DNA from: Lachnospiraceae bacterium | GTDB taxonomy: Bacteria; Bacillota; Clostridia; Lachnospirales; Lachnospiraceae | DNA length: 10,137 nucleotides | Direction of reading: 5' to 3' | Assembly: GCA_030527685.1 (NCBI GenBank) | Contig: JAUNAG010000095.1 | Coordinates: 1 to 10,137 of the forward strand | Part shown: positions 1 to 10,137 of the stretch, piece by piece | How positions within the stretch are numbered: the first letter of the stretch is position 1 | Layout: each line of letters starts with the position of its first letter | Notes under the pieces: model-generated | Databases searched by the model: none | What the model was told of the DNA's origin: nothing | The model's input: only the letters and a program-made list of their open reading frames with translations | Position numbers and translations under genes: made by a program

Positions 1-205
1 ATTATACGATGAAAACACATCCGGAGAATTATAAACGCTATACATCTTTTAGTGATGCAATGAATGAGGTTCTTGAAGATGCTTGATTTCATCATGTCTA
101 ATAGATTCAGAAAAGATTTGAAATGAGCTTATGCTTTTTTATCACGTACAGGCACACACTCGGATCTATTCTCTTGAAGTATCAAAATTACAGAGCATTA
201 TTCTG

Positions 206-231
206 CAGCCGGTAATTCCGGCTGCTTTTTC
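206..231 (+). terminator. Putative rho-independent terminator hairpin (GCAGCCGG-taat-tCCGGCTGC followed by TTTTT)
   Basis: Seen directly: an 8-bp GC-rich inverted repeat with a 4–5-nt loop, followed by a T5 run on the + strand. It lies between the window start and the merR stop codon. Read on the minus strand it is followed by agaau rather than a U-tract, so it works mainly in the + direction. It may terminate a gene ending upstream of, or at, position 86. Confidence 0.5.
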
Positions 232-292
232 TAGGCCTGAAAAAAGGAAGTGATCGATGTACAAAGTGTCCGGGTACGTGGACCGTTATCAT

Positions 293-1300
293 TCACTTCA
301 GACAGCTCCTCAGCTGCGGTATATTCACCAGTGATTCCAGAATACCGTGATTGGATTCTTCCAGATCCAGAGAATCGCCGAAGGCATCCATCAGACTCTG
401 CCGCAGTTCAGAACCTTCTTCAGTGTAAAGATATTGATAGAGTTTCTCGCATACACGGACGATGTTGCGCGTGTACTGCCGGAACATCGGGCTGAGCTCA
501 GAGGCAAGCATACCGAGTCTGGATGCATAGACAGAAGTAGTCGGTTTCAGGAAGGACTCACTGTATTTATGCCACAGGCGTGCATTGGCCGGATTGGAGG
601 CAGTTTCCTGCAGCTCCTGAATCATGGAGTCAATAAAGGCAGCATCTGTTTCCCCGGACAGAGAAGTAATCAGCTGATACCGCTCGGACTGCATGGAAAA
701 CAGCTCGTCAATCTGCTCGGAGCTGAGAGACTGGAAGAACAGCTGCAGCTTCCTGTAAGCTTCATCCGGTTCCTGCAGAGTCAGTCTGTTGATCTTCATC
801 CAGATGAATTCCTGATACTCACTGAACTTTTCGTGAGGAAGGAAAGCAGAAAACAGATAGCGGTTGAGCGCGCCGGAGCTGTAGACGGCAGAAGCATCCT
901 CACCCGTATTCGGTGAAGGCGGTTCCGGAAACTGTGCTTCGAGACAGAGCGTGTAAAGATCAGAAAAATCGGGGTAGAGCGGAAGCTCGTCAATGATGTG
1001 ATTCATGCCGATCAGCGTCTGCGAAATCCGGATCTGCTCCTGACGCAGCCGACGGATGTGCTGGTTTAGATAATGCGTTGCCGTGATCGGCGAGTGAAGC
1101 ATAGAGGAGATACTCGCTACGGACATCCCTGCGTCACGCATCTTTTTGACAAATGTCAGCCGCTCGCAGTCCGCTTCTGTGAATTCATAATATCCGTTTG
1201 CAGCATCAACAGACGGAGAGAGAAGCCCCTCCTGTATATAGAAATGGATATTTCTTTTTGTTAAGCCTGTCTTTTCACTGACCTGTCTGAGTTTCATCAT
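293..1300 (-). CDS. MerR-family transcriptional regulator with a large (~260 aa) C-terminal putative effector-binding domain
   Basis: Long ORF of 335 aa. The N-terminus, MKLRQVSEKTGLTKRNIHFYIQEGLL, matches the MerR helix-turn-helix signature (xxIgEvAkxxGvsxRTLRYYexxGLL pattern). There is a GAAGGGA ribosome-binding site 7–8 nt upstream of ATGATG, shown by the reverse complement of 1301–1312. It is transcribed divergently from the large oxidoreductase gene. The + strand ORFs 250..495 and 347..916 that overlap it are antisense artefacts. Confidence 0.85.
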   Translation of the reverse strand: MMKLRQVSEKTGLTKRNIHFYIQEGLLSPSVDAANGYYEFTEADCERLTFVKKMRDAGMSVASISSMLHSPITATHYLNQHIRRLRQEQIRISQTLIGMNHIIDELPLYPDFSDLYTLCLEAQFPEPPSPNTGEDASAVYSSGALNRYLFSAFLPHEKFSEYQEFIWMKINRLTLQEPDEAYRKLQLFFQSLSSEQIDELFSMQSERYQLITSLSGETDAAFIDSMIQELQETASNPANARLWHKYSESFLKPTTSVYASRLGMLASELSPMFRQYTRNIVRVCEKLYQYLYTEEGSELRQSLMDAFGDSLDLEESNHGILESLVNIPQLRSCLK

Positions 1301-1456
1301 TCATATCCCTTCAGAGATTCCATCTGTACCTGTCGTAGTTTCAGAAAATCCGGCTGCATTAATAATGCTGTTTTTCCGAAACAACTCATAGAAAGTGCTT
1401 TCCTGAGGATTATCTTTTTCGATTCCAGGTATAATTTTTTAAATTCATCTATAGTA

Positions 1457-1470
1457 TACAGTTAACTGTA
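1457..1470. promoter_or_regulatory. Perfect 14-bp palindrome TACAGTTAACTGTA in the merR/reductase intergenic region (candidate operator or merR promoter element)
   Basis: Seen directly: TACAGTT|AACTGTA is a perfect dyad. It sits about 160 bp upstream of merR on the minus strand and about 110 bp upstream of the MerR-type promoter. A TATAAT at 1430–1435 flanks it. I cannot assign it to a known regulator. Confidence 0.3.
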
Positions 1471-1578
1471 CAGAATTTCAGCCGGATAATCGTTTTTGGT
1501 GCAGGAAAAAGCCTGAAAATGCGTTTTGTTCGGCGTTTGCAACGAGCCGGAAGAACGAACTTTGGCAAAATTGCGAGT

Positions 1579-1609
1579 TTGACCGTACACCAGCTGTATC
1601 GTGTACATT
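1579..1609 (+). promoter_or_regulatory. MerR-type promoter: -35 TTGACC (1579–1584), 19-bp spacer carrying the dyad GTACAC-N10-GTGTAC (1585–1606), -10 TACATT (1604–1609)
   Basis: Seen directly: TTGACC, then a 19-nt spacer, then TACATT. A perfect 6-N10-6 inverted repeat (GTACACcagctgtatcGTGTAC) fills the spacer and overlaps the -10. MerR-family promoters are known to have over-long 19–20-bp spacers with the operator dyad between -35 and -10. This one is about 50 nt upstream of the reductase start codon and divergent from merR. Confidence 0.55.
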
Positions 1610-1656
1610 GGGGAGGAAGCAAAGAACTTTAATACAGAATGACGAGGACAAGTGAT

Positions 1657-4600
1657 ATGTTTGAACATCTGTTTACCCCTATTAAGATTCGAGGAATGGA
1701 ATTAAGAAACCGCGGCATCATGCCTGCTATGGGAACCAAGTTTTCCGGCAACACAAGCGATGTGACGCCGACACTGATCGAGTACCACAGACTTCGTGCA
1801 AAGGGCGGCAGCGGCCTGAACATCGTAGAGGTCAGCAGCGTGCATACACCGAGTGCACCGAGACATTTCCTGTCCTTAAGCGAAGACCGCTATATTCCGG
1901 GAATGAAGAAGCTGACAGACGCAATCCATGCGGAAGGCGGAAAGGCAGGCGTCCAGCTCTGGCAGGGAAGTCTTGCAGTCGGCCTTGATCAGACAGCACA
2001 GATCCTGATGGCAAGTGAGATGCCGGTAGCTCCGGGCGTCACACTCCCGGGCATGACAGTAGAAGAGATTGAGGAGATCGTCAGATGCTACGGCCAGGCT
2101 GCCGAAAGAGCAGTGAAGGCAGGTTTTGACTGCCTCGAATTCCACTGTGCACACAATTATCTGCCGCATTCCTTCCTCTCGGGCGGCATCAACCACAGAA
2201 CCGATGAATACGGCGGTTCCCTTGAGAACAGAGCAAAGTTCCCGCTGGCATGTATCCGCGAAATTCGTGCTCATATCCCGGAGGATATGCCGCTGTTCAT
2301 GCGAATTGATGCACATGATGATTATCTGGAGAACGGCCTGACAATTGAGGAAGTCATCACCTTCTGCAAGTGGGCAGGCGAAGCAGGTGTGGACGTTCTG
2401 GACGTCTCCCGCGGCAATGTCATCACTCCGGCCAATAAATTCGAGGTTCCGCCGATCGATCTTCCGAGAGGCTTTAATATTCCAAATGCAGCCCGCATCC
2501 GCCGCGAGACCGGCATGCTCACCATCGGTGTCGGACGCATCAACACACCGGAGCTTGCAGAGAAATATCTCGCAGAGGATCAGGTGGACATGGTCGTTCT
2601 CGGACGCGCACAGTACGTTGATCCGGAATTCATGAATAAGGCAAGAGAAGGCCGCACAGAGGATATCGATCACTGTGTAGGCTGTGACCAGGGCTGCCTG
2701 GATGCATTTGCAGATACAAACTGCCCGCAGGTTACCTGCCTGCGTAATCCCGCACTCGGAAGAGAACTGGAATGCAGGATCACAAAGACAGAAAAGCCGG
2801 AAACAGTTCTGATTGCAGGCGGCGGTATTGCGGGACTTGAAGCGGCAATCGTTCTGCAGCAGAGAGGCCACCGCGCTGTGATCTGCGAAGCAGGTGACAA
2901 GCTGGGCGGCCAGTTCCTGACAGCAGGTGAGGCACCGCGCAAGCAGGAGATGAAGGACGAAGTCATCGCGATGGCAAAGAAGGCAGAGCGTCTCGGTGCA
3001 GAAATCCGTCTTCACACCAAAGTTGACGCAGAGCTGATCCGTGAGATGAAGCCGCATACCGTGATGAACGCCATCGGTGCGGTTCCGATCCGTCCGCGTA
3101 TTCCGGGCATTGAGCAGAGCTTTGTTGTCAGCTCCCATGATGTACTGAACGGCCTGACAGAGGTCTCCGGCAAGGTTGTCGTCATCGGCGGCGGTATGGT
3201 TGGCATGGAAGTTGCCGAGTATCTCGCTGAGAGAGGCTGCAGCGTCACAGACCTGGAGATGATGAAGGAATACTGCGCAGATCTGGGCATGGCACGTAAG
3301 TTCTGTGTACAGGAGAGCATCGCAGCTGCAGGAATCGAGTCTGTAACAGAAGTTAAGGTGACCGGTATTGAGCCGGGCAAGGTCGTCGGCGTCAAGGGCG
3401 GAGAGCAGGTTGAGTATCCGTGTGATTATGCAGTTGTAGCCATCGGCTCTGTATCCCGTGACGGCAGAGAGCTGGAGGCAGCTGCAAGAGAAGTCGGTGC
3501 AGGCTACTTCGTCATCGGTGATGCAGGACGCGCAAGACGCGCAATGAATGCAACCAGAGAAGCATTCGACGCAGCATTGACATTTGACGATCCGGCAGTT
3601 CATGCAGATGTGACAAAGCCGCAGAAGGTCGTAGCCGTGACCGGTGCCACAGGTACCATGGGTCTGGAGACACTGAAGCAGCTGCTTGGCAGAAAGAACA
3701 GATTTAAAGTCAGAGCATTTGCAAGAGAATCTGATATCAACAGACAGAAGATGAAGCAGATGGCTGCTCCGAATCTGGAAGTCGTCTGGGGCGATCTGGC
3801 CAATTACGATGATATCAGGCGACTGGTGGACGGCGCCGATTATGTACTTCACATCGGTGCGATGGTTTCACCGGCAGCTGACAAATATCCGGAGAAGACA
3901 CTGTACACGAACATCGGCTCAACCCTGAACATCATCAAGGCAATCAAGGAGCAGCCGGATCCGGACAAGGTGCATTTCGTCTATGTCGGAACAGTGGCAG
4001 AGACGGGCGCAAGAACCTATCCGATTCACTGGGGACGTGTCGGTGATCCGATCAATCCGTCGATTTTCGATTACTATGCACTTTCCAAGGTGTATTCAGA
4101 GCTTGCTGTTTTTGAATCCGGCCTGAAGCACTGGGCATCGATCAGACAGACAGGACAGCATCCGAGTGCGGAAGGAGCAGGCGAGGAGCCGATCATCTTC
4201 CACCAGCCGGCAAACAATGTTCTCGAGTGGAGTACATCCATTGAATCCGGTATCTGCATGGCCAATGTCTGCGAGGAATGGGTTCCGGAATCCTTCTGGA
4301 GAAAAGCTTACAACCTCAGCAGCGGTCCGGCTTACAGACTGACCTGCTGGGAACTGACAGATCTGATGATGGAGCCCTTCGGCATCAGTATCAAGGATCT
4401 CTACGATGCAGACGCACTGCCGTTCTACAATTTCCACGGCCATTACTTCTCCGACAGCCAGAAGCTGGATGACATCCTGCATTTCCGCTGCATTCCGGGC
4501 GAAGCTTACTGGGAAGGCGTTCGCGACGAGATGAGACGCATGAAGGCCAATCCGATGATTGCGGCTATGTTCCCGAGCGCAGAGCAGATGAAGGAACATA

Positions 4601-5127
4601 ACAAGGAGATCGGCATGAAGAAGGGCGGTCTGTACTATGCTCTGGAGAACGGAGACGAGGACTGGATCAAGGCATTCTACGGATCTGCCGAGAAGCGTGC
4701 GGAAATCAAGAGCTGGGATGATGTGGAGCTTTTCCATCCGAGCGAAGAAGAGACTTATCTTGACCACGGCTATGACGAAGAGAAGGGAATCGAAAATCTG
4801 ACACTCGAGGATCTGCAGAAGGCAGCGGCATTCCGCGGCGGCAGATGCCTGATCTCCGCAGTGCCGGCTGATATCTACACCCCGATTCTGTGGGAGTGCG
4901 CCGACAGCCATCAGTTTGCAATGTCTATCAATGCAGTCCTGCAGGGCGGCCACTGGTGCCCGGAGTGCCTGGCACATGAATGGCATTACGGTGACATCGC
5001 AAAGAAGAATCCGTTCTATGCACAGGTCTGGACACCGCTTCACGGTGATGAAGACAACTACGTGATTCCGATGGAATACAGCGGCTTTGATGTGGCAAAC
5101 GAGCTGAAGAACAAGCTTGGTTTATAA
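1657..5127 (+). CDS. Multidomain oxidoreductase: FadH/BaiCD-like NADH:flavin enoate reductase (FMN TIM barrel + 4Fe-4S + two FAD/NAD(P) Rossmann domains) fused to an extended-SDR (NAD-dependent epimerase/3beta-HSD-like) domain and a C-terminal domain of unknown function
   Basis: The ORF track gives 1639..5127. I prefer the ATG at 1657 because GAGGA at 1643–1647 sits 8 nt upstream; the 1639 ATG has its GGAGG 22 nt away. Residues 7–340 carry Old Yellow Enzyme family motifs (HCAHNYLPHSFLSGGINHRTDEYGGSLENRAKFP). Residues 346–367 read CVGCDQGCLD...C...C, matching the FadH-type 4Fe-4S motif CIGCNQAC. Residues 388–425 are VLIAGGGIAGLEAAIVLQQRGHRAVICEAGDKLGGQ, an FAD-binding GxGxxG fold. Residues 512–533 are VVVIGGGMVGMEVAEYLAERG, a second dinucleotide fold. 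Residues 663–820 are VVAVTGATGTMG...YALSK, an extended-SDR Rossmann with a catalytic YxxxK. Residues about 900–1162 have no motif I recognise. The frame is continuous throughout. Confidence 0.85.
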   Translation: MFEHLFTPIKIRGMELRNRGIMPAMGTKFSGNTSDVTPTLIEYHRLRAKGGSGLNIVEVSSVHTPSAPRHFLSLSEDRYIPGMKKLTDAIHAEGGKAGVQLWQGSLAVGLDQTAQILMASEMPVAPGVTLPGMTVEEIEEIVRCYGQAAERAVKAGFDCLEFHCAHNYLPHSFLSGGINHRTDEYGGSLENRAKFPLACIREIRAHIPEDMPLFMRIDAHDDYLENGLTIEEVITFCKWAGEAGVDVLDVSRGNVITPANKFEVPPIDLPRGFNIPNAARIRRETGMLTIGVGRINTPELAEKYLAEDQVDMVVLGRAQYVDPEFMNKAREGRTEDIDHCVGCDQGCLDAFADTNCPQVTCLRNPALGRELECRITKTEKPETVLIAGGGIAGLEAAIVLQQRGHRAVICEAGDKLGGQFLTAGEAPRKQEMKDEVIAMAKKAERLGAEIRLHTKVDAELIREMKPHTVMNAIGAVPIRPRIPGIEQSFVVSSHDVLNGLTEVSGKVVVIGGGMVGMEVAEYLAERGCSVTDLEMMKEYCADLGMARKFCVQESIAAAGIESVTEVKVTGIEPGKVVGVKGGEQVEYPCDYAVVAIGSVSRDGRELEAAAREVGAGYFVIGDAGRARRAMNATREAFDAALTFDDPAVHADVTKPQKVVAVTGATGTMGLETLKQLLGRKNRFKVRAFARESDINRQKMKQMAAPNLEVVWGDLANYDDIRRLVDGADYVLHIGAMVSPAADKYPEKTLYTNIGSTLNIIKAIKEQPDPDKVHFVYVGTVAETGARTYPIHWGRVGDPINPSIFDYYALSKVYSELAVFESGLKHWASIRQTGQHPSAEGAGEEPIIFHQPANNVLEWSTSIESGICMANVCEEWVPESFWRKAYNLSSGPAYRLTCWELTDLMMEPFGISIKDLYDADALPFYNFHGHYFSDSQKLDDILHFRCIPGEAYWEGVRDEMRRMKANPMIAAMFPSAEQMKEHNKEIGMKKGGLYYALENGDEDWIKAFYGSAEKRAEIKSWDDVELFHPSEEETYLDHGYDEEKGIENLTLEDLQKAAAFRGGRCLISAVPADIYTPILWECADSHQFAMSINAVLQGGHWCPECLAHEWHYGDIAKKNPFYAQVWTPLHGDEDNYVIPMEYSGFDVANELKNKLGL

Positions 5128-5144
5128 TACGGAGGGAAAAGAAG

Positions 5145-5888
5145 ATGTTAAAAGATAAGGTTGCAGTCGTAACAGGCGGTACACGCGGAATCGGTTACGC
5201 GATCGTGAAGAAGTATCTGGAAAACGGCGCAAAAGTTGTCCTCTTTGGTTCCAGACCGGAGACAGTCGAGAAGGCAGTACAGTCTCTGAAGGCTGAGAAT
5301 GCAGAGTGGGAAGTCAGTGGTGCAAGCCCGGACCTCGGCAATGCGAAAGCAGTTGCCGAAGAGATCGGAAAGGTAAAGGAGAAGTACGGCAGACTGGATA
5401 TTCTGGTCAATAACGCCGGCGTATCCGACAGCACACTGCTTGCAGATTATCAGGACGGCCAGTTCGAGAAGGTCATGGAACTGAACCTCCTCGGCGTCTA
5501 CCACACCATTCAGCCGGCAGCTTCTGTCATGAAGGAGCAGGGTGGTGGATGCATTATCAACATCAGCTCCATGGTAAGCCGTTTCGGCCAGCCGGGCGGT
5601 GTTGCTTATCCGACCAGCAAGTTCGCAGTCAACGGTCTGACCATCTCCCTTGCACGTGAGCTCGGCCCGGATCAGATCCGCGTCAATGCAGTCGCACCGG
5701 GTGTCACAAAGACCGATATGGTTGCCGCACTTCCGGATGAGGTCATCCAGCCGCTGCTGAACACGATTCCGCTTCGCAGAATCGGCGAGCCGGAGGATAT
5801 TGCAAATGCATGCCTCTTCCTTGCAAGTGATCTGGCAAGCTATGTCTCGGGAGCAGTGCTTTCAGTAGACGGAGCAACACTGGTATAA
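5145..5888 (+). CDS. Classical short-chain dehydrogenase/reductase (FabG/hydroxysteroid dehydrogenase-like, 247 aa)
   Basis: The N-terminal VAVVTGGTRGIG matches the TGxxxGIG cofactor motif. NNAG, the catalytic Ser in ISSMVS and the YPTSK (YxxxK) motif are all present. GGAGGG at 5131–5136 is a ribosome-binding site 8 nt before the ATG. The gene starts 17 nt after the fusion gene's stop, so the two are co-transcribed. Confidence 0.9.
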   Translation: MLKDKVAVVTGGTRGIGYAIVKKYLENGAKVVLFGSRPETVEKAVQSLKAENAEWEVSGASPDLGNAKAVAEEIGKVKEKYGRLDILVNNAGVSDSTLLADYQDGQFEKVMELNLLGVYHTIQPAASVMKEQGGGCIINISSMVSRFGQPGGVAYPTSKFAVNGLTISLARELGPDQIRVNAVAPGVTKTDMVAALPDEVIQPLLNTIPLRRIGEPEDIANACLFLASDLASYVSGAVLSVDGATLV

Positions 5889-5917
5889 AATATTAAAGAA
5901 CAGAAGATATAAGTGGA

Positions 5918-5952
5918 AAGCCGTGTGTCCGGGAGGATACACGGCTTTTTTT
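5918..5952 (+). terminator. Rho-independent terminator downstream of the SDR gene
   Basis: Seen directly: the stem is AAGCCGTGTGTCC / GGATACACGGCTT, 13 bp with one G·U pair, around a GGGA loop. A T7 run follows at 5946–5952. Confidence 0.6.
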
Positions 5953-6026
5953 GACTGCATCTCATTTTACAGAGCATATCATCTTATGCTGAGAGAATGA
6001 TTCAACTGCTGTGAAAGGGGAAAACA

Positions 6027-6629
6027 ATGGGAAATTGCTACGGTTATATACGCGTCAGCTCACATGAACAGAATCCGGATCGACAGCTTGCGGCGATGCA
6101 CGAGCTGCACATTCCGGAGAAAAACATTTATCTGGATAAGGTTTCGGGAAAGGACTTTGACCGGGAGGGCTATAAGAAGCTTTTCAGGAAACTGAAAAAA
6201 GGAGACACACTTTATATCAAGAGTATCGACCGTCTTGGGAGAAACTACAGAGAAATCATCGAACAGTGGCAGCTCCTGACGCGCAAAAAGCAGGTTTACA
6301 TGGTCGTACTGGATATGTCCCTGCTTGATACGCGAAGAGGCGGGGACTTGCTGGATACATTTATCAGTGAACTCGTACTGCAGATTTTATCCTATGTTGC
6401 GGAAAATGAGCGCACACAGATCAGGCAGCGTCAGGAGGAGGGAATCGCGGCTGCAAAAGCAAAAGGAGTCAGATTCGGCAGGCCGCCCAGAGAGACGGGA
6501 GCGGAATTCGCCCATGCATACGCCAGATGGAAGAAAGGGGAAATATCACAGAATGTGGAGGCAAGACAGTGTGGAATGGCGGCATCAACTTTTCGTTATA
6601 AGATCAGGAAAATGCAATTGGAAGAATAA
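6027..6629 (+). CDS. Small serine recombinase (resolvase/invertase family, catalytic domain + C-terminal HTH)
   Basis: The N-terminus YGYIRVSSHEQNPDRQ carries the catalytic-serine signature Y-x-R-V-S-x-x-x-Q of the Tn3/gamma-delta resolvase and Hin/Gin family. Further family motifs are DKVSGK..DREGY, DRLGRN, ILSYVAENER and AKAKGVRFGRP. The C-terminal ~45 aa form a helix-turn-helix. AAAGGGG at 6014–6020 is a ribosome-binding site 6 nt before the ATG. Confidence 0.9.
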   Translation: MGNCYGYIRVSSHEQNPDRQLAAMHELHIPEKNIYLDKVSGKDFDREGYKKLFRKLKKGDTLYIKSIDRLGRNYREIIEQWQLLTRKKQVYMVVLDMSLLDTRRGGDLLDTFISELVLQILSYVAENERTQIRQRQEEGIAAAKAKGVRFGRPPRETGAEFAHAYARWKKGEISQNVEARQCGMAASTFRYKIRKMQLEE

Positions 6630-6632
6630 CAG

Positions 6633-6662
6633 CCGGGCAGAAAGGTATACTTTTCTGCCCGG
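6633..6662. repeat. Site S1: 30-bp near-perfect palindrome CCGGGCAGAAAgGTATACtTTTCTGCCCGG immediately 3' of the recombinase stop (candidate recombinase binding/crossover site; may double as a terminator hairpin)
   Basis: Seen directly: 12-bp arms flank the self-complementary hexamer GTATAC (6645–6650). The only arm mismatch pairs as G·U in RNA. A moderately U-rich stretch (gtgattctttc) follows. Confidence 0.6.
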
Positions 6663-6774
6663 TGATTCTTTCAGATTATATACAACAATATAGAACAATT
6701 TTACACCAGAAACATACGTGAAACAAGCATTCCGATCGGATCGACCAGACTGATTACGCCGGATTGTAAGTCCA

Positions 6775-6798
6775 CAGAAACGTATACTTTTCTGCCCG
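6775..6798. repeat. Site S2: second copy CAGAAAcGTATACtTTTCTGCCCG of the S1 core, 137 bp downstream (centre to centre), about 8 bp before the ORF-track start of the next gene
   Basis: Seen directly: 23 of 24 positions match the S1 core. It has the same GTATAC centre, at 6782–6787. The right arm TTTTCTGCCCG is identical to S1. Only CAGAAA of the left arm is conserved. Because both copies are near-palindromic, their relative orientation is ambiguous; the direct alignment is slightly better than the inverted one. Confidence 0.6.
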
Positions 6799-6805
6799 AT
6801 GCAAA

Positions 6806-8680
6806 ATGAAATCAATTCGGGGGAATATGGATATGGCTTCTTTTGTCATGGAGTGTCCGAGCTGCGGCAGGTATGTCGAGGCGAAAACAGGCTTTTTTGC
6901 AAGAAAGAAAATTGACTGTACCTGTGGTTATACCATCAATGTTCGCACAGATAAGCTGACCGGCAGAGTGTGTCCGCACTGCGGCAACAACGTGGTTTTT
7001 GATCAGAGCAAGGCGGATCAGGCGAAGTGCCCGGTCTGCAATGAGCCGATCAACACAATGGAAGAACAGAGCAAGGTGGTGGAATTCTCCTGCGGTCAGT
7101 GCGGTGTACGTCTTCGCGCAGCAAAGGGAACAGATACCTATACCTGCCCGGTCTGTGACCATGTGAACAAAGTGGCTGAAAGAGCTGAGCTGGAAGAAGC
7201 AAAAAAGTCCGGTCTGGCAAGCATCATTCGATACGAGGGGGATAATGCGACGCTTGTCTGGAAGCATCCGCTCGAGGATTTCAACATGGGCTCTCAGCTG
7301 ATTGTCCATGAGTCACAGGAGGCGATCTTCTTCCGCGACGGACAGGCATTGGATCTTTTCGGAGCCGGACGATACACACTGGAGACACAGCAGCTGCCAC
7401 TTCTTGAGAAGATTTATCAGCTTCCGACAGACAGTGAGGCGACATTTCACTCGGAGGTTTACTTCATTAACCGTGCCACGCAGATGGGAATCAAGTGGGG
7501 AACGGACAGCAAGGTTCGCCTGTTTGATCCGATCTCCGGACTTCATGTAGAGCTTGGCGCAAGCGGTGAATTTAATATCCGTGTAGAAAATGCAAGGAAG
7601 CTCCTTCTGCGGATTGTCGGCACGACGGGAGGCCTCAGCAGTGAATCTCTCGTGGGAAATCTGAATTCCAAGGGAATCTTCAGAAGTCTGATCATGACCC
7701 AGGTCAAGAGCTTCCTGGCACAGACGATCAAGGAAAATCAGATCAGCGTTCTTGAGATCGATGAACACCTGATGACACTTTCGGCATCTCTTCGGGAGAA
7801 GATCAATCAGAGCCTTGAGGACTATGGTCTTATGATGCCGGAGTTCTTCGTATCCCGTGTCGTGACACCGGATGATGATCCGAACTTCCGAAGAATGAAG
7901 GAGCAGTATGCAAGACAGTATCTCTCTGTCCGGGAGGAGGAGATCCGGAAACGTGAGGCAGAAGCAGCGGCAGAGCGAAAGGCTGTGGAGGCACAGACCG
8001 ATGCCCGCATGCAGATCATTCATGCACAGGGAAGTGCAGAGGCCATGAAGATCCAAAAGCAGGCCGAGGCAGAAGCTTATCGGATGCAGGCAGCTGCAGA
8101 GGCAGCGGAAATGCAGATGAAGGGCTATTCCTATCAGCAGGAGACATCGCGCATGGTTGGCATGGAGGCGATGAAGAACGGACTGACCGGAGAAGGAGGC
8201 AGCGGCATCATCGGAGACCTCGCAGGACTCGGAGCCTCCCTTGGCGTGATGGGCGGTGTCGCCGGAATGGCCAAGGATATGCTCAATCCGGTTGTACAGG
8301 GAGTCGGAGGTGCATTTGCCGCAGGCGCACAGAACGGAGCGTTCGGAGACAGTCAGATGGGACAGTCCTCCCTCGGAAACGGAGTGCCCGGCGCAGCAAC
8401 TCCCGCACACAGTGCACCGGGGGACAGCTGGAACTGCAGCTGCGGTGCGGCAGGAATTACGAGCAAGTTCTGCCCCGAGTGCGGTGCGAAACGTCCCGAA
8501 CCAAAGCTGCCTGCGACCTGGAACTGTCCGAATTGCGGCGCAGCAGGAATTACAAGTAAGTTCTGTCCCGAATGCGGAACCAGAAAGCCGGAGAAGACGA
8601 CATGGTGCTGTCCGAACTGCGGTGCAAAGGAAATTACTAGCCGCTTCTGCCCCGAGTGCGGAACAGCAAAACCGGAATAA
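6806..8680 (+). CDS. Zinc-ribbon / SPFH (Band-7, PF13421-like, YdjI-type) / coiled-coil / triple C-terminal zinc-ribbon protein
   Basis: The true start is probably 6827 or 6833, because GGGGGAA at 6819–6825 is a ribosome-binding site. The N-terminus has three CxxC...CxxC zinc ribbons (CPSCG..CTCG, CPHCG..CPVC, CGQCG..CPVC). Residues about 140–360 match the Band_7_1/SPFH family that is often misannotated as virion core protein, with LVWKHPLEDFNMGSQLIVHESQEAIFFRDGQ...GAGRYTLETQQLPLL...EVYFINRA...IKWGT. An Ala/Glu-rich coiled coil and a Gly-rich linker follow. The C-terminus has three tandem W(N/C)CPNCGA(A/K)(G/E)ITS(K/R)FCPECG repeats. Confidence 0.8.
   Translation: MKSIRGNMDMASFVMECPSCGRYVEAKTGFFARKKIDCTCGYTINVRTDKLTGRVCPHCGNNVVFDQSKADQAKCPVCNEPINTMEEQSKVVEFSCGQCGVRLRAAKGTDTYTCPVCDHVNKVAERAELEEAKKSGLASIIRYEGDNATLVWKHPLEDFNMGSQLIVHESQEAIFFRDGQALDLFGAGRYTLETQQLPLLEKIYQLPTDSEATFHSEVYFINRATQMGIKWGTDSKVRLFDPISGLHVELGASGEFNIRVENARKLLLRIVGTTGGLSSESLVGNLNSKGIFRSLIMTQVKSFLAQTIKENQISVLEIDEHLMTLSASLREKINQSLEDYGLMMPEFFVSRVVTPDDDPNFRRMKEQYARQYLSVREEEIRKREAEAAAERKAVEAQTDARMQIIHAQGSAEAMKIQKQAEAEAYRMQAAAEAAEMQMKGYSYQQETSRMVGMEAMKNGLTGEGGSGIIGDLAGLGASLGVMGGVAGMAKDMLNPVVQGVGGAFAAGAQNGAFGDSQMGQSSLGNGVPGAATPAHSAPGDSWNCSCGAAGITSKFCPECGAKRPEPKLPATWNCPNCGAAGITSKFCPECGTRKPEKTTWCCPNCGAKEITSRFCPECGTAKPE
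8429..8677 (+). repeat. Three tandem in-frame coding repeats (periods 90 and 84 bp) encoding zinc-ribbon modules
   Basis: Seen directly: the units start at 8429, 8519 and 8603 (tggaactgcagctgcggtgcggcaggaattac..., tggaactgtccgaattgcggcgcagcaggaattac..., tggtgctgtccgaactgcggtgcaaaggaaattac...). They share about 75–80% nucleotide identity. All are in frame within CDS 6806..8680. They are not CRISPR: there are no unique spacers. Confidence 0.8.
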
Positions 8681-8716
8681 ATCACAACACGTCGATTGGG
8701 TTAAGGAGAAAGTGAT

Positions 8717-9421
8717 ATGACAGCAAATCAGAAGAGAGCCGCATTGACAGGCGGCATCGTGATGGCCTGCTTCACATTGATCACATTAATCGCCCCACTT
8801 CAGAAAGGAAGCGTCTACATCCTGTCATTCCTGTTCACATGGATCGCGGCATGTGTGGCAGGCTATGGAATCTACAGAGGTTTACTGAACGGCACATCTG
8901 TAAAAAGTAAATATTACGGCTTTCCGATCGCCAGGATCGGTGGCATCTATTTCGTCATTCAGCTTATCCTAAGCATCCTCCTTATGATTACGGCTACATT
9001 TATCGAGATGCCGATGTGGATCGCGGCGATTCTCTACATCGCCCTGCTGGCAGCAACAGGCATCGGCATGATCGGAGCTGTGTCAGTGCGAGAAGAAGTG
9101 GAACGACAGGACAGCGAAGTAAAGAGAAAGACCTCTGTTATCCGGGAACTGCAGAGCATCTCTGCGGGATTTGCAGGATTGACAGATAATCCGGAAGTGA
9201 AAAAGAAATTGCAGAAACTCACAGATGAGCTGCGATTCAGCGATCCGGTGAGCTCTGAGGAAACAGCAGGGATTGAGAATAAGCTGAGAGAAAAGATCGA
9301 GGAGATCCGAACACTTCTGACTACAGGAGAAGCTGACCGGGAAGCAGTGACAGTACTTTGCGAAGAAACAACACGACTGATTGGAGAACGGAATCGAATC
9401 TGCAAGGATGGGAAGAGATAA
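8717..9421 (+). CDS. Membrane protein: four N-terminal transmembrane helices followed by a ~110-aa helical/coiled-coil cytoplasmic domain (hypothetical; possible partner of the SPFH protein)
   Basis: AAGGAG at 8703–8708 is a ribosome-binding site 8 nt before the ATG. Four hydrophobic stretches lie at residues about 10–28, 33–53, 74–96 and 100–122. The C-terminal part is charged and helical (EVKKKLQKLTDELRF...KIEEIRTLL). The gene is 36 nt downstream of the SPFH gene with no terminator between them. Confidence 0.75.
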   Translation: MTANQKRAALTGGIVMACFTLITLIAPLQKGSVYILSFLFTWIAACVAGYGIYRGLLNGTSVKSKYYGFPIARIGGIYFVIQLILSILLMITATFIEMPMWIAAILYIALLAATGIGMIGAVSVREEVERQDSEVKRKTSVIRELQSISAGFAGLTDNPEVKKKLQKLTDELRFSDPVSSEETAGIENKLREKIEEIRTLLTTGEADREAVTVLCEETTRLIGERNRICKDGKR

Positions 9422-9434
9422 GAGGTGAGTCATA

Positions 9435-10001
9435 TTGGCGGAAGCAGATAAAATATGCTTTTTATTTGGAGCAGGAGCAGAAGTAGGATTTGACATCGCC
9501 GGAGGTGGAGATTTTGCAAAGGACGTGCTCGGTATATCGGATGAAGGAAAGGCGATGACCGATGCAATAGCGGAGTATTACAAAAAGGGAAGAAGCTGTT
9601 TAGTTGGAACGGAAACAGATGGATGGTATCCGGTATATACAAGGCAGGGGTGGAAGAGTAATGAGATCAAGAAAGCTGCTGTAATGACAAAGTTTCTTTT
9701 CGAGAAATCAGATGAAATTACGGATTCAAAAAAGAATTTTGAAACAATTATTAAGCGCGAAGTAAAGAATGCTAAGGATAGCGAAATAAAGAAGTATTTA
9801 AGTTATAAGGGGTTGATAGATGCAAATTTTTATACGATGATCGCACCAAAATATCTCGGGCCGACTAAGTTCTGGCAGGTAGTCAATACTTTGAGGAATT
9901 TAATAAAAGATATGGCAGTCATGTTCATATACTGGACTGGGCATTGCACCTTGATGAGTCCACTCCCCATATCCATGAAAGGCATGTCTTTGATGCGGTG
10001 A
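9435..10001 (+). CDS. Hypothetical protein with a TTG start; the N-terminus has a weak SIR2-like motif (ICFLFGAGAEVGF). The 3' ~45 codons are probably spurious read-through into a mob remnant in a different frame
   Basis: A strong ribosome-binding site, AAGAGGTGA (9420–9428), sits 6 nt before TTG at 9435. It is only 13 nt after the membrane-protein stop, so the three genes form an operon. GC content drops from about 55% to roughly 35–45% from here on. FLFGAGA resembles the SIR2_2 N-terminal motif (vlFlGAGxS), and GTETDG loosely resembles TTNYD. From about 9869 a different reading frame carries clear Mob_Pre sequence, so the real C-terminus is uncertain. Confidence 0.4.
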   Translation: MAEADKICFLFGAGAEVGFDIAGGGDFAKDVLGISDEGKAMTDAIAEYYKKGRSCLVGTETDGWYPVYTRQGWKSNEIKKAAVMTKFLFEKSDEITDSKKNFETIIKREVKNAKDSEIKKYLSYKGLIDANFYTMIAPKYLGPTKFWQVVNTLRNLIKDMAVMFIYWTGHCTLMSPLPISMKGMSLMR

Positions 10002-10137
10002 ACCAGTACGGAGAGTTATGCCCCCAACAGGACAAAGCTCTGGAAGAATTAGGAATGGAGTTGCCTGATCCGACCAAGAAAAAAGGAAAATATAATAATC
10101 GCAAGATGACCTTCGATGCAGAGTGCAGAAAGCTCTT
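9869..10137 (+). pseudogene. mob: 5'-truncated Mob_Pre (MobV/pMV158 MobM-type) plasmid mobilisation relaxase, running off the window end
   Basis: The frame starting at 9869, read after an in-frame TAA at 9866–9868, gives VLAGSQYFEEFNKRYGSHVHILDWALHLDESTPHIHERHVFDAVNQYGELCPQQDKALEELGMELPDPTKKKGKYNNRKMTFDAECRKL. This contains the family-defining motif III HxDE(S/T)TPHxH and the preceding FFE...YG block. The roughly 100 N-terminal residues are absent: there is no HNER motif I and no start codon in frame. The catalytic Tyr/His region is therefore missing from this frame. Confidence 0.6.

Follow-up and report, generated by a model that had tools for sequence, protein, structure and literature searches.

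By analogy with characterised homologs, the window (the whole 10,137-nt stretch of Lachnospiraceae DNA analysed here) very likely carries a two-gene operon for steroid reduction, in which the gene of a fused enzyme of a published family is followed by a gene for a predicted 3α-hydroxysteroid dehydrogenase (3α-HSDH) and preceded by a divergent MerR-family gene that probably regulates the operon.

A natural fusion of a 5β-reductase with a C-terminal 3β-HSDH/Δ5-4 isomerase (3β-HSDH/I) was described by Arp et al. (Nat Commun, July 2025; bioRxiv preprint, October 2024), who found the fused form in 61 of 257 homologs (PMC12238238). Two such proteins, mf2052 and fp1951, converted pregnenolone to epipregnanolone when expressed in E. 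coli; the SDR of the characterised fusions oxidises and isomerises 3β-hydroxy-Δ5 substrates (pregnenolone to progesterone) and then turns the 5β-dihydro ketone into the 3β-alcohol (PMC12238238). The window fusion is 65.8% identical over its full length to each of the two, which correspond to loci L026 (fp1951, first 400 aa identical) and L046 (mf2052, 398/399) of our comparison. It is 80.8% identical to protein P0006 of Lachnospiraceae M18-1, entered in Supplementary Data 1 as "steroid hormone / Fused with 3β-HSD" (PMC12238238). Specifically, the window protein combines PF00724, a four-cysteine [4Fe-4S] motif and PF07992 with an in-frame C-terminal SDR matching PF01073, in the domain order of Arp et al.; it shares with mf2052 and fp1951 this order, a length of 1155–1157 aa, the Fe-S cysteines, the flavin/nicotinamide motifs and the SDR Y-x3-K. 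Judged by its sequence, it is a further member of the published family. The fusion itself is therefore no discovery: the earlier note had taken the architecture to be undescribed, but it was published in 2024–2025 with 61 fused homologs, two tested enzymes and an 81%-identical protein on the list.

Genetic organisation of the operon

The elements of the operon are as follows.

293–1300, minus strand: MerR-family regulator gene (335 aa), divergent from the reductase gene, N-terminal HTH
1453–1490, no strand assigned: overlapping divergent sigma-70-like promoter matches (consensus match only) in the 356-nt intergenic region
1657–5127, plus strand: fusion ORF (1156 aa; NCBI MDO4620771.1), predicted fused Δ4-3-ketosteroid 5β-reductase/3β-hydroxysteroid dehydrogenase-Δ5-4 isomerase
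5145–5888, plus strand: classical SDR gene, here gene 2 (247 aa; MDO4620772.1), predicted 3α-hydroxysteroid dehydrogenase
5912–5953, plus strand: intrinsic terminator, in which 7 U follow a hairpin (ΔG −26.8 kcal/mol; z −6.5 relative to shuffled sequence)

The open frame of the fusion gene runs uninterrupted on the plus strand from 1639 to 5127 (1162 aa from 1639), ending with a TAA stop at 5125–5127. Translation likely starts at the ATG at 1657, since a GAGGA sequence lies 8 nt upstream, the 1156-aa NCBI product agrees and the homologs start equivalently with MF-K/H-LF. As the earlier note had reported, a second, classical SDR gene begins 17 nt past the fusion gene; a GGAGGG sequence stands 8 nt ahead of its ATG. 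The ribosome-binding site inside the 17-nt gap and the strong terminator after gene 2 mark the two genes as a co-transcribed two-gene operon.

The MerR protein matches PF13411 (MerR_1) at residues 2–69 (E 7e-18); its C-terminal ~230 aa fall in no recognisable family, and a PDB profile search matches the HTH and a coiled coil only. In about 35 of 57 related loci, a MerR-like gene stands upstream of, and divergent from, the fusion gene; the loci of mf2052 (Mediterraneibacter faecis JCM 15917) and fp1951 (Floccifex porci LKV-178-WT-2G) resemble the window in having a MerR-like gene upstream. MerR, AraC and AcrR regulators have been noted next to 5β-reductase genes (PMC12238238). The divergent position of the MerR gene suggests that its product, a candidate regulator and possible ligand sensor, probably controls the operon. 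In the intergenic region, TTAACT-17-GATAAT on the plus strand (1462–1490) overlaps CTGAAA-17-TATACT on the minus strand (1481–1453), in a promoter scan that performed no better than chance (5 matches found against 3.7 expected in shuffled sequence). No inverted repeats of at least 10 nt were found in 1290–1660. Other neighbours in the window are an invertase and an SPFH protein.

A single continuous polypeptide

The earlier note had proposed one intact ORF joining an ene-reductase to an extended SDR. This was borne out, as the chain carries an Old Yellow Enzyme (OYE)/FMN domain, a four-cysteine Fe-S motif, a FAD/NAD(P)H domain and an extended SDR. All the Pfam families that the note had predicted were found on it above the Pfam cut-offs: PF00724 (Oxidored_FMN, 11–341, E 1e-66), PF07992 (Pyr_redox_2, 390–628, E 3e-25), PF01370 (Epimerase, 665–825, E 4e-18), PF13460 (E 6e-12) and PF01073 (3Beta_HSD, E 3e-11). 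These positions are numbered on the 1162-aa ORF from 1639 and are 6 above the residue numbers used for motifs below, which are counted from the ATG at 1657.

Homologs of the fusion form more than 120 protein clusters (90% identity clustering) of 1148–1203 aa, nearly all 1152–1164 aa, with 67–86% identity to the window protein across 98–100% of the query, and conservation in the family is even from end to end. GTDB species-representative genomes hold 52 full-length, uninterrupted orthologs; isolates with a continuous ~1155-aa fusion include Floccifex porci, Faecalicatena contorta, Eisenbergiella tayi, Coprococcus comes and M18-1. An assembly or frameshift artefact joining two separate genes might be suspected on a 10-kb MAG contig, the more so as separate 5β-reductase and 3β-HSDH/I genes exist in some species, e.g. 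D. welbionis, and stand-alone modules occur at loci L062–L084. The chance of this is vanishingly small, given that the continuous ~1155-aa protein recurs across the independent clusters and species-level genomes counted above, isolates included, and that the fused form of two such genes has been cloned and expressed (PMC12238238). The comparative data thus refute an assembly artefact, which the note had named as a possible refutation.

The reductase half belongs to the steroid-hormone clade

The N-terminal half of the fusion comprises the following features.

1669–2661, plus strand: Old Yellow Enzyme-type FMN/substrate domain (PF00724), with the H163/H166 pair and proton donor Y168
Residues N167, S172 and N254, plus strand: clade-diagnostic residues of the FMN domain, at positions taken from ci2350 mutagenesis
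2674–2739, plus strand: [4Fe-4S] cysteine motif, C340-x2-C343-x3-C347-x13-C361
2806–3522, plus strand: FAD/NAD(P)H-binding domain (PF07992, PF00070, PF13450)

The cysteine pattern is that of FadH-type Fe-S flavoenzymes (best PDB sequence matches 1PS9 and 6QKG), and C340, C343, C347 and C361 are invariant in 53/53 fusions. The FAD/NAD(P)H domain contains two Rossmann motifs, GGGIAG (388–393) and GGGMVG (511–516), and the FMN domain an SRGN motif at nt 2407–2418. The same enzyme class includes ci2350 (Clostridium innocuum) and OsrB (Clostridium steroidireducens, compared by its description), which differ from the window protein in being ~640 aa long and lacking the SDR module, their partner enzymes (C. 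innocuum 3β-HSDH and OsrC) being separate proteins.

Over the first 400 residues, the window protein is 72.5% identical to mf2052, 70.4% to fp1951, 62.7% to ci2350, 47.2% to Clostridium scindens BaiCD and 31.4% to BaiH. Mutagenesis of ci2350 showed that N166, Y167, S171 and N253 matter; the window has the same residues as N167, Y168, S172 and N254, the first three within HCAHNYLPHS (residues 163–172, nt 2143–2172). In the bile-acid clade, ci2350 position 166 is S or Y and position 171 is E, with S and E in the BaiCD of C. scindens and Proteocatella; the C. scindens active site reads HAAHSYLPHE. The diagnostic positions are kept in all 53 fusions, save N167 (T in 6) and S172 (T in 1); the window agrees with ci2350 at both, whereas mf2052 has T at 167 and fp1951 T at 172. 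These residues and identities place the N-terminal half in the steroid-hormone 5β-reductase clade, not among BaiCD proper. Of the FadH/BaiCD-type ene-reductase suggested by the earlier note, the fold class and the Fe-S flavoenzyme stand, but the BaiCD assignment gives way to the steroid-clade signature.

BaiCD does share its Fe-S flavoenzyme fold with the window protein, and it catalyses the type of reaction predicted for the latter, in which a 3-oxo-Δ4 steroid nucleus is reduced to the 5β form. We also considered a bile-acid reading, in which a genuine BaiCD makes up the N-terminal half and reduces 3-oxo-Δ4 bile-acid intermediates as part of a compact bile-acid module, with the BaiA-like SDR handling the 3α-hydroxyl. 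The protein scores 1053.6 bits against the NCBIfam equivalog NF041087 (cut-off 825), one homolog is named BaiCD in UniRef, the closest solved structure to gene 2 is BaiA2, and the promiscuity of C. scindens BaiCD overlaps to some extent with that of ci2350. This reading is nevertheless very unlikely in view of the 47% identity to C. scindens BaiCD, against 63–72% to steroid-clade enzymes, and of N167/S172 where the bile-acid clade has S/Y and E. In addition, the window and four annotated related loci yielded no baiB, E, F, G, H or I gene, the 81%-identical M18-1 protein is classed "steroid hormone" (PMC12238238), and no activity on bile-acid analogues was detectable for OsrB, a steroid 5β-reductase characterised separately. 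BaiCD, for its part, has the bai operon context that the window protein lacks and is without the extra 500-aa C-terminal module. Since NF041087 accepts the window protein despite this identity of only 47%, the model appears over-inclusive.

The dehydrogenase module extends to the C-terminus

The C-terminal half contains three features.

3625–4401, plus strand: extended-SDR catalytic core of the 3β-HSDH/Δ5-4 isomerase module, with TGATGTMG (662–669) and Y807-x3-K811
4402–5124, plus strand: C-terminal extension of the 3β-HSDH/I module, made up of a helical subdomain, then a zinc-finger-like element and a terminal helix
4891–4968, plus strand: putative metal site, C1081-x3-H1085 ... C1101-x2-C1104 (WECADSH ... 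GGHWCPEC), treble-clef/DUF4379-like

The module folds as an extended SDR and carries YYALSK at residues 806–811. What the earlier note had described as an addition of about 260 residues of unknown function is a conserved C-terminal part of the SDR family, present also in ~500-aa stand-alone homologs: the C-terminal 500 aa of the window protein are 44–47% identical to ~500-aa stand-alone Acutalibacteraceae/Oscillospiraceae proteins over the entire module, tail included. On this comparison, the last 240–260 residues appear to be part of the 3β-HSDH/I (SpiR-type) module. The characterised dw0523 (Dysosmobacter welbionis) and SpiR (Eubacterium coprostanoligenes) act as 3β-HSDH/Δ5-4 isomerases and 3-keto reductases but stand alone, whereas the window module is fused; we likened it to both by their descriptions, the points of comparison for SpiR being the Tyr and Lys of the SDR triad and the extra C-terminal metal-type domain.

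SpiR is a 520-aa protein with T126 in its catalytic triad and an extra C-terminal domain in which a four-Cys metal site has been reported. The window protein has the TGxxGxxG motif, Y807, K811 and a homologous C-terminal domain, with a putative Cys3His instead of a Cys4 site, and the fourth cysteine of the proposed SpiR site is missing across the whole fused clade, an observation that is modestly new. The region gives a weak match to PF14311 (E 0.0011, under the Pfam cut-off) and weak PDB matches to DUF4379 proteins, and the ~60-aa unit is tandemly repeated in other proteins (up to 16 matched stretches). The active member fp1951 is without two putative metal ligands that the window protein retains. 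The absence of the fourth Cys from the fused clade and the loss of two further ligands in an active member bear on the role of the SpiR site. In the fusions, the site may be a structural Cys3His zinc site that the protein can do without, as opposed to a redox centre of the rubredoxin type, a tentative view held jointly with the reading of the cassette given at the end.

Gene 2 is most likely a 3α-HSDH

The gene 2 product matches PF00106 and PF13561 (E about 1e-60) and contains TGGTRGIG, NNAG, a Ser in ISSMVS (140–145) and Y155-x3-K159. Its best PDB match is the 3α-HSDH BaiA2 (4IS2; 217 bits, 45% identity, ungapped), the runner-up scoring 178 bits (39 lower). Against the ORF that the published primers for the R. 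gnavus 3α-HSDH amplify, its identity is 62.8%, without internal gaps. NCBIfam models above cut-off gave generic SDR or FabG names only. The FabG-like label of the earlier note does not hold functionally, the nearest characterised relatives being 3α-HSDHs, and these matches indicate that gene 2 most likely encodes one. The FGSR at residues 34–37 has Ser-Arg where BaiA2 has Glu-Thr; from what is generally known of SDRs, this suggests that the product probably depends on NADP(H).

Gene 2 has classical SDR motifs in common with BaiA2 and with the R. gnavus 3α-HSDH (Devlin and Fischbach 2015, cited in PMC12238238), two enzymes whose characterisation used bile acids or their CoA esters. Gene 2 adjoins a 5β-reductase gene, whereas the Ruminococcus gnavus homolog does not. 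In 8 other species-level loci (9/57 overall) the same SDR comes directly after the fusion gene, but it is missing from most fusion loci; those of mf2052 and fp1951 are without it, unlike the window.

Proposed steroid pathway

From characterised homologs, of which the tested enzymes are 66% identical to the window fusion, we infer the following substrates, stereochemistry and order of steps. The extended-SDR module would turn 3β-hydroxy-Δ5 steroids, e.g. pregnenolone, into 3-oxo-Δ4 steroids, e.g. progesterone, by oxidation and isomerisation. Electrons would then pass from the FAD/NAD(P)H domain through the [4Fe-4S] cluster to the FMN of the N-terminal flavoenzyme, where the C4=C5 bond would be reduced, with Y168 as proton donor, to give the 5β-dihydrosteroid; in the OsrB study the electron donor was left unidentified. 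Finally, the SDR module would convert the 3-ketone to the 3β-alcohol, e.g. epipregnanolone. Gene 2 would act on the same 5β-dihydro-3-ketone to give 3α,5β products (pregnanolone, 3α,5β-tetrahydro-corticoids), as its ~63% identity to the R. gnavus 3α-HSDH suggests, or would interconvert the 3β and 3α epimers. The consecutive C=C and C=O reduction of 3-oxo-Δ4 steroids foreseen in the earlier note is supported by the assays on the 66%-identical homologs (PMC12238238), but a purely reductive role is too narrow, the SDR of the characterised homologs being also a 3β-HSDH/Δ5-4 isomerase.

Members of the fusion family may vary in substrate range, and the genomic context in Lachnospiraceae M18-1 hints at other or conjugated substrates. 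There the fusion gene is the last of a cluster with two GH3 glycosidases, two MFS_2 glycoside transporters, a GDSL esterase and an AraC regulator. It is conceivable, if improbable, that the native substrates in Lachnospiraceae are other 3-hydroxy-Δ5/3-oxo-Δ4 sterol-like compounds (dietary steroidal glycoside aglycones, cardenolides, saponins, cholesterol, plant sterols) and that the progestogen activity reflects promiscuity. The stand-alone relative SpiR favours cholesterol, and the fusions were assayed in E. coli cells on few substrates only, all progestogens (PMC12238238). Of four annotated loci, however, one had the glycosidase context, the others having a MerR gene or no conserved partner, and ci2350 and OsrB accept many steroid hormones, with only minor activity of OsrB on cholesterol.

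Implications for gut steroid metabolism

Reduction of progestogens, androgens and corticosteroids by gut bacteria alters hormone and drug availability and also gives neuroactive 5β-pregnanolone isomers. The fused family is among the few with a defined genetic basis, and further members help to correct metagenome annotation, in which automatic names (BaiCD, "FAD-dependent oxidoreductase") are misleading for the fused clade. The co-transcribed 3α-HSDH-like SDR is not discussed in the text of the published work on the fusion and is modestly new.

In conclusion, the operon may be a complete, self-contained neurosteroid-type cassette in which the fusion provides 3β-HSDH/isomerase, 5β-reductase and 3β-ketoreductase activities and gene 2 redirects or epimerises the products to 3α,5β-steroids; together with the structural-zinc view of the C-terminal site, this forms a single reading that we regard as possible but somewhat doubtful. 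If true, the cassette would explain the formation of 3α,5β instead of 3β,5β products in some gut strains, and the 9 of 57 loci that combine the fusion with a 3α-HSDH-like gene are a candidate source of unexplained 3α,5β products.

The reductase fusion and its intactness

The features of the window discussed here are the following:

293-1300, minus strand: MerR-family gene, divergent, upstream of the fusion gene
1639-5127, plus strand: long ORF (fusion gene)
4891-4968: putative metal site of the fused clade (C1081, H1085, C1101, C1104)
5145-5888, plus strand: classical SDR with the full motif set
6027-6629: serine DNA invertase/resolvase, just after the operon terminator
6806-8680: SPFH/Band-7 protein of 624 aa with C-terminal double zinc ribbons
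8717-9421 and 9435-10001: two ORFs with no family match

The earlier note had described an ene-reductase fused in frame to an extended SDR, followed by a second SDR, and this observation proved correct in all its details, as the ORFs, domains and motifs could all be located. The most likely start of the long ORF is the ATG at 1657, since GAGGA lies 8 nt upstream of it, the NCBI product MDO4620771.1 (from the Lachnospiraceae MAG, and named 'FAD-dependent oxidoreductase') has 1156 aa, and the homologs begin at the equivalent position with MF-K/H-LF. As predicted, PF00724 (Oxidored_FMN) and PF07992 (Pyr_redox_2) were found on a single chain together with PF01370 (Epimerase), PF01073 (3Beta_HSD) and PF13460 (NAD_binding_10), all above the curated Pfam cut-offs. 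Specifically, a motif scan placed the OYE-type catalytic residues at H163, H166 and Y168, and the protein also carries the Cys motif C340-x2-C343-x3-C347-x13-C361, two GxGxxG motifs, and the SDR motifs TGATGTMG (662-669) and Y807-x3-K811. The classical SDR was likewise found, with all its motifs, 17 nt downstream. We consider the two genes to form one operon, because the 17-nt gap contains an RBS and a strong terminator follows the SDR at 5912-5953 (ΔG -26.8 kcal/mol, z -6.5); this terminator was missed by the promoter scan and later confirmed by folding.

An assembly frameshift behind the single ORF, named in the earlier note as one thing that would refute its reading, is contradicted by full-length homologs in both protein clusters and genomes. 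More than 120 clusters came up in a search of the whole database; their proteins are 1148-1203 aa long (1152-1164 aa in nearly all cases) and 67-86% identical to the window protein over approximately the full length. Conservation is uniform along the chain, the last 250 residues included. In addition, GTDB species representatives were scanned with the C-terminal module, giving at least 580 matching stretches, and 80 loci were kept; uninterrupted full-length fusions of 1151-1180 aa were present in 52 of them. The hosts of these 52 are mostly Lachnospiraceae (Faecalicatena, Mediterraneibacter, Schaedlerella, Dorea, Coprococcus comes, Eisenbergiella), while others are labelled Erysipelotrichaceae (Floccifex, Holdemanella), Oscillospiraceae/Ruminococcaceae (Faecalibacterium, Gemmiger) and Anaerovoracaceae. 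These comparative data rule out an assembly artefact.

A second fusion paralog of M. faecis was observed in [Ruminococcus] faecis JCM 15917 (L056:6053-10327, BBDW01000010.1). In the draft assembly four frameshifts split it into five reading-frame pieces, 76-81% identical to the window protein and followed by the same 3α-HSDH-like SDR; the breaks mark a pseudogene or stem from indel errors.

Relationship to the published fusion family

The architecture had been thought undescribed in the earlier note; it has in fact already been published and tested. Arp et al. (PMC12238238) reported that in 61 of 257 homologs the 5β-reductase is extended at its C-terminal end by a fused Rossmann-fold gene that remotely resembles PF01073. 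E. coli expressing the fusions mf2052 or fp1951 turned pregnenolone into progesterone, 5β-dihydroprogesterone and epipregnanolone, and a separate D. welbionis module, dw0523, performed the 3β-HSDH/Δ5-4 isomerase step and 3β-ketoreduction (PMC12238238). Both fusions were recovered in our scan: the Floccifex porci locus matches fp1951 exactly over the first 400 residues, and the M. faecis JCM 15917 locus agrees with mf2052 in 398 of 399 residues, its GTG start being the sole difference. Over the full length, both share 65.8% identity with the window protein. The M18-1 protein (P0006), with 80.8% identity to the window protein, is among those in Supplementary Data 1 of PMC12238238; its label there reads 'steroid hormone ... 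Fused with 3β-HSD'. Neither Pascal Andreu et al. 2020, a study of gene clusters for Fe-S flavoenzymes, nor the IsmB preprint mentions fusions.

The window protein thus joins an already published and tested family, to which it adds a member and not an architecture. The proposal of consecutive C=C and C=O reductions is right in its main lines, as the tested homologs mf2052 and fp1951 indicate; as for the window enzymes themselves, we infer their substrates and stereochemistry from homologs with 63-66% identity.

The N-terminal half belongs to the steroid clade and not to BaiCD

The NCBIfam equivalog model NF041087 ('BaiCD') matches residues 2-642 of the window protein (8-648 if counted from the 1639 start) with 1053.6 bits against a cut-off of 825. 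However, over the first 400 residues the window protein is 72.5% identical to mf2052, 70.4% to fp1951 and 62.7% to ci2350, the stand-alone steroid 5β-reductase of Clostridium innocuum, compared to 47.2% for C. scindens BaiCD and 31.4% for BaiH. Mutagenesis pointed to N166 and S171 of ci2350 as the positions that set the steroid-hormone clade apart from the bile-acid one, where S or Y, and E, are found (PMC12238238). The window sequence HCAHNYLPHS agrees with ci2350 at these diagnostic positions, whereas BaiCD reads HAAHSYLPHE. Of 53 fusions, 47 have N and 6 have T at residue 167, and 52 keep S172; Y168 and N254 do not vary. Moreover, no bai genes are found nearby in the window or in four annotated related loci.

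On the grounds of identity, diagnostic residues and context, we therefore reject the assignment as a true BaiCD. The NF041087 model is over-inclusive for the fusion clade: as a steroid-clade protein scores above its cut-off, automatic annotation gives clade members the name BaiCD, which is also the UniRef label of the homolog P0062. This misnaming is worth reporting onward.

The C-terminal module and its metal site

When the C-terminal half was searched against PDB sequences, only the Rossmann part was matched (E 3e-9). The earlier note had set the tail apart as an extra region of unknown function; it is not an independent addition, as stand-alone homologs of about 500 aa from Acutalibacteraceae and Oscillospiraceae, 44-47% identical, span the entire module, tail included. 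This fits the description of SpiR, a cholesterol Δ5-4 isomerase/3-keto reductase of 520 aa that has 'an additional C-terminal domain' and is reported to carry four conserved cysteines, taken there for an Fe(Cys)4 site of the rubredoxin type (PMC13079761).

At this site the retrieved stand-alone homologs mostly show WKCACGH...GHWCPEC. In all 53 species-level fusions the second Cys of WKCACGH is replaced by D, F, S, E or Q, and it is absent from all 120 metagenomic fusion clusters too. C1081 and H1085 are both lost in four of the 53, among them the experimentally active fp1951, which, together with the missing second Cys, makes it unlikely that the fusions depend on an Fe(Cys)4 centre of the rubredoxin type. 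Judging from these sequences, the Cys3His site of the fused clade looks structural and partly dispensable, and this partly degenerate site is worth reporting onward.

Separately, a zinc-finger-like tail unit of about 60 residues (module residues ~395-458) forms tandem repeats in otherwise unrelated proteins (P0156, P0161, P0170 and others) of ~440-1630 aa with up to 16 matched stretches, which are presumably DUF4379-type repeat proteins.

Regulator and surroundings

A divergent MerR-like gene, 23-43% identical to the window MerR, lies upstream of the fusion in about 35 of 57 fusion loci, in agreement with the MerR, AraC and AcrR neighbours of 5β-reductase genes remarked on in PMC12238238. The C-terminal ~230 residues of the window MerR have no Pfam or PDB sequence match, a word-based search with this region returned only 9 homologs, and several aromatic residues in it are invariant. 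Because such a gene adjoins so many fusions, this region could be a steroid-sensing domain. The promoter-like hexamers at 1453-1490 come from a scan that performed no better than chance, and no operator-like inverted repeat of at least 10 nt was found in 1290-1660.

Downstream of the operon, PHROGs and PADLOC scans of the four ORFs matched the DNA invertase only, with no significant PADLOC defence system match (best E 0.002), and G+C drops to 0.40 at the window end. This stretch, 6027-10001, may form the margin of a mobile or variable part of the genome.

In M18-1 (L001:1-13471, KE159609.1), the cluster that the fusion gene closes also holds two genes each for GH3 glycosidases and MFS_2 glycoside transporters, besides one for a GDSL esterase and one for an AraC regulator. 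Such a context hints that the steroid-like substrates of that species are conjugated, by glycosylation or esterification. In another relative the fusion lies between unrelated genes, with the SDR kept.

The SDR partner of the fusion

The closest PDB relative of the window SDR is BaiA2 (4IS2; 217 bits, 45% identity, no gaps), the C. scindens bile-acid 3α-HSDH, followed by a FabG with 178 bits. After β2, the window SDR has FGSR where BaiA2 has FGET; as is general for SDRs, this suggests that the window SDR would use NADP(H).

When the forward primer for 'R. gnavus 3α-HSDH' (Supplementary Data 5, PMC12238238) was searched for exact DNA matches, 34 metagenome contigs, mostly labelled human gut, proved to carry the gene. 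Its product has 250 aa, shows the C-terminal GAARS that the reverse primer calls for, and is 62.8% identical to the window SDR without internal gaps. No 5β-reductase was present beside the R. gnavus gene. In eight other species-level loci the same SDR lies 10-59 nt 3' of the fusion gene; these copies share 57-77% identity with the one in the window and 60-69% with R. gnavus 3α-HSDH. Most fusion loci, those of mf2052 and fp1951 included, are missing it.

The linkage between fusion and SDR may be unreported, since 'SDR', 'short-chain' and 'FabG' do not occur in the main text of PMC12238238, where 3α-HSDH appears only in the pathway outline and the cloning list. In conclusion, the recurring 3α-HSDH-like partner of the fusion is worth reporting onward, as a candidate source of the 3α,5β products that some strains show.

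Follow-up and report, generated by a model that had tools for sequence, protein, structure and literature searches.

The window, by which we mean the whole stretch of DNA analysed here, takes up a complete 10,137-bp contig from a Lachnospiraceae MAG. It carries a gene for a small serine recombinase, followed by two similar dyad sites, S1 and S2, and then by an operon whose first product joins zinc ribbons to an SPFH domain (Table 1). Pfam confirms both flanks of the arrangement first proposed, in which the recombinase lies directly upstream of the sites and the SPFH/zinc-ribbon operon beyond them. The other genes in the window encode a MerR regulator, oxidoreductases and an SDR; the SDR gene lies upstream of the recombinase gene and has its own terminator.

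Table 1. Positions of genes, sites and sequence elements in the window
Feature	Position	Strand	Description
Recombinase gene	6027..6629	+	Small serine recombinase, 200 aa; PF00239 Resolvase, E 9e-31; N-terminal catalytic domain and C-terminal helix-turn-helix region
Extended S1 palindrome	6620..6672	.	30-bp core 6633-6662 with flanking GGAAGAAT/ATTCTTTC; candidate bidirectional terminator, in the present orientation only
S1, extended near-perfect palindrome	6633-6662		30 bp; arms 6633-6647 and 6648-6662 complementary at 14/15
S1 core	6637..6658	.	22-bp dyad GCAGAAAGGT-AT-ACTTTTCTGC: 10-bp half-site, 2-bp centre 6647-6648, 10-bp half-site
Predicted invertible segment	6648..6784	.	137 bp, S1 centre to S2 centre; by homology, the equivalent segment being reverse-complemented in relatives
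Alternative -10	6675..6680	-	Perfect TATAAT; poor -35 GTAAAA, 18-bp spacer; relaxed scan
Promoter-like element	6698..6726	-	Faces the recombinase gene; TTGTTT (6726-6721), 17 bp, TAAAAT (6703-6698); relaxed scan
Hairpin and T-run	6731..6749	-	Short GC-rich hairpin followed by a T-run; terminator-like match, inside the segment
S2 core	6774..6795	.	22-bp dyad ACAGAAACGT-AT-ACTTTTCTGC, centre 6784-6785
First cargo gene	6827..8680	+	617 aa; N-terminal zinc ribbons, SPFH (Band_7_1), C-terminal zinc ribbons (Pfam)
Second cargo gene	8717..9421	+	234 aa; hydrophobic N-terminal half, no Pfam match
Third operon ORF	9435..10001	+	188 aa; TTG start, no family match

If translation starts at the ATG at 6827, the first gene of the operon, which we call the cargo, gives a product of 617 residues; the reading frame is also open from an ATG further upstream, at 6806. 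The gap of some 30 bp between S2 and the start codon is too short to accommodate a separate promoter. Searches with PADLOC and NCBIfam returned no real match for the cargo proteins.

The recombinase and its family

The recombinase ORF is intact and specifies a full set of catalytic residues, R9, S11, D68, R69 and R72 aligning with R8, S10, D67, R68 and R71 of gamma-delta. Among solved structures, the best match is to Sin/Bin3 (2r0q, E 2e-26), ahead of gamma-delta (8.5e-22) and Tn3 resolvase (1.8e-20). The family is very large: among 8,000 scored candidates, at least 7,971 are related at E <= 1e-40, and the nearest of these are 65-70% identical to the window enzyme. The nearest plasmid-borne relatives, at about 51% identity, are annotated as res/recombinase. 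Some 55 phage-borne relatives (55-65% identity) are without a site pair of the kind described below, so that membership of the family does not by itself imply a switch. The IMG/VR relatives of L003, a related locus with sites like those of the window (63 loci), are for the most part phage genes that lack any site pair. No close relative of the window recombinase was found in viral contigs, the 17-mer of the site was absent from the viral contigs searched, and no useful match came from a BLAST comparison of the switch regions with plasmid and phage records.

Geometry of the paired sites

Inspection of the sites confirmed the coordinates and repeats of the original prediction, namely a 30-bp palindrome at S1 and, 137 bp away, a second site S2 (6775-6798) that is identical to the S1 core (6638-6661) at 23 of 24 positions. 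The identity persists past the S2 core to 6801, and the two sites form a direct repeat of 27 nt, matching at 25/27, with a start-to-start spacing of 137. The half-site consensus in the window is GCAGAAARGT, with a shared AAAGT-NN-ACTTT core, and a site scorer derived from the family finds that both sites keep full dyads. The two nucleotides at the centre of the GTATAC dyad are AT (6647-6648 and 6784-6785), and the TA core given earlier has to be corrected. As this AT is symmetric at both sites, the crossover dinucleotide leaves their orientation undefined. Nor does the description of S1 and S2 as two direct copies hold: the sites match at 22/24 when compared as an inverted repeat, nearly as well as in the direct comparison (23/24), and since S1 is itself palindromic the term amounts to no meaningful call of orientation.

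The 24-mer of the site, allowing up to three mismatches, occurs in the window only at S1 (on both strands) and at S2, and it did not occur at all in 200 dinucleotide-preserving shuffles. The family-derived scorer likewise detected no further full sites in the 10,137 bp. The original prediction had called for a search for further copies in the genome and in related genomes; S1 and S2 are the only ones in the window, and the relatives have the same layout with other site sequences.

The inter-site segment

The 112 bp between the sites (6663-6774) have a GC content of 37.5%, compared with 50.5% for the window, in agreement with the AT-rich segment noted at the outset; in the half closest to S1 the value is 26.8%. 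A strict scan found no promoter in the segment on either strand. A relaxed scan picked out the two sets of minus-strand boxes listed in Table 1, and nothing comparable on the plus strand. The boxes are weak, matching at 3/6 and 5/6 positions or, with the alternative -10, at 3/6 and 6/6.

The extended S1 palindrome is predicted to fold strongly as RNA, with an energy of -31.5 kcal/mol (z -8.1) for the plus strand and -25.1 kcal/mol (z -6.2) for the minus strand. S1 scores as terminator-like on both strands and has a T-rich tail; a search of Rfam revealed no known RNA in 5850-6900. With these properties S1 could end both the mRNA of the recombinase gene and the transcripts of a promoter facing away from the operon, and we regard it as a candidate terminator in addition to its role as a crossover site. 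The suggestion that S1 is a simple terminator is thus sound as regards the strong hairpin that is terminator-like in both directions, and fails in the word simple, as S1 is probably also a site.

Simulated inversion weakens the S1 hairpin (-24.8 kcal/mol before, -16.1 kcal/mol after), creates a perfect 28-bp palindrome at S2 and turns the promoter boxes towards the SPFH gene. The change at S1 raises the question of whether the switch could work by moving a terminator, such that inversion dismantles the S1 hairpin and lets transcription of the recombinase gene enter the operon, the promoter boxes being incidental. At S1, the window and L003, L004, L111, L126 and L142 have a long GC-rich palindrome that leads into a T-run, and this, together with the weaker simulated hairpin and the poor promoter boxes of the window, is what such a mechanism would lead one to expect. 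However, L014 and L038, which belong to clades shown below to invert, have weak S1 hairpins and strong promoters in the segment, and yet they flip. Moreover, the flipped window would gain obstacles in the path of read-through, in the form of the perfect S2 palindrome and of the hairpin and T-run at 6731-6749, which would come to lie just upstream of the promoter and could halt transcripts arriving from the recombinase gene. We therefore consider a terminator-moving switch improbable.

The same architecture in related loci

Related loci were taken from reference genomes, metagenomes and exact-protein look-ups. The layout of the window recurs in 13 further clades, whose recombinases are 58-68% identical to the window enzyme: the stop codon of the recombinase gene is followed by S1, 115-176 bp, S2 and a cargo operon, the first dyad site lying 0-60 bp past the stop codon. 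The AAAGT-NN-ACTTT core and the 22-bp dyad geometry are common to these 13 clades, and the site sequences otherwise differ. At the outer five positions, half-sites share 3.33 identities within a locus, as against 2.11 between loci; being more alike within than between loci, the sites evidently track their own recombinase. Where the centres are asymmetric, as they are in nine relative clades, the two sites are of opposite sense in all nine (GT/AC, AC/GT or TT/AA). In 7/13 of the other tabulated clades the segment contains a match to the sigma-70 promoter at 10-11 of 12 positions, and in L003 and L126 this promoter is TTGACT-17-TATAAT.

The spacing of the sites is most often 134-137 bp. From centre to centre it is 137 bp in five clades (the window, L014, L024, L111 and L126), 136 bp in one, 135 bp in two (L115 and L186) and 134 bp in one; spacings of 145, 146, 115 and 117 bp are found in one clade each. 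In a last clade it is 166 bp (L106) or 176 bp (L105), the shift from one to the other being due to a 10-bp tandem unit. Over the 14 tabulated loci, the window among them, the spacings cluster at a common phase of a 10-10.5 bp period (Rayleigh R ~0.7-0.85, p ~0.001-0.005 for ten values, in a post hoc test on values that are not independent). As a hypothesis, this pattern fits a need for helical phasing in a tight DNA loop, which could impose inversion on sites that are themselves symmetric.

The cargo varies from clade to clade. Other clades have a BspA-type LRR protein, an FkbM methyltransferase, a CHAP/lectin protein, zinc-ribbon proteins, a DUF6709 operon and MmeI/Eco57I-type methyltransferase genes, a range that is typical of phase-variable loci.

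The recurrence of the layout bears on the simplest account of the window, according to which S1 is a mere terminator of the recombinase gene and S2 a coincidental partial duplicate of it. S1 does form a strong hairpin with a T-rich tail, as this account would have it. Against it, the shuffled sequences gave no match, the two-site layout is found again after the stop codons of divergent homologues with different site sequences, and the S1 sites of many relatives make poor hairpins. A chance duplicate, which these findings and the inversion seen in relatives (below) contradict, was accordingly rejected, and the account as a whole is scarcely credible.

Inversion of the segment in relatives

Four comparisons among relatives, drawn from independent public assemblies, reveal the segment in both orientations, the copies being exact or near-exact reverse complements of one another. 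In the P0116/P0015 clade (66-67% identical, with an SPFH operon downstream), 15 assemblies contrast with the flipped copies L017 and L096, in which an exact 125-bp reverse complement is set between identical flanks. In the CAG:138 clade (63-64% identical, with SPFH cargo), 18 assemblies stand against the flipped L047 and L050. Here the half-sites have been swapped exactly as predicted, and a TTGACT-18-TATAAT promoter points toward the cargo in the two flipped copies only. In a third clade, the segments of L041, L042, L051 and L054 on the one hand and of L049 and L056 on the other align in reverse by blastn, and the fourth comparison is between L115/L116 and L117-L125 from the sister species P0056 and P0011. 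In addition, the contigs L022 and L098 stop exactly at the point where the two orientations diverge, as would be expected from branching of the assembly graph.

The cargo of the window is related to that of the clades that flip. Its SPFH protein is 38% identical to the SPFH cargo of both the P0116/P0015 clade (L014) and the CAG:138 clade (L038), and the product of its second cargo gene is 32% identical over the full length to that of the second cargo gene of L038. Overall, the invertible promoter switch of the original prediction is supported by the layout and by the four instances of inversion in relatives; for the window locus itself, sampled as one assembly and one identical Logan contig (SRR24915842), the argument is one of homology. 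That contig was the only further copy brought up by exact-protein look-ups with the recombinase and the SPFH protein.

The same observations tell against the alternative offered with that prediction, in which the two sites make up a res/six-type site, S1 serving for crossover and S2 as an accessory site, whose function is to resolve the multimers or cointegrates that a mobile element forms, or else to excise the cassette. There are some grounds for thinking of such a site: the best match of known structure is the resolvase Sin, plasmid-borne relatives (~51%) are annotated as res/recombinase, the AT centre is that of Sin site I (PMC2764113), and in P0126 the recombinase gene comes after MobC and relaxase genes. 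S2, however, unlike a regulatory site, has the inverted half-sites and the 2-bp centre of S1. Together the sites span 166 bp, as against 86 bp for Sin resH (PMC2764113), and they lie downstream and not upstream of the gene. In res/six sites, accessory sites differ in geometry from the crossover site, and the whole unit, some 86-120 bp long, adjoins the promoter of the gene. Furthermore, the 10,137-bp window contains no transposase, replication or mobilisation genes, and in relatives of the same layout S1 and S2 recombine with each other to give inversion. On the strength of the crossover-type S2, the wrong span and position and the S1 x S2 inversion, the res-type site was rejected; we judge it very unlikely.

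Loci with symmetric centres

The window belongs to a subclade with AT-centred sites, the other members of which are L003, P0126, P0143, P0137 and L186. The two core nucleotides are all that sets the polarity of a site for serine recombinases, and symmetric cores give rise to both inversion and deletion (PMC3556126), so that the original remark that a symmetric core permits either outcome is right in principle. Activated Sin, acting on its AT-centred site I, yields inversion and deletion products in equal amounts (PMC2764113). With a symmetric AT as the crossover dinucleotide, the sequence of the window sites alone therefore favours neither inversion nor deletion. No single-site deletion product was seen among the loci.

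No flipped copy was found in 18 assemblies from five AT-centred loci with a readable segment, the promoter in every case facing the recombinase gene. P0137 was excluded from this count because its three contigs end inside the segment. In a search for homologues starting from L003, which returned contigs of P0126, P0143 and P0137, all 15 informative contigs had the same orientation. These figures are what would be expected of a fossil or locked switch, that is, of an AT-centred lineage that has become fixed in the OFF state, flips very rarely or tends to lose the 137-bp cassette irreversibly by deletion. In P0126, S2 is degenerate in its right half; a relative that is probably locked exists in the L041-type loci with a mutated S2 core; and a symmetric core removes the safeguard that sequence provides against deletion.

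Nevertheless, the recombinase ORF of the window is intact with its catalytic residues, and both of its sites are full dyads. The AT-centred L003, L126 and L134 keep near-consensus promoters (10-11 of 12) that face nothing in the orientation observed, and their conservation argues that they are used in the opposite one. The GT-centred CAG:138 clade, which does invert, is itself skewed 18:2 towards the same orientation, so the 18:0 of the AT-centred loci is not decisive, and deletion of the kind to which a locked lineage would be prone was not encountered. We conclude that a locked switch is unlikely.

A proposed model for the switch

We favour the reading in which the adjacent recombinase uses S1 and S2 as its crossover sites and by its action probably flips a 137-bp promoter cassette and thereby switches the SPFH/zinc-ribbon operon on and off. 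The enzyme itself is likely to be a resolvase-like small serine recombinase that acts as a local promoter invertase, its gene remaining outside the segment that it is predicted to invert.

In this scheme, dimers of the recombinase would bind both sites, the 137 bp between the centres (~13 helical turns) would be looped out, and the two dimers would associate as a tetramer. Both duplexes would then be cut at the AT centre, and rotation of one half of the complex by 180 degrees, followed by rejoining of the ends, would leave 6648-6784 inverted. The segment appears to hold the sole plausible promoter for the operon. In the orientation found in the window, the minus-strand boxes are aimed at the recombinase gene and the strong S1 hairpin could stop transcription from both sides; the operon therefore appears to be OFF, an arrangement like that of the flipped L017 and of the other AT-centred loci. 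Inversion would turn the promoter towards the operon, which would then be ON, and would move the long palindrome to the position of S2. The flipped state should be recognisable from the predicted junctions CCGGGCAGAAAGGTATACGTTTCTGTGGAC (S1') and CACCGGGCAGAAAAGTATACTTTTCTGCCCGATG (S2'), and deletion from the junction AACAGCCGGGCAGAAAGGTATACTTTTCTGCCCGATGCAAAATG.

More tentatively, the observations can be drawn together into a broader picture. The window may represent an AT-symmetric subclade of natural serine-invertase switches, in which inversion is selected over deletion by the geometry of a very tight loop, some 137 bp long and in helical phase, and not by the sequence of the sites, and in which S1 doubles as a bidirectional terminator whose function depends on orientation. 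The unit made up of the recombinase gene, S1, ~137 bp and S2 would then be a portable minimal module, present in thousands of genomes of gut Clostridia, where it would have been joined time and again to membrane operons of the SPFH/zinc-ribbon type, to surface proteins and to DNA-modification genes. We regard this picture as possible but less likely than not.

Significance

The promoter-cassette model offers a concrete function for a very large set of genes (>7,900 clusters at E < 1e-40) that are named only 'recombinase family protein'. It predicts phase variation of SPFH/zinc-ribbon operons, BspA-type surface proteins, a CHAP/lectin protein and methyltransferase genes in gut Clostridia, and the switch sites explain the recurrent breaks of contigs in metagenome assemblies. 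The tight and apparently helically phased spacing, together with the naturally symmetric centres, makes for a compact system in which to study directionality without an enhancer of the Fis type, and the many diverged pairs of recombinase and site are candidate orthogonal 137-bp genetic switches. The points of particular interest are the symmetric centre, the phased spacing of ~137 bp, the doubling of S1 as a terminator and the recurrent SPFH cargo.

Comparison with known systems

Invertons have been catalogued at scale, with Clostridia included (PMC5903667, PMC11602134, PMC11892184). In the literature searched, which was covered in part and may hold an earlier description, we found no paper that links 'inverton' to SPFH, nor any bacterial paper in which the 12-mer of the core appears; the motif is also absent from those supplements of the hCom2 inverton paper that were examined. 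Promoter inversion in bacteria is thus already familiar, and we found no published description of it for this very large recombinase family of gut Clostridia.

The layout brings to mind Hin and hix of Salmonella and the related Gin, Cin and Pin, which are likewise small serine recombinases with a C-terminal helix-turn-helix. They act on two dyad sites with A-tract half-sites and a 2-bp crossover centre and invert the intervening DNA, and in the case of Hin the promoter that is flipped drives a downstream operon. These enzymes invert segments of some 1-4 kb at 26-bp sites with an asymmetric centre and need an enhancer bound by Fis; the hin gene lies inside its own invertible segment. To our knowledge, Fis is not expected in Clostridia. 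In the window, by contrast, the segment is 137 bp, the gene lies outside it and the centre is a symmetric AT. The window recombinase, moreover, scores better to Sin (2e-26) than to Gin, the Gin structures 3uj3 and 4m6f (E 5e-18) also ranking below gamma-delta and Tn3 resolvase.

The beta recombinase, acting on six, performs both inversion and resolution. Sin, which acts on resH, provides the closest solved structure and shares the AT-centred crossover site; since its site I has an AT centre, polarity must come from the architecture of the complex and not from the crossover sequence (PMC2764113). Unlike the paired sites of the window, resH and six are composites of 86-90 bp in which a crossover site is combined with an accessory site and with DNA bent by HU or IHF. 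Recombination takes place between two separate copies of such a composite, which is located beside the promoter of the gene. Here, two crossover-type sites lie downstream of the gene at a distance of 137 bp from each other, and in relatives it is these two that recombine.

In its logic, the proposed switch resembles fimS with FimB/FimE in E. coli and the RecV-dependent Cdi switches of Clostridioides difficile, in which an invertible cassette of ~150-300 bp precedes an operon and the recombinase is often encoded nearby. Such short-cassette switches are widespread in Clostridia (PMC5903667). The fimS and Cdi switches differ in that they depend on tyrosine recombinases, proceed through a Holliday junction and have longer inverted repeats.

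Mpi (Ssr2) of Bacteroides fragilis is a serine recombinase that inverts the promoters of many capsular polysaccharides, giving ON/OFF phase variation (PMC10403206). As in the switch proposed here, a serine recombinase of a gut bacterium acts on promoter cassettes between short inverted repeats (PMC10403206). It differs in acting globally, over 7-13 distant promoters, whereas in the present loci each recombinase adjoins a single cassette; the sequence of its repeats is unrelated, and the window recombinase scores 51.8 bits against the Mpi family model (NCBIfam NF009949), for which the cutoff is 272. Overall, as judged from these comparisons of sequence and layout, the window system shares the logic of Hin and of Mpi and belongs to neither family.

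Organisation and spacing of the crossover sites

A GC-rich extension, CGGGCAGAAA, is common to three of the four half-sites of S1 and S2 in the window (6633–6662 and 6770–6799), the presumed crossover sites of the recombinase; the inner half-site of S2 lacks it and reads GTCCACAGAAA there. Because the extension is absent only from this half-site, the long palindrome lies at S1 in the present orientation and would lie at S2 once the segment had flipped.

The distances between the centres of S1 and S2 were compared in 14 tabulated loci, namely the window, L003, L004, L014, L024, L038, L049, L105, L106, L111, L115, L117, L126 and L134. The spacings, 115, 117, 134–137, 145, 146, 166 and 176 bp, show phase clustering at a ~10–10.5-bp period (Rayleigh p ~0.001–0.005, in a post hoc test on values that are not independent). 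Comparison of L105 and L109 with L106–L108 and L110 reveals that a 10-bp tandem unit, AAAATTCACC, inside the invertible segment differs in copy number, and the S1–S2 spacing is thereby changed from 176 to 166 bp, that is, by one helical turn.

Contig ends and junctions at S1

The contigs of four related loci from independent samples (L022, L098, L114 and L141) end at the S1 site. The ends of L022 and L098 coincide exactly with the point at which the two orientations part, as expected from assembly-graph branching in populations of mixed orientation. Three contigs from three samples (L142–L144) share a single end position, 67 nt past the recombinase stop codon and within the presumed invertible segment. 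In L057, similarity to sister loci, represented by L038, which has SPFH cargo, breaks off exactly at the S1 core, between AAAGTACAC and TCTTGCCG, and is followed by unrelated DNA. Either S1 has recombined here with a distant site or the contig is an assembly chimera formed at the repeat.

Altered copies of the module

The S2 core is mutated from GTGTACC to GTGCAACC in L041, L042, L051 and L054, and a TTGACT-18-TATAAT promoter in these loci is directed at the cargo gene; the switch may thus be locked ON. In many of the loci L063–L095, from human gut metagenomes, the recombinase ORF matches over the first ~104 residues alone, after which there is a stop codon. These shortened ORFs are probably pseudogenised copies within one human-gut lineage.

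Positions of other window genes and of altered sites in related loci
Feature	Position	Strand	Remarks
335-aa MerR-family regulator	293–1300	−	Divergent from 1162-aa fusion gene
1162-aa three-domain fusion	1639–5127	+	Oxidored_FMN/OYE, Pyr_redox_2 and NAD-dependent epimerase/extended-SDR domain
L057 homology break	~64 nt past recombinase stop codon		Comparison with L038
Mutated S2 of L041, L042, L051, L054	~176 nt past stop codon		

Other genes of the window

The three-domain fusion is unusual and is unrelated to the switch. The third cargo ORF (9435–10001) has a TTG start, and a further, overlapping ORF (4444–4683 in L001, the locus carrying the gene calls for the window cargo) continues past the contig end; a longer or frameshifted gene may lie here.

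Association with mobile elements

In the P0126 loci (L126–L133), genes for a MobC/NikA-like protein and a relaxase directly precede a unit made up of recombinase gene, switch and BspA-LRR gene, so a mobilisable element can carry the module. S2 has a degenerate right half in these loci. Relatives 55–65% identical to the recombinase of L003, an AT-centred homologue, are encoded on ~55 phage or prophage contigs (L147–L205, IMG/VR viral contigs). The S1/S2 pair is absent from these ~55 contigs, a coding gene instead lying immediately downstream of the recombinase. The exception is L186, which has an AT-centred pair 135 bp apart, with S1 overlapping the recombinase stop codon.

Follow-up and report, generated by a model that had tools for sequence, protein, structure and literature searches.

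The genes for an SPFH-zinc-ribbon protein and a four-transmembrane (4-TM) partner, located on the forward strand of the 10,137-nucleotide stretch of Lachnospiraceae DNA analysed here (hereafter the window), constitute a conserved two-gene unit, and the pair forms the invariant core of a widespread Clostridial operon organised as [RHH]–SPFH–4TM–[ZnR-TPR-TIR-TPR-TM-variable ectodomain]n. The window copy is atypical in being client-less, with AbiH/SIR2-like and Mob fragments behind it and a recombinase and repeats in front. By analogy with characterised SPFH systems, the pair may be a membrane-anchored scaffold that regulates TIR clients, a reading considered about as likely as not. The window copy, given the absence of TIR genes, the flanking fragments and the recombinase with its repeat-flanked segment, would then be an intact, client-less and probably phase-variable scaffold/anchor core.

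The SPFH-zinc-ribbon protein is encoded by a maximal open reading frame of 624 aa (6806..8680, + strand), in which translation probably begins at ATG 6827 or 6833 and not at 6806. A ribosome-binding site (GGGGGAA, 6819-6825) lies upstream of the likely start codon, homologue alignments to the 624-aa frame begin near residue ~10, and other gene models give lengths of 615 aa (NCBI) and 617 aa (Logan gene call). On direct reading, the N-terminus contains three Cys4 zinc ribbons (aa 17-40, 56-78 and 96-117; 6854..7156, +), for which weak matches to the DUF1922 and PRK14890 Zn-ribbons were obtained. These are followed by an SPFH / Band_7_1 domain (aa 158-357; 7277..7876, +) matching PF13421 (E=1.4e-38; 133.1 bits against a Pfam gathering cut-off of 24) and PF01145 (E=1.5e-5), by long Ala/Glu-rich helices seen in the sequence and the AF2 model (aa ~358-450; 7877..8155, +) and by a Gly/Ala-rich low-complexity linker (aa 451-540, whose 90 residues include 24 G and 14 A; 8156..8425, +). 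The protein ends in three tandem zinc ribbons (8435..8659, +) with W-x-C-P-x-C-G...F-C-P-E-C-G repeats, in which the Cys4 sets are read directly at aa 544-559, 574-590 and 602-618 and the DZR/Zn_ribbon Pfam matches (PF12773 DZR, PF13248 and PF13240) span aa 552-621. The AF2 model of the whole protein is of poor quality (pLDDT 56) and has the linker disordered; its helices lie at 350-398, 404-429 and 434-448 in the 615-aa numbering (about +9 for the open reading frame), with pLDDT 58-84. No TM helix was predicted in the protein, which is a soluble, cytoplasmic member of the YdjI/SamI class. The original prediction of three plus three ribbons and a Band_7_1 domain within a single 624-aa frame was thus borne out by the PF13421, PF12773 and PF13240 profile matches together with direct reading of the cysteines. 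At least 7999 homologues exist in public data, the best 120 all being ~620 aa in length, and the 3+3 ribbon architecture is not unusual. The zinc-ligand Cys residues are invariant (24/24) in 28 full-length homologues; the number of N-terminal ribbons is 3 or 0 in 135 of 139 homologues and that of the C-terminal ribbons ranges from 0 to 6.

The 4-TM partner (8717..9421, +; 234 aa) is separated from the SPFH frame by 36 nt and is a member of a new, hitherto unannotated family, for which the Pfam and NCBIfam searches gave no match and no specific fold match was obtained. Four TM helices were predicted (8-26, 31-49, 77-95 and 106-124), followed by a charged, helical tail of 110 aa; the positive-inside rule places the conserved loop and the tail in the cytoplasm. 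Of the 4-TM coiled-coil protein originally predicted, the four TM segments stand, and the tail is modelled as a helical bundle and not as a classical coiled coil. The motifs SxxYGxPIARxG, RFSDPVSS and ERNRxCKxxK are kept across the family, and the family-invariant residues are all present in both window proteins, including these partner motifs.

In related genomes, the operon ranges over the Lachnospiraceae, the Oscillospiraceae and their relatives. The partner is found downstream of the SPFH gene and on the same strand in 60 of 79 species-level loci, and at the adjoining gene position in 58/62, with a gap of typically -4 to +20 nt. The linkage to TIR genes runs in both directions: they are present in 24/25 well-flanked loci that have the partner, and in the TIR-seeded metagenome loci the SPFH gene was recovered in 53/80, always on the same strand, and in 12/13 of those with at least 4 kb on both sides. 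In the operon, the TIR paralogues number one to six. The window was searched for a TIR or RHH remnant and none was found; a second locus (L036) has the SPFH/4TM pair but no TIR gene and, therefore, the pair can exist alone. The SPFH–4TM–TIR operon has no match in PADLOC, and no description of it was found in the literature.

The TIR proteins of these operons begin with a zinc ribbon whose cysteines are at least 99% conserved, followed by Pfam TPR and TIR_2 domains and then by variable C-termini, the ectodomains being LRR (BspA-type), RCC1, DUF6273 or multi-TM. The Glu of the TIR motif 'WVxNEW', which aligns with that of flax L6 'WCLMEL', is 96% conserved, and in the paralogues this catalytic-type Glu, together with the TIR motifs around it, shows 96-100% conservation. 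One strong TM helix is predicted in these proteins, with K+R counts of 5.45 on its N-terminal side versus 1.89 on its C-terminal side (N-side richer in 132/139), which therefore places the TIR domain inside and the ectodomain outside. In another lineage, short SPFH genes are preceded by those of an ECF sigma factor and a ZnR-TM protein, and the N-terminal zinc ribbon and helix of the TIR proteins are homologous to the head of that ZnR-TM protein (hhalign 93%, E=3.6e-7). This shared module suggests a putative SPFH-docking function. The similarity between the ribbons of the SPFH and TIR proteins is weak (hhalign 27%). Ribbon-free SPFH forms also pair with 4TM and ZnR-TIR genes, so that docking of ribbon to ribbon cannot be the general mode of contact.

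Upstream of the pair lies a small serine recombinase of the resolvase/invertase type (6027..6629, +; 200 aa; PF00239 Resolvase, E=9.3e-31) with the catalytic YIRVSS motif and a C-terminal HTH, for which NCBIfam matches to XisF and Mpi invertase fall below threshold. Its stop codon is directly followed by a dyad-symmetric repeat, CCGGGCAGAAAGGTATACTTTTCTGCCCGG (6633..6662), which is also terminator-hairpin-like, by an AT-rich segment of ~110 nt (6663..6770), a candidate invertible promoter segment, and by a right repeat copy, ..CACAGAAACGTATACTTTTCTGCCCGA (6771..6799), located ~30 nt upstream of the likely SPFH start codon. The arms of the window repeats are 24 nt long, 92% complementary and 117 nt apart, with a palindromic GTATAC core, and a direct reading of them is as good as an inverted one. 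The same recombinase gene, with equivalent repeats after its stop codon, occurs at the 5' end of the operon in five related loci (L012, L013, L015, L052 and L121), so that in all of them a recombinase adjoins a short inverted-repeat-flanked segment upstream of the operon. The homologous segment is found in both orientations between co-linear flanks in L015 as compared with L013/L052 (score 33.5 for the reverse complement, 3.0 for the same orientation); the window and the Logan contig L087, which probably derive from one sample, have it in the same orientation. A relaxed sigma-70-like scan detected minus-strand hexamers in the window segment (GTAAAA-18-TATAAT, 9/12; TTGTTT-17-TAAAAT, 8/12), and a stricter promoter scan of the same segment detected none; as the best hexamers sit on the minus strand, the assembled segment appears to be OFF. 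Small serine invertases drive invertible promoters (invertons) in gut bacteria, as exemplified by Hin/Gin and Bacteroides Mpi. Like these, the locus combines a serine recombinase of ~200 aa with an AT-rich segment of ~100-125 nt, bounded by dyad-symmetric inverted repeats of 15-30 nt, upstream of an operon; unlike established invertons, the window is known in one orientation, its repeat core is palindromic and its promoter is weakly predicted. The window pair thus looks like one that lies behind an invertible promoter switch. Of the elements originally predicted on this side, the recombinase is confirmed by the PF00239 match and the possible switch takes the form of the paired dyad repeats.

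On the 3' side, the partner is followed by ORF188 (9435..9872, +; TTG start, RBS GAGGTG), the truncated N-terminal ~40% of an AbiH/SIR2-like protein of ~375 aa, whose open frame runs on out of register to 10001. The fragment itself gave no profile match, and its family profile gave none against the PDB. Its full-length relatives give AbiH matches that fall short of the gathering score (best 1.5e-6, 5/8) and matches to the PADLOC SIR2 models at sub-threshold level (best 1.5e-5, 7/8), which lends weak support to the SIR2-like fragment proposed earlier. The mob remnant was confirmed, both by profile and by its plasmid homologues: it is an internal fragment of a MobV/Pre-type relaxase (9866..10137, +; PF01076 Mob_Pre, E=6.9e-5), with the N-terminus missing and the frame cut off by the contig end. 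The match covers profile positions 106-174 of 196, its score falling slightly short of the gathering cut-off; the fragment carries the directly read motif HLDESTPHIH (HxDExxPHxH) and has plasmid homologues at 86%, 66% and 43% identity (tblastn). The junction at this fragment is reproduced in L087. GC content drops to ~40% at this end of the window, and the contig ends 716 nt past the partner gene.

In Bacillus subtilis, YdjI/SamI depends on separately encoded membrane proteins; SamI, which has no anchor, is recruited by SamG/SamH and in turn restrains SamGH signalling (PMC8581546; bioRxiv 10.64898/2026.02.06.704340). By functional analogy with YdjG/YdjH, the membrane protein encoded beside the SPFH gene could tether the SPFH protein. 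Thus, in the scaffold model proposed here, the 4-TM protein would anchor the SPFH protein at the membrane's inner face, in the way that SamG/SamH anchor SamI, and the SPFH assembly would corral or restrain the transmembrane TIR proteins as its clients. The diversified ectodomains of the clients would act as sensors, their cytoplasmic TIR domains keeping the catalytic-type Glu, and TIR activity would be turned on when the clients cluster or are released. In the window, the client part of the model cannot apply in cis because there is no TIR gene.

The SPFH-partner cage operons compared in the SamI preprint, namely HflK/C-FtsH, QmcA-YbbJ/NfeD and FloT-YuaF (bioRxiv 10.64898/2026.02.06.704340), resemble the window pair in that an SPFH gene is translationally linked to the gene of a small multi-TM partner, and a cage or ring around client membrane proteins would be consistent with the long helices that follow the SPFH domain. 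The window partner differs from that of the SPFH-NfeD pairs in lacking an NfeD domain (no Pfam match), the SPFH protein differs from HflK/C, QmcA and the flotillins in lacking an N-terminal TM or hairpin, and the clients, unlike in HflK/C-FtsH, would be TIR proteins and not a protease. The relatives' neighbours share TIR_2 with a conserved catalytic-type Glu with Thoeris ThsB and the TIR-fused partners of short Argonautes; they differ from these systems in the ZnR-TPR-TIR-TPR-TM-ectodomain architecture and the obligate SPFH/4TM partnership, the TIR part being absent from the window.

The pair was originally regarded as a compact PspA-associated module, with YdjG and YdjI fused and the 4-TM protein as the YdjH equivalent, which would organise a PspA encoded elsewhere in envelope stress. 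Compared by described architecture, the window protein is like YdjI/SamI in its Band_7_1 domain, the absence of its own membrane anchor, the low-complexity linker and the C-terminal ribbon(s), and this shared anchorless plan (PMC8581546) speaks for such a module. Zinc ribbons stand at the N-terminus of YdjG (PMC11237479), and the TIR proteins and the ZnR-TM protein of the short-SPFH lineage also begin with them; the ECF sigma factor and ZnR-TM protein of that lineage recall the sigma-W control of pspA-ydjGHI, and a pspA gene could sit elsewhere in the incomplete MAG. The low-complexity region and the C-terminal ribbons are, however, native to YdjI/SamI (PMC8581546; bioRxiv 10.64898/2026.02.06.704340), where there is one such ribbon and not three, and the window protein adds three N-terminal ribbons. 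YdjG consists of two zinc ribbons, a YpeB/NTF2-like domain and a TM segment (PMC11237479); compared with that description, the N-terminus of the SPFH protein has ribbons only, with no NTF2/PepSY-type Pfam match and no TM, and the fusion is thus not upheld. Nor is the YdjH equivalence, since YdjH is a membrane-associated TPM-phosphatase-domain protein (PMC11237479) and the window partner is an unrelated 4-TM protein that lacks a TPM domain (Pfam). With a PspA query whose identity had been checked by its match to PF04012 (E=9e-49), no homologue was detected in the window, as had been predicted, or among all the ORFs of 168 related loci. The operon contains no pspA, ydjG or ydjH gene, unlike pspA-ydjGHI (= pspA-samGHI), and its conserved companions are the RHH regulator and the transmembrane TIR proteins; upstream of the SPFH gene lie either a recombinase gene or RHH/TIR genes. 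A PspA-organising role is, therefore, considered very improbable.

The pair may plausibly be linked to conflict or mobile contexts. The window pair lies beside a recombinase and the AbiH/SIR2-like and Mob fragments, at a 3' end of low GC content; TIR proteins, which are a hallmark of conflict systems, accompany its relatives, and phase-variable control is common for functions that are costly or under phage selection. It is nevertheless quite unlikely that the pair alone, carried by a mobile defence island, serves as an effector that disrupts membranes or causes anti-phage abortive infection. In PADLOC-DB v2, the SPFH protein gave only a spurious Zn-ribbon match to Cas12f (E=0.0024), the partner gave no match, and the relatives' TIR neighbours gave no system match, with weak domain-level matches in 1/5 proteins. 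No plasmid, phage or viral-contig relatives of the pair were found, and the operon-flanking genes in other genomes are heterogeneous and ordinary chromosomal ones, which does not agree with the defence island originally proposed. Besides, known SPFH proteins are scaffolds and not effectors, and the TIR proteins encoded at nearly all the well-flanked loci are more plausible effectors. The same ordinary chromosomal contexts accord with a general scaffold for membrane organisation or the biogenesis of the LRR, RCC1 and DUF6273 surface proteins, in which TIR/TPR would be a structural platform without NADase signalling. BspA-type LRR, RCC1 and DUF6273 ectodomains are typical of Firmicute surface/adhesin proteins, surface structures are classic targets of phase variation, and SPFH proteins elsewhere chaperone membrane complexes (PMC11237479). 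The strong conservation of the TIR Glu and its motifs argues instead for an enzymatic function, and the paralogue arrays, with the same cytoplasmic module and differing ectodomains, look like sensor diversification; this explanation is regarded as unlikely. As for the window itself, the missing TIR genes, the fragmentary state of the next two genes and a promoter segment that appears to face away from the operon could indicate a decaying remnant without current function, its TIR genes having been lost by rearrangement with a mobilisable element. Both open reading frames are, however, intact and keep all the invariant residues, including the 24 zinc-ligand Cys and the partner motifs, the TIR genes could be elsewhere in the unassembled genome, and the contig end is near, which makes decay very unlikely.

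To our knowledge, SPFH proteins are universal and few of their bacterial clients are known. SamI was recently proposed to act as a brake on a membrane sensor (bioRxiv 10.64898/2026.02.06.704340). The present analysis adds to the YdjI/SamI class a large branch of gut and rumen Clostridia in which PspA has been dropped and a new 4-TM family is the partner. The near-obligatory, two-way linkage of the pair to TIR genes points to concrete candidate clients of an SPFH scaffold and may represent a bacterial instance of outside-in TIR signalling. One sub-lineage, including the window, appears to lie behind a serine-recombinase inverton, and population-level ON/OFF heterogeneity is therefore implied. 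The window copy, having no TIR genes, is the least informative member, which limits the lessons to be drawn from this locus alone. It is tentatively suggested that the pair is the scaffold of an undescribed, widespread Clostridial signalling/immune system, in which SPFH assemblies would organise TIR receptor arrays, under inverton control in one sub-lineage and client-less in the window. Even if the scaffold-client model fails, the pair remains a well-defined new SPFH-partner family. If true, the model would join membrane microdomain biology to TIR immunity in abundant human-gut commensals, and the system would be a bacterial counterpart of the raft/flotillin-organised Toll-like receptors and of the plant SPFH (HIR) organisers of immune receptors.

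In the window, which is a whole 10,137-bp contig of a Lachnospiraceae MAG, the plus-strand ORF at 6806-8680 (624 aa) encodes an SPFH protein whose Band_7_1 domain (PF13421, aa 158-357) is recognised by Pfam with an E-value of 1.4e-38 and 133 bits, far over the cut-off of 24, in agreement with the SPFH assignment of the original prediction. The predicted arrangement of three N-terminal and three C-terminal zinc ribbons was likewise recovered: three Cys4 ribbons were read in the sequence at aa 17-40, 56-78 and 96-117 (weak DUF1922-type match at aa 14-52) and three tandem ribbons at aa 544-559, 574-590 and 602-618, with DZR/Zn_ribbon Pfam matches in the last 70 residues. All 24 ribbon cysteines are invariant among 28 full-length homologues, and no TM helix is predicted in the protein. 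The start codon is ambiguous, with ATG 6806 opening the ORF, the Logan gene call beginning at 6827 (617 aa) and the NCBI model at 6833 (615 aa). Since both models begin later, an RBS-like GGGGGAA lies at 6819-6825 before ATG 6827/6833 and homologues align from residue ~10 of the 624-aa ORF, the real start is probably ATG 6827 or 6833 and not 6806.

At least 7999 homologous proteins are present in the database, the best 120 of which are all ~584-659 aa long, share 66-73% identity at a query coverage of 98-99% and carry at most the annotation 'SPFH domain-containing protein'. Among 139 gathered homologues, the number of N-terminal ribbons is 3 or 0 in 135 and that of C-terminal ribbons varies from 0 to 6, the combination of three and three occurring in 17. 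The sole matches of a PDB sequence search with the protein were the zinc ribbons of PolD DP2, and the AF2 model of the full-length protein was poor (pLDDT 56.4, pTM 0.29) owing to a shallow alignment of low diversity.

The architecture of the protein is a new variant within the known YdjI/SamI SPFH class, and its partner belongs to a new family. It had been predicted to be a fusion of YdjG and YdjI, two components of the Bacillus subtilis pspA-ydjGHI operon, accompanied by a 4-TM partner. In B. subtilis, YdjG consists of two zinc ribbons, a YpeB/NTF2-like domain and a TM segment, and YdjH is a membrane protein with a TPM-phosphatase domain (PMC11237479). The C-terminal ribbons are a feature of YdjI itself, and thus give no sign of fusion; the likeness of the N-terminus to YdjG is limited to the possession of ribbons at all, and the 4-TM partner is not YdjH-like. 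A jackhmmer search with an E. coli PspA query (checked as PF04012, E=9e-49) covered all ORFs of 50 aa or more in the window and 167 related loci (cited below by L numbers) and found no PspA homologue, so that the absence of pspA from the window holds. The earlier interpretation therefore stands as regards a YdjI/SamI-class SPFH protein with a membrane partner, but not as regards the fusion or the PspA module.

The ORF of the 4-TM partner (8717-9421, plus strand, 234 aa) is present as predicted. In the first neighbourhood look-ups, a ~230-aa gene without Pfam match was found directly 3' of the SPFH gene, with TIR_2 proteins nearby. ORFs were then called and neighbours clustered in 80 species-level SPFH loci, and four neighbour families were recurrent. 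The 4-TM partner is present in 62 loci, in 58 of them at position +1; it never lies on the opposite strand, and the gap to the SPFH gene is mostly -4 to +20 nt. A large TIR-module family is found in 58 loci (77 genes), always on the same strand and mostly at +2 or -1. A ~70-aa RHH_1/CopG protein (Pfam E=6e-8) lies upstream in 33 of the 80, and a small resolvase is located at the operon 5' end in the nearest relatives of the window.

The linkage of the SPFH/4-TM pair to the TIR genes runs in both directions. HMM-based gene calls were made in the 37 species-level loci with at least 5 kb on each side of the SPFH gene; 25 of these carry the partner, and 24 of the 25 also carry a same-strand TIR-module gene, the exception being L036. 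Reciprocally, metagenome contigs were scanned with the TIR N-terminal alignment as seed and yielded 80 loci, many of them on short contigs, of which 53 contain an SPFH gene; the proportion is 12/13 for those flanked on each side by at least 4 kb. In the TIR-seeded loci, the TIR and SPFH genes invariably share one strand, at a median distance of 652 nt.

The TIR proteins constitute an undescribed family of single-pass membrane proteins, spanning L001 and L003-L167, in which a fixed N-terminal module of zinc ribbon, TPR region, TIR_2 domain and second TPR region is followed by highly variable C-termini (BspA-type LRR_5, LRR_4, RCC1, DUF6273, multi-TM, or none). The zinc ribbon is near-invariant (C5/C8/C23/C26, 'KCKMCGG...CEYCG'), and its similarity to the N-terminal ribbons of the SPFH protein is weak (hhalign 27%). 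The TIR_2 domain at aa ~158-281 carries the motifs 'DVFICYKE' and 'WVxNEW', with a Glu conserved in 96%; the 'WVxNEW' Glu aligns with the 'WCLMEL' Glu of the flax L6 TIR domain, the catalytic residue of TIR NADases. In most members, one strong TM helix is predicted to link the conserved module to the variable part. Lys and Arg residues flanking this helix come to 5.45 on its N-side and 1.89 on its C-side, with the N-side richer in 132/139 proteins, and therefore the TIR module is predicted to be cytoplasmic and the variable domain extracellular. The genes almost always adjoin the SPFH/4-TM pair, as one to six paralogues per locus (e.g. L015:4803-7514, L066:11940-14723, L041:2683-8424 and the six-gene array L126:2-13807). 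An Oribacterium operon additionally encodes a 431-aa protein (L001:10887-12182) with the same ZnR+TPR N-terminus, followed by a long coiled coil and devoid of a TIR domain, which may be a TIR-less adaptor or decoy.

Genes bordering the operon in other genomes are heterogeneous, with 85 Pfam families among 88 proteins and none in more than three; they encode mostly transporters, regulators and enzymes, with occasional transposases. It is thus a self-contained cassette found in differing chromosomal settings, and no classical defence-island fixture, contrary to the context originally proposed. PADLOC, which has no model for an SPFH-4TM-TIR system, returned nothing meaningful for the window proteins, the TIR or RHH proteins or other neighbours, and no system match for the TIR family. 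No paper tying bacterial TIR to SPFH proteins was found in the literature searches, and the papers listed for the search on domain names contained neither DUF6273 nor PF13421.

A second lineage is represented by ten Saccharofermentans/Ruminococcaceae loci (L072-L080, L084 and L086; e.g. L074:309-2413), in which a short SPFH protein (~425 aa) lacks N-terminal ribbons and the 4-TM partner and TIR genes are absent. The conserved block comprises an ECF sigma factor, an unannotated protein, a ZnR-Yip1 protein and a 271-aa protein with zinc ribbon and 4 TM helices upstream, and serpins and a PAP2 protein downstream. The 271-aa protein was considered as a relative of the 4-TM partner and rejected (hhalign 1.4%). 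Its ZnR+helix N-terminus is homologous to that of the TIR proteins (hhalign 92.9%, E=3.6e-7), and therefore a common ZnR-helical module marks different membrane proteins beside Band_7_1 genes. It is likely to be an SPFH-docking module, and would be the nearest functional analogue of YdjG.

The 5' flank of the SPFH gene contains, as predicted, a recombinase and a possible switch. A small serine recombinase gene (6027-6629) is separated from the SPFH start by dyad-symmetric repeats at 6633-6662 and 6771-6799, whose 24-nt arms are 92% complementary and lie 117 nt apart around an AT-rich segment. The same anatomy of recombinase, 15-30-nt inverted repeats and ~90-105-nt inner segment recurs in five relatives (L012:6728-6887, L013:426-578, L015:978-1114, L052:418-570 and L121:455-587), the distance between arms being 91-103 nt in L012, L015 and L121. 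The repeats of L013, L015 and L052 are true inverted repeats, as their core is asymmetric (GTCTAC vs GTAGAC). Between L015 on the one hand and L013 and L052 on the other, the inner segments can be aligned only in reverse complement (score 33.5 vs 3.0, identities 71 vs 54), while the flanks are co-linear on both sides (94/117 identities downstream). This comparative evidence argues that the segment inverts in the sub-lineage of the window and represents an invertible promoter; an extended -10-like promoter within it points towards the operon in L015 and towards the recombinase in L013 and L052. A consensus promoter scan of 5850-6900 found none; a relaxed scan placed the better sigma-70-like matches of the window segment on the minus strand, which weakly suggests a switch in the OFF state. 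Alternatively, the left repeat (6633-6662) could serve as the terminator of recombinase transcription. In the nearest relatives (L013:681-1589, L015:1218-2126, L052:669-1601, L017:4862-5815), the inverton and the SPFH gene are separated by a ~305-aa gene with a weak, sub-threshold DUF2971 match (E=0.0085), which is absent from the window.

Upstream of the cassette, a divergent minus-strand MerR-family regulator gene (293-1300) precedes the gene of a 1162-aa triple-fusion oxidoreductase (1639-5127; OYE FMN domain, pyridine-nucleotide-disulphide oxidoreductase and NAD-dependent epimerase/NmrA-like), of unusual architecture and probably unrelated to the SPFH finding, and an adjacent short-chain dehydrogenase (SDR) gene (5145-5888). 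A GC-rich hairpin (AAAGCCGTGTGTCC/GGATACACGGCTTT) with a T-run at 5917-5948, right after the SDR gene, is likely a terminator bounding these metabolic genes against the recombinase/SPFH cassette.

At its 3' end the operon of the window stops after the 4-TM gene, where foreign or fragmentary DNA interrupts it, and no TIR or RHH gene or remnant was found in any of the six frames of the window. The first 146 aa of the next ORF (ORF188, 9435-10001; TTG start, good RBS) align with the N-terminus (~140 aa) of a family of ~370-400-aa proteins (66 representatives, identity up to 47%), which was found by exhaustive HMMER search, a word-indexed search returning the fragment alone. ORF188 is the truncated N-terminal ~40% of a ~375-aa protein of weak AbiH/SIR2 affinity. 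The SIR2 identity of the predicted fragment is weakly supported: it has no Pfam match itself, and in the family both the AbiH matches (5/8 members, best E=1.5e-6, under the gathering score) and the PADLOC SIR2 matches (7/8, best 1.5e-5) are sub-threshold; no solved structure matched the family profile. The nearest full-length relative adjoins a standalone TIR_2 gene, a DUF2971 gene and TnpV. The idea that a SIR2 NADase has replaced the TIR NADase at position +2 was set aside, as ORF188 is truncated and its relatives occur in no other SPFH locus.

From ~9866 to the contig end, an internal part of a Mob_Pre relaxase (PF01076 profile positions 106-174, motif 'HLDESTPHIH') is encoded in another frame; its plasmid homologues reach 86% identity, confirming the mob remnant. 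Either recombination with a mobilisable element left the join at ~9866 as a scar, or the assembly was broken there at a repeat. Logan contig L087, which was assembled separately, matches the window without a difference over 4,637 bp and reaches 46 bp further; probably derived from the same sample, it gives no independent evidence on the switch orientation or the Mob junction. Plasmid and phage collections gave no megablast match to 5900-10137, and no relatives of the SPFH protein were found on viral contigs, so that the proposed accessory-element location now depends on the recombinase, the Mob fragment and the fall in GC to ~40% at the Mob end.

If SamGHI and other SPFH-partner systems are a guide, the 4-TM protein would tether the soluble SPFH protein at the cytoplasmic membrane face, the SPFH assembly would organise or restrain the transmembrane TIR proteins, and the TIR modules would become active once released or clustered by an external ligand or a perturbed membrane. 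The further reading of the SPFH-4TM-TIR system as a receptor scaffold is less likely than not. The alternative of a fused PspA-associated membrane-stress module shares the YdjI/SamI class of the protein and its possession of a membrane partner, but is very improbable given that PspA is missing from the window and all the related loci. A purely structural scaffold for surface proteins is unlikely, and a stand-alone defence effector is quite unlikely.

The chief result, an operon of SPFH, 4-TM and transmembrane TIR genes, lies mainly outside the window. As its client TIR genes are missing, the cassette of the window is a core without clients, possibly in the OFF phase; that it is a functionless remnant seems highly unlikely. 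The model of a membrane anchor combined with a client scaffold has an even chance of describing what the SPFH/4-TM pair evolved to do.

Follow-up and report, generated by a model that had tools for sequence, protein, structure and literature searches.

How motif III of a Mob_Pre-type relaxase came to stand in a reading frame that opens only at position 9869, directly after a TAA, while the open reading frame before it runs on through the same nucleotides in another frame, is the question raised by the right-hand end of this sequence. The window, that is, the whole stretch of DNA analysed here, is a complete contig of 10,137 bp from a Lachnospiraceae metagenome-assembled genome (MAG). In an earlier note this arrangement had been attributed to a rearranged junction in the remnant of a mobilisable small plasmid or integrative element reaching from 6027 to the end, with a single sequencing indel as the alternative. 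The motif was found in the frame described, and the preceding frame does cross into the relaxase sequence. The features of the window are as follows.

293-1300, minus strand: MerR regulator (gene call and Pfam).
1639-5127, plus strand: 1162-aa OYE/pyridine-nucleotide oxidoreductase/epimerase fusion (gene call and Pfam).
5145-5888, plus strand: SDR (gene call and Pfam).
5917-5948: terminator hairpin of the SDR gene.
6027-6629, plus strand: small serine recombinase, or resolvase (Pfam Resolvase, E 9e-31).
6633-6662 and 6775-6801: paired palindromes in a res-like layout, with a spacing of 137 nt and a half-site at 6707-6716, corresponding to the paired sites of the earlier note.
6806-8680, plus strand: SPFH/Band-7 protein with zinc ribbons (Pfam).
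8717-9421, plus strand: 234-aa protein with four predicted transmembrane segments (no Pfam match).
9435-9884, plus strand: 5' fragment of a SIR2-like gene, its first 150 codons (phmmer relatives, alignment and fold of an intact member).
9435-10001, plus strand: chimeric open reading frame of 188 codons, 150 of them SIR2-like and 38 out-of-frame relaxase codons.
9866-9868, plus strand: TAA that opens the relaxase frame, an out-of-frame triplet within the SIR2-like coding sequence.
9884|9885, no strand: probable deletion junction between co-oriented fragments whose frames differ (homology boundaries on both sides).
9885-10137, plus strand: 3' fragment of a divergent MOBV-type relaxase gene (mob), from about codon 136 of about 407.
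9947-9976, plus strand: relaxase motif III, HLDESTPHIH, in the frame opening at 9869.

The exact product of 8717-9421 has the NCBI record Q4B09_09160. When the resolvase, the 234-aa protein and the MerR regulator were looked up as exact proteins, the matches were Logan contigs of SRR24915842 only; the Logan contigs L003 and L111 both come from this run, probably the source of the MAG itself. The same look-up found no record for the SDR or the 1162-aa oxidoreductase.

The 89-aa relaxase fragment aligned with positions 106-174 of the 196 in the Pfam Mob_Pre profile (E 6.9e-5), its 23.2 bits being just below the cut-off of 25.5 bits, and showed 88% amino acid identity to residues 134-218 of a protein from the Kurthia gibsonii plasmid pND2a that has 407 aa (E 3e-49). 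A scan of public metagenomes yielded more than 570 relatives, many of them on long contigs of up to 1.8 Mb. The intact relaxases have 407-414 aa and share the N-terminus MK(A/L)TRHNGRxGKHGxYNPKHNDRxFD...NVYWDC, with KHNDR at residues 19-23 and NVYWD at 41-45. Homology to this N-terminus was detectable in 96 of 98 related loci, and in about 90 of the 98 relatives the frame was open for 135 codons or more before the position equivalent to the junction. In the window no N-terminal piece, nor any part beyond the fragment itself, was returned by tblastn with the Kurthia protein against all frames of both strands, and the missing part amounts to about 135 residues in the numbering of the family, or about 105 in that of Pfam and MobM. 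The earlier estimate of some 100 lost N-terminal residues, motif I included, was thus borne out by the comparison with intact relatives. An intact parental allele was not found, the closest DNA being about 80% identical.

Motif I of these relaxases is HxxR, motif II is NY(D/E)L, and motif III, HxDExxPHxH, is a metal-binding histidine triad; His22 of MobM, the relaxase of pMV158, lies within motif I and is taken here to be the catalytic histidine. A profile of 19 intact members was compared by hhalign with MobM, whose sequence had been verified against PDB 4LVI. The alignment spanned motifs I-III (probability 85%, E 5.9e-6) and paired KHNDR of the family with KHNER of MobM, NVYWD with LNYEL, and HLDExTPHIH with HLDESTPHMH. 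Motif III is therefore shared, the window reading HLDESTPHIH at this place; across the 19 members its D, E, P and first two H were invariant, and the last H was Q in two. The relationship is nevertheless a distant one, since both the fragment and its intact relatives stay below the Pfam and NCBIfam cut-offs: intact relatives gave 19.4 bits or no match with Pfam Mob_Pre, and the NCBIfam MobV score was 22.6 against a cut-off of 100. No match was obtained for the family among PDB sequences with phmmer or hmmsearch. The relaxase represents a new MOBV member that scores below threshold, and its family would sit at the divergent edge of that group, the support for this placement being the profile-profile comparison. 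MobM also differs in its setting, as it belongs to a small rolling-circle plasmid, whereas the intact relatives of about 407 aa are found on integrated elements. The window copy further departs from MobM in having neither motif I nor motif II (both absent from the window in every frame), no start codon (no ATG, GTG or TTG upstream of motif III in the mob fragment) and no oriT. Without a start codon, motif I and motif II, the fragment would be unable to nick DNA.

The sequence to the left of the relaxase fragment belongs to another protein family. The open reading frame at 9435 has a TTG start and a ribosome-binding site, AAGAGGTGA, at 9420-9428. An exhaustive phmmer search with residues 1-144 of its product gave 64 representative relatives, mostly of 365-430 aa, whose own N-termini (the first 140 residues or so) align to query residues 5-143. 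The GAGAE Rossmann motif is kept in the window fragment, and the C-terminal 220-250 residues or so, out of a full-length product of about 370-400 aa, are gone. Pfam AbiH, Pfam SIR2_2 and the PADLOC SIR2 models gave only sub-threshold matches, located in the C-terminal half, which the window does not contain, and phmmer and hmmsearch with the family against PDB sequences gave nothing. The AlphaFold model of P0122, an intact relative of the window fragment, had a pLDDT of 91.7 and a pTM of 0.90; its best Foldseek match was the SIR2 protein of SIR2-HerA (Nezha), with an E-value of 2.9e-7 and a TM-score of 0.45-0.50, followed by sirtuins. The intact family is accordingly predicted, on this model of P0122, to have a sirtuin-like Rossmann fold. 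The conserved segments TTNYT...HGK and DDNH, at family positions of about 207-304, lie beyond codon 150 and are deleted in the window; by analogy with sirtuins they would include the catalytic Asn and His. With the invariant N..HG and DDNH lost and 38 nonsense residues at its end, the truncated product is presumably inactive. No close relatives of the fragment were seen in JGI metagenomes or IMG/VR, and an intact parental allele was not found for this gene either.

The low GC content from about 9600 onwards, which the earlier note had read as a signal of the junction, is real: values of 0.29-0.33 were obtained in 100-nt windows between 9650 and 9800, and the 300-nt minimum of 0.347, at 9631, is the lowest of the whole window (mean 0.508, sd 0.055). 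Its meaning is different. GC3 was 0.54-0.60 in all the genes from MerR through the 234-aa protein and 0.48 in the mob fragment; the SIR2-like fragment stood at 0.39, already from 9435 onwards. The drop is present from 9435 and is consequently a trait of the SIR2-like gene; it does not signal the junction. Nor was 9600 accepted as the boundary of a compositional island, as the GC3 shift begins at 9435 and recurs in the homologue at locus L004, where GC3 was 0.30 against 0.68 in the adjacent SPFH gene and 0.54 in the homologue of the 234-aa protein. The stop of the L004 SIR2-like gene overlaps the SPFH start.

Both homologies could be followed to their ends. On the relaxase side, DNA homology began sharply at 9885 in at least 24 of the 98 loci fetched (blastn, about 80% identity), and none of the alignments extended leftward past this position. 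The match to the Kurthia gene was 27 of 30 in each of two 30-nt blocks from 9887 and 9 of 30 in the block before. On the SIR2-like side, the multiple alignment showed that family homology stops at V150/N151, i.e., at nucleotides 9882-9887; the invariant ...P-K-x-L-G-P-x-K-F-W-x-V-V is retained up to the break, the last homologous stretch being ...PKYLGPTKFWQVV, with no homology beyond. The two homologies abut at 9884|9885 with an ambiguity of at most about 3 nt. The breakpoint is 16 nt to the right of the frame opening at 9869, so that of the earlier description the opening of the frame stands, and the position of the break has to be moved. SIR2-like homology crosses the TAA at 9866-9868 and reaches 9884; judged from this alignment, the TAA is an out-of-frame stop inside the SIR2-like gene and no gene boundary. 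The relaxase frame after it translates as VLAGSQYFEEFNKRYGSHVHILDWALHLDESTPHIHERHVFD... and is open to the end of the contig, overlapping the reading frame of the SIR2-like gene from 9869 to 10001.

The reading preferred here, with a probability of roughly 78%, is that 9884|9885 marks a deletion within an integrative mobilisable element that has decayed. The rearrangement scar of a mobilisable element next to a 5'-truncated relaxase, as proposed earlier, is maintained in this reading; what had escaped recognition was that the open reading frame on the left is itself a truncated SIR2-like gene.

A mis-assembly of the metagenome, in which a SIR2-like and an unrelated mob molecule were joined in silico at 9884|9885, has to be weighed against this. 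The sequence is a MAG contig that ends only 253 nt past the junction, the rest of the element lying outside, and the composition is unlike on the two sides. Members of the mob family are highly abundant in the metagenomes of the gut (more than 570 matches), and a repeated mob gene would be expected to branch an assembly graph: the Logan contig L003 extends the relaxase frame by 46 bases past the contig end and stops there. Against these points, L003 carries the identical junction and was made by a different, k-mer assembler, although the junction is known from one sample and the MAG and Logan contigs apparently derive from the same run, so that the reads behind the two assemblies are probably not independent. 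For a de Bruijn chimera the two molecules would have to share a k-mer of about 30 nt; repeats touching the join do not exceed 13 nt. Furthermore, the ends of the two homologies are no more than 3 nt apart, and the fragments are ordered and oriented as in real elements. A mis-assembly was hence regarded as unlikely. Among 5.8 billion proteins, the 188-aa chimeric open reading frame matched only itself (in L003) in a word-indexed search; this search seems to return only proteins of similar length, having missed the 407-aa Kurthia protein in the search with the Mob sequence, and the self-only result was therefore not taken as an absence of relatives.

The relatives provided information on the kind of element involved. 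Among the 69 loci with enough sequence downstream of mob, a CHC2 primase was present in 48 and VirE in 52, and a large serine recombinase with the domains Recombinase, Zn_ribbon_recom and DUF4368 was found downstream in 30 of 49. The intact relatives are, as far as can be read from their gene content, integrative mobilisable elements (IMEs) with a serine recombinase. No rep gene was found, and megablast of positions 9000-10137 against the PLSDB plasmids gave no match. Of the two origins considered earlier, the integrative element was thereby retained, in view of the relatives with primase, VirE and serine recombinase, and the small plasmid found no support, as there is no rep gene and the relatives lie on contigs of up to 1.8 Mb. 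Gut Firmicutes are rich in MOBV1 IMEs and in decayed remnants of them, and remnants of integrative and conjugative or mobilisable elements have been reported there together with individual relaxase pseudogenes (PMC12084326, PMC5704250).

The left-hand side of the element was approached through the resolvase. In L079 (64% identity) and L072 (55%), homologues of it precede mob by about 3.3 kb, each followed downstream by a palindrome pair, with a spacing of 125 in L079 and 126 in L072. The cargo between resolvase and mob in L079 includes an MmeI-type restriction-modification gene. The order of resolvase, palindromes, cargo and mob is shared by the window, L079 and L072, the linkage of resolvase to mob being seen in 2 of the 47 relatives with enough upstream sequence. 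By analogy with these two loci, the resolvase at 6027-6629 is probably the left-hand module of the same element as mob. The wider claim of the earlier note, that everything from 6027 to the end is one element, agrees with the layout of L079 and L072 and has limited support, given that just 2 of 47 informative loci are analogous and that neither end of the element is seen. A possible place for the left end is 5955-6027, which separates the terminator hairpin of the SDR gene from the resolvase.

This layout also bears on an insertion, namely that a foreign segment ending at 9884 entered an intact mob gene whose 5' half would now lie beyond the insert. IMEs and other elements of Firmicutes are often nested (PMC12084326), and the DNA to the left of 6027 resembles housekeeping or accessory sequence and differs in GC content. 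However, such an insert would end within a gene, broken off at codon 150, and neither a terminal repeat nor a recombinase site marks 9884; no 5' part of mob and no oriT occur in the 9.9 kb that precede it; and intact relatives already have a resolvase and cargo directly upstream of mob. An insertion was accordingly considered quite improbable. A sequencing indel or true frameshift in an otherwise intact mob gene, or a programmed frameshift giving a fusion protein, is suggested by the overlap of the two frames at 9869-10001 and by the simple frameshifts or premature stops carried by some relatives (L025, L031/L034 and L049/L050), yet its probability is close to nil, as left of 9885 no frame resembles any of about 100 relaxase genes, the left side has its homologues in the N-terminal part of a different protein family, and no slippery heptamer was seen by eye at 9869-10001. 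The single indel put forward earlier is thus refuted, and the programmed frameshift with a functional fusion was rejected on the further ground that both halves are without their catalytic parts, so that no activity of the fused product is plausible.

Returning to the deletion within a decayed IME, a single event inside one element would account for the arrangement. The left part of the ancestor would have consisted of the resolvase with its res-like sites, a cargo of SPFH, four-transmembrane and SIR2-like genes, an oriT-like hairpin and a relaxase of about 407 aa, followed, by analogy with the relatives, by CHC2 primase, VirE and a large serine recombinase. One illegitimate recombination would then have cut out the last two thirds of the SIR2-like gene, the candidate oriT region and the first 135 or so relaxase codons, a loss of at least about 1.3 kb provided that the SIR2-like and mob genes adjoined. 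The remnants would have been fused out of frame into a chimeric 188-aa open reading frame and a mob fragment, both inactive. With the catalytic half of the relaxase and the oriT gone, the element would no longer be mobilisable through its own relaxase.

The candidate oriT was recognised in the relatives, where a non-coding region of about 270 nt upstream of mob is conserved even between loci whose proteins are only about 55% identical. Within it lies a nested hairpin, CCCAGTTA-GTGGCG-TTT-CGCCAC-TAAGTACTGGG, and the pattern was found 140-180 nt before the mob ATG in 21 loci. Because of its position and structure this hairpin is proposed as a candidate oriT; an Rfam scan of the conserved region gave no match. 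In the window the pattern had no matches with up to 3 mismatches allowed, and no blastn match was obtained between the window and 82 mob-upstream regions of relatives. The candidate oriT would thus have been lost together with the 5' part of mob.

The closest known counterparts of the element belong to the Tn4451 type. Among integrative mobilisable elements with a serine recombinase, Tn4451 is the prototype that has been studied; Tn4451 and Tn4453 encode the large serine recombinase TnpX, the Mob/Pre relaxase TnpZ and the resolvase-like protein TnpY. Like Tn4451/Tn4453 and the MOBV1 IMEs, the relatives of the window pair a MOBV-like relaxase with a DUF4368 large serine recombinase, and their cargo is variable and defence-related, as exemplified by the MmeI-type gene in L079. 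In some relatives mob is also preceded by cargo and a small resolvase, a further resemblance. The differences are that relatives of the window relaxase have a CHC2 primase and VirE in addition, that no close sequence relationship with TnpZ of Tn4451 was detected (tblastn against plasmids gave only 4 records), and that the window is seen without integrase, att sites or right-hand part, as the contig ends at 10137.

The cargo of the window has counterparts elsewhere. The genes for the SPFH/zinc-ribbon protein and the 234-aa protein, the latter with four hydrophobic segments followed by a helical tail, form an invariant pair in L004, L009 and four more independent lineages. In the loci holding the pair (L004, L009 and L112-L121) it always adjoins TIR or SIR2-type genes, and the variable genes flank it on either side: TIR-TPR, TIR-RCC1, SIR2_2 or the SIR2-like family. 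In two of the three loci carrying it, the window and L009, the SIR2-like gene has been truncated independently, the L009 copy being a 42-codon stub, and in the two loci measured its GC3 is far below that of the SPFH/four-transmembrane core. No match above noise was given by the SPFH, 234-aa and SIR2-like genes with the PADLOC models, and no paper combining SPFH, SIR2 and phage defence was found in the literature.

Compared with SIR2 proteins of the defence type (SIR2-HerA/Nezha, ThsA, DSR2) and with AbiH, the intact SIR2-like family shares the predicted fold, with GAGAE kept in the window, and the TIR and SIR2_2 genes adjoining in relatives are a further likeness. The differences are that all sequence matches of the family to defence-type SIR2 or AbiH proteins are sub-threshold, that the window copy is without the catalytic half, and that the partners here are the SPFH and four-transmembrane proteins, with no HerA, SLOG or Argonaute partner. 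A conserved core of an SPFH/Band-7 protein with zinc ribbons and a four-transmembrane protein of about 230 aa, together with swappable NADase-type neighbours, resembles known defence systems and offers a lead. It may tentatively be suggested, with the chances rather against it, that the SIR2-like gene supplies the swappable effector in a new, membrane-associated module for defence or abortive infection. Counter-selection against a toxic effector, instead of neutral decay, could explain why the gene was truncated more than once.

The feature is, in itself, an ordinary decayed IME and adds no new principle. For annotation, it means that 9435-10137 should be described as two pseudogene fragments at a deletion and not as a hypothetical protein and a partial relaxase, and that the element on this contig should be left out of counts of mobilisable elements, since oriT and the catalytic half of the relaxase are missing and no integrase is visible. 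The SPFH and membrane-protein pair with its swappable TIR/SIR2 neighbours is a candidate for defence testing. Finally, the existence of an abundant MOBV-like family below the Pfam and NCBIfam thresholds means that domain-based screens of the mobilome can miss such relaxases.

An invariant gene pair, encoding a zinc-ribbon SPFH/Band-7 protein and a protein of about 230 aa with four predicted transmembrane (TM) segments, was found within the following stretches and in the loci L112–L121:
window 6806–9421, SPFH + four-TM pair
L004 7998–11443, SPFH + four-TM pair and the adjoining SIR2-like gene
L009 2081–4832, SPFH + four-TM pair and the SIR2-like stub

In all of the loci examined this pair was flanked by variable genes of the TIR-TPR, TIR-RCC1, SIR2_2 or SIR2-like types. 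No PADLOC match was obtained, and the literature yielded no paper tying SPFH and SIR2 to defence. The pair is a candidate for the core of an undescribed defence module in which NADase-type effectors would be exchangeable.

In two independent loci, GC3 of the SIR2-like gene was far below that of the SPFH and four-TM partner genes. In the window, the value was 0.39 for the SIR2-like fragment (9435–9884) and 0.54–0.59 for the partners (6806–9421), whereas in L004 it was 0.30 for the SIR2-like gene (7998–9212) and 0.68/0.54 for the partners (9205–11443), a contrast that persisted although the genes overlap. These results suggested that the effector gene had been recently swapped in by cassette exchange. 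A SIR2-like gene cut to a 42-codon stub (MRNFCFLFGAGAESLSGISGGGNFAKAVLG...) was also observed in L009 (2081–2209), upstream of an intact SPFH + four-TM pair; the truncations in L009 and in the window are independent of each other.

Just 3' of the small resolvase gene, paired palindromes were detected in three elements that are otherwise diverged (the window and the relaxase-bearing loci L072 and L079):
window 6633–6662, palindrome
window 6707–6716, half-site
window 6775–6801, palindrome
L072 3842–3991, palindrome region
L079 4300–4444, palindrome region

Each element carried two palindromes of about 24–30 nt, 125–137 nt apart, with the core GTATAC (GTGTAC/GTACAC in L079), and a half-site between them was present in the window and in L072. 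This layout resembles that of a three-subsite res site, but here the palindromes lie 3' of the recombinase gene.

To the left, window positions 1639–5127 were occupied by a single 1162-aa ORF combining an OYE-type FMN oxidoreductase, a pyridine-nucleotide-disulphide oxidoreductase and an NAD-dependent epimerase/NmrA-like domain, with an SDR gene after this ORF and a divergently oriented MerR regulator adjoining it. No record of this exact fusion protein was present in the gene-position index. Just after the SDR gene, at 5917–5955, a hairpin rich in G+C (AAAGCCGTGTGTCC / GGATACACGGCTTT) with a run of T residues behind it is likely an intrinsic terminator, and the gap 5955–6027, ahead of the resolvase gene, could hold a left end of the element.

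Logan contigs of run SRR24915842 covered about 193–3615 and 5501–10183 of the window and broke at places other than the window ends, including 5501 inside the SDR gene. Since both assemblies ended inside mob, no more than 46 nt apart, the mob sequence downstream of the contig end is suggested to be repeated in the sample.

The relaxase family was plentiful in gut metagenomes, with more than 570 matches in one scan, and its members included the following, among others:
L013 7596–8816, relaxase gene
L021 4191–5411, relaxase gene
L079 7590–8978, relaxase gene

A strongly conserved non-coding stretch of about 270 nt was found 5' of mob in L013 (7330–7480) and in the equivalent region of 20 other loci (e.g., L001 3441–3477). 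It contained a nested hairpin, CCCAGTTA-GTGGCG-TTT-CGCCAC-TAAGTACTGGG, had no match in an Rfam search and was missing from the window; this region is a candidate oriT of the family.

Even intact family members scored too low to pass the cut-offs of Pfam Mob_Pre and NCBIfam MobV. One copy was annotated in RefSeq as "serine/arginine repetitive matrix protein 2", and the plasmid bearing it was called non-mobilizable by MOB-suite. Therefore, elements with this relaxase family can escape domain-based mobilome screens.
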